Below are positions 1-64,000 of a stretch of 64,000 nt of DNA, one piece after another. The stretch covers positions 11,594,001-11,658,000 of the forward strand of contig JAYWIR010000001.1 of assembly GCA_036172245.1 (NCBI GenBank), read 5' to 3'. This DNA is from Raillietiella orientalis. Lineage: Eukaryota. The stretch's first letter is position 1. Each line of letters opens with the position of its first letter. Both the position numbers and the translations under genes were made by a program. The notes beneath the pieces were generated by a model, which was given only the letters and a program-made list of their open reading frames with translations, was not told where the DNA came from and ran no database searches.

Positions 1-1180
1 AGCGGTTCACCACGGGAGACCACGCCAGGAGGACCGCCCGGAGTGCGGACTCCCGGTCCGTGCCTCGCGGGGGAACTCGCGAGATGAGGGATCGGAGGGA
101 GGGAAAGACCAGGAAGAGGAGAAATGCAGGCGGATCGAAGCGCTCGGTCGGAGCCGTGACGCCTCATCCCTCCCGCCCCTGCAACCGACCGAAAGGGAGA
201 GGGAGGTCCCGGAAATTCGTTCCTGTCGGGAGGGAAAAGAAGGGAGGGGAAGAGAGAAAAATAAAAAAGGTGGGAAGGTGTGGAAGCGGGAGGCGAAGTG
301 GGCGCTGAGGAGGGGGGCGCACACTGCCTCGGCTGCGCCGAGACGGCCGGTCCGTTCCAACCGCCTTTGCTCCTGGGGCGATGAGCAGCACTCCTTCCGG
401 ACGGCGCACGCTCCTGCAGCGACGGGCGGCAGCGGAGGCAGCAGCTCGCCCGACCCGCTCGGCGGCCTGCCGCGGGGGGGGGGGGGGGGGGCGCACGCCG
501 CTGTCGGGGACAGCGAGCACGGGAAGTCCCAGACAGAATGACGGCTCGGTTTGGAGGTCCAACTGCAGCGCTGCTTCCGACGGTGGGAGGGAAAACGGTT
601 ACCATGAAACTTTTTGTGCGTGCATGCGTGCGTGCTTGCGTACGCGCGCTCCTCCTCCCGCACGCGGAGCGCAGGAAACGGATGCGCCACGCTCGCAGCT
701 GCTCCTCGTAGTCTGGCAACCAACACAACGGCCGCTGCTACCCGAGTGTCCTGCGACGGTCACGTCCCGTGGCGATGTCCCCCCCCCCCCCGCCTTTCCA
801 ACGACCTCCGGGACGCGAGCGCACTGATCGACTGGGCTTCTTGACCCGCAATTTATCTGATGCCGTCCACACACGTGACCCCATCAGCACACGTCACGAA
901 AGCATCGCAGCGAACCGGACAGCAGGGGGAGGGGGCAAAAGTCACGGACATGCACACGTCGTTGCTACGAGGTGCCGATGCGCGATCAACGCGTGACCCT
1001 TCGCCACACGAACGACGCACACCACCCGCGAAAAAATGATCTTCTGGCGGGAGAGGGGAGGAAAGGGAAGAGAACAGTGAAAAGAATGAACCGCGTTCTT
1101 CACGCGCAAGGAGCTTGGATCACCTCGCAGATTCCGACAATCCCGCTCTATCAATCTACCGCCGCATCCTGCAGCTGAAA

Positions 1181-1186
1181 TTTATT
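1181..1186 (-). terminator. Candidate polyadenylation signal of the hairy-like gene
   Basis: tttatt on the plus strand is AATAAA on the minus strand, ~880 nt downstream of the stop. Confidence 0.35.
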
Positions 1187-1673
1187 CTCGCAGCATCCCG
1201 GCGGCGGCGGCGGCACCCGCGAACGCCCCCCCTCCCCCCCAAAAAGGAAATAAAATAAACCGCCCCAGCATCGTTGCCGCGCCGCTCGCGCGAAGGGTAG
1301 TTGCGCACGACGCCGGCGTTCCCGACAGGAAGCTCGGGTTTGATCCGGGAAAGACATCAATCTGCGGGTTAGCTACGTCGGACTGCACGAGCGGGGCGCA
1401 CCTTGCCTCGCTGCTCGGGGGAGTGAGAAGGAAAAGGGAGGAAAGAGGTTCGCGCTAAGGGTTTCACTTTGAAAACTTTTCGGGAAAAAAAAAACTCTCC
1501 ACTCCGGGGCGGATACCCTACGCTGTGCCGTCTCCCGTGGCAACGGGGACGCGGGCGGGCGCGCTGCCTGGGCGGCGGCGGCGGCGGCGCCCGCATCGCT
1601 TTAGCACCTTTTTGGATCCGGCACACAAGTATCGGCGGCGTCCCGGAATTCCAAGCCGCATCATCCCAGCACA

Positions 1674-1700
1674 GTGTGTGTGTGTGTGTGTGTGTGTGTG
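1674..1700. repeat. (GT)n microsatellite
   Basis: About 13 perfect GT units. Confidence 0.95.
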
Positions 1701-1846
1701 ACGCCAGGGGCATGCGCCCACGAGGAGCCCGCAGCGCCGAAAACCGGAGAAAGACAGAGACAAAACGCACACAGAAAAAACTTGTGGCCAAAAGGGAGGG
1801 AGAGGGCAAGGAAATTGTATTTTGCGTAAGATGGCGTTACATAACA

Positions 1847-1853
1847 GGAAGAC
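1847..1853 (-). promoter_or_regulatory. GY-box (miR-7 seed site) in the hairy-like 3' UTR
   Basis: Minus strand reads GTCTTCC ~210 nt after the stop; Drosophila hairy is a known GY-box/miR-7 target. Confidence 0.6.
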
Positions 1854-2033
1854 ACTTGTGATCTTGCCATTCCGAACGGGTACACGGTTTTCCTTTTTCG
1901 TAGGCATCACTCGAGCAACGTGGACCCTCGGAGACGCGGGCGCACTCTTTCAACGGATCCCACGATCGATGTCGAAATCGAAAAATAGGCTTGCATTCTT
2001 GAAAAGAGTTCTTTCGAAACCTTCTGCCAGTTT

Positions 2034-2041
2034 TATCACAG
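2034..2041 (-). promoter_or_regulatory. K-box (miR-2 family seed site) in the hairy-like 3' UTR
   Basis: Minus strand reads CTGTGATA, 20 nt after the stop codon; full cTGTGATa consensus. Confidence 0.65.
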
Positions 2042-2061
2042 CACTTATTCCGACCGTGTCA

Positions 2062-2766
2062 TCAATACCACGGCCTCCAGGGATCTTTATCGAAGAGGTC
2101 CACATCCCGAGGACGCGATACACTATCGTCGTAGATCATTTCCATCTTCACGGGGAAGTTGGACGAGATCGGACTGAGGGATCCGGGTCGGCTGTCCACG
2201 TCCGAAGACTCCACGGGACTGACCGAGCTGCTCCGCCGCAAGCGGTGCACGGTAAGCTCCAGAGGCATGTCCCCCGCGTGCGACTGTCCGCCGGGGAGAG
2301 GCGAGTGGATCGCGGGGTGACCGATGGGGTAGAAGAACAACTGGTGAGGATCGCCCCTCTGCTTGCCAGGAGAAGCACTTTTGTTGGTACTGGGGAGAAC
2401 CAGAGCGATGTCGCCGTTCGGCAGTTGCGTGGGGATCAGCTGGAAGCCTCCGGGCGGACCGTCGACACCGACTGGGATGGAGTGAGGAGGAAGAGGAGGA
2501 GCGGAGGTGGCAGACAGAAGCGACCCGTTCACGTAATTCGAGAGGTGGGCCACCAGCCTCTGCTTTACGGTCACGTCCACACCCTCCATCCGGGAAATCA
2601 AACGGTTCACTTCACTGGCGCACTCGCTGAACCCGGCACAGTACTTGTTCATCACAGCGGGATCCGAGGCAACGGAGAACGCGACCTGCTGCCGGTGCAG
2701 GTTCTGTAGGTGCTTCACGGTCATCTCCAGGATGTCCGCCTTTTCCAGCTTGGAATGCCTGGAGGG
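2062..2766 (-). CDS. h: hairy-like coding exon 3 (helix 2, Orange domain, WRPWY)
   Basis: Acceptor cctgtgcag|CCC; in frame with track ORF 2062..2958 to TGA at 2064-2062. Confidence 0.95.
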   Translation of the reverse strand, partial: PSRHSKLEKADILEMTVKHLQNLHRQQVAFSVASDPAVMNKYCAGFSECASEVNRLISRMEGVDVTVKQRLVAHLSNYVNGSLLSATSAPPLPPHSIPVGVDGPPGGFQLIPTQLPNGDIALVLPSTNKSASPGKQRGDPHQLFFYPIGHPAIHSPLPGGQSHAGDMPLELTVHRLRRSSSVSPVESSDVDSRPGSLSPISSNFPVKMEMIYDDSVSRPRDVDLFDKDPWRPWY

Positions 2767-3137
2767 CTGCACAGGGGAGCAGCAGGTCACAAGCGGGTCA
2801 CGGGAAAAAACGAAGGCAGACTTACGTCTTTTTTCATGGCGTCCAGAACCAACGTCTTCAGCTCGTTCAGACAGTTGTTGATCCTGGCGCGCCTCCTCTT
2901 CTCCATCAAGGGCTTGTTGCTCTGCAAAGGATGCGACACGGTGAGCGGGAGAACGCAATCACGCATGGGGTAAGGGGGGAGGAGGCACGTGTGGAGCGAC
3001 ACGCGCGCAACGTCGCCCGCGCGGGGTCGCAAAAAGCGAGCGGACCAGAAAGGGTTTGCCACAGGTCAACTCACCCTGCGGTTTTCGGATTTCCTGGCGA
3101 TGTTTTCGACTTTCATCTCGAAGGAGGACCAGCGCAT
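2062..3137 (-). CDS. h: hairy-like bHLH-Orange transcriptional repressor; join(complement 3137..3075, 2921..2826, 2766..2062), ~287 aa (280 aa if the in-frame ATG at 3116 is used)
   Basis: Spliced translation [80 protein letters not shown]. Orange domain ([17 protein letters not shown]), [20 protein letters not shown] block, CtBP-like PLELT motif and C-terminal WRPWY-stop. Canonical phase-0 GT-AG introns at 3074..2922 (153 nt) and 2825..2767 (59 nt). [16 protein letters not shown] and LD residues fit Hairy better than Deadpan (recalled from Drosophila, not from a search). Confidence 0.93.
2826..2921 (-). CDS. h: hairy-like coding exon 2 (basic region and helix 1, 96 nt)
   Basis: Acceptor cctttgcag|AGC and donor GAC|gtaagt; encodes [32 protein letters not shown]. 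Confidence 0.95.
3075..3137 (-). CDS. h: hairy-like coding exon 1
   Basis: First ATG downstream of the predicted TSS at 3325; ends CGC AGG|GTGAGT donor. Alternative start at 3116 has a purine at -3. Confidence 0.8.
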
Positions 3138-3293
3138 GCACGCGAGGATGGGGCGACGCTGCTGCTCCACTGCTGCCAGCAGACGGACGAACGCGATGAC
3201 GACGGCTACGCTGCACCGCACGACGCACGCACTGCTGCTGCTGCTGCTGCCCGCCGGGTTGAGGACCCACCGACCGCGAACCGACGACGACGA

Positions 3294-3327
3294 CGACCGA
3301 GCAACCCGCGCGCTCACGAGCGACTGA
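3294..3327 (-). promoter_or_regulatory. Inr + DPE core promoter of the hairy-like gene (TSS ~3325)
   Basis: Minus-strand TCAGTC (3327-3322) fits Inr TCAKTY; GGTCG at 3298-3294 is exactly +28..+32 and fits DPE RGWYV. Confidence 0.7.
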
Positions 3328-3403
3328 GCGGCGTTCGCGCGCTCGCGGGGGGAAAAGAGCAGGGAAGAGGGGCGTGCGCTCGCGCCCGCGCGAAGTCGCG
3401 GAC

Positions 3404-3431
3404 GCCGCCGCCGCCGCCGCCGCCGCCGCCG
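3404..3431. repeat. (GCC)n trinucleotide repeat upstream of the hairy-like TSS
   Basis: About 9 GCC units. Confidence 0.9.
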
Positions 3432-3613
3432 TCGCTGCCTCGCGGCACCTCCTTGCCGCCGCCGTCAACGTCCTCGACGCCAACACAGGAGGGGGGGGGG
3501 GGGCTTTGACGAGGCGCCGTGTCCCCGCACTTCGTCAGCAAATCGGAGGAGCGTCTTTCCGCCCGCGGGCAGCCGTTTGGCAGCCGCGGCAGGAGCAACC
3601 CCTCCCAGGCCGC

Positions 3614-6600
3614 TTCTCACACGCGGCGGCGGGAGGAAAAATACCCCCCTTTCCTCGCCCGCCCCCAGTCATAGCTCCGTCACTCGTCACTAGGACGGCG
3701 ACGAGGGGAGAAAGAAACGCGCGCGCGCGTGTCACGAAGGGACGACGGTAGTCCGCGCGCTCGACGATGGGGGCAAGTCCTCCCCCTCCCCTCCCCTCCC
3801 CCCCCCCCACAACCTTCTTTTCCCCCAGCGGCGCGCACTCGTGCCGCCGCCGCCGAGCCGCTAGGCGCCTGCTCGGCGGCCGCGCTACTTCCCGGCCGGA
3901 CGAGAGCGGCGGCGGGGCGGGCGTACGGACAGGCAGGACAGCGGAGAAGGGATGCGGCTCGACACCCTGGCGCTGGGGCTGCCCGGGGACCGCTCGCTCG
4001 CTGCACGTTCCGCGCACCTCTCCCGTTCTCTCAGACGGCGGCGCCACCAGCGCGCGCGCGTTCAGGCAAGCCGAGAGGCGGGTTGAGGCGCGCATGCGCC
4101 CCGCGCCGCGGAAACCTCCCCTCTTGTCACTCTGCACGTGGTTTCTTGCCCGCCGCCGCTTCCTCCTCGCCGCGCGCGCGCGGACGGAGGCGGCGGCGGC
4201 ATTTTCCTTCGCTCTCTCTCTCTCTCTGTCTTCGCCCCCTCCCCCCCCCCCCGCATCCCCCCTCCTCCGGCTTTCCCACGGTGAGAGCGCAAATACGCTG
4301 CCCCAGTTCCGCGCGGGCGTGCGATGGCGTGAGAAAGCGCCGCGCGTCGGCTCCTCTGACGTCTTCCGCTGCTACTTCGACTTTGCTTTTCTGGCGTGTT
4401 TGCGGGAGGAAAGAAAAGAGGAGGCGTCTTGAGTTACCGGAGGAGCCCCTCGGTAATTGGAACCTTCCCCCCGCGGACGACGGCGTCCCGCGAGGGGGCG
4501 CACGCCAGCGGGGGCGGCGGCAGAGCGAACCGCGCGAATCGGACGAAACGCGGCGACGGCGGCGGGCGGGGCCGTTGGGCCCGCGAAGGGCCTGCAGCAG
4601 GGTGCGGGGGAGGGGGAGAAGGGGGGGGGGCGCCGTTGCCTAGCAGCGTCTGGCGACGCGGAGCGCGCGCGCCCGCCGCGTCCAATTAGCCTTCAAATTA
4701 GAGGCCCCAGCGCGCGTTGCCGACAGGGGCAGGCGGCGGGGGAGATGATGGATCGCTACCGGAGCGTGGGGGCGGTGGACTGCCAACGGAACGCGGCGGC
4801 GGCGGCGGTGGCGGCGCGCGCAGACGAGGGGAGGCGCCGCCGCCGAGTCTGCAGCCTCCGCGGCGAGGACGTGCGAGCAGAACTCACAGAGTTTCCCGTC
4901 CGCGCGCGGGAAGGTCGACCGGGGAACTGCGATGGCGAAAGGGCGCCGGCCGCGGTCACCCGTTCGGGGAGCAAGCCCGCAAAGGGGGAAGGCGAAGGGT
5001 CACGGGCGTGGCCTCGGATGGCGCCAACGCGGGGCTCGCGGAAGTGGCTCCCTGCGCGCGCATCTGTTGCGGGCTTCCTTCGAGCCCTGTCCGCAAGGGG
5101 CGCCGCGAGCGACTCTTCTTCGCCCCCTCCCTTTATCGCGGTCGCCTGCTGAGGGCGGTCCCCATCGGTCCCTATAGAATAAGGACGCGAGGGGGAGGGT
5201 CCGTGCGCGCCCCTTCGCAAGGCCACCGCTCGTTCAGCAACGGCGCTGCAGGTCGGAACGAGAGGAGCTGCCGTCTCGCGCTCGGCCGCACCCTATGAGG
5301 GAAGGGGCGAGGCAGGGGTCAGGAAACCGGGGTGGAGGAGGCGCGAACCCCCCACGCCCACGAGACTAGTGGGAGGTTTTATGACTCCCGCCGGGAGAGC
5401 AGCATCGCGTGCGCCTCCACCTCTCCCCGGAGGGGTGGTCCGCCGCCTCACATCTGCCGAGGGGATGACGGCGCCTTCCCTCCCCCTCCCCTGCTTCCCG
5501 TGGCGAACTCCTCCTGTCCCCGCGGGAATGGGAGGGTGGACGATCCTCCTCCACAGCCGGCCGCGGTGCTCCTACCGGGACCTCGCCCTGCGCCTCGGGG
5601 CCGTCTCGCGCCGCGGCAACGCCCATTCCCACCTCTCCGGCACTTCCGCCGGGGGGCGCGGATATGACCGCGGCTGAGTCGAGCGAGGGGGAGGCAGCGG
5701 TGAGGCTGGGGCCGCCTGCTTCCTACTGGAGGGGCCCGCAACTCCGCAAGAAGGGGCGCCGCACGCACTCTGGTAGGAACCGCGGCACGGCCGGGAGGAG
5801 GCGACCGAAAAATCGGGACGTCTGCCACTCCTACTTTCCTATCCCTCCCTCCAGGAGCGTGGGTGGCTCCCCGCAAGGGGGGTGGCCGTCGCCCACGGCC
5901 GGTTGGCCCTCCGTGCGAGGGAAGGGCGGTTGCGGAACGCCTGGCCACGAGCGGTGGGCGGGGCGCCGTCGGGATGCGGGGGGGAACGGTTGGACAGGAC
6001 GCACGCGCGCCGGCGGGCGTCCTTCACGCCCCCCCCCCCCCTCCTCCATAGGGCTCGCCCCCGCACAGACGTCGCCGCCGCGTCTCCCGCGGGTACGGCG
6101 AGGCAGACGCATGCGCGGTTGGGGGGGAGCATCACGTGTCACTCGCGTGGGCTCGCGACCTGTGGCGCGTGGGCGGAAGGCACCCAGCGCCGTCTGCATG
6201 GGGGATAGCCCTGCGCGTGTGTGGGGGGAGCGAAGGCGAGGGGTGGAGTGGCGCTCCCCGAGGCGAGAAGAAGGGGAAAGCGCCGCCCCGAGAGCCACCT
6301 GGGCGGGCGCGCCTTCCCTCCTTCGCTCCTCCCCCCCCCCCCTTTTTTTTTTTTTGGAGGCCGCTCCTTTTTTTCCCCTTCGCGGCGGCGGAAGGGTCGG
6401 CTTTCCTCCTCCCCCCTCCGCCTCCCCTCTTCATCCTCCCCCCCGCCCCACCCCTTTTTTTTTTGTGTGTCTGTGTGTTGTTGTCCCTGCTGCCGCGGCC
6501 CTTCGGTGTCCACCGAGCAGGGGGCGGCGGGGGCGGCAACACAAAAGGGGCTGACCGGCAGGAAGCGCCCGCCGACCGAAGCGGAAGCGCCCCTCCGCCC

Positions 6601-9468
6601 CCCCCCTCCTTTCAATTCTCTTTGCGCCCCCGCCGACTGCTGGACCCTCGGGGCAGGGGAGGGGTGAGCCCCTCTCTCTTACCCCTCCCTCCCCCCCTTT
6701 TCCTTTTTTCCTCTTTTTTTTTCCCCCCCTTCACCTCCCCCCTTTTTTTGGCCTTTTTTTCCCCCTCCCGCCGGATGGGAACTTGGGAAGGGTGGGGGAC
6801 GAAAGGAGCGGGAAGGGGAAAGAGGGGGCGGCTCCCGGAGGAGCGCGGCATCTCCTTCGCTTGCTGGGAAAAACGCGTGCAGCGCGGGGGAACGTTCGGG
6901 CCAGAGAACGTGCATGCAGTTTCCGTGGCCGCCGCAAGGGGCGCCTGCGCTCCGCCGGATCCGGCAGGTAAGAGAGACGGAGACGGACCGAGGAAGGGAC
7001 CGCGGAAGGTTTCCGCGCGCTGCAGAAGGGGGTGGGAAGGGGAACAGGGTGCGCGCCTGGTAGCGATTCGACCCCTCCTGCCCCCACCCTTTCCCCTTTC
7101 CTTGACCCCTTTGCTGGAGCGCCGCCGCACCTCTCTTCGCGCGCAGTTTCCAAGGAGACCGAACGGTTGTGAACGGATGGGGGGGGGGGGGGAGGGGGGA
7201 ATGGAGGAGCGTTCCCTCGGCAACGCCGGACGACCACGCCGCGAGCGGCGGAGGGCATCGCGCCCGCCCTCTGCCGACGGCGTGCCGGGCGCGCGCGCCT
7301 CCGCCCGCGCGTGCGCGAGGGCGGGGCTCCGCCCGAAACGCCCGAGGCGGCCCTCCCGGGCGGCCCGGCCCTCTCCGTTCGCTTCTCCTTCGGGAATTCC
7401 TCCCGCCCTCGGCTAGGCGGAAGCGCCTGAGACACGCGCGCGCGCGTGCGAGCCGCCCGCCTGGCCGCCGCCGCCGCTTCTCCCCCTCAGGCGAAGGGGA
7501 GGCGGAGGCGTTTCCCACGGTGGTGGGAATGGGGGAGGGGGGGGAGGGACAGGAAGCAGCTCGCGGGCGGGCGAGCCGGCCTCCGCCTCGCTCCTCGGCG
7601 GGGAGAAGGGGGCCGCGACCCCTCCGCGGGGGACGCCGGTCGAGGCAGCGGCGTTTTTCCCTCTTCGCAGCAGCGCGCGTCTCCGGGGCAGCTCGTGACC
7701 GCCGGCCTCCTTCCCGCTCCTCTCCTTTGAGGGATGCCGCGCCCCGAACTCAAGGCGTTCGAAGAGGAAGGGCGAGAAAGGGGTGGGGGTCGCGGGGCAG
7801 GCTCCTGCCGCGAAGGCGCCGGCAGCGCTGCCCGCTGCAGAAGCGGCCGTTAGACGAACGAGGAGGAGGAGGAGGAGGAGGGGGGGGGGGCGGAACGCGA
7901 GGAGCGTGGGAATCGCGGCGTCGGCGGCGGCGCCTTTCCCGGAACCTCGGAAGCACCTCGCAGCGGGAGCGGCACGCACGCACGCACGCACTCACGCACG
8001 CGCGCGTGCGCTGGGCGCGCCTTGCGCTGTCGTCGCTGCCGACGACGATGCTGCCGCCCTAACGGTGCGCGGAGGAAACTGGCCCGCTCTCGACGGCGGC
8101 GTGCGGCTGCGGCCGCGGGAGGGACGTGTGAGGTGGTCCCACGTTCTCTTCCCCTCTCCTCCCCCTCGTTGCACGTCCTGGTCCCGCGTTTGCCTAGGTC
8201 CCGGTCTCTCCCTGCAGCGCGTCCGAACGGTCCTCATCGGCCTCCCTCATCCGTCGCCGGGGTGCGGCGGCAGTCCGGGAACGCTTCCTTCCCGCGGCAG
8301 GTGCGGGGCCGGAATAACGGGGGAGAGGGGGGGGGGGGAAGAGGGAGCGAGATCCAGCGTGGACATGGCCGTTCCTCTCCCCGGGCCTCCAGGAACCCTG
8401 GTCTGCCTTCCGAGTATGGCGCGCGCCTTCCCACCGGCGCGCGCGCGCGCACGTCGCGGGGCGATTAGAGCGAGGCGGCGGCGGCGGCGGCGCTGGAACG
8501 CGGCTGCTCCGGAACGCGCGCTGTTCGCGCGCGCGGCTCGGGCGGGCCTCGCGCTCATTACGTCACCCGCCCGGCTGTCCGCCCGCCGAGGAAGCCGCCA
8601 TGTGCCCGCCCGCGCGTCTGCCGGAATGACTGTGGGAAACGCCAGGACGCGCCGTTCTCACACGGGTGCGCCGAGGCCTCGCGTCCGACGCCCGACCAGA
8701 GGTTGTCACGGGTGATGGATGTCGGGAGAGATGCCGGATTCCTCCGCGGGGAGCTGCGCTCCGCTGGACCCGTTTCGAAAGACCGGATTCCTTTCTTCTC
8801 CTCCTCCTCGCTCCCTCCCCTCCCAACCCCCGTTTTCTCTCTCTCTCCCTTTCTCCTCTTCCTTCCACCTACCCCATCGCTCCCTTCCCAGGCTTTTTTT
8901 TTTCCTTTTCTCCGGAAGGGGGAGGGGAGGGAGGAAGGACCCTTTCTCATCTCTCGCCGGAACAGCCCCTCTACCCCTTCCTCAACCTTCCCACGAGCTG
9001 AGCGCGCGCGTGCGTGCGCGCGCGGGACCGCCGCCGCCGCTCCCATGGGAATTTCCCTCTTCCGCGGGCGCGCGCGAGGCTTCCCCCCGACCCTCCCCCC
9101 CCCCTCCTCCTCCTCCCCTCGGCAGACGCGCGCATTCCCGCGCGCGCGAACGGGCGAAGGATCCCACCGGCACCGGCTGCCTGCGGCCTCGCTCTCACGC
9201 TCGCTGGGGCACTTGTTGCGCGCGCGCGCGCTCCGCACGGGAGGAAATCCCAGGGAAGCGCGCCGCCTCGCGCGCTGTCCTCCCTCTTTCCCCCCCTTGC
9301 ACGCACGGAGACTCCCACGGTCAGATAGGCGCGCTTCGCTTTCCTTTCCTTTTTTTTTTTTTTTTTTTTTTCGCTCGCTCCTCCTTCTCCTCTCTCCTTG
9401 TTCCTCCTCCTCTCGGTCTCTTTTCATTCCTGGGAACGCCGATCCCATCTCCGGGCAACGTTCCCACA
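3614..9468. promoter_or_regulatory. Additional single Su(H)/CSL sites in the divergent intergenic region
   Basis: YGTGRGAA matches at 3614-3621(-), 4273-4280(-), 4328-4335(+), 7512-7519(-), 7905-7912(+), 8988-8995(-) and 9461-9468(-); proneural-type E-box GCAGGTG at 8297-8303. Confidence 0.55.
8631..8662. promoter_or_regulatory. Su(H)/CSL paired site (SPS)
   Basis: TGTGGGAA (8631-8638), 16-nt spacer, TTCTCACA (8655-8662): two head-to-head YGTGRGAA sites with canonical spacing, ~0.9 kb upstream of the dpn-like TSS. Confidence 0.8.
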
Positions 9469-9554
9469 CACCGACCCGAAATAATTACGGATGCGGAGAG
9501 CGGCGGCAGCCGATTGTGCGCGGGCCGTCGTCGTGGAGCGCCGAACGCGAGGGT

Positions 9555-9588
9555 TCATTCCGTCGCCTCGGAACCCGCGAGCAGGTCG
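9555..9588 (+). promoter_or_regulatory. Inr + DPE core promoter of the deadpan-like gene (TSS ~9557)
   Basis: TCATTC at 9555-9560 (A = 9557); GGTCG at 9584-9588 is exactly +28..+32; no ATG lies between it and 9838. Confidence 0.7.
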
Positions 9589-9837
9589 CTCGGAGCGTGC
9601 GCCGTGGACCCACACCGCCTCGGGCAGAGCGAGTCTGCCGACGACTCCAGAGACGCTGCTCCCGCCTCCTCCTTGCTCCCATCCCGTCTCCTCCTCCTGC
9701 TCCTCCCTCCTCTTCCACGCAATCCCCCCCCCCCTCTCCTCCGCCTTGAGCGTGTGCTCAGAAGGCGAACTCCTCTCCCCCTCCTCAACGAGCGACCATC
9801 GCTCCACCCACCGTCACCGGTCCAGGAGAAGAGGAGG

Positions 9838-9966
9838 ATGCCCGTCGACGACGACTTTGTCGTCTCGAGCCGCGACGGCCGCGGACAGACCGTCCCGACC
9901 TCGACGACGACGACGATGTTGTCTTCGGCGTCGTCGCTGTCGCTGTCCAGGGCCGAGGCCCGCAAG
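9838..9966 (+). CDS. dpn: deadpan-like coding exon 1
   Basis: First ATG after the predicted TSS at 9557; ends CGC AAG|gtaagc. Confidence 0.85.
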
Positions 9967-12521
9967 GTAAGCACGCGGCGCACCCTCGGCCGCGACGGCT
10001 CGGGGTTGCCGTCGAGGCGGCGGAAAGGGGAAAACCGTTCCCGTTTCCAGAGCAACAAGCCGTTCATGGAGAAGAAGCGTAGGGCGAGGATAAACCGCTG
10101 CCTCAACGAACTCAAGGCTCTCATCCTGGAAGCCATGAAGAAAGACGTGAGTAAAGAGAGGAAAGGAAAAAAAAAAAAAAAAAGTTTCGTTCCCGCCTGC
10201 CCTGCGCGCGCGTTCCCTGGAGACGGGGGAGCCAGTTAGACCCGTGAGCGTTTTTCCCCGTCGGGTTTCCCTGCCGCATCCCGAGCTCCCGTGGAGCGAT
10301 GCGTGCTTGTTTGCTTGCTTGCCTGCCTGCCTGTCCGGAAGGAAAATCCGGGGGTTGCCGCTTGCTTCCGAGACGCTCCGTGTCGTTTCCTTAGGAGACG
10401 GGGCGAACACGTCGGCCCTGCCTTCGTGGCCGAATCGTCGTGGAAACCGGAATGAGCCACCCGGTTCGAGCAAAGGATCACGGTCAGCCCCCTTCCTTCC
10501 TCCCCACCCCCACCCTCTTTTCTCTCCCTCTTGCCGCTTAGGTTTCCATCTTCTCACCTTCCCCCCCCCCCCCCCCCCCCACGATGTCTCCACCAACCCG
10601 TTTCGACGTCCCGTTCTCGCAAGCTGCCCTGATTGATTGTTGCCTGGCAACGTGGCGCACGTCGTCCCGTCATGAGCTGCACGCGGAACTTTCGCGCTGT
10701 CTCCATCCCTCAGCAAGGAATCCGAGAACACAGCGAGAGGGTGTCTGTCTGGAAGTGAAGAGCTCCACTGGGACCCGACGTGGCAAGGAAACGGCGGCAC
10801 AGACTGCCACCCCCCTGCCATCGACACCCACCCACCGGTGGATGTCGATCGCCATCTCGACTTTTCGCCAGGGACGGCCACAGCGGGAGTTGAAAGGCTC
10901 TCTCTGCTTTGCCCTGGGGATCGGTGCGGCAAATCCAAACCACCACCACCACCGTCCGCGGCGGAGGGAAGGGACCGCATTTCAGTCTTCGAGTTTCGAA
11001 GCGCAGGCATCCTCGCACCCGCACGCACTCATTCACTCGCGCGCGCGCGCGCACACGTGCATACGATTTGACCCTGCGTGGGCACGCCTGGAATCTCCGT
11101 TAACTTACTATCCGGGGGGGGATTAGCGTGTCGCGTTGGCACGCATGCGTGCGCGTGGAAAGTGCTGCTGCTCACGCTTTCTAACAGTTTTTTTCTTTCT
11201 TTCGTCCTTCTCCACCCCCCCCCCCCCCCATCGCCCCCTCCTTCCCCCATCATTTCCTTTCATTGTGTTTTCTTGTCAGCCTGCTCGTCATTCCAAGATC
11301 GAGAAAGCAGATATACTGGAGATGACAGTCCAGCATCTGAAAAACGTCCAGGAGACTCAGCTGGCTTTCGCCGTCTCCACGGACCCGACTGTGCTCCAGA
11401 GATTCAAGCTCGGGTTCAGTGAGTGCGCCGAGGAAGTCAGCCGGTACGTGAACTGCATCGACGGGATGGACTCGTCCCTGAAGCACCGGCTTCTCAACCA
11501 CATCTCGTCGAGCGTGAGCAACGTCCAGAAGCTCAGTTCCCCCTGCACGATCGTGAACTCCATAGGATTCCCTCCGGCTCTGAACCAGCACCTGAAGGCA
11601 AACGGTATTTCCTCCAGCCCAAACCACCTCTTTGACGTCGTGTCTCAAGCAGCCGCGGAAGACGTCAACAACAACCACCAGAAGCGGCTGCTCGGTGGTT
11701 TCCAACTCATACCAAGCCGCCTGCCGAGCGGAGAAATCGCGTTTGTCATACCAAAGTCTTCTCAGGTGCCCCCCACCCTGTTGCCTTACGTCGCCGCGGA
11801 CCTGCAGATGCCTTCCCACTCGAACGGGTCCAGCCTGTGCTTTCATCCTTCGGACTTGAAGGCGAAAGACCACAAAATGTTCCCCAGTGATGTGGTGATT
11901 CGCGGCGAGAACAACAACTCCACCTTCGTTTTGTCGTACGATAATTCCCAGAAAGAGACCCGGTTGCCCCCGGTCTCGGAAGCATTCATCCACGAGCCGT
12001 TCGGCGGTCCCAAATCGAAGAGCCGCCCGGAAGAGGGGCTCAAACCATCCACGGCAGTTCAGGACGAAGCACTGGGATCGAAACCTTTTATCGAAACTAG
12101 AAACCTCAATACATCTTTGCTATCCTCCTCCTACATTAACAGTCACGAGAAAAGCTCGAAGAAGGAGCCGTTGCTCATAGGAAGTGGAAATGGAGCTTTC
12201 TCCGTGTATCGCTCCCGTAAAAATCATCAGAGTAGAGAAGAAAGCATTAACTGCGACAGGAAAGACCGCATGAAAGAACACTTGCAGGCAGGCAGAGTGC
12301 CTGGCTCTAATGGTCACCCATACGGTGAGAAAATCAAGAAGCTGAATGTGTACAAGGAAAACCTGGAGGTCTCGGGTGTGACACTGACGGATGACGTCGT
12401 GAAGGCAAATCCCACAAGAATTATCAAAGTGGAACCCTTGCGGACGGACAATGATGCGCGTCCACAGTGGGAAAGGTGTTTCCCAAATAATGACCCTGAC
12501 TGCGTGTGGAGACCCTGGTAG
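9838..12521 (+). CDS. dpn: deadpan-like bHLH-Orange transcriptional repressor; join(9838..9966,10051..10146,11280..12521), ~488 aa
   Basis: Spliced translation MPVDDD...[67 protein letters not shown]...DPTVLQRFKLGFSECAEEVSRY...GGFQLIPSRLPSGEIAFVIP...WRPW-stop. GT-AG introns at 9967..10050 and 10147..11279, in the same positions as in the neighbouring gene. LSxAExRK, LILEAMKKD and ECAEEVxRY match Deadpan as recalled. Confidence 0.9.
10051..10146 (+). CDS. dpn: deadpan-like coding exon 2 (96 nt)
   Basis: Acceptor tttccag|AGC and donor GAC|gtgagt; bHLH basic region and helix 1. Confidence 0.95.
11280..12521 (+). CDS. dpn: deadpan-like coding exon 3
   Basis: Polypyrimidine tract then ttgtcag|CCT GCT CGT CAT; matches track ORF 11136..12521, which ends WRPW-TAG. 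Confidence 0.95.
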   Translation, partial: PARHSKIEKADILEMTVQHLKNVQETQLAFAVSTDPTVLQRFKLGFSECAEEVSRYVNCIDGMDSSLKHRLLNHISSSVSNVQKLSSPCTIVNSIGFPPALNQHLKANGISSSPNHLFDVVSQAAAEDVNNNHQKRLLGGFQLIPSRLPSGEIAFVIPKSSQVPPTLLPYVAADLQMPSHSNGSSLCFHPSDLKAKDHKMFPSDVVIRGENNNSTFVLSYDNSQKETRLPPVSEAFIHEPFGGPKSKSRPEEGLKPSTAVQDEALGSKPFIETRNLNTSLLSSSYINSHEKSSKKEPLLIGSGNGAFSVYRSRKNHQSREESINCDRKDRMKEHLQAGRVPGSNGHPYGEKIKKLNVYKENLEVSGVTLTDDVVKANPTRIIKVEPLRTDNDARPQWERCFPNNDPDCVWRPW

Positions 12522-12586
12522 CGGGTAGAGTGACCGACCGCTTCAGCTGCCGTGATGGCCATCCAGCCTGTGCCAGAAATCAGCAA

Positions 12587-12603
12587 AGCTTTTCATCTGT
12601 GAT
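12587..12603 (+). promoter_or_regulatory. Brd-box-like hexamer plus K-box in the deadpan-like 3' UTR
   Basis: AGCTTT at 12587-12592 and CTGTGAT at 12597-12603, 65-80 nt after the stop codon. Confidence 0.55.
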
Positions 12604-12750
12604 TCTTTCTCTCTGTTCCTCTCTCTCTGTGTGTGTGTCTGTGTCTTCTCTCGCAAGAAGGCTGGTGCGTACCTGAAACGCCGCAAGCGGTCCGCGCGAA
12701 CGGCGCGAAGGACCGAAAAACCTGGAGGTACCGTCGAGCCGGGGGGATGA

Positions 12751-12756
12751 AATAAA
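12751..12756 (+). terminator. Candidate polyadenylation signal of the deadpan-like gene
   Basis: First AATAAA after the stop codon; another lies near 13357. Confidence 0.45.
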
Positions 12757-13899
12757 CCATCGTTCAAACGTGGTCATTTTGACTGGTCACCACCAGCAGC
12801 ACTCATTCCGCACATGAAGGTGGGTTGTGTGGGCGGGACACGGCCACTCTCCTCTCTCTCCCCTCCTCCTGTGCATCCTCCTCCCTTTCATCCGCTTTTG
12901 TTCTGTTTTTTTTTTTTTGTTTTTTGAAAAACAACAAAAAGGAGCGTCAGGTGTACCGAAATTGCGTCCCAGCCAAGCGTCTTCTGCAGAACTGGATAGC
13001 GGAAATCCGACGAACTCGAGGAAACGCGTCGGATGCTGCCCGAAGTAAATATAAAACACATCGGAGGACGAAAAAAGGAAACTGCGGCGACGATTTCCGA
13101 ACCGAATTTTCCACGTTTCCAATGATTTTTCCTTTTTTCCTTGGAAAAAAGGAGAGAGGGGGGGAAAAAAAGAAACGATTCTGCTTACTATTTTTAGTAA
13201 ATTTCGTTAATTGGAAATTTTCTTTTGCTGCTGCGAGGGCAATTAACTCACCGCCCCCGCATTGTTGGCGGAGAGGAGGAGGAGAGGGGGGGGGGGGGGG
13301 GGAAGAAACGACAAAGAAAGAACGTCCGCCGTCCGATCGCTCGACGGGCTTCGTAGAATAAAATAGAGTGCGTTCTGACATCGCAGGTACACCGCGAGCC
13401 CTTTTTCCGATTCCTTCCCGCGAAGGAAACGGAGGGAAATTCCCCCCCCCCCTCCCTCCCTCGCGTTCCGGATTCCCTGATCCCGTTGCGCGCGCGCGTC
13501 GTTGTTTACCGACACCACGCTCGGGAGCAGGGCGCCTGCAACACGTAGTCGGAGCTCAAGTGTCCATCTGGGAGGACCCGCCCCAGCGTGACGCAGTCTC
13601 CCGCAAGTCAGGTGCGGCCGCTGGGAAGCGCGGAGCGTCCACGGGGATCCATCAGGGGCGTGTTAGAGGAGCGGACAGGCTTCCAGGAACGGCTGACGAG
13701 GAGCGGTTTTTTTCTTCTTCTCCTTCCTTTGATAAAAAGCGAAAAAAGCTAAAGTGTTGCGTTCAAGGTTTGGAAAGGCGTGGACGTCCCGGTCCAGTGG
13801 TCAGTGGCCCGAACCTTCCTGCTGCTTGCCGTTCCGGCATCGCGGGGGGAAACCTAGCGAATTTCGGGAGAAGAGACCAAAGAAGGTCGATGCTATTCG

Positions 13900-14290
13900 C
13901 AGTGCTGGTGGTCGGTTCCCGGTCCCGGTCACCCGCCAGCGTTTTTCTCCCTTCACCTCCCTCATCACAGATACAAAAAGCTTTGTCCTTTCGATATCTG
14001 GCGGACGTTCTGCTCATTCAACCGTCATTCTGAGCGTTGGCTGTCCTGGCGGATCTGTCGAAAGGTTAAGGATTCCCCGTCTTTCCTACGAGTGGTCGGT
14101 GGTCTCAGGCTGGATCCTACACCTCAACCGTCCCTCCTTTTTCCCTCAAGGAAACTTCCTGCTCGAGCCAACATGCATGGTTCCAGGATCGCTTAGTGGG
14201 AGGTGGTAATCCAATGATAAGAACATCCGATGTTTGTTGCGGTTTGCACAGCATCCTTCGCTGGAGATGGAGGCGGCTGCCACTCCTGGC
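13900..14290 (-). mobile_element. Possible decayed DDE DNA-transposase fragment (Sola-like)
   Basis: Lower-GC block; minus-strand SEGCCANRNKHRMFLSL resembles the SDxCxGQNKN motif of such transposases; frames are disrupted. Confidence 0.25.
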
Positions 14291-17200
14291 TCGCGCGTCG
14301 GCGTCTGCTCTTGCTCCTCCGGAAGATTCCGCCCAAGATTCGATTTCATCCAAGCGCCGTGGGCAGCAGGAACCTACACCGTCCAAGAACGCGGCTGTCC
14401 CCTGCGTGCGCGTCGCACTCGGATGACCATCGGCTCGCATGGATTTTCCGCCAGTTTCTCTCACCAGCCCGCGATCAGAACGAACCGAAACGGAAGAAAG
14501 TAAACGATCAAAGACGCGGGAAACGCCGCTCTCGGCGAGGGGGGGTCCCTTAGAAACCGTGTTACACATTTGATAAGGATGAGCGCAGATATTTATGGAT
14601 GCGGTCGAAGCAAAACGGTCGAGGAACCGGACGCAAATAGGCGGCAATCCGCTATACGGGAGAGGAGGAAAAAAAATATTTTTGTCGACTTCCGTTAGCG
14701 CGCGTCCCGCGAAGGATGCAACTCATGTATGACCGAGAGTTAATTTCTATAATTGAAATGCCTGCGTTTCGTGGAAGACGCTCTAAGCCATGGGTGGGCG
14801 GTCACATTTTGCCAGCCCGGCGTGTTACACGCACTCAGTATGTCATGACGGCATTTGTGCTTTTTCCCTCTGCTCCTCTGGCAACCGTAGTTGACACGTT
14901 GGGTTTCGACACGTAATTCTTCCGCAGCTTCAACATATGCATTCCGCATTTCTTCTGCTTCCTTTCTTTGCCTACTCCTCCTTCCCTCCCTCCTTACTCT
15001 TGTAATTCCAGCTAAACTCAAGTTTCTTTGTTTACTTTGAAGGTTTCGTCCCCTGGCATCGTGGGGTCGGGGGGGCATTCTTAATTCCAGCCAACCATGC
15101 AATTAAGATTATGTATGCGTGCATGTGGTGTTATACATATAAAACCTTTGGCGAGCCGCATTACGACGAGCAGAGATCTCTACACCCCTTTGAAGATGAC
15201 TTTCGGAAGTGTGCGATCTTCTTCTACGCTCAGCCAACGACTGCAAGCAGCAGCAGTCCTGGAGCAAGTTGGTGGATCCCTCGCTGCTTCGAAGGATTTG
15301 TTTTCTTCCTCTCTCTCTTTTCTTCCAGTTCCCTTCGAGGAACGCAGACTTTTCACAAGACCTTTGCACCGAGGACCGCGGACGGACAGCACCCCGACCA
15401 TGCTGTCGCAGCACACGAAGCCCGCTGGCACGGGAAGGGCGCGCGCGGCCGTGGACGCAAACGCGCGCACCCACGTCCGAGAACGCTCGTGTCTGCCTCC
15501 CGGGCTGAGGAACGGACGCTGCGGAACTGCGACGGTCCATCAGCAGGACGTCATAAGGAAGGAAGGGCACGTGCCATCGTGATGGGCTTCTTCTGGACGT
15601 GTTTCGAGCGTAGGCCACGTGTAGCGGAGCGGACGGCACGCCTGGCGCCCGGGCCGCGTCGGCGCGCCCGGGCGCCTCGCCACACACGTGGGGGCGTTCT
15701 GCCCCTCTGCGCCCGCCCGGGCCGCGGGAAGGCGCGCTTTCGGAGTCTGTGCGCCGGCTTGCATGTGCCGGCAGGCGTCCTCCGACCAGGCACGCAGAGC
15801 CGCAGCGGCTAATTGTACACCAGACGGGAGGAAGGTGTTATTCGCGTCTCTTCCGTGGCTCCGCAAAGATCCTCCCCCCGTTTTTCCCGAAGGCGCCATC
15901 AAGGAATCGACGGCGTTGCGAGGGTTCGGATGTCGGTAACCACGGGGATCAGCAGATTGCAGCCTTCCGCCGAGCGTGGGAAGGTGTGTGTGCGATTATT
16001 ACAGGAACCGGCGCGAGAACCCTCGGGAAATGCGGAACCGAGAGGAAGGGATTGACAGGATGACGGCAGGCGCTTCTGCCTACCGGGAAGGATGCGCCAG
16101 GGCTCCCTGAAACGGCGGCAACCCTCGCTTCATCCGATCTCCGACGTCAGGGACGGCTCGGCCCCGAACGCCGAAAGTGGCACCTACTGGCCGGCTCGGA
16201 ACACGGAGCGGTTCGGTCATTTCCGCACGGCCCAAGAGGAGAGATGCACGGAGGAGGCACGAAAGAAAAGACGGCTGGCGGGCGCCGGCATTCGCGGATC
16301 CCTTCCGGGAGGGAGGGAGGAGGAGGAAGGGGGGGGGGGAGAGTCCCCTCCCCGGCGGAACGATGTGTGAGGTGAGCGCACGAATGCCGACATTGGAAGG
16401 AGAGAGTCGATTACCAGAGGAGATGGTAATGACGAGGCGATGAGGCTGGTCCAATAGGGGAGGAGTCTCCCCGCGGAGCAGCAGCACGGGGGACGGCCGC
16501 CTTCGGGCGGCGAGCAGCGACTCTTTTTTTTTTTGCCTGGCAGGTCCGGGAAGGGTTTAGGTCGCCGCGCGGCAGCGGCGAGCAGCCGGGTTCGGCGGAG
16601 CAACTCCTTGGTTCCCGATGACCGCCGAAGGAAACTGTCATCAAATTATCCGAGATAATGACGGCGCTTTCTGTTCGATGGAGACGAAAACAAAAGTGGG
16701 AAAAACCAGGGAGGCAACCCCCACGTGAAATTATGACCCGTCCGACCGGAAGTGCACAGTTTGGCGCGAAATGGGGACTCGTCGGCATGGAACCCCCCCT
16801 TCCTTTCCGGAGATCCCGCGCACTCGCAGACCGTCCGAAGCCACTTACCGAGCCACGCGGACGGGGCAGAGCGCCTGCGGGCGCGGAGCTGCTGTCCGTC
16901 ACGTCTCTCACGAAGTGACCGGAGGGGGTGACCTTGCGTTCGCACGCCCTCTGGCCGAGACGTGCGTGCGGTGGCGGCAGCGCGGAAGCGCACCCCTCCC
17001 TCCGCGCTGCTGATGCTCCACCGCGGAGCGGTCCGAGCATCTCCTCTGCGCGGGACAGGAGGTGTGCCACCTGTCTGCATCTGCGACGTCCTCTTTCCGT
17101 CTCCTCTTCCTCCTCTTCGTCTTCCCCTTCTTCTTCCTTGCTCCTACTGCTTCCTCCCCTCTTTCTTCCTTTTCCCTCCTCCTCCTCTTTCCTCCATCCT

Positions 17201-17499
17201 CCCTTTCTCCTCCTCCTCCTGCCCTCCTCTCGAGATAATCAGGCAGCCCCTTCCCCGCGCGCATCGTCTCCCATCGCGAGATGTTCGGAGGGAGGAATTC
17301 GCCCCGAGGTGGTCTCTGCACAGCAGTCGCTTGCCTCTCCCCTGGTGGGGTGGCTTGCGAGCACCACGGTGCCTCCAGCCAAGAGGAGCAAGCTGTCCCA
17401 TCGCGCGGGTGTGCGCTCACCGACTTCCCTTCCGCTTCTTCAGACCACCTTCAAGCAGGTCTCTTCGCGAGCGCCCCACTCCTGAAAGGCCCCTCCGAG

Positions 17500-17800
17500 G
17501 TCGGGGCACCTCTTGGGACACTCGAACCGCTATCCACCGGGTACGCTGCCCCGGGAAGGGACTCGTCTTGCGGAGCTGATTTTCGAGGTGCAGCACCTCT
17601 GGCGAGGACGCATCGGGAGGACTGCAGGCGCTCCGGGGCGATCCCCTCCAGCTGTCCACAAGGGGACGATCCCGGATGCGTGCGGAGGGAGCGCACCCCT
17701 CACCAGTTGGCTGGCGCCCTTCTGGCGGCAATGCTCGGTGCTGGAGGAGCAACCTCACCGTCGTGCCGAGGGGGTGGAGGAGGGGCCACCAGGGGATTCT
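17500..17800 (+). mobile_element. Possible decayed LINE ORF1 zinc-knuckle fragment
   Basis: Frameshifted RCSTSGED..HREDCR and ACGGS.P motifs resemble tandem CCHC knuckles. Confidence 0.25.
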
Positions 17801-19459
17801 TCCACCCATTTCCGGCCTGCTCTTCGGAGGCCCTCTGAAAGGGCCCGATGAGGCGAGTTCGAGCTCCGAGTCGCCTCCGGGCACGTCGCGGTCGTCTTCC
17901 GACCTGTCCTCCTTCAGGCAAACGCCCTGGAGGAAGCGCCCGCCCTCGAGACCTCGGGCGCAACCGCAGGCCCACGCCCGCCTCTCGAAGCGCCTCTTCC
18001 CGTGGGAGCACGGACGTTCCCGACGCGTCCCGGCGGCGGTGCTGCCGGGCGACCAGCCCTCGCAGCCCTCAGGGCGAGTGCAGCATCCGGTCGCAGCCAT
18101 CCGGTCCACTTCGCGGGGGCTCCGTCTTTCTCCCCCATCTGCTCTTCCTCCACGCCCCTGCGCACTTCCAGGGTCGACGGGGGGCGTGGCTGACAGCTGG
18201 TCTCCCGCGTCATGCGAGAAGTTCCCGCCAATCCTCCGGGAGCTTGGGTGGTCACCGCGCCGGAGCTGGGAACCCGCTGGCCATCGAGCGGTCCCTCGCG
18301 CGGAAGAGGCGACGATGCCCCAAAGCGGCCACCGAGAGTCTCCGTCCCGCCCCTTTCCTTCTGCTGGAGGCGCAGGTCGGCGCGCTTCTCCGCACGCGAC
18401 GAGGGATGGCGGCTTCGGACTCCCGCGTGAGCAGCTCCCTGCTCCTCCCTCCTTCGGGGACCTGACGGCCGCCGGCCGGCCGGTCACCTCCATCCCGGGT
18501 GGAGAGGAGCCCCGGATCTTGGATGCCTCGAGGGCATTTTGTCCTCCTCCGTGGCACTCCGATCGATGCACGGGTGGTGAGAGGGGGAAAGCCTCGTGAC
18601 GCCCCTACGTCCGCCCCGCCGCCTCCGTGGCGGGTAACACCCGCGAAGCCGGATGCTGAAAATGGACCCCTCTCGATCCGGACCTTCAGGAGGATCGGAA
18701 AAGGATACAGAGAGCGTCCTCAACCCCACAGGGGTGGAGGGGCGTCGGTTGAGTTGAGGTGGTCCTTGCTTGATGGCGCGCCTCGCAGGGAGAGCAGGGA
18801 AGATGACCTCCTGGGGTTGCTCCTGGCGAGCTGCCGTTCGCACAAGGGCGGTTCCGAGGACCTCTCGTCTGGAGATAGGAAAGATGGCGCAGGCCGACGC
18901 CAATGCCTCCTCGCTGGCGAGAGACGCTCCCCGCGCCTGCGTCCGCAGCAGCTGCACGGAAGCGCGGGCGGGGGAGAGGAACCTGCGTCCTGCCCTCCCC
19001 GCCTATCGTTCGAAGTGCCATCGGCGCCCTGGTGGCGCTGTCCCCCAGTGCAACTGACCCTGAAGGAAGTCCACGAGACTGGTCAGCTGCCAGCGGACGA
19101 ATCCCCCCTGATAGGTGCTCCGGCTCAGCCGGGCCCGTGTGCTGCTACTTCGCTGAGATCCCGGAGGCAGTGCTGTGGAGCCAGGTCCGGGCTGCTGAAG
19201 CTGCTCCGTTCGAAGCAGCCAGACCGGGGCGTCCTGATGGGGCATAGCCCGCCAGGAAGGGTTCGCGGGACGAGTCCAGATGGGAAGAAACCAGGCGAAC
19301 TGGAAACTGTGGGTGCGAGTAGGGGGGTGGTGAGAGATGACTACAGGACTGCGAACCATCAGCTCTGCGGCATTGAATATCCTCCACCCCAGAGATGGAG
19401 GCGCGTTAAACCGGAAGGGATACGTCGGGGACTCCTCGCTGGACGGACGGTTGCGGTGA

Positions 19460-19815
19460 TGACGACGACGAGGATGATGAAGAGGAAGAGGAAGAGAAAG
19501 AGTAAGGAAGGAACAGAAAAGGAAGGAGTCGGGAACGAAGGGGGAAGAGAGGAGGAGGGAGGGAGGAAGAGGAGGAAAACAGGACAAGGAAGAAGGGAGG
19601 AAGGGGAAAGGAGGAGGAGGAAGGAAGGACGAGGAGTAGGAAGGAAGGAGGAAAAGATGACATGACAGGGAGGGGAAGAGAGGAAGTGGAAGGGAGCAGG
19701 AGGGCAAAAGGGAGGGAAAAGAGGGCGAGGTGGAAGGGAGGAGGAGAGGATCCCTATGAAGCCACGAGGGAGGATCTCGGAAAGTGAGAGAGCAGAAAGA
19801 GTAGAGGATAGAGGA
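19460..19815 (+). repeat. GA-rich low-complexity polypurine tract
   Basis: ~350 nt almost entirely G/A, built of gga/gaa/agg units. Confidence 0.9.
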
Positions 19816-22800
19816 GACGAACGCCTCAGGTCAGATCCCTGCGACAACGCCCCCAGCAGCTACTGAAGGCGGCCCTTCGGAGACCAGACGAGGGCGACCA
19901 GCGAGTTCGCATCGAAACAGAGCGGAGCACTTCCGGGGGGTCCATCCGGCTGCTCCGGGCCTCGAATCGCCTACGCGCCAAGTTCCCTCTCCCCCCCCCC
20001 ACATACCGGCCAGGCGCGCAAGCAGGCGCTAGCCTCCTTGTAGGTCAGAGCCGGAGGGACGCTTTTGCCTGTAGCGCGGTTGCACTCCGTCGGGCCGGAG
20101 AGATGGGTCTTGGGGCGCTCCTCTAGCGCGCGATCCCCCTCCCGCATCCTGGGAAAGAGGAGAGGGGAGTCTCTGGGCCCTTCGCGAGCAAGAGTTTTTT
20201 GCCCGGGGCAACGGCCTGCCTCCTACCAACTGCGGAAGGGCCTACCTCAAACCGGAGATTCCTCCAACTTTCGGGACCATTTTCGCCTGCCTTTAGGGCT
20301 TGTTGGGACCCCAAGTCACCTCGTGGTGCCATTGCCGGGGAGTTGCCTCACGAAAGGAGAGGAGAAGACGCCGACTCTCCGCTTCCCTCCTCTCCGTCAG
20401 GGGGAGATGGTTGCCCTCTGCGCCAGGAGGGCCTCACGATCCCGCCGTCCGAGTCGCGGGTCGGCGTCGCGCGCGCCCGCCCACCGATAGCTCCGCCCCC
20501 CACCGCCTCTCCCCTCCTTTCTCTTCGAATGCCTCGGGCACAACGCGAGGGCGCGTGGGCGGCCGCCGCCGCACCCCTTCCTCAGAGACAGCGTCGTCCT
20601 CTAGCACGCAAGCGCTCCTTAGGGGCAGCGCTCCCTGAGAGCGGTGACCGCCTTTCGGCCTCCTTCGCCGAGCGCTCCTTCTCCAGCCGCACCCACTGTC
20701 CCCGTCTCGGGCCCAGTTGTCTGCTCCTGGGGACGCGGAAGCCGAACGCAGTCCGAGTCCTCGCCCGCGGCCGACTTAGAGAAGCAGCTTGTGGGGGCGG
20801 CAGTCCTCACAAGCCGCAGCCGAGGAGGGAGCTCAGCCTACTACGGGGGACGGTAGGCAGGTTGACCTCGACCGAGTCGAGCAACGTGGGAGGGAGAATC
20901 GTCCGGATCGCCCGACAGGGCCGGAAGAACCATAGCTCCTTCACACCTTGACCTCTCCCGCTCCCTTGTCATTTATTCGCATTGGTCTCGTGACCTCTCC
21001 CCAGTACCAAACGCGATCCCCTCTGCTCCTTATGCAGTTGCCTGGTACTCCGTACCTGTACGTTTGCATTCTCTAAGGGCAGCCCCACAGGCGTGACGGG
21101 ACCTCGTCAGACAGGGTTGCCGCCCGCCATCTATTTGAAAAAAGCGGATGCTGCGGGATAGCCCCTGGAATGCGCGAGAAAAATGGGGGAGGGCGGCTCC
21201 CGAATGCCTTCGCCGCGCTCGCAGCCCCTGCTCCCTATCAACCCGCTTCCCATCCTCCTCCGCCCCTACGCTCCCGTCCCCCTCACAACCCATCCCCACG
21301 AAGCGGGATCGAAGGGAGCGCCTGTCCGCCGGAGGTGTCCGGGAAGAAATCGCTGTCGAGGATCGAACCCGCTTCTTCGAGCTCGACGCCGCGCTTCCGG
21401 GAAGAGACCCCGGAGTGGGCGCTCCGAGTGGCGCGGGTGCTCGCGTTGCGCTGCCGTGGGATCGTCCGGTGGGAACTGGCGGCAGCCGGAAACGACGCTT
21501 CCTCAACGGGGACGCAACTACCTAGGGTGTGGAGAGCAGGAGGAGGGGCCAATGGTCAAACAAACCAGTGGAGGAACGGGCCGGCCGATCTCCTCAAGCT
21601 GATGGACACGAGAGGCTCCAGAGGGTGCGTGGGGCGGGGACGAGGTGCTGTTGACACCGGTTCCGAGCCGCCTTGTCCGCCACCGTCCCCCGGCTCCCTG
21701 GAACCCACGCCCGAGTCATCCGGAGACTCCCTCCCACTTATTTGTCGAGGGCGCTGCCGACTGAAGAAATAGAGGGGCAGCTCTGTCGGCTCTAGCCAGA
21801 CCCCCAGGGTATGAGATGGAGGAGCAAGAGGAGGAAGAAGGAACGAGTAAGTAAGAAGGGAGGTGGAGGAGGACGAGGAAGAAAGGAGGAGGAGGAGGGG
21901 AGGAAACGATCGCTGGGGGTGCCGAGGGAAGCTGAGATGGGAAAGGGGTGTGCGGGTGCGGCTCGAGGTGACCGTCGCTCACCTCGGATGCGCTGCACGG
22001 CGGCGCGCCCAGAGACTCCCCCCCGTCCTCCCGACTCCACCCCAGGCGTGCGCCTAAGGCTGAGAGGGCCTTCCGATAGCGAAAGGCGGCGCTGCTGCTG
22101 TCGCACTCGTCCGGCACGCACGCACGCATTCACGCACGCGCGCATGCTTTCTCTCTCTCTCGCGCGCGCGCGCACGGAGAAGGAGGCAGGGAGGGAAGGA
22201 GCAAAAATAGGCAGCATCGGGAGGAGCAAAGGAAGAAAAACGAAAGGAAAAAAAAAAAAAGAAAAGAAAAGAAGAAGAAGAAAGAAGCGCAGACACGTCG
22301 TAAAATTTCCTTCCCGATGGTCTTCGCAGATTAACGAGTGGAAAAAAGTGCACGGTTGCTAGGAGACCCGTCCACCCTCTCCTTAAATCACTCGGAAGGA
22401 GACAGCCTTAAGCGCCGCACTTTCTTTCAAGAAAGATCCTCGGCTGCGCTTAATAATTCGCAATTAATCGTATCGGACGCGCCGATCGCACGGATGCTGA
22501 GCTCCGGGGATGCTGAGGCCGCCTATCGAAGGGAAAACCCCGCGGACGGCGGCGGCGGCGACGCGCGCGCCCACCGCAACGGGGAAGCAATAGAGGGGGA
22601 GTAGACGCGGAGGTCGCAAGGGTGAAGCAGGACCGCGGTTTCCCATGGCGACGAAAGGGAGAGAGGGGGGTGCGGAGCCTCCCTCTCCCCCTCCCCATCC
22701 TTCCCTCTCGCGGTCGCTTCCCCTGCCAAGAGGTTCGCCGTCCCCTGCATCTTCGCGCTCGTTCCTTCCTCTGCCGCCGCTGCGGCTAGATGGGGGAAGC

Positions 22801-24162
22801 GCGCGCGCTGGACACACTCAGGGGTCGACCCCCTCCCCCACCCTCTGCCCATAAGAGGAGCAGCCAGAAGGAAGAGGGAGAAGCATGCGCACCCGCAAAG
22901 GAAACAGCGGAAAAGCAAACTTGTCGCTAAGATACGCATCTCCCAGCAAATTAAGATAAGGTAGCTGGATCCCGCTACTGCCCGTACGGAGAGGAAGCTG
23001 CACGAGGGGAGGAGGAAGTATCAAGAACGCAGATAAATTATCAAATACGAGACCTCACAAGATGAGGTCTTCATTACACCACCAGCCTTCTTTTTTTTTT
23101 TTTGTACCTCTTCGGCCTTTTCTAACTACCGCGAATTCTTTCGCTGCCGGCGCAAAGAGCCCGGCGCGCTATTACGCTCGGCTCCTTTCTAAATAAAAAA
23201 CCCCCGCTCAACGACCGTCTCTAATCACGAAGATTCCTCTCATCCGGAATGCTTTGCGCGCATTCCTCCGCGCTCGGACCGCCGCCGCTGCCGCCGCCGC
23301 CGCGCGCGCGCTTTCGCCGCTCTTCCGTGCGCACCGCGCGGTTCGTTTCCTCTCGGACTCGGCCGCTCTGTCGGCGCGCTCCCGTCGCGGAGGTACCTCC
23401 TCCTTTCTCTCCCTTCCCTCTCCCCCCCCCCCTCTCTATTTTTTTCTTTCGTTCTTTTTTGGGCTGACGTCATCGGCCGCCGCCGCTCGGTAGCGCCGCT
23501 GCCCACGGCGCCTCTTCGGCTGCGTCTTCCCCGTGGCAGCAGCGCTGTGCACAACTCCTCGGCGCCCCTTCGAGGGGGTGGGGTAGGACCCCTGCTCCTG
23601 GGCTTCTGGAGGAGGAAGTGACGCTACGGAAAGCGCCGAGACACGAGCTGCTGGCGTCACGTCGGCGCGTGCGCGCGCCGCTCCGCCCGCAGGCGGCGCG
23701 AAGCAGTCTACGGCCCCGCGACTCGCACAGCGGCAGCGCGTGCTCACCCACGCCTCCCGTCCTCCCTGCCCGCAGGGACGCACAGTCCTCCACGGCCCTT
23801 CGGAATGCTCCAAACAGGATACCGCCGCAGCGGTGCCCCCCCGGTGGCGGGCTGACCCCGCCGGTCCCTCCCACCGCCGCGTGCTCGTGGAGATCTCTCT
23901 CAGCGGGCCCGGTCCCTCCGCCTCCGCCCGGTGCCTGCTCACTCGCAGCTATGAGAGCCGCGCGGGGCCCCTGGGCCCCAAAAGGAGTGCTCTGAGGCGA
24001 CGCCGCTTCCGGGTTTCGCTCCGCATCCCGAAACTCCGGCGCCGAAAAGCGGGAAAGGGAGGAGGGTTCCTCCTTCGGGGTCGATCGCTCCATGCGCCGC
24101 CGCGTGTCAGCTAGACGGAGGCACGGCGCATCCGTCTCCCCGGCAACGATGGTAGAATGAAA

Positions 24163-24522
24163 CTCTCGGACTGCGTTCCGGGAGGACGGGAACACTCCAA
24201 AGTGTCCTGGTGATTAGGCCGAGGATCCACGAGGCATTTCGGGAAGGACATACGTACGTCCGTTCGCCCTGAAGAAGAGGAGCAAGGGAAGAAGAGGAAG
24301 GGAAGAGCAAGGAGAAAGGAGGAGGAGGGGGAATAGGGGGAGGAGGAGGAGGCAGGGAGGACTGAAGGAAGAGGAAAGGGGAAGAGGGGGAGGAGGAAGA
24401 CGCAGCGATTCTGCAAGTCGACCGTACATGCGCACGTCCATCCCGAAATGTGTTACGGGTCCTCGGTCCGATCGCCAGGCCACTTCGGAGGGTTCCCATC
24501 CTCCCAGGGTGCAGCCCGAGAG
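24163..24522. repeat. Inverted repeat (114-nt arms) around a polypurine spacer; foldback/MITE-like
   Basis: 24163-24276 aligns without gaps to the reverse complement of 24409-24522 at 85/114 identities (hand count); spacer 24277-24408 is nearly pure G/A. Confidence 0.9.
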
Positions 24523-27500
24523 CCGCACTCCGAACTCGCGGACACGTCCCGTGGCGACGGCAAGAAGCGCTCCGCAGCTCGACTCACCGCCGCCGGCGCT
24601 TCCGGCAAGAGGTGGGAAGGCCGTCAAGGAAAGCAAACTCGGGGGGTCCTCCACGCGCAGTTTTTGCCCTCTCCCCTCCGCTGAGGTGCGTCCTCGGGTC
24701 CGAAATTTTCCCGCGTCGCTGCATGCCCCCAGCTACTGCTCAGCTGGATCCTCGGCGGCCATCGAGGAGGCTGACCAAACAACAATCCGGCTCCGCCGGC
24801 GCCGCTGCCAGAGTTTTTCCACGACGACCGTGCAAACACTTGGGCGGTCGGGGCGGCCCGTCCGCCCTCCTCCTTCCGCATCTTCAGCTCCCCGACTCTT
24901 CTTGGAGAGAGACGCCTGTGCGCTCCGAAGGCTCTCGAGTCCATCTCAGGAGCAGGGAGGAACCGCAGCGTAGGAGGAGAGACCCGGCGAGCTGACCCTG
25001 GTCGTTGTCCGAGCGGAGCTGTAAGAGAATCCGGGGCAGCCGTGACCGCACACTTCGCTTCAGCGGCAGCCTTGAGGGTTTTCGAGGAGGAGGTCCTCGA
25101 AAACCTTGGGGGAAGAGAACGACGGTGGGAAGGAGGAAAGGGAGAGGAAAAGGAGGAGGGAGGAGGAGGAAGAGGAAGAAATGAAGAGGAGGGAGAGAAG
25201 CGAAGAAGAGGAGGAAGGGAAAAGATAAAATGGAGGGGCAGGCGCATCCGCCCCCAAGGGGAAAGCTTCCTCCGCTCCTCACGGCGCCGAGGAAGTGGAC
25301 CCGAGAGCTCGTGGTCTGCTTTGATGGAAGGAGACGGGATGCGGCTATATGGGCCGACGTCCTCTGTCCCCGGACCTCCGGGATCTCCCCCTGAACGATC
25401 CTCCAGCGGGTTTGCTTTCCTTGGAGTGGCAAGGGTCAACCTCCGAGAGGATTCTGGTGGAAGGGCATGGCCAGACTCCCCTGACGAGTGGGTTCGTTCC
25501 GGTGGCGCAGCCCCTGCCGGCGAGGGGCCATCCATCATGTTAATGCCTGATGGGTCTGTGGCCCCTCCACCGGTGAAGACCGGGACGGCTACTCTCCGTC
25601 CGCAGGGGATTCGCGAGCGCCGCCCGCTCGTGGCGGAGCGGCGAGGGGAGAGAAGGACATAGGGTCTCGGAAGCCCTTTGAGCATCTGGGCGGGTCGGCG
25701 GCAGCGAAAGAAGGAGCGGCGCCGCCGCTGTGACGACTGTCGGGTACCGCCGCTTGGGGCGTTCCGCTCGGGAGACCGAGGACTCCCGGGGGTTTTGCGG
25801 ATGCAGCCGCAAGGACCGCTGACCGATCCCCATCCCTAGACGCGGAGACCGGCACCTACGCCCCCTTCTCACTTCCCCGACGCCCGAAACTCGACGGATG
25901 GATGGCGAAACGGCGAACTCTGATCCCTGAAGAATCGCTGGGAGCCGCCTCTCGCAAGGGGCCTCCCGGGGGTCTGATGAGGTGCGCCCACACATACCCT
26001 GCTGCCTCTACCGCTGCCTGATGGGAGTAAAGACGAGAGGTCGCCGAGGCGACCGGTCCCGCCCCCCGTTCCCTTGTCTGTTTGTCTGTTGGTCCCTTTG
26101 AGCTCCGCAGGCGCCCGCAGCGCTAAGAGGGCGGCGTCCTGCCTCCACCCTCTTTGCGGTGCTTCGGCGAGAATTCCGTCCGTGACGGCGGCGGTAGCCC
26201 CGCTGTTGGAGCGGTGAGTCCTCCCCTCGCGCCCCGCGCAGATCCGTTCACCAGGAGCGCGCGTGAACGCACCAATGCTTTCCTTCCATTCCTGCGCACC
26301 TCTCAGCGGTGGCAACGCTCCCGCGCGCGCGACCGCGAGAATCCCTGGCCGTCCACGGCGCAAAGGAGCTGCGTCCTCCATTTCCCTGTCCCCGTCGTTC
26401 CGCCCAAACCTCCGGGGGGGGGCGGGGAACGGCAGGGGAAGGGGAGAGGGGAGCGATGCACAAAAAACAAAAATGGCGTCCTTCGCTGCCGCCAGCTCGT
26501 CGACCATCTCTCCGCGGGAACGAACAGAGTTCTTTCCTCGGTTGGCGCTGCGCCACCGCAGAGCTACTCCTCGAGCCATCGCGCGAACTGCAAGCAGGCC
26601 TGAAGGAAGAGAAAGGGAATTATCGTGAGGAGTGCTCGGAGAACGGTCTCTTCCTCCTCCCCTTCCTTCATCCTTCCTCCTCTTTCGTTCCACCTCCTCT
26701 CTCTCTCCTTTCCTCTTCCTCCTTCCACCTCCCCTCTCCCTTCCTCCTCTCTCCCCTCTTCCTCTTTCTCCCCCCTTCCTCCTCCTTTGCCCCTCTGAAC
26801 GTGGGGACAGGATGAACGGTTCCCGAAGGATGCGCTCTCTGCCGCCACCGGAATCGGAGAGGTCCGACTTCCTACTGGACCCTCTCATAGTCTTCAGACT
26901 GCACCAAGTCAGACACGGCCTCTCCGGGATTTCGGAAAAGCCGCGAGCGCGCGATTTCCACGGTGCTTCGAGTGCACCGGCGGCAGGAAGGGAAGCCGGT
27001 GGGCGGTGGCGCACCCGAGCGGAAGGTTCCGAAACCACGACGGCACGGATCCTCGGAGACCTCCCCGACAACGGTGATTCCCACGTCCATAGTGGAGCTG
27101 TCCATGCCAATCGCTGTCACCTTTCGCGCGATGCGACCAGCGTTGCATCGGACACCGCGCGACCCCTCCATGTTTGGCTCGCCCGCGCAGCACGGGCGCC
27201 GGAGCTCGTGGGCGCCCGGAAAGCCGAAAGATTTCCCCGCTCGAAGTGCGAGCCGGGGACAGGTCGAGGTCATATGGTCGCCAAAGCGTCCTGCATTTTT
27301 TGGCCTTCCTCTTCGGGAGCCGGCTGCCCGATGGAAACTTCTCGGGCAGCCAACCACTCGTCTCTCGGCCCGGTTCTTGCTGCCGACTCGGTCGTCCCCT
27401 GCCGCTTCGCCCTGAGCCGGAAGGCGGGGAGCCGCACAGGAGGGGCAGCGTGATCGGAAGTGTTGCCCAAAGGGGCAGGATGAGGGCGTGCCCCTCTCCG

Positions 27501-28789
27501 CCCTCGATCCCCAGTGCCAAAAGTTTGGCCCGTTCGCCTGCCCGGACGACCGTGCGCCGTCACAGCGGAGGACACCGCCGAGAGGCAACAGCACGCGCGT
27601 GTCGCTGCTGCTCGGCGGCGGCGGCGGCAGAGGTCGCGAGCGCGCCGTCGCCCGGCTGTCGCGCACGCGCGGGCTGCGGCCTGGGATGCGCACCGCCGTC
27701 TCTACAGATGGATCTTCCTCCCACGTATGCCACACGGATGAGGAAGGAAGGAGGCGGCGGAACGGCAGCTTCGGGGCACCTCCGCGGTCCCGTTGAGGCC
27801 GCGGCGTCTTCGGCGCAGTTCCGTCCTGCGCTCCACCACGTGCGACGTCGAGGAAGGGTGGGAAGAAGCGGGGAGGGGGGAGAGAGGCTCTGCGCGCACT
27901 AATGACGCGGCGGCCTCTCGCTGGCAGACAGACGTTCGTGCGCGCGCGCTGGCGGTGTGCAGGAACGCGCGCGGGGGGAGCATTCCGCCCTCCGCTTCCT
28001 TCCCGTCTAATCCGTCGGGACGAAGCGCGTCGCCCGCCCGCACCGTCCCGGATCGCGGGCGGAAACGCTGAGCGCGCGCGTTCGCAGCGCCCCTCCCGAC
28101 GTTCGCTAATCGCCGCTCGCGGACTTCGGCGCTCCGAGCGTCGCGTGAATGCAAATGCAGGGGGCGTTTCGTAAATATTTGCTCTCGGCTGCCGGCAGCA
28201 GCCGGTGGAATGGCGCTCGTGTTTATCCAAGCGGTCGGGCGCTCCCATGTCTGCTGCCGAGGTCTCTCCGGAAGAGAAAGACGGAGCGATGCATAAAATT
28301 TTTTCGGTTAGGCCTTCTCTCTTTTGTTTTTAGGTCCGCGCGCGCGTTTTTAAGGGGGTAGGGGAGCGGCAGGGGAAGGCCTGTCGACCATCAGTTCCGT
28401 TCCGCCATGGGTGGAAAGGGAAGAGGCACAAACTTTCCGGAGAAGAGTCGTCGCCGCCGCAGGAACCACGTTTTCGAAACCCCCTCTGTGGTCGGCGCGT
28501 TGTCCTCCTCGTCGTCGTCTTTCGCTCTGCCGCTGCACACGCCAACCGCCCGCTGCCCGCACGCGGCGCGCCGTGAGTGTTGGGTCGCGCCGGCGAGGGT
28601 GCCGACACCGTGGCAACTCGCGCGTGGGCGGGCACGAGGAGAGAGAGAGAGGGGGGGGGGAGGCCCTGCTGCTCTTCGACCAGTGCACCCACTGCGCAGC
28701 CACTGCTGCTGCATCCTCCTCCTTCTGGCGAGCCGCATGTTCGCCTCTGCCTCCGTTGGTCCACCTCCGCCTTGGCAGCGATGGTCGCA

Positions 28790-29150
28790 ACCCCCGGAGG
28801 CGCTTTCCATTCGCACCTCGGAGGACCTCTCGGGATGTTTTGATCCTCTGCCTTCGATTCCTTTTGGGGTCCAGATCTTGGCTGTCCAAACTGGATGATG
28901 GATGGAGAAGGCATCTTCGGACCCACGGCGACCCCTGGGCAGGAGGACAAAGCGAGGTAGGCAGCCGGCTCGGATGTCCCACACGCTCCGTTTGCGCACT
29001 GTATGGGATGCTAGCCCGTCCCCGTGGAAACCGGAGCGTCGCATTATCCTCCTCCGGTCCTCCCCATTTTCAGCGCCAAAAGCTCTCCCCTCTGACAGCG
29101 TGCTCATTGTTGCCTTGACGGCAGACTTCCGCATGCCAGGGAGGGCGTCT
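28790..29150 (-). mobile_element. Decayed L1/Tx1-like ORF1 fragment
   Basis: Minus-strand VWDIRAGCLPRFVLLP and SIIQFGQPR...PPRCE resemble the LPxFxxL..GQPxxC knuckle region of ORF1. Confidence 0.3.
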
Positions 29151-30054
29151 CTTTCCGGCAGATTCGGCTGCTGCTTCCCCGCAGCATCTTCCGCTACCCG
29201 CTTTCAGGGAGGGGGCGGACATCCTGTCGTGGCGTCGGCGGGTCGAGGTCGACGTTGCCTCGGCTGGTCGGCTGCCTCATGGCCGGAGATTTTTCCGGAC
29301 GTTGCGGAACCTCCCCGGCGGGAGTGAGCTACCAGGACTAGCCAGAAGCAGGGGGAACGCGCTCCTCCTCCTCCTGTGGGAAAGGTCCTCTTAGCTGCCG
29401 CGGTGGACCGAGAGGTGAGCGCAGACATTTCCGAGGCGGGGCGGGACTCACAAGGCGCGGTGGCGGGGAGGGGGGTGGTAGCGCCATCTCGGGAATCGGA
29501 CGTGGCGCTGCCAGCGGATTGCGTCGTCAGCTACGCTGAGGGTGGTGTCTGGCCGCCTCGGCGGGTGCGACAGCAGCTTCAGCGTCGGCAGCCGCGTGCT
29601 AACGGGACTGCGCGCTCGCCTGCCGTCGCTCAGCCGCGCAGAGCGCGGGATCGCTCGGGGCTCGACCCCGTTAGGGGGCGCAGCCGACACGCCAGCCCGC
29701 CTGGAAGGCGCGCAGGATGCGGGGACCGCCGCAAAGCTGCGCCCAGAGCCCCTGAGACTCCAGGCAACGGTCCTCCGTCGAGCCCTGCAGGTCGTCTTCC
29801 AGGCTGCTGGTGGTGGGTGGCTGCAGGTTGCGTGGGAAGTGGGGGTGCTCTCATCTCCGAAGTGGGGGCTGTGGAAGGCCTTCGAAGGAAGACCCGACGA
29901 AGAAGGCTCCTCCACTGCGTAGGTCCCCATCTGCCCCAAGGGGTGGACGGCAGCAGCACTCCCTCCTTTCCCTCCTCTCCGCCCTACGGAAAGAACGCAC
30001 AGAGAGAACGGGGAATGAAACCAAACAAGAAAACTGAGCCACGCAGGCCGGGAT

Positions 30055-30425
30055 AGAATAAAAGTGAAGGGAATCCAACCATCAAGAAATAAAAAAGCCC
30101 AAAATAAGAAAGGGCAATCAAACAGTGCAAAAAAATAAAGCAGCGGAAGGGAAGCTTAGCTAAACGAAACTGAAAGGAAGAAACCAAATAAAGTAAAATA
30201 AAATAAAATGAAATAAAATGAAATGAAAAACAAAGTAAACTTAAATGAAATTTAAGTTTTATAAAACAAATAAAATAAAGTAGACTGAAATGATATAAAA
30301 TAAAATAAAGCAGACTTAATAAAATAAAATGAAGGAAACTTGAATGCAATTGGATAACAGAAATAAATCAAACGAAACCAAAATAGAATAGAATAAAACC
30401 AAGAAAAATAAAATGGATGAGAGAG
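30055..30425 (+). repeat. Degenerate (AAAAT)n A-rich simple repeat
   Basis: Many aaaat/aaaatg/aatag units; a strongly AT-rich island in GC-rich DNA. Confidence 0.9.
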
Positions 30426-33400
30426 AATTGAGCTGAAGTGGTCGTGGATTTGCCTCCATTCCCAGAGCATGCATCTCCATTGCCGCGTGGCAAAGAAAGG
30501 GCCGTGGTTGGGCATCTTCCAGCAGAGCTGACCAGAGGTCGCGGAACTCTGGCGCTCGAAGAGCCGCCAATGAGGAGGAACCGCCGAGTCCGGTTGAAGA
30601 GAGGGAGGGAGGTGCAGATGAGGGAAAGGAGGGAGGTGGCGCTTTCCGCGGCAACCACAGGATGCGAGACCACGTCACTTGCGGAAACCCGTCTCAGTGG
30701 GATGAGGAAACTGCCGCTCTTCCCGTAGAACCGGGATGTTCGGAAACCTTGGTGCCCAGCAGCCGGATGCAGACGAGGAAACCCTTCTTGTTTCCCTTCC
30801 TTGCTGGGAGCGCGAAAGGGCCACGTGGTCGCAGCCATCCCTGGGAGCGAGTTCGTCGGCGACCGCTGCCCTCGACCCGCCGCAAAGGGAGCGTCCGGTT
30901 CGCGAAATCGCAGGAAGCCCCTTCGAGCGATGGGGGCGGGTCGAAAGGGGGAGCGGACGGATGTGTGACTCCGAACTCGCAGTGCGGCGCCGATCCTCGT
31001 ACCCCCGGCGCGGAAATGCCCGCTTCCGGGACACAGCGATCCTGTTATCTCTGCGCGGCTGGCTCCAGAACCAGATGAGTCCTGACGGAGTCGCCCACGC
31101 GGGGGGGGGGGGGGACGCGCAACTGCGGTTTCGTACGCAGAGATGGCTGCATCCCGGAAGCCGACGTTTCCGCCCCGGTAGGGTTCGAGGATCGGCGCCA
31201 GCGGGCAGCGTCCAAGTTGGAGCCGCTGCCAAAGGGGCGGCAGCATCTGCGAGGTTTCGTCCGAGGACCTCGGCGCGTGCGACTTCGTGGGTCCTCCTTC
31301 GGCCGGCCAGACAGGAACGACCCCTCTCTGCGGGACGTGTCTCTTCCTCAGGCTGGACCGAACATCCATCGCGCGTTGGCTTCCCGACGATCCCTCCTCC
31401 GGGTCTCAGGGAAGGAGAGGGTCGAGTTGCGCGGGCATCGTTTCCATTGCTGGTCGCCATCTCGCAGTCGCCTGTTTGTTTCCGGTCCGGTGATGGACTT
31501 CGTGTCCTGCCCGCAACGCGGGGGATTAGCATGGAGGGCGCTCTCTCTCTTTCTCCGGGCGATCGTCCCCCACGCCGCCGCGGTGCCAGATTCCGAGCTC
31601 GAGGGCTCGCCTGCCGCCGCGCCTCGGACAACGACGCACTCGGAGGCGATTCCGAAATCCCTCCTCCCCCTCCTCGTCGTCAGGGCGGAAAGATTACCGC
31701 TAGCATTATTCCGGTCGGGCTGGTCGCGGGGCGTGGCGATGATGACGCCGGCGTTCGCAGGGGTCCGGCGGCGAAATTGGCGGAGGGAAAAGAAGATGGA
31801 AACAAAAAAAAAAAAAAAAAAGGGAGGAGGGGGGAGAAGAAGAAGAAGAAGGAAAGGAAAAAAATGAAAAGGCGCGCTCGCTCGCGCGCGCGCGCCCGCG
31901 CGAGCGAGAGGAGGCGGCTTCCTGCCCCATTGTTCCGCACGAGACTTCGCGCGCGCGTACCTGGCGTCCTTCCTGCGAGGCGCGTCCGTCCAACCCTTTT
32001 CAGGCGGTTCACAGGTGGCGCTTCGATTAACAGCGATGGCCTATTAGCGCGACAAAGGGGGCGCGCTGCTTTACATCGCGTCGCGGGCATCGCACGCCTC
32101 GTAGGACAGGAAAGGGTAGAGAGAAAGACGAATTGTGGAGGTTGACGCATCCTTTTGAGCGCGATCCTTTCCCCATTTGCGGATTTTTACGGAAATTCGC
32201 TTCCTCCCCTCCTCCGGTTCGTCTTTCTTTCGCTTCTTCCCTGGAAGTAAATATCGGCTTGACGTGTCCCTCTATATTGGATTTCGAGATTCCCGGAGAA
32301 AGGTGTTCCCGTAATGAATTGACTGATAAGCAGCTGAGGAGTCCTTTCACGAGATGCTGCCGAGATTTCCGCAGAAAAGGATCCGAGATAAGCGCGCGCA
32401 GGATGAGCGTCGCCGGTTCGAGACGTCCCGTTTTGTTCCGGGGAGATGCGCGGGCGGCTGGGCGTTTCGCGCGCGCACCCCTTTGTCTACCCGAACGTCT
32501 GGCCAACGGTTCGCAGGCCTTTACCCCCCCGGCGGACCGCTCCTTTCTCGGGCGCGCGGCACGTCTGAGTGCGCGTCGGGTTTCGGTCCACGCATCCACA
32601 CCGCCGCTCCCCTCGGGAGGGATGGACCCGTGTTTACCCCGTCTTCGGGCGACGTTTCGCGCGCACGCAGGTGTACGGGAAGAGTCACGCACACTCTGCC
32701 CGCGTCTCCAAATTGGTGGGGTCACCCCTTTTCGGAGAAGATCGATGATTTCTTGGGAGGGGAGCCGGTTGACTCGGCAACAAAGGGGCGCATCCTTGGA
32801 GGGCGCGCGGGGCGCGAATTTCCGAGCAGCACGCGAAGGCTTGCCCCGCCGACATCCTCCTTCTCCTGACCTCCGGCGGGACGTTCCACGCGACCCCCCA
32901 TTCCGCCCGGATCACCCTCATGCCAGCGTCCCTCCGGGTCCGTGTCGTCGTGGCGGGAAGTTTCCTTTCGCACAGAATGGACGAAGGCGCGCGACCCCGG
33001 CGCTGGTGGATGTCCTCGGATCTTTCCGCGAGCCTGTGCTGTCGCCGCCGCTCGAGGTTTCCGCCCGCTCCGCAGTTTTTTGCCAGGCAGCTCCCTCCCC
33101 TCTCCCCCGACGCTCCGAAAGTCCCTACCCCCCACCCTTCGACGACGATTCCCGCACGGACGTGCGGAGTCTTCGCCGAGGATCTTTGCCGTTTTCCACG
33201 CCCCCACGGACAAGGCAGGTGAGCACGCCTCCTCCCTCCAGAAGGAAATTCTTCGGCCAACTGCTAGGGAATTCCGGGAGGCGGACGCGCCTGCATTTCG
33301 TTCCAGGACGCTCGCGCCGTCCTCCCGCGGGATCCGACGGTTCCCGAGGGGCGAACCCGTCTACGTGGTGGCGTCCTCCCCTTTCCACAGCTCCAGCTTC

Positions 33401-34149
33401 CTCGCAGGACGCGCGCCTCCCACCCTGGCCAGCAGGGTTCCCACAGAGGTGGGGGTTGGCGGCTCCTTCGCCCTATCGGGGGCGCCCACGAGCGCGTCGC
33501 TTCGGGGACCTTTCGCCCCTTTCTGGAAAGTTTGCTCCGCCCGGCCGCCTCCGGTGGTGGACGGTCTTCAAGCTCCTCCTTGGCGCGCCAGGTGCTAAGA
33601 GACGCTTCCTTTCCGTGCTCGTCCGGGGGCAAGGTCCCGTCGTTTCTATGGAGGCGGCCTCCTCCGGTTTTTTTTTTTTTTTCTCGCGGAGCTCTCGAGG
33701 CGGCAGCTCTGAGCACGAATTTTTTCCCCTTCTGGACTTCCTCTTGCAGGGCCCGCGGACGTGTCCTTTCGTGTTTCGTCAGGGATGCGCTTGCGAAAGT
33801 GTTGCTCCCGCTTCCGGTTTCGCGGCCTCCCTGACCACGCGTTGCCTTGGTGCAGAGGAGAGGGGGTTCCAGAACCTCAGGCATGGCTCAAAGACTGCTC
33901 CGGAGCCAGTCGCTCGGGGAGACCGGGGTCGGATCTTCCCCTGTGCGGCGCACCCCGTGGGAGCACGCGGTTTCCGACTTCCGACGTTCGCGCGCTTCCA
34001 AGAGAGCGCCTCCGTTGCCCGGTGACTCAGGGAGCGGAAAGCGTCGTCGTCCGGCGGTCTGGCGCGGCGGGGCTCGGGGAAGGTCGAATTGTTGCGCGCG
34101 TGGCTTCTCTCGGCGGCCTGGCCACCGCCGGTCACGTGCGTCTCTCCGA

Positions 34150-35110
34150 GGTCAGGTAGGAGTCCGACATCTTCCCAGGAGGGCACTCGGTCTTTCGTTC
34201 CTGGAAGTCCCATCAAGTCTCGCCGGTTCTTCGCGCTTCGAGGCTGAACGCAAGGACGTACTCCAAGCCTGCTGCGCGCTCCCGCGAGAGGCTGAAACCC
34301 CCGTTGCCAAAGCGCCCGACGAGCGAAGACGGCGGCGGCGGCACTTTTCCCCTCCACATCCCCTGGCACGCGGCAAATTTTTCTTGGCGCAGGGCAGGCG
34401 TCTCGGCACCGGTCGCAAAGCCGAACCGCAAGGGTCTCGTCTCCTCCCACCTCTTCCCGGAAAGTCGCTCCTCTCCTCCGGTCTCTCCCCAGTGCGTGCT
34501 CTTGGAGACCGCTTCCTGGGGTCCAGGAAAGAGTTTGTTTCCAGTCGAAGGCAGCGGAGAGCGGCTGCGCGGCTGATCCGGGGTCCGCAGTGTTGCCAGT
34601 CGCTGGTAGAACAGCGCCGCTGCTTCCCGCAGCCCACTCCACTGAGCCACTCCGCGCATGGAGGACCCTCCTGCAGAACGAGTCGCTGCGCTTGGCTCCT
34701 CGCCGCCAGAGGGACCAGGGGAGGTAGGTCGGAGCACGGGCCACCGAGACCACCCTTCCCTGGACTCCACCATCGGAGATTCGACCTTTGGGATTCCTCT
34801 TTCTTGGAAACGCATTTTTCTTTTTCTTCTTTTCCTCCAGTCCTGCTCCTCAGGGACCGACCGTCCCTGAGGCATTTCCTGCGCCATACCGCAAGCTGCT
34901 GACCTGCCCCGTGAGCCACGGACCACCGCCGAAGCTCCGTCGCTCAGTTGCGACTTCCCCGACGCAGCTTCCATCCAGTTGCCTCGCAGTTGCATGGACC
35001 GATTTTTCCCCCACAAATCTCTCGGTCCTGTCCCCTACTTCTTGCCTGCTCCATGAGGACAGTCTTTCCTTCCCGTCCTGCAACAGACTCACGTCGTAGT
35101 AGGGCGAGTA
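34150..35110 (-). mobile_element. Decayed non-LTR retrotransposon ORF2 3' fragment
   Basis: Minus-strand FCRRVLHA...GGDETLAVRLCDRC resembles the zf-RVT region; 34876-35032 is homologous to 37519-37690. Confidence 0.4.
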
Positions 35111-36299
35111 AAGTAGCTCCTCGTCCTCTCCTCCCATTCCTTCCCTCCCCCATCGTGACGCCAGCCCTTGAGAAGAAGGAGGGAAAGGACTTCTTGGTTT
35201 TGGTCGGTGCGCTGCGTGCTCCCCGAAGGCGCTCGGTTGGTCAAGGGGGAGGGGGGAGTCCACCGGCCTTCTGCGGAGGCGGATTCCACAGGACGATGGG
35301 GCGAGTCCTGAGGGCAGGGCTCGGGCGGGAAGATAGAAGGAACTGATCGTTCGAGCGGCGGCCGACAGACGTCGAGGGATCCGCGCCCGTTGCTGCGGCA
35401 GCCGGAGAACTCCGCCATCTCTGGTGCCGCGGCCTCAGAAGCGACCTCGCGAGGGCGGATGGAGCGTCTGCAGCGGGGCCACCTCTCGCCGTGGTCGAAA
35501 GCGGCCACCAAGCTCTTCAGGTAGCTCCCCCCGTTCGTTCCGGTGTTTCACCCATCGGAGTGGGGAAAAAACAGAGAAGAGGGAGTGGACACCGCCCTAC
35601 TGATCTCCGAAAGAAGCTGCGCTCCCCAGCGTCCTCTCGCGCCTACCTTGACTCGGCCAGCCTTCTTCCTGACAGGGGAAGCGACCCCCAGAGCTGATTC
35701 TTCCTCCCTTTCCCGTTCTTCGGCTCGTCTTCACCCGGAAACTCATGAGCGGGAAGAGGGACGCGAGGGGACAACCCCTAGAGGGTTTCCACGGACGATG
35801 CGACGGAAAGCTCGCCTTTCTTCCCTTCTTTCTACCCTTTCGTTCCTGGCAAACTTCGGGAAAAACAGTGGCACCTCAGCTCGCCTGCCCTCGCGTCAGG
35901 CCCATCTCGCGCTCCCTTGGGAGGCCGGGTGGCTAGGCGACGGAGGCAGGGAGAGTCAGGGATGGAAGTCGCTCCCATGTATGCGTTTGTTCACCTCGCC
36001 TTCCCCTTTGCCCTCCGTTCTGACCTGCATTCACCCCCCTTGGAGCTGCCCACCGCGGAATTCGGGGAGTCCCTGTGGATTAGCGTAAACGGCGTCCGCC
36101 ATTTTTCTTGCTGGACGGGCATTCGGAAGCGGTCGGGCTGCATTCGAGGCCAATTGGGATCCTCAGATTCGCAGACGTCACCGCCCAAGCCAATCGGGGT
36201 CGCATGACGAGGGTGGCCACCGCTCTGGGCGAGCGAGATGAGGTCGTCTCGTCCCCGGGGGCCGTGGCATCCCAGGCTCTTGGGCTTGCTCGAAGCACC

Positions 36300-37690
36300 G
36301 ACTTCTTGCGCGCGGGCTGCTCGATGCCCGGCACCCTGGTAAGCTGCCCCTCCGCCTTCGTCTGGCAGGGGAATGCGAGGTGCCTTGGGGCGCGGCGGGC
36401 CCTGCTGTGACTGCCCTTTGTCCCCTGCTCCCCGCTCTATATGCAGTTTCTTGGATGACTCTCTCGGAACCTTCCCCGGATTGACCTGTCCTTGTTCTGG
36501 TCCTGGACGTGAGCCTTGGGTCTTCCCCGCGGCCCTCGCCATCTCTTCCCAGCCTCCGACCCGCAGACGGGACGCTGCTCTTCGGGGAGAGGACCCTTTT
36601 CAAGGATGCGACGAACCCGCTTAGGGTTCCCCTCGTTCTTTTGCCGGGAATAAACCAGCAGGCTGGGAAAAGAGACGCTCCACATTCAACCGGGTCCACT
36701 GCCCGTCCATCTTCGAGGAGCAGCACCCACGGGATCATGCTCCAGACAGGGACGCGCAATTCTTCACAGCACCTGGCGTCAGTCCGCGGAGAATATGGCG
36801 TCCTCTTCCCTCTTCGCAGAAGTCCCTCTTCTTCACCACAAGAGCACGAGGTCACGTGGCAGGAAGACCAAAGGACGACGATGTGCCTCTCACACTCCTG
36901 CCAGCACGCGGAACTGTAGACGGCCATCCTACCGGGGAGTCCGCATGGGGTGCTGCTCCAAGGACATCCTCCGTGACTCTCCCCCCCGTTCCTGCTGGAT
37001 AGCGTCCACGCCCTCCCTAGCTGCACTCCATGTGCGCCGTAGCTGAGGCTCCTACCTTCTGAAGGTCACGCATGAACAGCATCTTCCTGTGGGGCACGTC
37101 CGCCTTCGCAGACTCCCCGGTCACGTGGATACGCAAAATCTCCTGCGGCCCTGCGGCGATGACCCATGGCCTCGGAGACAGCCCATCGGCCTGCCACTGC
37201 AGATCGGGTGGGTTGGGCTGGACTTTGGCTTCGCTCCGGGAGGCCCTCCACTCTCAGCGCCAGCGGCCACTCCTCCACGGATTTCAGCAGCAGCTCCTCT
37301 TGCCCGCTCTCCTCGGCCGGCGCTTCTGGGCTATTCCCACACCGCCGGGTTCAGGGTCCCGGAGCCGGGAGCGCTGGGGCCCCCAAGAGATGCAGCGATC
37401 TCCGAGGCCGCCCGGCCATCTCAGGAAGGCCCGTCCTGCGCTCTACCGCTCCACGACGCACTTCTGAAGAGAGCCTGGCGGGCCCCGCCTGCGCGCTATC
37501 CCGAGCGACTGCCTTGCCTTCCTGCGCCATGCCACGAGTGCGGTGGTGCGACCTGGGTCTCGCACGGTCTACCTGTCCCGTGCGCCATGGACCGCTGTCG
37601 CTCCATTGAGACTTCCCCGCCTCAGCTTTCATCCGGCTGCCTCGCAGTAGCAGGGACCGATTTTTTCCCTACAGGTCTCTCGGTCCCGTC
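36300..37690 (-). mobile_element. Decayed non-LTR retrotransposon ORF2 3' fragment, same family as 34150-35110
   Basis: Minus-strand LQFRVLAGV and SCSCGEEE resemble zf-RVT; shares blocks with 34876-35032 and 39693-39837. Confidence 0.45.
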
Positions 37691-39692
37691 ATCGGAGCCG
37701 CGGGTGGCCCGCAGTGCGTAGAGGTGGTTGCCCAGAGGTCGCAGAGGAGGGTACTGTCACGTTCTCCGGAGCTGCCTCCGTGCTCTCTTGCCGCCAGGCC
37801 TTGCTCCACGTGACGGACCACTTTCTGTCCACGTGTTCGCTCGCCCGGAGACAAGCGGCCTGCCGCCGCCGCCGCCGCCGCCGCCACCGCACGAACCCTT
37901 TGAAATTTGAGTTCGCGCGCAGTCCTGGGAGGGGTGCGCCGTTTCCCCGGCAACCATTTACACGCGTCACTGAGCTTCCAACGTGAGCTCCTCCACCTCT
38001 TAATTGCGCCAAACATCTGCAGGAGCGATTCCTCATTAGGCAGTAACAATCCCGGCACAGCCCGCCCCACCGGGCGAGAGTAGCAGCAGCTTGGGGAGCC
38101 CCGCATTCACCAAATGTGCAGGACGGAAGGAAGACAGTCTCCGCGGTCCCGGTTTCCCTTCCCCGTCCGTTCCCAAGCGGTTCCCAGAGTCTCCCGCATC
38201 GTTCTCGCTGCGGTCGAAATCGAAAGTACATAAAGCGTGGGCGCGATCGAAAGCCGGCGGGCACTTCCTTCGGATGTCGTCGGAATGCCTGGGGCGATGG
38301 CACTCGCGCTAATCTCGCTGGGGTGGGGGCCGCAGGAGAGGGAAGAGAGAGCATAGTCCGCAGCCATCCTCCAGGACTCAGCAGCGGCGGTGGGTCGACA
38401 GTCAAGGAGCATCCCTCCTCCCCCGTTCTGTGGAATCCCCAGCCGCGACTGCTGGCTCGCACTCAGCCCGAGGACGAAAGAAAGAAAAGGGGACGGGGCA
38501 CGCTGCACACACGCGCGAGACGTCCGAAGTGCGCCATCCATTGGCCACCGCGAATTTCGCGGCTGGCTGGATCGGAAGCGACGCTCGGGAAAAGCGGGAC
38601 GAGCGACAGAGGCGGATCCACAGCTTCCAAGCTTGCTCTTAACGGTGCTTCTCGGCAACGCGCCGGCCCGTTCGGTCACAGGGGACCTATCTAACCCCAG
38701 GCATACGCTCCTAGAGCACGTGTGTAGCTTAGAAACGCACACATGTGTGAGCGGGAGCGATTCCTCCATGGCAACCAGTGTTTTGCCCGAGATCTCGCAA
38801 CTGGCTCATTAATACATAACGCGAAATGAATCGCGCTGCAGAAAGACCCGGCGGCTCGCGAAAAAATCCTGGGAAAACACGTGCTGGAGTTATTCTCCCA
38901 CATCCCTGGGTTTTTTCCTTCTGTCCACTGCTGCCATCCGCCCTTTGCCCCCCTCCCCCTTCCCTCCTTCCCCTGATTAACTCTCGGTGTTTGATGGTTC
39001 ATCTTTGGATCGTTCCTTTTGATCTTCCTTTCTCTCTAACTCCTGGGTGCCGCATCGCAAATACCTACAGCATCCTGTCTGCAAGAAATCCCGAATTCGC
39101 TTCCAAGTTCATTTCTCCGAGAGTTTTCTGTTACTCCGCATCTGACGTCTGTCGGCATAGTTACGGGAACTGCTACGCATCTGCTAGCAGTAATCCTGCT
39201 GCTTGCAGTATCACCAGCAGCTCAGTTCATCGGGATAGATTCCTATCCACCTTTGGAGTACGAAGGAACTTTGAGCGTGAAAGACAAAAAGGAAGAAGAA
39301 AAACTTCGTTTTCTCATCTGTGAACGAACCACCCGATCAGAAGGCCAATCAAGACAAAAAAAAGACAGTTTGCCATTTGACCACGCTCGCCATCGACTCG
39401 GCTTTGCGTGGCCGAAGGCGTCAGCGAATGAATGGAGATCTCCAGGGGTAGATTGCCCCGCTCACCACCACAAGTGGTGTTCATTTCCCCCCAGAGACGC
39501 TCAAGAGCTCTCGTCGGCACGCGTTTCCCCGTTCACGGTTCACAAGGAAACCTCCCTCGTTGGTCCGTTTCCTTAAACTTCTTTGTACTCACCGGACGGC
39601 AACAAGCAGGTCGCTTAGTTGGACGGCCGTTGCCACTGGCACTTGGTGCTTCGTTCAAACTGCATTACAAGACGGCATACTTCTTAGGGCCG

Positions 39693-39837
39693 TGGCTTCG
39701 CTCCGGGAGGTCCTCCACTCGCAGCGCCAGCGGCCGCTCCTCTTGCCCGCTCTCTTCGGCCGGCGCTTCCCGGCCATTCCCACACCGCCGGGTTCGGGGT
39801 CTCGGAGCCGGGCGTCGGCGCCCCCAAGGGGTGCAGC
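39693..39837. repeat. Dispersed direct repeat of 37226-37397
   Basis: tggcttcgctccgggagg(t/c)cctccactc...ttcccacaccgccgggttc...ggagccggg is shared at high identity; this copy lacks ~24 nt. Confidence 0.9.
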
Positions 39838-41329
39838 TTCTTAGAAGCCACCTCCCGGTTGCGATCCCGTGCCTCCCCGATCGGCGGGGTCCGTCGCCAG
39901 ACCTGGATGATAGGATCGTAACCACAGCGGTGCTCCAGCTTGTATCAGCTTGTAGCAAGCGAAGAAGTTTTTTCAGCGTTAGTCATTCCTCGTTTGAGTT
40001 TTCCGTGCATCCGCCTTCTCCGGGATTCGAAGGCGATTCGCTGGAAACACATGAAGATGTGAGTAAGCGATGGCGAACGAAGATTGGAAAAAAAAACGAA
40101 AAAAAAAAAAAAAAAAAGGAAAGAAAAAAAGACCTCTGAAGGTTTTCTAGTGCGTAACCGAGTGGAAAAATCGGTCATTACTTCGTTAGTATGCAACACA
40201 CTTCCCCTCCCCCCTCCTTCTTCCACTCCTCTCAAAGGAGAAAGAAGCAGCACATGGGCCAGGTTTTGCGAGCAATAGAGGCATGACGCGGAGAAAGAAA
40301 TAAGTTGTCGTTTCGTGGATTAATTGGCTGTCCCTCGAGAAGGACACCATGAATGCGACGAGGAACACTTTTCTGTGTGATGACTGTTGAAGAGGCCAAC
40401 TCAACTTCTCTGCGCAGCTCCCGACAACAAAGGCGGAGAGAGGACCTTTGGGCACTAGAGGAGTCACCAGCAAGCCTCGAGCTTCCTTCCTCTGGCCATT
40501 ATCATGCTCCGCCAGGTGGCTTGTACAAGACGGTTCCGAGTCTGCGCTCAATCTTTTCTTGAAACTTCTGAAAGAGGAAAGAACGCTTTGGAAAACCTTC
40601 TCATTGTCATCAAGGGCACGAATAGAAGAAAGCTACAAAGAGAATGAGCCGGAAGTGAAACATGCATATCAACCTTCTAACGAGCTTCGCAGAGGGGTCA
40701 ACAGACCTTCCCATCGTTCCAAACACGAAAAATCCATGGACACGTGCGTAATTCTTCGGCGCACTTCCACATCCTCCGGTTATCTCGAAGACATCTTTCA
40801 GATCGAAGATTATCTCGCCATTCTTGGTGAAGTGCAGTACCAACTGACGTTACTCAGGAGAGCAAATATTTAAAGTAGATAAACTCCTGAGTCTCTGCAA
40901 TGAACCAAGATAAAGATCTTCCGTTTAAATTAGGGCGAAAGGACCGCAACCTTCCAGTAGTGAAAGGTTTTCGTCAACCTTCCCCCCCCCCCCCACACAC
41001 ACACACAGTCTTCTCTCGACCGGTGGCGTCGCTGCTCAGCTCAATATGATTACATCCGGATTTCAGTTTATCGAAAGCTTGCCATTGGAAGACGTCGAGT
41101 GTTTACAGCCGCGACACGAGAAGCTCCGATTTCTTCTCCGCTCGAAATCTGCAATTAAAAAACAGGAAATCCCCCCTCCTCTCCCTTTCCCTCCTGCTCC
41201 TCCCGGCGCGGAACGCGCGCGGCAGGCTGGAATCGACTACCGTTATACGTGTCGCGGCGGGGAGCTCCTGGAATCGTAGGACAGCGTACCGAAAAAAACA
41301 CACACCCACACACACAAAAAAAAAAAAGC

Positions 41330-41800
41330 TGGTCGCATGTGCACCCGAAGGTCTACCCTTCGAGCCCCGTGGCGGCGGCTTGCGGATGAGGGTGCCGCTT
41401 TCATCCTGAAGCGAGAGGTGGAAGCGATGATGCTCTGCAACGCCCCAGTGCTTTTTAAGCAGCTAAGCTTACCCATTTAGCTCGCCATCGCCGCCGGCAA
41501 CCTTCTGCAAGACGCATGGCAGCAAGATTCAGAAAAACGATAAAAGGCATGGGAACAGCAACGGCTCCCCAGAGCGTCTCGATCACCTCGAAAGTCAACG
41601 CGTCGGGTTTAACAAGAACAACAAGGCCCTTCCGTCCCCGCACGGGAACGGGTCCGGCGTGATCACGGGAATCGCTTTCCCTCACCAGCGAAGAGGGCAG
41701 CGCGGCAGCTTTGCCTTCTCTCTCCACACATCCGCGAAACTTCGTTTCCTTGATACCTTTTGCCGTCGTCCAGGTGTTGTTCGTAAGCTCATTCCCGAGT
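41330..41800 (-). mobile_element. Decayed LINE apurinic-type endonuclease (APE) fragment
   Basis: Track ORF 41455..42024(-) has GIKETK...GRKGLVVLVK...FEVIETLW...FIVFLNL, matching the order of the QETK, GGVAILVK and NIY motifs. Confidence 0.4.
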
Positions 41801-44800
41801 GGTCCAACGGAACAACTTCCAATCCATCCTTCTCGCTCGACTCTCTTGCCTGACCGAGCATCAGTTGCATTCCCTACTGCTCGGTCAGTCAAGTGGGGTC
41901 CCCCGTCATCAGCCAAAGGAGCCCTGTGCGTTTCCACACCCCGGACCAGATGTTCAGTGAGATCGCCGTAGGACACAGTCATCGAATTAGGCATCTCCTG
42001 TTGAGAGACGTCGGTCCTAGCCATTCCTTAGATGGTTTCGCACAAATTCCTGGAGTTGGGCCATTCCCTCCTCGTTCTTTCTTCCTCTTTCCCTCGGAAA
42101 CCTCCCGTCTGTGCCAGCAAACTCTCGAAAGGTTTCCGGGCGCGAAACCTACCCTGCTCCTGGAATGCAAAGGGGATCGCCTCTTCTGCACTGGACCGAG
42201 ATGACTGGCGTCACTCTGTGGACGCCAGAGGAGCCGTTCGTTGTCTCACACTCAATTCTCTGCGGCGAAACGAAAACGAGGATCCGCATGGGAATCCTCT
42301 GCTGGCAAAGGGAAGCAGGGCTCTCGAGCCCGCTTCATTGCCCGCCAGAATGCGGTGCTTCGGGGACGACTCAGTCCCGAAAAAAGACCGTTCCCCTCTT
42401 TGCGTTTCCAGTAAAGGCTCCCGGTGGTGGTGGTGGTGGTGGGGGGATATGGAAGAAAGTGGCGGTGCAGACCACGGAACACTGCGGGCTTCCTGCCGAA
42501 CGACAGCGGTCGAATCGGGAAAGCGGGCCGACCGCCTCTCCCGTGCCAATCGGAGATGAGCTTCGCTCTCCGGGCAGGCTGTTTCCCGCCTGGACGCTTC
42601 TAAGCGATGCCCCGTGAGCGGGGGTGGCTTCGGTCTCTTTCCCGGTCCGAGCCCGCAATCACGATCCGCGGCCATCTTGCGCTCCGTCCGGGGAAGCGCG
42701 CGAGCACAGCGTGGGAAAACGCAGCCCTCGCCGAAAGGTGGGAGGCGGAAAGAAGGCACGCGGCGGTGTCCTTTCAAGTCGCCTCCTCGGGCGCAAAAGG
42801 ATGGCTCGCTCGGGAAATTCCTGGCGTCCGAAGGGGAAGCGTTTAGGATGTGCGTCCGGAAGACGTGCGGTTCTTTTCCGGCGGCCTCCAGCATGACGGC
42901 GACGCGTGCGCCGCTTTCACTCTCTCGCGCTGGCTCTCCGCCGTCGAGTGCGTGCAGGGGGCGCCCGGATGACCCGGAGCCAGTTTCCTCCCGCCCGCCA
43001 TCGGGAGCAAGCGCCGTCAAACGCTGCTCGCGAGGAACACCGGGGCCTCGGCGTACCGGAGGGGAAGATTCCAGAGCCATGACGAACCCTCATCCGAAGA
43101 CTCCAGACGGCACACGCGATGATGATGGCTCTCCTCACGAAAACGCGGGTTCTCCCGCTGGCGCGAAAGCCCTGCTTCCTCCGCCGGGATCTCCCGTTAA
43201 GGCTTACGTGAAATCCCGTGCGCCCGGAGGCTCAGCAACAGATCTGCACAACGATAAATTTCGTGCGGCACTCACACGCAGGACCGAAAACCCATATCCC
43301 TCTCGATCCGTTCCTCCGTTTCTGCTCTCGCGAAAGTCACCTCCTGACCTCGGCGTCTCTGCCGCACTAGCGCGCGACGTACGCCGCCTCCTTCACCATG
43401 ACAACGAAAAGGAAACAAATCTGCATTTATAAAGGCCAGACGGAACGTGCGCGTGCGCGCCCGCGTCCACAGCAGTGGCTTTATAAGCGCAGTCTTTCGG
43501 ATCGGCGGCAGTAAACAGAAAGCGGCGGCGCCGGCGGCGGTGGCGCGCGCGCTGCTGCTGCAGCGGAGTACGGCGAGCGCCTCGTCGTACGTAAACGTTC
43601 GGTGCGAATCCTCGCAAGACATTCGGTCAGTGCCTTCTGAGCTCGAGAGAAAGAAAACGACGCGTATCTGTAAAGCAGCGTCCTCCCCTCCCCACTCCCT
43701 CTTTTTCGTTTTGGTCAGCAGGTCTCTCTTTTTTGCTTTCTTCCCGTCTTTGTTCCGAGTTCGCGCTGCCGAGCGTTGAAGTCCACGAGGGGGGCAGGCG
43801 GGAGATCCATTCGCTGGTCCCCAGCAGGGGGATCCGGCTGCTCCGGGGTCAGCCAGGGAAATTTCCGGCGCTTTCGAGTGCGTGGCGAGAGGAAAAAAGA
43901 GCCTCTGGCGAGCGGAGGGCGCTGTTCGCTCCGTGTCCTCGCCACGAGGTGGCCAGTCTTCGGAGGCAGAGCTGCAACAACGGCGAGCAGCATGGTGTGT
44001 CCTGCGCATCTGTGGAGTCACCCCTACCGTTCCCGCTGATGCTGCGGGAGCACTTTTTTTGCGCGCCCGACACCCGTGTGCGGCGTTTGCGCGGCCGGCG
44101 AGGAAGAGTGTCAGCAGTTATGACTTCTGAGGTCGCCCCTAACTGCGTAGCATCCGATGCGGAGGCGCCTTAGGAGGCTGCGTCGGCGAAAGGCACGCCT
44201 TCCCGTCTAGGAAGCGTCTTTCCGCTCACTTCCCGGTACTGACCTGTCGGAACGCCTCGGAGGCTCGCCGAAGAGCGCTGGGCGCTGCCTGCTGCTTCCG
44301 AAAGCGTTTGGCGCGCGCGAGGGTCGCCTGCAGGAGCGACGCCTTGGGTTGAGGGGAGGAGGAGGTGACACGCTTTACCCCCAGTTGAGCGCGTGCCCTC
44401 GTGGCACATTCGTTTTCGCCCTCACGTGAGTCCAACCCCGCGCCGGTCACTCACTCGCTCCGCAGGGTTTTTCGGTCGCGGCGGAACTCCCGAGCTGCGC
44501 GAACGTCGGCTCTCCCCCTACGAACCGGAGGCTGCCCAGCGTCTCAGCGCGCGGAAAAGCATCGTCTCTGGGCGTTTTCTTGGCGATAGCGAGGTCACTC
44601 GGGTTGAAGCGCCTTGGGGATTGCGACCCCAGGACGCTTAGGGAGAAAGCTCGGGTCCAGGAAAGATTCCGGGAGAGATTTCTCTTCTTGCGGACGACTC
44701 TGTCTTCTTGGTGTCCCACGACAGCTTTGCCCTTGGGACCCCTGATTCGCCCTCCTCCTCCTATCCCGCCCTTCCTACTTGCCTTCCTTCCTTCGTCCTC

Positions 44801-47800
44801 CCTCCCTATTCCACCTCCTCCTCCTGCTCTCTTGTCGTGTCGATGTTTCTGTCCCTTCCCAGACGTACAGCTCCCGTTCGTTCCCGCTTCAGACCTCCCG
44901 GAAGGAAGAGGAGGGGGCAGAGCAGAGAGGCGGGATGCGGAAGTGGAAGAGGGATGACAGCAGCACAGTTGCTGCCTTTCCCCTTCGCGGCTCGGACCTA
45001 GGTCGCAGCGGTGTTCCCTTCCCTCTCCTCCTACCATCTAGCACCGAGATTGTGCGTCTGGGGGAGTTCTGATTTCGTCCGCCAGGCTCCGTTTCCCGAG
45101 GAACGCGCTCGCTTCCTCGTGCTGCCCGCCTAGAGCAGGAAGGGGCACATCACGGGTCGACCGCGGGCATCCTCACGCCCTTGCGCGTGCGAGTGACATC
45201 CCTACGACCCCCGGCAGTCTGCGCGTCCCGGTCCCATAGCGCTCCCTTCGTTCGCCGCCTGCCCCGGCCGGTTCCGGGAACTCTGGAAGAGGGTTTACCT
45301 CCACTTTCTCAGGAAAGACGAAGCGTGGGAGATTGGGTGCAGGTGGAAGGAGGAATTTCCAGGAGTGGCGCGCGGGAGCTCCCGGCGGGAGGTCGTCAGC
45401 GTTCTTGGACGTGTTTCGGTTCGGGTCACGCGCGGTAGGGAAGGAAGGCAGGCAGCAAGGACGGAACGGGAAGAGGCGGGAAGGAGGGAAGAATTGCCGT
45501 CATTTCGAGGAGAGGAAGCGGCGGCACCCTCACCTCCTGGAGGGAGGGGAAGCGGACCCCACGCGTGGGGGCTCTGCTTCCTGTTTGCCTCACGGGAGCG
45601 GCGCGCGTCGCCTCCGGCTCGGGGCGTGCAGCCGAAAAGAGACTTCTGAGTTCCCTCCCTCCCCCCTTTCCCTTCGCTTCCCGGATGCGCCGCCGCTCGT
45701 CTTCCTCCTCCCTCCACCACGCCGTCGGGTTTCCAGGGGCCGGGTGAGCCTTCGCGAGCACTGCTGCCGCCCAGGTCGCGTCGTTGTCTAGGGAGATCTC
45801 GGGAGGAGTTTGGCAGAAACTCCGGGAAGGAGGCGGCGGACAGACAGCCGGAGGCGGAGCCCCGAGAGATGACGGGGCGGCGGACGCCCTGTGGGTTTCG
45901 CCCTCCGGTGGTCTCCACCCGGGTCACGCACGTCCAGCCCCGGACTCTGACGCCCCGCCTCTCTCTGCAAGCAGAAGCCGCCACCGCCGGAGCCGGACGT
46001 CCACGCCAGCGCTGCGGCGGAAGTGGCTCCTCTTGCCGATCGACCCACTACCAATGCTGCCTCCCCGCCCCGCCTCGCCGGAGCCTCCTTGCTCTTTGCG
46101 AAGGCGACGTGGGTTAGTCGGGACCCTCCATCGCCCCATGCAGGGGAGGGAGCCCCGCCTTTCCCTCGCCACTAGGAGGGTGGGTGCTGCTTGGCTCCCA
46201 GGGAGGGAGTCTCCCTTCCTGGCTGCGCCTGACCCCATCGCAATGGCTCCCCTCCCTCCTCCTCCTCTTCCTCTTCCTCTTCGCCACCACCACCACCATT
46301 CCTCCTCCTCTTCCTCACCATCGCGCTCCCTTTCCTCTTGTTTCGAGAATGCCGGTTCGCGCTCCTGGTGCCTCTCCCATGGGCTTCCTGGGAGTTTTTC
46401 CGGAAACGGGTCGTGCGCCCCCGCCTGTTCGACTCCGCCGAGAGAGGGAGGTTCGCTTCGCGGGCCGCCCACCCGGTCCGTGCGGCCTACTCTTCGGTTC
46501 TCCCGGTGGGAGGGTTCGGTTGGCGTGTCTCTCCACGGTTCGTTATCCTGGACCCATCCTGCGGGAGACCTCCACCTCCACCCTCCCTCTCCGTGACCCG
46601 GAACGCCCCGAGGGAGGAGGCGCGCGCCCCTTTCCCTCGGGTGCGCTGGCCCTTGATCGTGCTTCTGTTGCAGACCGGGAGGGTTCGCCGCGCGCCCTCT
46701 GCCCCTCGAGCGTCAGGGCTGCTGCGTCGCCGTGCAGCGCGCGCGGTTCGCGTCGTACAACGTCTTCTCCGAGGTCACGGCGCGCGAGCGGCGTACACGA
46801 GCTCTGTACGGTACAATATGGGCGGGAAGGCGCTTATCGATCCGCCATGGCGTCGCGTGCCCTGCGCGCCAAGTCACGTGGCCTCGCATTCGGGAGCGCG
46901 CGGGCAGCACGTGTGACGGACGCGCCTGGGTCCGGCAGCGGCTGCCCGTTCCCCCGCGCAGCGGTCACCCCTTCTTCCCCTGCTGCGCGCGCGCCTCTCC
47001 TCTCGTCAGAGGCGCCCTGCGGCGATGGTACTTGGGCACCCGTGAAGAGGACGAAAAGGCAAGCGCATTTCCCTCTCGCCCCCTCCGCCTGTTTTTTGTT
47101 TTTATTTCCCGCCTGTTTTTTTGTCAGGCCAAGTCGGTGTGAAGCGCTTGCGTAGTCGGCCTGCGCATGCGCGCACGCGAGTGTCTGCCCGCTCTCGGCC
47201 GAGCACCCCTAGCGCGCGCGCGGCGAGGGATCAGGACGGGAGAGAGGGAGTCTCCGGGGGGGAGAGGCGAGGAAGAGGGGCAGACCGGGCGACGGGGAGA
47301 TTCCCGGGTCCCGCGGAGGACTTCGGCTAAGGAAGCGACGGCGAGGGGAGGCCGCTGGCATCCTCGCGGCTTCCCAGGGGGCACCCTCTTCCGCGTGCCC
47401 CGGCGTTAATTCCGGCTCTTAATCTCGGGAATGCAAGGCATCCGGAGGAATTCAAAGGGGGGAGGACGGCTGTCTCGGGAGGAGGGGAGAGGGCGCACGA
47501 AGAGGTTCCCTCCGGGCGCGCGCGTGCGCACTTGAGGTCGCTCCGGAGGAGACAACTCATTCAGCGGCGGATAGGTGTGGCCCCGGGCCGCCCGCTCATT
47601 CGGAGGGATTTTCCTGACTCCTTTTGAAGCATCCGGCTGTTTCCGCTCGGTCCGCGGGAGAGTGGCCCTTTGTGCGCGCCCTCGGGGAGCGGCCGCAGCT
47701 GCGTCGCCGGGATGCGAAAGGCGCAGCAGGTAGGGAGGAGAAAGGGGAGCCCATCTTGGGTTCCACGGCAACGTCCGAGAGAAAGGGTGTTGTTCCTTCC

Positions 47801-50799
47801 AGGACCTCCCTTTCCCGTGCCCGCCGCCGAGGGAGAAAGGAGCAGCCGCGCCACCTTTTCCTTCCCTCCTCCTCCTCCTGCCCCTCCTTCGACCGGAAGA
47901 GGAACACGAAGGCATTCTTGTCGCGCCGTCACGAAACGAGGCAGACGACCCGTGGCGCGCGCTGGAAAGTCGGGAGGGGTCAGGCGGACATCTGCCCCGC
48001 GCGCTCCGCGAGCGCTGCTTCGGAGATGCGCCGAACCCATTCCTCGCCTCCCAACGGGGAGCAGGAAGAGGAGAGCGACTTCCCGGGGAAGGAAGGAGAT
48101 CGGTATGTGCGCGCGCGCGCGAGGGCGGTAGCCCTCAGTTGGGTTTCCGCTCTTTCGCAGAGTCAGCGCCATCTGTTGCCGATTCTCACCACCAGGTTCC
48201 GGCATTCGCGTCGCTGCGGAGCGCATGCAGAGGGCACGTTTTTTCTTTCGGTCTTCCCTTGGCTTACCGGTATTTTTTTCTCTCCGGAGAGGGAGAAAGA
48301 CCGGGCCGGAGTCTCCTGGTGGGAGGGAGCCGGAAATCGACGGCGCTCATCCGTGGAAGTTCCTCTTCTTCCTTCCTTGCGGTTTGCTACCTTCGGCCTC
48401 TCGCGCGACCCCCGTCCCCGGTCGTTGTCGTGGGGGAAGAAACCCGGCGGGTGTGGGAGAGCCTCCGGGATGGCGGACGGATGCCCGCGATCAGGGAGGG
48501 CAGGGAGGGCTTGCCGCTGGCGGTCGGAAATAGGAAGGTCAACGGCTGCTGCTAGCTGCGGCGGATTCTGCGCAGGCGCGACGGGGGAGGGAAGACTAAA
48601 GGAGGGGTCCAGGAGGACTTCCTGCTCGCGGGCGGAGGCCGGGAAGGAGCAGCAGGTAGTCGCGAGGGCGCGGTAGCGAGGGCCGCCACGATCCCGAGGC
48701 CTCTCCCGGCTCGCGCAAGATCTGGGCGCGCAAGGTCTTCCGATGGTGACGGGCCTTCTCAGTGCGGGAAGATTGGGAAGCTGGAAAGATCTCCGGAAGA
48801 GGGAGCGGTTCGATGAAGGGAGAAGGCGAATACGCTGGGTGCTGCTTCTTGGGGATCCCCCCCCTCCCCATGTCTCTCCGTCGCCCTGCAGCGGTGCCCT
48901 TGCAACAGAGGGCACCCTCTTCGGGGGTTGACGGAGTGGCAGTCTTCTCCTGTGCTGCCGTTTCGAACGAGGTTGGCAAGGACTCACAAGGGAGCGGGGG
49001 GAGTCGAAATAAGGCGGTGATGGAACAGCACGGCCTTTCAGAGGAACGGGTCGGAGTTGTCGGGTGAGGGGTATCAGGAGCGGCAGTCAGGTGATCCGGG
49101 AGTCGGGTCCCGTGACGGCACTCGGGGAGATGGCGGGAAGACGAAGGAACAGGGGGATCGTTGTTGTCCGGACGCCGCTTAAGAGGGAGGATGCACAGGG
49201 CGCCGAGGAGACTACCGCGGATGCTTCGGGGTCCCCTGTGGACCGAGGCCGTCCGGAGAGGAGCTGCCTCGGGAGTGGGCGACCTTCTCTCCGGACGCCT
49301 GTACTGGGATGTCCTCAGGAAAAGAGGAGCTCCCGAAGGAGGGTCCCAAGTTGCGGGCCACGGGATCAAGGAGCTCCTGGATATCCCTCTTCGGGCCGCC
49401 ATCTTTCCAGGGTCGAGGGCTTCCTCCACGGGTCCGGACCACGACGGACCCAGCCCGGGAAAAGAGCGGCATGCCGACAAAATACGCGGGGCGGTTGCCG
49501 GCGGGCCGATCACGTGACTGCGCGCACTTGCAGCGCCCCCTCCCGTCCGACCCTTCCCCTGTTCCATCTGGAGGTGCCAGGCCGATTCGCGCGAGGCACC
49601 GGAAGGGGAGAAAAGGGGAAGGGAGAGGAGGGAGGAGGAAGAGAGAGAGAGTTCATGCGTTCCGTGTAACGCGCGTCCTCCCACGGGATTCTCCAGGGGT
49701 CCCGGAAGACCGGTGGAGGTTCTTGGGCGCGCCGGATATCAACAGCGGGAGGCATCCGCGCTCCTCCCGTGCGCATGCTCGACCTCGCATGACCGGGAGA
49801 AAAGGGAGAGGGGTCGAGGCCGTCTCTCCCAGTTTTCCCGGGCAACGCCGGGTGGAGGCCGAAAGGAGTCAGCCGGGGTCAGACTCCCGCGGCTGCGCGG
49901 CCGAGAGTGAGATTTCTGGAAGGGAGGCGAGCGGCAGACGTCGCCCTCCGGTGCCGTCCGGAGAGCTCATCGGCGCCCGCCCTTGCAGTGATGTCCCCGG
50001 GATGGCTCTTTCCCCCTCTCCCCCACCCGGGCCCCCTCGGCATCCTTGTTGCGCGCGCGAAGGGGGTGGGGCCTCACCGACCGTTTCCCCTCGGGCAGCC
50101 CCGAACCCCTCCGGATCCTACGCTGCCGCCGTTCGCGCACCGCGGGGGTCGACAGCGGTGCACCCCGCGCCCATAAATCGCCGTCAGCGAGCGGGTCCAG
50201 ATGGATGGAGGAGAGCGCCGCGGCGCGGGCGCTCTGTCAGCAGCCCTCAAGAGAGGCTTCCCTTAATGAGGTCGGATGGAGCTCGGCCGGCGAGGACGCT
50301 CCCCCTCTCCCCCCCGCCGCTCCGACGGACGGGTCTATTTTTAGCGACGGCGCGTCCGCGAGCGTCATTTTTCACCCGGAGGCTGCGGATCTTTCGCCGG
50401 GCCCTCGAGGGAAGAAGGGCGCGGTGGGGGGAGCGGCGCGCGCACGGGTGGGCGGGCAGCAGGGGGGGAGTCGGACTCTCCCTCCCCGTCCCGCCCCCGT
50501 GGGACCCATTTGTCACGCGCTCCCTCCCCCGCGACCGCCAGCGGGCTGCCAGGACGCGACGGGCGTCGTCGTCCGGCGCCCCGCAGCCGCCGCCGGAACT
50601 CTCCCCCCCTTCCCCTCGCACCTACCAGTCCCGCCCCATTCTGGCTGCACGGAGGCGGGCAGAGTGCGCTTACGAAAGACCCCACGTCCGGCGATCCCGT
50701 CTCAGCTCGGCCTCATCGTCTCGGCGAAGAGGGCCTCATGGTTAGGGGGGGGGGGGAAGGACGGTCCCTTCCCCTTTTACTCTTTCCAGTGATGTCCAT

Positions 50800-52080
50800 C
50801 GACTCCCTGGCGATCGCTGCTCCACAAGGGGAACGCCCCTCTGCGGGCTCAGGTACTGGGACTGATTACGGACCACGGCCGGTACTCCAGAAGGCACTCT
50901 GCTGTTTTCGGGACTCTGGGGGATCGTAAAGAGGGTAGACGGTGGCTGGCGTTCCGCTTGGAGTGGTCCCGGAGGACGCATCCGCCGCTTCGTGGGTGAC
51001 GTCATTGTGGCGCTGCAAGCCCGGAAGGGATGGGCGAAAGGATGGGCCCTGGTCGTAGGAACGCGCCTCTCCGCCGTCCACGGGCACTGCGGTCGCGACG
51101 GAAACGCGCCTCTCCTGCCAGGGGATACCCTCCTCCGAGGAGCGGGATTCAACTCGAGAGAGGCGACCCCTTGTGGCCCGCGTTTCGAAAGGGGATGAAG
51201 AGAAAAGGGTGGCAGCAGCTCGACGGGAGTCTCCGCGTCACCGGGGCGCCCCTCCACTCCCGCGGTCCCCACGTTGGCTCGGTCCCGCAAAGTCCTCCTC
51301 AGGGATGCGGCGATCGCGGTCGCTGCACCTGTAAAGGAACCCTCGGGAGCGCTGGACGAGCGCGGGACGACCCGCCGCCGCTGCCCAGGGAAACCTCTGC
51401 GCTCAGTTTCCTAGCCAACGCCGGGAGTCCTTCTGCTGCTCCCATCTCCCTCTTCTCCAGGATGGGCCCACTCCTAGCGCCACAGTCGCGAATCCCTGGG
51501 AGCGATGCAGGCCGACGGTGACCTCCGGGAGCTGCGTCCGTGCCATCTTTCTGCCTCGCGCTCATCCTGAGAGGGCAGACCCATGCCTGCTCGTGGGCCC
51601 CTCTGTTGCGTGCAGCGTCCGGCAGCGCATCGAAAGGAAGCCTCGAGGGGGAGGAAGGGAGGAAGGGGAGGAAGAAGGGAGGAAAGGGAGCAGAGGCATG
51701 AGTTCCTCCATGTGCTTCGTAGCCTGGGAGACGGCTGGTACAATGTACTGATGTCTCGTGTACTGATGACAAAAAAGATCGGTGACAAACTCCATTTTCC
51801 CGCAGGGCACCATGCAGCAGCTCGTGTGGGGCGGTCCCGGAGGTATTTCCAAAGGTGACCTTTCGGGGGATCGGAAATCGAACCAAGCAATCGAACATTT
51901 GCTGTTTCTAATGGAACTGCCAGAAACAAAGGGTCGAAGTCACGGAGGAGAGGGGTCACGTGAATCCCGAGGTACGCCCTACTCGTTGCGTGCCCTGCCA
52001 ACCACTAAGTGGGTCCTGGGGTGTTTCTTTTCAGAAAAAAGCACCGTCGGCATCCATCATTTACCCCTATTTTTTGGGAA
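50800..52080 (-). mobile_element. Decayed LINE 5' portion (ORF1-like followed by APE-like remnants)
   Basis: Minus strand VTFGNTSGTAPHELLHGALRENGV (ORF1-like, ~51800), followed by GPQGVASL and VYPLYDPPESRKQQSAFW (APE-like, ~51180-50880), in the expected order. Confidence 0.3.
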
Positions 52081-52692
52081 TATGTCTTCCTAGATTCGTG
52101 ACCTCTCGCAGGTTTCCAGCTCCGCATCAGCGGGTTGGCAGCGGCCGACCCCACCGGCTGCCGAAGTGAAGGTCGTCGGACGTTCCCGGTGCCGTGTCTG
52201 CAAGTCTGCAGGTTCTTTTCCGATCGCCATTGGCTGGTCCGAGGGTTCTGTGTCCATGGAGACTTGGGCGGGGCTCGTCGCACCGATCCTTGGCCGCAGG
52301 ACCCGCTGCTGATAAGGTCTCGTAGCGGATCCCGCGGCCTCGGAGCGTTCCTTCATCAATGCCTCCGGGAGCGCCGCGCACGCGCGTCAGGCAGCGGGCC
52401 GAAAGGATCGAGCGGGACGGAAGCGGGCGCGACGCTGTGCCGGAAATGCGGCGGCTTCGCAAGCCTGCAGGGATCCGGCGGCAACTTTGGCGTGACTCCT
52501 CCCCTCCCCAAGATGGAAGGTGCGGGGGTGGTGGGCATTCTCTCGGAGGCGGAGACGGTCGGTCGGGTGGGGGCGAGCTAGAAGACGCATGGTCCAACCC
52601 TGTTGGCCCGATAAACGCGCGCTGAGAGGCTCTTGCGCGCATGCGTGGCGCCGCTGATCCCTCGATGAGTTCCGTACTGTTGGCTTGGGGTT

Positions 52693-53425
52693 ACGGAAAT
52701 CCTTTGGGCCTCTTCCGTTTCCGCTGCTTTCCGTCCAGCTTCTTTTTGGGTTCGCCAAATGCTGAAGAAACCGTCCGCCACCTTACGGGCGACTCACGAA
52801 GCTCTTTCAACGCTGCCCACGCCACCCGAGGGTGCGTGTCACTCTACAAGTTGTAGGAGGCACCCCCTATGAATCCAGGAAGGCTCCGGACGAAGGAGTC
52901 CGTTCCTCTCGCGCTTGGGAGGGAACCCTCACCCTGGTTGTCTCCGGAGGGACTCCCCAGAGGGGGCCAATTCTCTCGTTTCTTCTCCGAAGGGAACCCC
53001 CGTAAGGGGGTCTCTCCTGGTTTCCTCCTGAGGAGAACCTCGAAGGGAGGCTTCCCGATTTCTCTGAAGGGAGCGGAGCGCTTCTGACACTCTGGAGAGG
53101 CGACTACCCGAGGGGGATATCAACGAGCCCCATGGGTGCGGCTCCATCCTCACAACAGACAGGGACCCTCAAAGAGAACCTGCGCTCCTTCGTTCCTGGA
53201 AGGACCCCGGAGGGTTCACTTCCAATCCCAGCCACTCCTCGGGGGCATCTGGCCTTTTTGCTTCCACCAGCGCCGCACCCAAAACCTACAGGCCAACCAG
53301 TGCCATCTTGAGGGAGGAAGTCGCACCCCATCTCTCAGAGTCGATTTTTTCCCGGGAGATGGCCGGGCCATATTCGCGGCCGGGACTCGGAGGCAGGCAG
53401 AGATGGGTCGCGTCCGACAGCCCCG
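52693..53425 (-). mobile_element. Long SINE-like element, copy A
   Basis: Collinear homology with copies B, C and D: acgg(a/g)aatcctttggg, aagctctt..caacg.tgcccacgccacc, ccgaaggg subrepeats, gccaaccag..catct; degenerate tRNA-like head at ~53350-53425. Confidence 0.75.
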
Positions 53426-54599
53426 TGAGGAGGGCAGTGACGCCTGAGCAAATCTGAGCGAACGAGCCAGTTTCTTCTGCCTGCGCGCGTCCCCTTCTCC
53501 CGGATACCCTTCAGGAAAGGCGACGCTCCTCCGAAAGATGGAAGTGGGGGGGGGGGGAGGAAGAGCAGGAAGAGGAACTTCATTTCGCAGGAACCTCAAA
53601 GAAGTGCGTCCTGCAGTCGAACGGTCCCCAGCCGCCCCAGGAGGCGAACGCATCTCGTGTTCCCTCCCAACGTGCGTTGCAGGGCAGCCGCCACTGCGGA
53701 GGGCTGCTTCCTGGATAGATGTCAGAGGAGGAGGGTCAGCGGGAGACGCACGGGAGGGGGGACTCTAAGGGCGAGACCCACGCACTGGGAAGAGGGGACC
53801 CCGTTTGGTGTGGCACCGGGCTAATTGCGGGCGTGCCGGGGTCTCGCCGGCCTTAACGGAGTGGGGGAACGGCGGCGCGGGGAAGGGCGCCGCGCCTCGG
53901 CACCGAGGTGTGGACAAGAACCCCCGCGGGGGACCATTCCGCGAAGACGGGAACTTCTGGAATTACATAAATAATGAAATATCGACTGTCAGAGTGGCCG
54001 GTATGGAAAGAATGGAACGCGGCAGCAGTGGCCACGGAGTTCGTGCGGTTCCCTCGGCTGCCGACAATGGGAACGCCCAGCGCGGACGTCCGATCCACGG
54101 CAGCAACGGAAAGACAAAAAGAGGGAAAAAGGCTGCCAGCGTGCGCCTCGCCGAGCTGCTAGGCGCCCGGCGTTTTTGTTCGCCTCTCGCTGTCCATTCC
54201 TGCCAAATCCGATCCATTAATCACGGAGAGAGCGTCTCGGGATTGCTATTTAATTTTTTTTCCTCCTCGCCTTCTTTCCTCTTCCTTTTCTCCCCACCGT
54301 CTCTTGTAACGACCCTCGAGTGGAGAAACTGAAACGAAATCGCCCAGTCATTCTCGGCTCCGCTCGGAAGGAAAACGCCAAATCGAACCCAAATCTCTCG
54401 TTTCCCCCCTCCCCCCCCCATTCTTTTTCCCCCTCAACACTGGCTTTCGGCTGAGGAGATCCAGGAATTCAGACAACCCCCGAGTTGGCTTAAAGAGTTG
54501 AAAACAAAAAACAAAAGAAGGACAACAGGGCACGCAGTGATCCCATTTTTCAAATCTGTTGCGTTCTCCTCCGTCCGTGACATCTTGGCGGCGGTCGGA

Positions 54600-55582
54600 C
54601 TGCATCGCACCATCTCGTGGAGGAGCGGGTTACTTTCCGGGAACGAGATTCCTTCTCCTGAAGGCACGGAACCAGCCTCCAGCAGCCTGAACGCAGAGAT
54701 TCGGAAGGGATCGCCGTGAGTGGAGTGAAGAGGGATCTTGGATTTTGGATCGGCGCACCCGGAAGAATCAGGCGGCGCCTTGGAACCAACCGCCTTCTCT
54801 CGCCTCCTTCTCGACGCCTCCGGAGCTTTAAGAGACCATCCGCAGAAGCCGGTGCATCCAAACATGGTGCCTTCGATCCGAGTGGGTGGAGGGCGTGCCA
54901 TCCTCGCCATGCCAATCTTCTCTGCATCGTTCCAATTCTAGTACATGTACCGCCGAAGCACGCACTCAGGATGATGACCTCCTGATGTTTCGCCAGGGAG
55001 GCATCCCGAGCGGCACGAGGGCGAAGCACTGGTCAGGCGACAGCCAGGACGAGATCCGCGGGGCCTGTGGAGACAGAGAAAACTTAACTCCACGCACTAC
55101 CCGACGCTGCGCCACGACTGGGGCCAGGCTGGAGCAGGTGACCGGCCTGCAGACGGTGAAGAAGATTGAGATCCTGGCGGAGATGTTTGAAGGGAACGGC
55201 AACGTTCCCCGATACAACCCAACGGTCCGCACTGCCATCGCCCTCTTCGTCGCGAGCATAGTGATAAGCAGGACAAAAATGCGTACTTGGATGAACAACG
55301 CGCCGGCAGTGGACATCCTGACTAGATTATTGAAAAAGGAGATTGGGATCAGGAACTGTGGACGCATCCACGCTTTGACTTACCGTTACATCCTGAAAAG
55401 GATTGAGGAACTAGACCAAATGGGCTGAATCTCCACTGGAACCCGGGGAACCCATTCCCGAAGGATACCCCTGAACGTAACAAGCAAGGGACACTTAGTG
55501 ACACTTGAAAACGTCTGTGAAAGTGAAAGAGATTAACAGACTGTTGCTGTCGTGATATTGTAACTTGAAGTTGAAAAATAAA
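54600..55582 (+). mobile_element. 5'-truncated L1/Tx1-like LINE 3' end (decayed)
   Basis: Track ORF 54886..55428 has a degenerate Zn-finger (GACGDRE...RRC) and an L1-like helical C-terminus, then a short UTR with AATAAA near 55577. Confidence 0.45.
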
Positions 55583-55899
55583 TTTGCCCCACCTCGACTG
55601 GAGAAGACGAGTAGCAGAGGCAGACTAGAGCCCACTGATCAGTCGGAGGCGTTGTTCCAGCGGGGGCACAGCGGCAGGTCCGTGAGCTTTTCAGCATTGC
55701 GCCCGGACCACGAAAGCAGCGACGGTGGAAGGCAGGAGGGCAGGCACGTCTTCCGTCCCATCCTTCGGAGATGGAGATGCCGGCACGGACGCCATTTCGA
55801 GGACGTCCGGTCCGATCGGTGGGTGGCACGCGCGAAGGAGTTCGTGCGGTGGCTGTGACTCAGAGGTGACCTTCCGTTCCTCAGGTCCGAAATTGTGTC

Positions 55900-56150
55900 T
55901 ATCGGGTCTTGCAGTGTGACCCGACACATGCTCATGACTCGCACCTTCTAACATCCTCGAAGTGCGAGTCAGACGATGGCTGGGAGCCACGTCCACCACA
56001 GTGGAACGAGTCGGGTTGAACATCGTGCTTGGAGCCAGCCGGAAAACATAGCTGCAACAGGGAGGTCCTGCAGGGAAGGCGATTCATCGCGGGTGCCCAG
56101 CTCACTAAGCCACAGTACCATTCCACGCTGCTGCTAGGAAGCAAGTCATC
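55900..56150 (-). mobile_element. Decayed L1/Tx1-like ORF1 fragment
   Basis: MNRLP..SLL.L...HDVQPDSFHCGGRGS...RRCE resembles the QPxxCFxCGxxGH knuckle region. Confidence 0.35.
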
Positions 56151-56952
56151 CCGAAAAGAGCAGCGGGAAGACTCTTGGAGGATGAGGGACGCTTCAGAGC
56201 GAGGCGTCAGTCCCTTGGCCGCTGCCTCGCGTTCCCAAAATGCGATGGCTTACCCTCGTGGTGAGCTATTCTTGGGAGAATCTGGACTATTGTTGGGCTA
56301 TCCATCCTTGTCTACTCTCGGGATGTTCTCGGGAGACCCATCCTCGGCTACTCTTAGGATACTCTTGCGCGCCAGCACCAATATATATAGTTTTTTGTTC
56401 TTATCCTGGAAGACGCTGAAACGAGGCGGAAACGCAAAACACGAAGAGGACTGGTAACGTGGTAGGGCCACCTATCCTACCACAACAGTTGTAAGTTTTA
56501 CTGAGGTATTGGTAAACGCCCAACCGGACACCGCGAAATCCGTTGAGATCAGGGACTCCCACACCACGAAGCGCCACGCACCGGGCGGCAAGGGCGCCGG
56601 GGGCGAATGCGCGCCGCACGCTGCGTCCGAAGGAGGAGTCGCCGTGCCTCCTGCGAGTCCACCCGATCTGGCGTGCGCCTGTGAAGCAGCGGCTTCTCCC
56701 AGAACACTGCACTTCGCCGTAAGGGTGTCTCTGATGACGCAGTCTCCCTCCTCCTCCTCCCTTCCTTCCTCCTTCTGCCTTCCTTCTCCTTCCTTCTTCC
56801 TCCCTCCTCCTCCTGCTATCTCATATAGAAGGGGATGCTTGATGGAGTACCCTACTGCGCTCTTCATTTGACACCCCTGCGTCCGCCGTGAGAGCGTACC
56901 CCTCCCATTGGACTGTGCCTGGGGCGACCGTAATAGCTGGACCGGAAGGAGG

Positions 56953-57499
56953 TTTTTTCTTTTTCTTTCGCTAAATGCCTCAAAAACCTTCGTTCGCAGG
57001 GTGGTTCGCAGGGTCAAGCCCTTTGACACCGTTCCACGCCCCCAGGGATGCGTGTTAACTCTGCTTCAAGTTAGGGGGTGTCCAGGGAGGGCTCCATCCT
57101 GGGAGGGATCCCCGAAGGGAACCACCTCTTCCTCGTTCTCTCCGGTGGGGTCCCCAAGTGGGACCGCTCCATTTTTCCTTCTCCCACAAGAACCCGGATC
57201 TGCTCCTTGCTCCTCCTTCTGAAGGGAAACCCGAAGGGAGGTTTCCAGATTTTCTCTGAAGGGCGCTCCCCGAAGGGAGCAGCGCGCTTCCTACACTGTG
57301 GAGAGGCATCATCAATCCACCACCTCCATGGAACGAGTTAGAGGATCCCCCTCCGAGGGGGGGAGATGGCTCCATTTTCACAACCGGAGTGGAACTCCGA
57401 AGGGTTCTTTGATTTCTGGAAGGACTCCGGAAGGTCAGCTTCCCATCCCGGCCAGTCTACTGGGGCATCCGGCTTCCAGTTTCCACCACTGCTGTACCC
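56953..57499 (-). mobile_element. Long SINE-like element, copy B, body/tail half
   Basis: gaagggaaccacctcttcctcgttctctccgg matches the reverse complement of ~63218-63250; collinear with 52740-53280; homology stops at 57499 where the RT sequence begins. Confidence 0.8.
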
Positions 57500-59478
57500 A
57501 CCATGCGCTCATCAGCATCTCTTTTAGAGGACAGACGGTGCACGGCGTGCGGGTGCAACGCGGGATACAGCAGGGCGGCGTCCTGAGCCCCCTGCTTTTT
57601 AACACCTATTTCGAATTGGTGCTGAAGGTATACAGGGAGACTCTGGCTCTCCAGCCGCGTGTATGTCCCGGCATGCCTGCCGCCTCAGCATACGCGGACG
57701 ATCTTCTGCTGCTGCACACCATCTCCACCCCAGCATGCGCACTCGATGATTTCTTCGAGTTGCTCAGCTGCTGGACAGTCCTGTTGGTACACAGGGCAAA
57801 GTCGTCCGCGGTTCCAGTTGGTGCGGTGGGCAGAGCGGCCGAGCTAGATCCACCTGGGGATCCCCCACGGACTGGTTCTTAAAGTACCTGGACGTTCCAT
57901 TTGGTACTTCTGCTCCGCAGAAGCCTGGTCTGGCCGTCTTCAGAAAGCCCTGCAGTTTCAAAGAGTCAGGTAAAACCAGCCTGAACGGGCAGTGGTGTGG
58001 AACACGTTTATGGCCACCCTCCTCCGTCCCTTGCTTTTTGTTTTCCCCCTGCCATGCAGCATTAGAAAGCGGACAAAGGACCTCCTCCGAATCCGGATCG
58101 CCCTCTGTGGCAAAATGAGGCCCTGAGTCCGCCTAAAGGACTTATGTGCTCCGCGCCGGGACGGTGGGCTAGACCTCCTCCTGACTCTGGAGAGAATGGG
58201 ACTGCAGCTCCAGTTTCGAACACTTTGCCTCGTGGCAAACCTCTGGAGCACCACCTGGTACCAACCTGCACGTCTTCTCGTCCAGAAAACCACCAGCAGT
58301 GTGGGACTCACGTACCTGAGCGCTGTCCACGCAGCCTCATCCACTGCGGACTGCACCTTCGGCAGGCGGCCACTCTGGCGAGGATAAACACCGGATGGAT
58401 CTCGTCCCATCCCGTGAACGGTAGTGCCTGGCTGCAGAAAATCGTTGGCACGTGGGCGAGGACCCAGGGGCCAAGTGCGGAACAGGTGCGACGTTTCCTG
58501 TACGCGGTGACAACAACTGCACGCTCCGGAAGATCCTGGAAGATCCCGTGAAGAGTGCATGGGCGAACAAACCTCCCTCACCGCAGCGCTGCTCTTCCTG
58601 AGGGAATTCCATGGGCATCAGCCTCACGACGAGATGGGAGGTTACCGTGGAAATCTGCGGAAGGAGAAAAAGACTGGGCGAGTGGACGACGGGCCAGCAC
58701 CGACGTGGCGATCCCGAGTGCTCGACCTCGTGGACTTTTGCGCTTGGGCGTGCTACTGAATATTCTAGAGGAATACCTGAAGTGGCCCCCGGTGCTTATG
58801 AACACCCGCACCCTCCCCTTAAAGTGGCAGGAGTCGGAATTGTTGCTGCTGTACTGAGCCTCCCGTGCAACGCCCGCCGGAATCTGTGGATACGGGTATG
58901 TGTGAGCCCAAACTGTGCAAGCTGTGGGAGCGGGAATCCCTATTGCACCTCCTAGCGGACTGTGTTGCCCTCCGGCCCCCTTGGGGACGCTTGGCCACCA
59001 CCCTTGCAACCCCCAGAGGCAACGCCAGAGACGTTGTAAAGCGCTTCTTCCTGAGGGACGCCCTCAGCCGGCAGCATCCCCAGCAGCACTGCGCTGCCCA
59101 CGCGGTGGGACCGTGGCTGCATGGAGCAACGCCGGAGGAGGCCAGAACGACAGATACGCAGTCTATTTTGCTGTCCTTTTTCATGAGGACAGAGCCAAGA
59201 TGGTTCCATCTGGGAGTGTTGAAACAGGAACCTAACGGCATCCTTACAAGGATGCAGAAGACGCCCTCTAGCACAGTGATCCCTTCCCGAACCTCCCCCT
59301 CCATTTTTTAAATGCATTTTTGTTTTGTTTTGTTTTCTTTTTGTTTGTCTCTCCTTCCCCTGTGCTGCCGAGGCGAATCCTGCTGGCCTGCTCATCAGAT
59401 CCCGGCAGGTTCCTTTTCGTATTCATAAGTAATGTGGCAGGATCAAACGTTCTCCTATAGACATGTTTTATAAATAAA
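57500..59478 (+). mobile_element. 5'-truncated, frameshifted L1-clade (Tx1-like) non-LTR retrotransposon
   Basis: RT motifs RGIQQGGVLSPLLFN and AYADDLLL. Later frames give LKYLDVPF, ERAVVWNTFMAT, APRRDGGLDL and zf-RVT-like LCKLWERESLLHLLADC. Stop at 59311, T-rich UTR, ends ATAAATAAA at 59478. Confidence 0.88.
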
Positions 59479-59675
59479 CGCACCGGCGTGACCGGGTGTC
59501 AACCAGTGTCGCATCTGAAGCCTATAGGCCAACCAGCTCATCTCGCGGGAGGAAGTCTAACCCACGACGCACCCTCCATCTCTCGGAGCCCATCGACCCT
59601 TCCCCCCGGCTGGGATTCGCACCCGCAACGCCTGGTGCCGCGCGCAGAGGGCCTCAGCCGCACGACCTCCTACCG
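59479..59675 (-). mobile_element. Long SINE-like element, copy B, tRNA-derived head half
   Basis: Reverse complement GGTCGTGCGGCTGAGG-CCCTCTGCGCGCGGC...GGGTGCGAATCCCAGCC has A-box- and B-box-like motifs; cctataggccaaccag... aligns with 53285-53340 and 61561-61605. Confidence 0.75.
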
Positions 59676-61344
59676 AAAGGAGGGTCGACTCCTCGAGCAG
59701 ATGCCTCCCTGGAAGGGTTGTTTCATTCGGGGCGGCGGGCAGTCGATGAAGAGGAAGGCCGAAAAGCGGGATGCCTTGGCGACGGGATGACCTCGACCCG
59801 TCCCCGGCTCGCACTCGGAGCGGGGAAGAAGTCCGTCTTGCCATACGCCCACGAGCGCTTGCCGTCGGCCGATTCCGGCAGGAGGCGCCGGTACTGCGCG
59901 GCGAGCCAGATGGGACGGAGTCGCACGGAAGGCGACTACGGTTGCCGTGGTCGACGGCGGGACGGCGTCCGCCGGAATTCGGACCGCGCTAACGCGCGGC
60001 GTCTACGACCCTTCTGCTGAAGGGCAACCGGTCCTGAAGACGGGTGGCGCTTGATCGAACGACTCGCCACGGGGGACGCTGCACTCGAAAGGGAGGTCAC
60101 GGGTCCTTCCGGAGGCGTCTCCACCGCAGCGGGCCTCGGAGACGGCAGGAGACGCTCCAGAAGGATCCCAGAGAGTCCGAGCCAGGATTTCCGGGAGCTT
60201 CGGGAATCGACTGAACCGCACCCGGAGACCGTTCGCACGGAACCTACCCGCCCGTCGGCGGTCGAGGAACCTGTCGGGAGCCGGGAGGAGCCTTCCCTGG
60301 AGGTCGGGTCTCGGGTTCTGCGAGCCAAGGCGACAGACCCCGGGCGCCCCAGCAGGCGCAACGGATCCCCACTTCCCATCCTGCCGCCCATGGCAACCAG
60401 TGCCTCCCACGGGATCTGGTGAGAGTTGCGCCGGACCAGCCTTCCGTGACCTCGCGTTTGGTTCGTCCCACGTGCCAGCCCTGCGCAGCAAACTGGCCCG
60501 CCGGATCCCAGCGTCCCAGCAGCTCCCCCGCCCCTCAGAAGCTCGAGGGGAACGGGGGGGCCATTTCGACCCCCGATCATCCGCTCATGCCTCCCCCTTC
60601 TATCGCTCTTCCCTCTTCGACAGTCACCGGGGAAACTCCCTAGCGGAACTTCGGAGCTGCGGGGTCTTCCGTCCCTCTTGCTTCCAGCCCCCATAACTGC
60701 TTCGCATGTCGCGGTCGCTGCGAATCCCCGCCAGCTCCCCCTCTGGCTTCGCCCTGAACCGGGGGAAGGAGAGGTTACGGCCCCCAAGGGCGGTTGGAAG
60801 GCCCGGACGTCACCTCCATCCTCAGGGGGGAAGCAGCTGTGGCGGCCGTGCAGCCCGAGCGAGACCGGCCCACCGCAGCCCTCGCCGGGCGCACGCGGGC
60901 CGCTTGGAGACCGCCGCTAGCCGTCTCGATCGCCCGCTACGGCTTGGAGGAAGGAAGGAGGGTGCTCTGATTGGAGGAGCCGCCGTCACTGCCGGGGGGC
61001 CCGGCGACCGGGTCTCCGGCCTCGATTCCGATACAAACGGTACACTCCGAGAGAGTTGCCTCTGACCTTCGGGACCCCCGCGGCCGAGTCCGAGGACAAG
61101 GTTGCTCGCCCTCGAGAGCCTCCTCCACCCCGGTCGAGTGGACCTCCTCTTGCAAGGCGAATGGTCACCTGACCTTCGGTAGTTCGGGGAACGGGTCGGG
61201 GTGCGGTGCGTCGAGAGGTTCCTGCTGCGTCCGAAGCTACCAGACGCCAGCCTCTTCAGGCGATCGCCACAGGCGATCCTAGATCTCGAATCGCACGATC
61301 GTCGGTCGGGTCCCACTACTCCAGGGCTGCGCGCGCCGCAGATG

Positions 61345-61690
61345 TGCCGTGCTTCTCTGCACTCTCTGCACTCTCTGGCGGCACGCCTATTCCATCAGTA
61401 CGACGCGGAGGGTCCCCCTCGAAGGAAGGGGGTTCGCTCCTTTACACAACCGGAAGGAAACTACCCACTCCTTGATTCCTGGAAGGAGCTGGAGGTCGAC
61501 TCCCATTGTCGGCCTGTCGGTTTCAGCGCTACCAGTGCCACCGCACCCGGATGGACAGAAGCCAACCAGCGTCATCTCGCGGGAAGAACTCGAACCCACG
61601 ACGCACTGCGTCGATTCCTTGCGGAGTATTCGAACCCGCGACTGGTGCCACGCGCGGAGACCGCAGCAGCCACCCGGTCTCCGACGAGGA
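61345..61690 (-). mobile_element. Long SINE-like element, copy D (head plus partial body)
   Basis: Reverse complement has GGGTTCGAATAC (B-box) and a second GGGTTCGAGTT; cacaaccgga...ttgatt(c/t)ctggaagga matches 57377-57424. Confidence 0.75.
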
Positions 61691-62824
61691 CTTCTTCCTG
61701 CAATTTCGCTAAGCGCTGATTTGGAGATCCGCGAGAGTTGCTGCGAGGGAACGGACGTCTCTTCACTTCGTCGGGGTGCCAGTCGGCGGCTCGCGTGGTC
61801 ATTTCTGAGTCATTCTCATTCGAATTCGCCTGTAGGCTGCGATCGGAACGCAATTTTCGCATTTCGGGTTGACCCAAAGTTGTCGGGGTGGGGGGATGGG
61901 GATGAATTCTTTCGCTTCGGCAAGAGACTGCCGCCGCCGCAATCATTGGTCTTTCTCACGCGGAAAACGCCTGCGTGCCTTCTCAGGAAGTCATCCCTCC
62001 GAAGAGAAAGCGGCTAACGGAAGGTGGTCGATTCCGTCGAGCCACCACACAGTACCCGCTCCCGCGGACACCCTAGGGCGCGCGACCACGACCTGTAAAC
62101 CTGTTGCACCCACGGCGACTACGCAACACACCTGCCCGACACCTCCCAAGCGCTCCTATCTAGTCAACAGTCGCTTACGAGGAAGCTCCTTCAGTGAGTT
62201 GCTGTGGCGGTCTCCAGGGAGCTGCCCCTCCCTTTCCGCTTGCACTTTGTGTTTCTTTGCTTTCTCTTTTCAAGAGGAGCTTCGACACGGTGAAGGAGCT
62301 TGGCAAAGACACGAACAGAATACTCCTCCTTTCCGAGTGGCACGGGGTGTTGCCCGGGGGAGGAGGATTCTGTTTTTCGTTGCGACTCGGTGACACCAGC
62401 AGCGAGCCTCTTCAGGGTTTCTTTCATCCTCCCCCCCCAAAGTACGCAAAGATTATTTCCGGTTAGAACCCCGCTCTTCCTTCCTGTGAAACCGGCCTGC
62501 TGAGAACTTGAAGATGGGGAGAGTCGCAGCCTCCACCTTCCCAGACCACATCCTAGGAGGTTCCTGCCGTCTGGATGCTGGACGCACCGGCATCGTTTCG
62601 GTGGGCGTATAGTGCCAGAGCACCCGCGGCAGGGCCGGCGAGGACAACTACCGCGTGAGCGCCAAGGTGCTCCCCTTAGAGTGCACGAAGAGGAGACGCA
62701 CCCAAGGACAGCTGGAAAGTCAGAGCGGACGCGCCGCGGACTCTAGGCGAAGCTACTCTTCCTGAGCTCCGGGCGGATTCTTCTCCGCCTCCAGGAAAAC
62801 CGCACTCGCCTTCCCGAAGGAGCA

Positions 62825-63528
62825 CGGGAGAAAAAGCCACACGCCGAGAAATAGGGGGGTGCGGCGTAGGCTTCGAGTTGCTTCGGGATGCCAAGATGGC
62901 GTCGGTTGGTCCATTCGGTGAAAGCAGCTGCTGAGTGGCCAGGATTGAAAGTGAACCTTCTGGGGTCCTTCCAGGAATCAAAGAGCTCCGGTTCCCTTCA
63001 GGGTTTTCCCTCCAGGGGTGGACCTTCGTGCTATGGGGTTAGTGGACTGAAGATGTCTCTCCAGAGTGCGAAGTGCGCTGCCTCCTTCGGGGAGCGTTCT
63101 TAAAGAGAAATTTGGAAATGTCCTTTCGAGTGCTCTTCAGAGGAGGACGGAACAGGGAAAGGATCCCTTGCAGGTTCCCTTGAGTCTTCTTCCCACCGGG
63201 GAGAACCCGAGAGATCCCTCCGGAGAGAACAAGGAAGAGGTGATTCCCTTCGTAGTTCCCCACCAAGAGCAAGAGGAACTGACTCCTTTCCTCCGGATCC
63301 CTTCCTGGATTCACAAGGTGCTCCCTACGAGATTGCCCCCTAACCTGAAGAGTCACACGCTCCCTCAGGTGGCGTGGGCATCGTTGAAGAAGAGCTTCGC
63401 CAGCTCCCCCTGAGGAGGCGAGCTGTCCTTCAGCACTTGGTGAACCAAAAAGAAGAGAACTGAAAAGCACACATACAAAAAAAAGCTGGAAGAACAGAAG
63501 AAACCCAAAGGATTCCCGTCTCAATAAA
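62825..63528 (+). mobile_element. Long SINE-like element, copy C (opposite orientation, A-rich tail with AATAAA)
   Basis: Reverse-complement homology to copies A and B along its length; ends cccaaaggattcccgtctcAATAAA. Confidence 0.8.
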
Positions 63529-64000
63529 GATCTGGTGGACCGCGCGTCCGGGAAGCGGAGCAGCACCGTTCGGGGCTCCTGCAAGGACCGACAGGGAGGG
63601 AGAGCCCCCGACGACTTCCCGGCATGGGGCGCGCGCACGGAAAAGGAAACGACCTCGAGGCGCTCACAAACGTGCCTGGCCTCCGGGCACGACGCGAGCC
63701 AAGGGAAGGCCACGTCCTGCATCGGGCAGCATCGTCGTGCTCCGGGGCATTTCCTGTTCCGCGGCGAGCAGCCTCGGTTCGCAGGTGGACGGCGGATCGA
63801 GGAAGCAACGCGGACAAGAGGAGAGCTGGACGAGTCGAACCACGTGGACGAGTCGCTGCCGCCACTCACCAGCCGTTTCTTGGAGTGCGTGAGCGTCGGG
63901 CGCGTGACCGCAGACCCGGGGTCACCACGCAGACAAAAGAGGAGGAGAACGACCAACCTATGCGGTTAAAGTGGCGGCCAATTAAGGATTGCTGGTTTAA

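Follow-up and report, generated by a model that had tools for sequence, protein, structure and literature searches.

Textbooks present hairy as a regulator of segmentation and deadpan as a regulator of neural stem cells. The origin of the two genes from one another has been assumed, and we know of no genomic trace of it in model insects. A 64-kb stretch of DNA from Raillietiella orientalis, hereafter the window, holds between positions 2062 and 12521 two intact HES genes of three exons each that are transcribed divergently, and it raises the question of whether these genes are hairy (h) and deadpan (dpn) and, if so, how they came to lie side by side. A head-to-head h-dpn pair with Notch-type sites between its members would be a concrete locus for asking how regulatory input came to be divided between the copies of a duplicated HES gene, and whether the ancestral gene was Notch-driven; if the adjacency is a local accident, the locus is a well-annotated, ordinary HES gene pair.

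The gene models and splice sites agree with the first-pass annotation, which had described two intact HES paralogues with identical intron positions and 96-nt middle exons. Gene A is encoded on the minus strand (coding part 2062..3137) and consists of exon 1, running from 3137 (or from an in-frame ATG at 3116) to 3075, a 96-nt exon 2 (2921..2826) that encodes the basic region and helix 1, and exon 3 (2766..2062, with its TGA stop at 2064-2062); the 287-aa product has the C-terminus PWRPWY, one residue beyond WRPW. Gene B is encoded on the plus strand (9838..12521), with exon 1 at 9838..9966, a 96-nt exon 2 at 10051..10146 that likewise encodes the basic region and helix 1, and exon 3 at 11280..12521, whose 413 codons are closed by WRPW ahead of a TAG stop, giving a 488-aa product that ends in VWRPW. 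All four introns are of the GT..AG type and in phase 0, and they fall at the same two positions in A and B, ..R[RK]|SNKP.. and ..KKD|P.RHSK... Drosophila h and dpn have these two positions as well, according to PMC1310631; because the shared positions are a family-wide ancestral trait, the intron identity, although real, says nothing specific about this pair.

A proline in the basic region is a HES family trait, as is the WRPW tetrapeptide, which recruits Groucho. Both genes encode the proline (gene B reads SNKPFMEKKRRARIN), both have a Pfam HLH match in exon 2 (E 6.6e-08 for A and 9.8e-07 for B), and in both the bHLH is followed by Hairy_orange (PF07527; E 2.6e-15 and 1e-13, above the curated cut-off). 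HES-1 Orange and bHLH structures match the exon-3 product of gene A, the Orange structure 7c4o at E 7.5e-10. With bHLH and proline, Orange domain and WRPW all present, A and B are by sequence HES bHLH-Orange repressor genes with the same domains as Drosophila and other insect h and dpn, and their products would be expected from family knowledge to dimerise, to bind class-C/N-box DNA and to recruit Groucho via WRPW. A tblastn search of the 64 kb found no third HES gene.

Best matches, a maximum-likelihood (ML) tree and diagnostic motifs together identify gene B, at the level of sequence, as deadpan type and point to gene A as hairy type. The best named matches of A are beetle 'hairy' proteins (E 3e-31), with E-values that on their own fail to separate h from dpn, and the match list of B is headed by insect deadpan proteins (E 1e-39 to 1e-29), the first h-clade protein following only at E 1.8e-26. 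The bHLH and Orange phylogeny that the first-pass annotation had named as a check, an ML tree of 80 rows by 274 columns from which E(spl), Side, Hey and crustacean dpn are absent, places B as sister to 25 insect dpn proteins (a 26-row clade, support 100/98) and A beside 25 insect h proteins as their sister (92/62); the starred clade around them, of 27 rows (97/87), also includes Strigamia. The motifs, which were picked after the alignment had been seen, divide in the same way: [DE]xNNN is found in 25/25 dpn and 0/25 h proteins, and in B but not in A; a PSRLPSGE-type motif in 23/25 dpn and 0/25 h proteins, and in B; and a PTxLPNGD-type motif in 24/25 h and 0/25 dpn proteins, and in A, which also has the h-type 'ENRR'. 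B carries the diagnostic motifs of insect dpn and groups with the insect dpn clade, and A has h-type motifs and a less firmly supported place beside insect h; they differ from their insect counterparts in the WRPWY ending of A, in their long branches (1.2 for A and 1.5 for B) and in an identity of 50-60% over the kept columns.

Those long branches bear on a different reading, in which a single h/dpn-type gene was duplicated within this lineage to give A and B, and one copy converged on dpn-like features. A young duplication would yield physical adjacency, and an AU test of A and B as sister genes gave p 0.138 and p 0.051 in two runs, so that a sister relationship stands formally unrejected. 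Convergence would, however, have to account for four separate dpn-type motifs in B alongside the h-type ones in A, for separate clades with strong bootstrap support, and for a similarity between A and B that is lower than that of either to its presumed orthologues: B is the least similar to A of the 80 rows (42%, compared with 58-60% for insect h), and A ranks only 64th of 80 for B (dpn 50-54%). The two genes share 68/120 residues in the conserved core and 77% of nucleotides in exon 2, third codon positions are near saturation (49% identity), and self-blastn found no DNA homology between the upstream regions of A and B or anywhere else outside the exons. The lineage-specific reading is already disfavoured, and we consider it very improbable; the comparisons support A and B as old paralogues and not as recent copies.

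Putative start sites are marked by core promoter motifs. The composite of an initiator (Inr) and a downstream promoter element (DPE) at +28 (TCAKTY-N23-RGWYV) has exactly two matches in the 64 kb, and both lie in the correct orientation at the start sites, 3325(-) and 9557(+), that had been predicted before: at 3294..3327 on the minus strand (Inr TCAGTC with A at 3325, DPE GGTCG), 188 nt upstream of the ATG of gene A, and at 9555..9588 on the plus strand (Inr TCATTC with A at 9557, DPE GGTCG), 281 nt upstream of that of gene B. Since 1.95 such composites are expected by chance in the whole window, the evidence is their position and not their number. The matches support divergent transcription of A and B from putative start sites that resemble real arthropod core promoters, in agreement with the earlier start-site prediction. 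A classic bidirectional promoter has divergent start sites less than ~1 kb apart and one common promoter; it is ruled out here, the predicted start sites being 6232 bp apart and each having its own Inr and DPE. On these predictions A and B are divergently transcribed neighbours with a long stretch of DNA between them.

That region, 6700 bp from ATG to ATG (3138..9837; GC 0.709, CpG o/e 1.06), contains no Rfam match, no Pfam match among the 23 ORFs of at least 170 aa that lie wholly inside it, and no repeats by self-blastn besides the A/B exon homology. The statement that no transposable element (TE) remnants lie between the genes is therefore upheld by the ORF scan and by self-blastn. The companion statement, that TEs are many beyond 13 kb, is weakly borne out by one RVT_1 fragment at 57223-57879, the single TE match among 150 scanned ORFs (of 157 of at least 170 aa) in a scan that cannot detect elements that are decayed or non-coding.

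The same 6.7 kb is enriched in matches to the Su(H)/CSL consensus, with nine where 0.57 are expected; the remaining 57.3 kb of the window also has nine, and shuffling the intergenic sequence 2000 times never yielded as many as nine. Three sites lie near gene A, at 3614-3621 (-), 4273-4280 (-) and 4328-4335 (+), or -289 to -1010 from its putative start site, and six lie on the side of gene B within 7512..9468 (at 7512, 7905, 8631, 8655, 8988 and 9461), or -2045 to -89 from its putative start site. A Su(H) paired site (SPS) comprises two CSL consensus sites arranged head-to-head with a spacing of 15-17 nt, and the sequence at 8631..8662, ~0.9 kb upstream of the putative start site of B, conforms to this rule (TGTGGGAA, 16 nt, TTCTCACA), which makes it a predicted Notch-responsive element. 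It is unique in the window, and neither 2000 intergenic shuffles nor 300 window shuffles produced one.

The motifs could instead be a by-product of an odd, GC- and GGGAA-rich composition, with no Notch input, and the looser pattern RTGRGAR is indeed enriched too (23 against 4.4 expected), a sign of a purine-rich bias that shuffles may miss. Composition alone does not readily explain why the true consensus ranks first of 3360 composition-matched permuted motifs, with runners-up that share its TGGGAA core, or why the two sites of the SPS are arranged canonically, head-to-head and 16 nt apart. HES genes including dpn are, moreover, described as classic direct Notch targets in PMC3782438, which also reports several Notch-responsive enhancers of Drosophila dpn that are bound by Su(H). 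We regard a purely compositional origin as quite unlikely; the promoter-proximal groups and the SPS on the deadpan side suggest that Notch signalling directly reads out at least B, and probably both genes.

The first-pass annotation had proposed that A and B are kept adjacent by common Notch-responsive enhancers within the 6.2 kb that separate their putative start sites, as a two-gene regulatory complex. An intergenic region that is enriched in Su(H) sites, contains an SPS and has taken up no other gene or detectable TE would suit that proposal, as would the striped, hairy-like expression of Tribolium dpn mentioned in PMC2522291. The sites, however, fall into two groups, each beside one promoter and separated by 3.2 kb without sites, so that enhancer sharing is unsupported, as is the claim that such enhancers hold the genes together. 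Separation also appears to be tolerated, as h and dpn lie on different scaffolds or far apart in most insects examined, and on different chromosomes in flies. Nothing observed requires shared enhancers to hold A and B together, and we think it unlikely that they do.

Precedents for linked HES genes are of several kinds. The zebrafish pairs her1/her7 and her5/her11 share regulation and are vertebrate-specific duplicates with overlapping functions. Both pairs are head-to-head, her1 (minus) and her7 (plus) ~12 kb apart and, in her5/her11 (him), her11 (minus) and her5 (plus) ~2.4 kb apart (PMC4172395 supplement 2), which lends the sharing of enhancers some analogy; A and B resemble them as two divergent HES paralogues a few kb apart, but represent two deeply diverged and functionally distinct arthropod orthology groups. 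The E(spl)-C, which comprises E(spl)-type bHLH genes and Bearded-class genes (PMC4575448), is likewise a cluster of genes for bHLH-Orange repressors that respond to Notch and have Su(H) sites; the pair described here differs in being of h/dpn type by best matches (the tree being without E(spl)) and in comprising the only two HES genes of the 64 kb. Lineage-specific tandem Hes clusters elsewhere in metazoans, as treated in Gazave et al. 2014 (PMC4172395), also consist of linked paralogues that trace tandem duplication; among the five ecdysozoans covered there, no cluster of h and dpn is listed. Our literature search found no paper reporting h-dpn adjacency.

Linkage in other arthropods was gauged from public protein tables, in which h-clade and dpn-clade proteins were paired per species and a contig of the same size was read as the same chromosome, not as adjacency. 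By this proxy h and dpn share an identically sized chromosome-scale contig in 12 of the 14 paired arthropod species, which are phylogenetically non-independent (five are beetles, three of them ladybirds); the contigs differ in size in Tribolium castaneum and Diabrotica balteata, and the two locus tags of Cryptolaemus are ~1750 apart. Among nine species with small-scaffold assemblies, eight have h and dpn on different scaffolds, so tight adjacency is not generally maintained in insects; in a termite both lie on one scaffold of 506,614 bp. The assignment of Drosophila h and dpn to different chromosomes is confirmed, with hairy on 3L and dpn on 2R (Gazave et al. 2014, supplementary file 1); A and B, by contrast, are 6.2 kb apart and divergent. 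These data suggest that h and dpn have been kept on one chromosome across most arthropods and fit two genes that arose in tandem long ago and later dispersed; by the same-chromosome proxy, an ancestral h-dpn linkage is indirectly supported.

On balance, it is probable that the window holds arthropod hairy (A) and deadpan (B) orthologues in head-to-head arrangement, each with its own Inr and DPE, with Su(H) sites between them and read by Notch, as a leftover of tandem duplication. A and B would be ancient paralogues whose adjacency is most simply a remnant of the inverted tandem duplication from which h and dpn arose; most insects have presumably since separated the two while keeping them on one chromosome, and in flies they have come to lie on different ones. 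Tight h-dpn adjacency being the exception elsewhere, the adjacency of A and B could instead be secondary, a chance intrachromosomal rearrangement having joined genes already apart on one chromosome. Arthropod gene order scrambles within chromosomes, the same chromosome without adjacency is the common state in pairable insects, and A and B have no residual homology outside exons, all of which would be expected of a secondary encounter; that chance should bring two specific paralogues head-to-head within 6 kb, with nothing between them, is improbable. Tandem birth is, in addition, typical of HES paralogues (PMC4172395), and close linkage is hinted at by the termite scaffold (507 kb), by two unidentified Hes genes ~95 kb apart in Ixodes scapularis (PMC4172395 supplement 2) and, on our reading of the Ensembl ids (4545 and 4551), perhaps by the honeybee genes. 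We therefore hold a secondary origin to be unlikely.

A stronger form of the favoured reading, that head-to-head h-dpn is the ancestral mandibulate (or arthropod) state, arisen by inverted tandem duplication and retained in this lineage as a small HES complex responsive to Notch, with dispersal along one chromosome in insects and a split in flies, is tentative and itself rather doubtful. If true, hairy, a segmentation gene, and deadpan, a neural one, would have started out as divergently transcribed neighbours that drew on a single set of enhancers bound by Su(H) and then subfunctionalised. What the locus offers is a real pair of genes of an ordinary family in an uncommon, possibly ancestral arrangement, and the retention of h and dpn on one chromosome is a cheap prediction that can be checked in chromosome-level assemblies.

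Two genes of the HES family of bHLH-Orange-WRPW repressors face away from each other in the window, gene A, of the hairy (h) type, on the minus strand and gene B, of the deadpan (dpn) type, on the plus strand. Gene A comprises exons 3137-3075 (with an alternative in-frame ATG at 3116), 2921-2826 and 2766-2062, encoding 287 residues with the C-terminus WRPWY, and gene B comprises exons 9838-9966, 10051-10146 and 11280-12521, encoding 488 residues with the C-terminus WRPW. All four introns are GT..AG and phase 0, and they interrupt the two genes at matching codon boundaries, directly 5' of the basic-region SNKP and in the loop after KKD, leaving a middle exon of 96 nt in each. The Orange domain is recognized by Pfam in both proteins (E 2.6e-15 for A, 1e-13 for B), as is HLH, and the exon-3 product of gene A matches HES-1 fragments of known structure covering Orange and bHLH. 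No third HES gene was detected by tblastn with both proteins across the 64 kb, which contain no N and have an overall GC content of 0.625. By exons, introns, Pfam domains and tblastn, the gene description of the first-pass annotation is right to the base. The identical intron positions that it noted are indeed present in A and B, but they are uninformative about the orthology of the pair and the age of the duplication, because the positions are also identical in Drosophila h and dpn (as described by Schlatter and Maier 2005, PMC1310631) and ten Platynereis Hes genes have two homologous bHLH introns in common (as described by Gazave et al. 2014, PMC4172395).

Database searches with the last exons of A and B returned arthropod-dominated match lists, and no near-identical protein for either gene in the searched collection, the best matches being 48-53% identical over the aligned part. 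The best named match of gene A is a ladybird 'protein hairy' (E 3.1e-31, 53% identity over 54% of the query), with dpn-labelled and chelicerate proteins so close behind that E-values do not discriminate. The list for gene B is headed by insect deadpan or dpn-clade proteins, with E-values from 4e-39 to about 1e-26, and its earliest hairy-clade entry is a Timema protein at 1.8e-26. For phylogeny, 79 database proteins, the named ones hand-picked from the best 120 matches of each of the two lists and eight unnamed ones added, were combined with A and B into 81 rows; these formed a quick tree, and a careful maximum-likelihood tree used 80 rows and 274 columns, with a long-branched Culicoides row omitted. 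The careful tree recovers gene B as the sister of the 25 insect dpn proteins together (ultrafast bootstrap 100, SH-aLRT 98) and gene A as that of the 25 insect hairy proteins (92/62), the latter grouping nested in a clade with a Strigamia protein (97/87), such that A and B hold matching relative positions immediately outside the insects. Such a placement would suit a pancrustacean from beyond the insect orders sampled.

A recent duplication, with A and B as each other's closest relatives, would yield a different topology, one that is 15-19 log-likelihood units worse yet falls short of formal rejection by the AU test (p = 0.138 for the quick tree and 0.051 for the careful one); the branches of the two proteins are long, at 1.2 for A and 1.5 for B. 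Pairwise identities over the kept columns point away from such a sister relationship. Insect hairy proteins are 58-60% identical to gene A, whose lowest value in 80 comparisons is that with B, at 42%; dpn proteins are 50-54% identical to gene B, for which A ranks 64th of 80. Four short motifs, picked post hoc from the alignment, split the two clades almost perfectly: [DE]xNNN (25/25 insect dpn, 0/25 insect h) is present in B and absent from A; the PSRLPSGE type (23/25 dpn, 0/25 h) and AExR[KR] preceding the basic region (20/25 dpn, 3/25 h) are found in B; and the PTxLPNGD type (24/25 h, 0/25 dpn) is found in A. Between A and B, 68 of 120 residues of the bHLH-Orange core and 49% of third codon positions are identical, and blastn detects no similarity between their flanks outside the exons. 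The orthology of gene A with hairy and gene B with deadpan is thus well supported by sequence comparison, if not proven by the strictest test, and the duplication behind the pair is concluded to be old. The phylogenetic check suggested in the first-pass annotation, run here on proteins from the two match lists, places A with insect h and B with dpn, and leaves their sisterhood short of formal rejection.

Because [DE]xNNN, which lies upstream of the 'LPSGE' box, is also found in 12 of 14 chelicerate dpn-like proteins, in the onychophoran protein and in a mollusc HES, and is missing from every hairy-clade protein of the alignment, the motif appears ancestral and lost in hairy. Deadpan thus looks to be the more ancestral-like copy of the two. 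Chelicerates themselves possess two HES clades of h/dpn type that show no one-to-one pairing with mandibulate h and dpn in the careful tree, where the chelicerate 'h-like' clade branches outside all else. Mayflies carry an additional, fast-evolving hairy-clade gene (P0196, P0171; branch length about 1.1), which in Neocloeon is on a 20,028,167-bp contig together with h and dpn. Public names are unreliable for these proteins, as several hymenopteran proteins automatically named 'protein hairy' behave as deadpan: that of Cephus (P0153) falls within the dpn clade of the careful tree, and P0154, P0166 and P0143 stand at the top of dpn-type match lists, a placement that comes from the lists only.

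The first-pass annotation suggested that the head-to-head pair may preserve an ancestral inverted tandem duplication. Linkage in other arthropods was gauged by a proxy, namely the size of the longest contig associated with each protein in three protein searches, compared between h-clade and dpn-clade proteins of a species; where the two proteins each lie on a single contig of equal size, they are taken to share it. Among the 14 species with both contigs longer than 10 Mb, sizes are equal in 12, comprising the insects Neocloeon, Macrosteles, Schistocerca cancellata, Brassicogethes, Phaedon, Harmonia, Coccinella, Cryptolaemus and Cotesia glomerata and the chelicerates Parasteatoda, Ornithodoros and Ixodes hexagonus, and unequal in Tribolium castaneum and Diabrotica balteata. 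This fraction far exceeds chance for ten-odd chromosomes, although the species, five of them beetles, are not independent. In species with smaller scaffolds, by contrast, h and dpn fall on different scaffolds in eight of nine cases (Henosepilachna, Anoplophora, Exocentrus, Gonioctena, Nicrophorus, Frankliniella fusca, Ephemera danica and Stegodyphus), the ninth being Zootermopsis, where both proteins map to one 506,614-bp scaffold. An ancestral linkage is indirectly supported at the level of the chromosome-scale contig, and general adjacency is not.

Besides the Zootermopsis scaffold, two genomes hint at closer linkage. In Ixodes scapularis a pair of unassigned Hes genes is listed ~95 kb apart on one scaffold (Gazave et al., PMC4172395 supplement 2). 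Honeybee h and dpn may be close, as read from their Ensembl ids, 4545 and 4551 (the ash/ase neighbours in the same table are 3261 and 3265; PMC1310631), a point that the paper does not discuss. Against general adjacency, the locus tags of Cryptolaemus h and dpn are ~1750 apart; in Anopheles, dpn is described as ~100 kb from E(spl) genes and hairy as lying elsewhere, on the second chromosome (PMC1310631); and in Drosophila dpn is on 2R and hairy on 3L (Gazave et al. 2014, PMC4172395), in agreement with the different chromosomes cited in the first-pass annotation. In the simplest reading, h and dpn would have been born as neighbours, kept on one chromosome in most arthropods and moved apart along it in most insects, and their adjacency in Raillietiella orientalis would be still retained. 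That the two genes became neighbours again in this genome is less likely. An ancestral relic is a plausible reading of the pair, with new support on the scale of chromosomes.

Hes paralogues often lie in clusters, and pairs in head-to-head orientation are already known, zebrafish her1/her7 and her5/her11 being arranged like A and B (PMC4172395). Hox, runt and E(spl)-C are presented as the few conserved arthropod complexes by Dearden 2015 (PMC4575448), whose accessible text makes no mention of h-dpn linkage, and a full-text literature search, thin on subscription journals, found no published h-dpn adjacency. The pair is thus a fresh example of a familiar arrangement, of relevance to evolutionary developmental biologists.

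Between the two start codons lie 6700 bp (3138-9837) with a GC content of 0.709. The observed/expected CpG ratio is 1.06 in this interval and ~1.0 window-wide, without sign of CpG depletion despite 62-71% GC. The core promoters were sought, on both strands of the whole window, as the initiator TCAKTY with the downstream promoter element RGWYV 23 nt on. Exactly two composites were found, at 3294-3327(-) and 9555-9588(+), a count that carries no meaning given that shuffles of the 64 kb predict a mean of 1.95. Both, however, are correctly oriented and lie 188 nt (A) and 281 nt (B) 5' of the start codons, and the chance of two random matches both falling in such oriented 300-nt windows is, by rough estimate, ~1e-5. 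Because the composites coincide in position and orientation with the start sites predicted in the first-pass annotation, 3325(-) and 9557(+), these are likely the starts of A and B, 6232 bp apart. A single bidirectional promoter was rejected in favour of a divergent pair with two putative promoters at that distance. Gene A has N-box or class-C-type sequences (CACNAG, CACGCG, CACGTG) at its putative start (3315-3320), within the 5'UTR (3139-3144) and within intron 1 (2986-3005). These could serve HES autoregulation, although hexamers of this kind show no clear enrichment between the genes. A (CGC)12 repeat (3403-3439) lies upstream of that start. The putative start of gene B is flanked by a T22 run and CT-rich repeats of 13-22 nt, GA-rich on the opposite strand, at 9350-9411 upstream and 9655-9716 downstream; a C20 run occupies 10561-10580 in intron 2.

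The window contains 18 copies of the Su(H)/CSL consensus YGTGRGAA, where 8.0 would be expected, and half of these (9/18) are within the 6.7-kb interval, for which dinucleotide-preserving shuffles average 0.57 copies and 0 of 2000 reach nine. Purine bias was controlled for with the 3360 distinct permutations of the eight motif positions, among which the true motif ranks first in the interval and the runner-up patterns overlap its TGGGAA core. Two of the sites form a Su(H) paired site at 8631-8662, TGTGGGAA-N16-TTCTCACA, ~0.9 kb upstream of the putative start of gene B. In its head-to-head orientation and its 16-nt spacing the pair matches the classical paired site; it is unique within the window and arises in 0/2000 interval shuffles and 0/300 window shuffles. 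Notch-type input to the genes is thus a good inference at the motif level, consistent with the several Su(H)-bound, Notch-responsive enhancers described for Drosophila dpn (Babaoglan et al. 2013, PMC3782438). An 'SPS+A' module was rejected, a proneural-type E-box (RCAGSTG, at 8297) being isolated and, at ~330 bp from the paired site, too far away. The class-C/HES-type CACGYG numbers 132 in the whole window against 63 by shuffles, and is not clearly enriched between the genes, which hold 19 of the 132, or about 14% of matches in 10.5% of the window by hand count.

The first-pass annotation proposed that shared Notch-responsive enhancers keep the genes together. The Su(H) sites form two promoter-side groups, one 0.3-1.0 kb upstream of the putative start of A (3614, 4273, 4328) and the other 0.1-2.0 kb upstream of that of B (7512, 7905, 8631, 8655, 8988, 9461), with no Su(H) consensus in the 3.2 kb that separates them, and this layout is therefore no argument for sharing; each gene may instead have a Notch-responsive module of its own. 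Separation of h and dpn, seen in most insects examined, is widely tolerated, which argues against a strong regulatory tie. A shared enhancer complex is thus hypothetical, with some evidence against it.

Transposable elements had been described as absent between the genes and numerous beyond 13 kb, and the scans agree with the first statement and bear out the second only weakly. The 23 open frames of at least 170 codons wholly within 3138-9837 are without a Pfam match, the repeats of the interval are short and low-complexity only, and Rfam at gathering score gives 0 matches in the whole window. Across the window, 150 of the 157 open frames of at least 170 aa were scanned against Pfam; outside the HES genes the scan identified no domain besides one RVT_1 reverse-transcriptase fragment (57223-57879, plus strand, E 1.3e-07). 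Self-blastn finds almost no repetition anywhere in the window and is uninformative as a test for such elements. Gene-poor flanks are frequent around developmental regulators, and the ~50 kb downstream of gene B (13000-64000; GC 0.51-0.67), where this fragment is the sole Pfam-detectable open frame, look like one.
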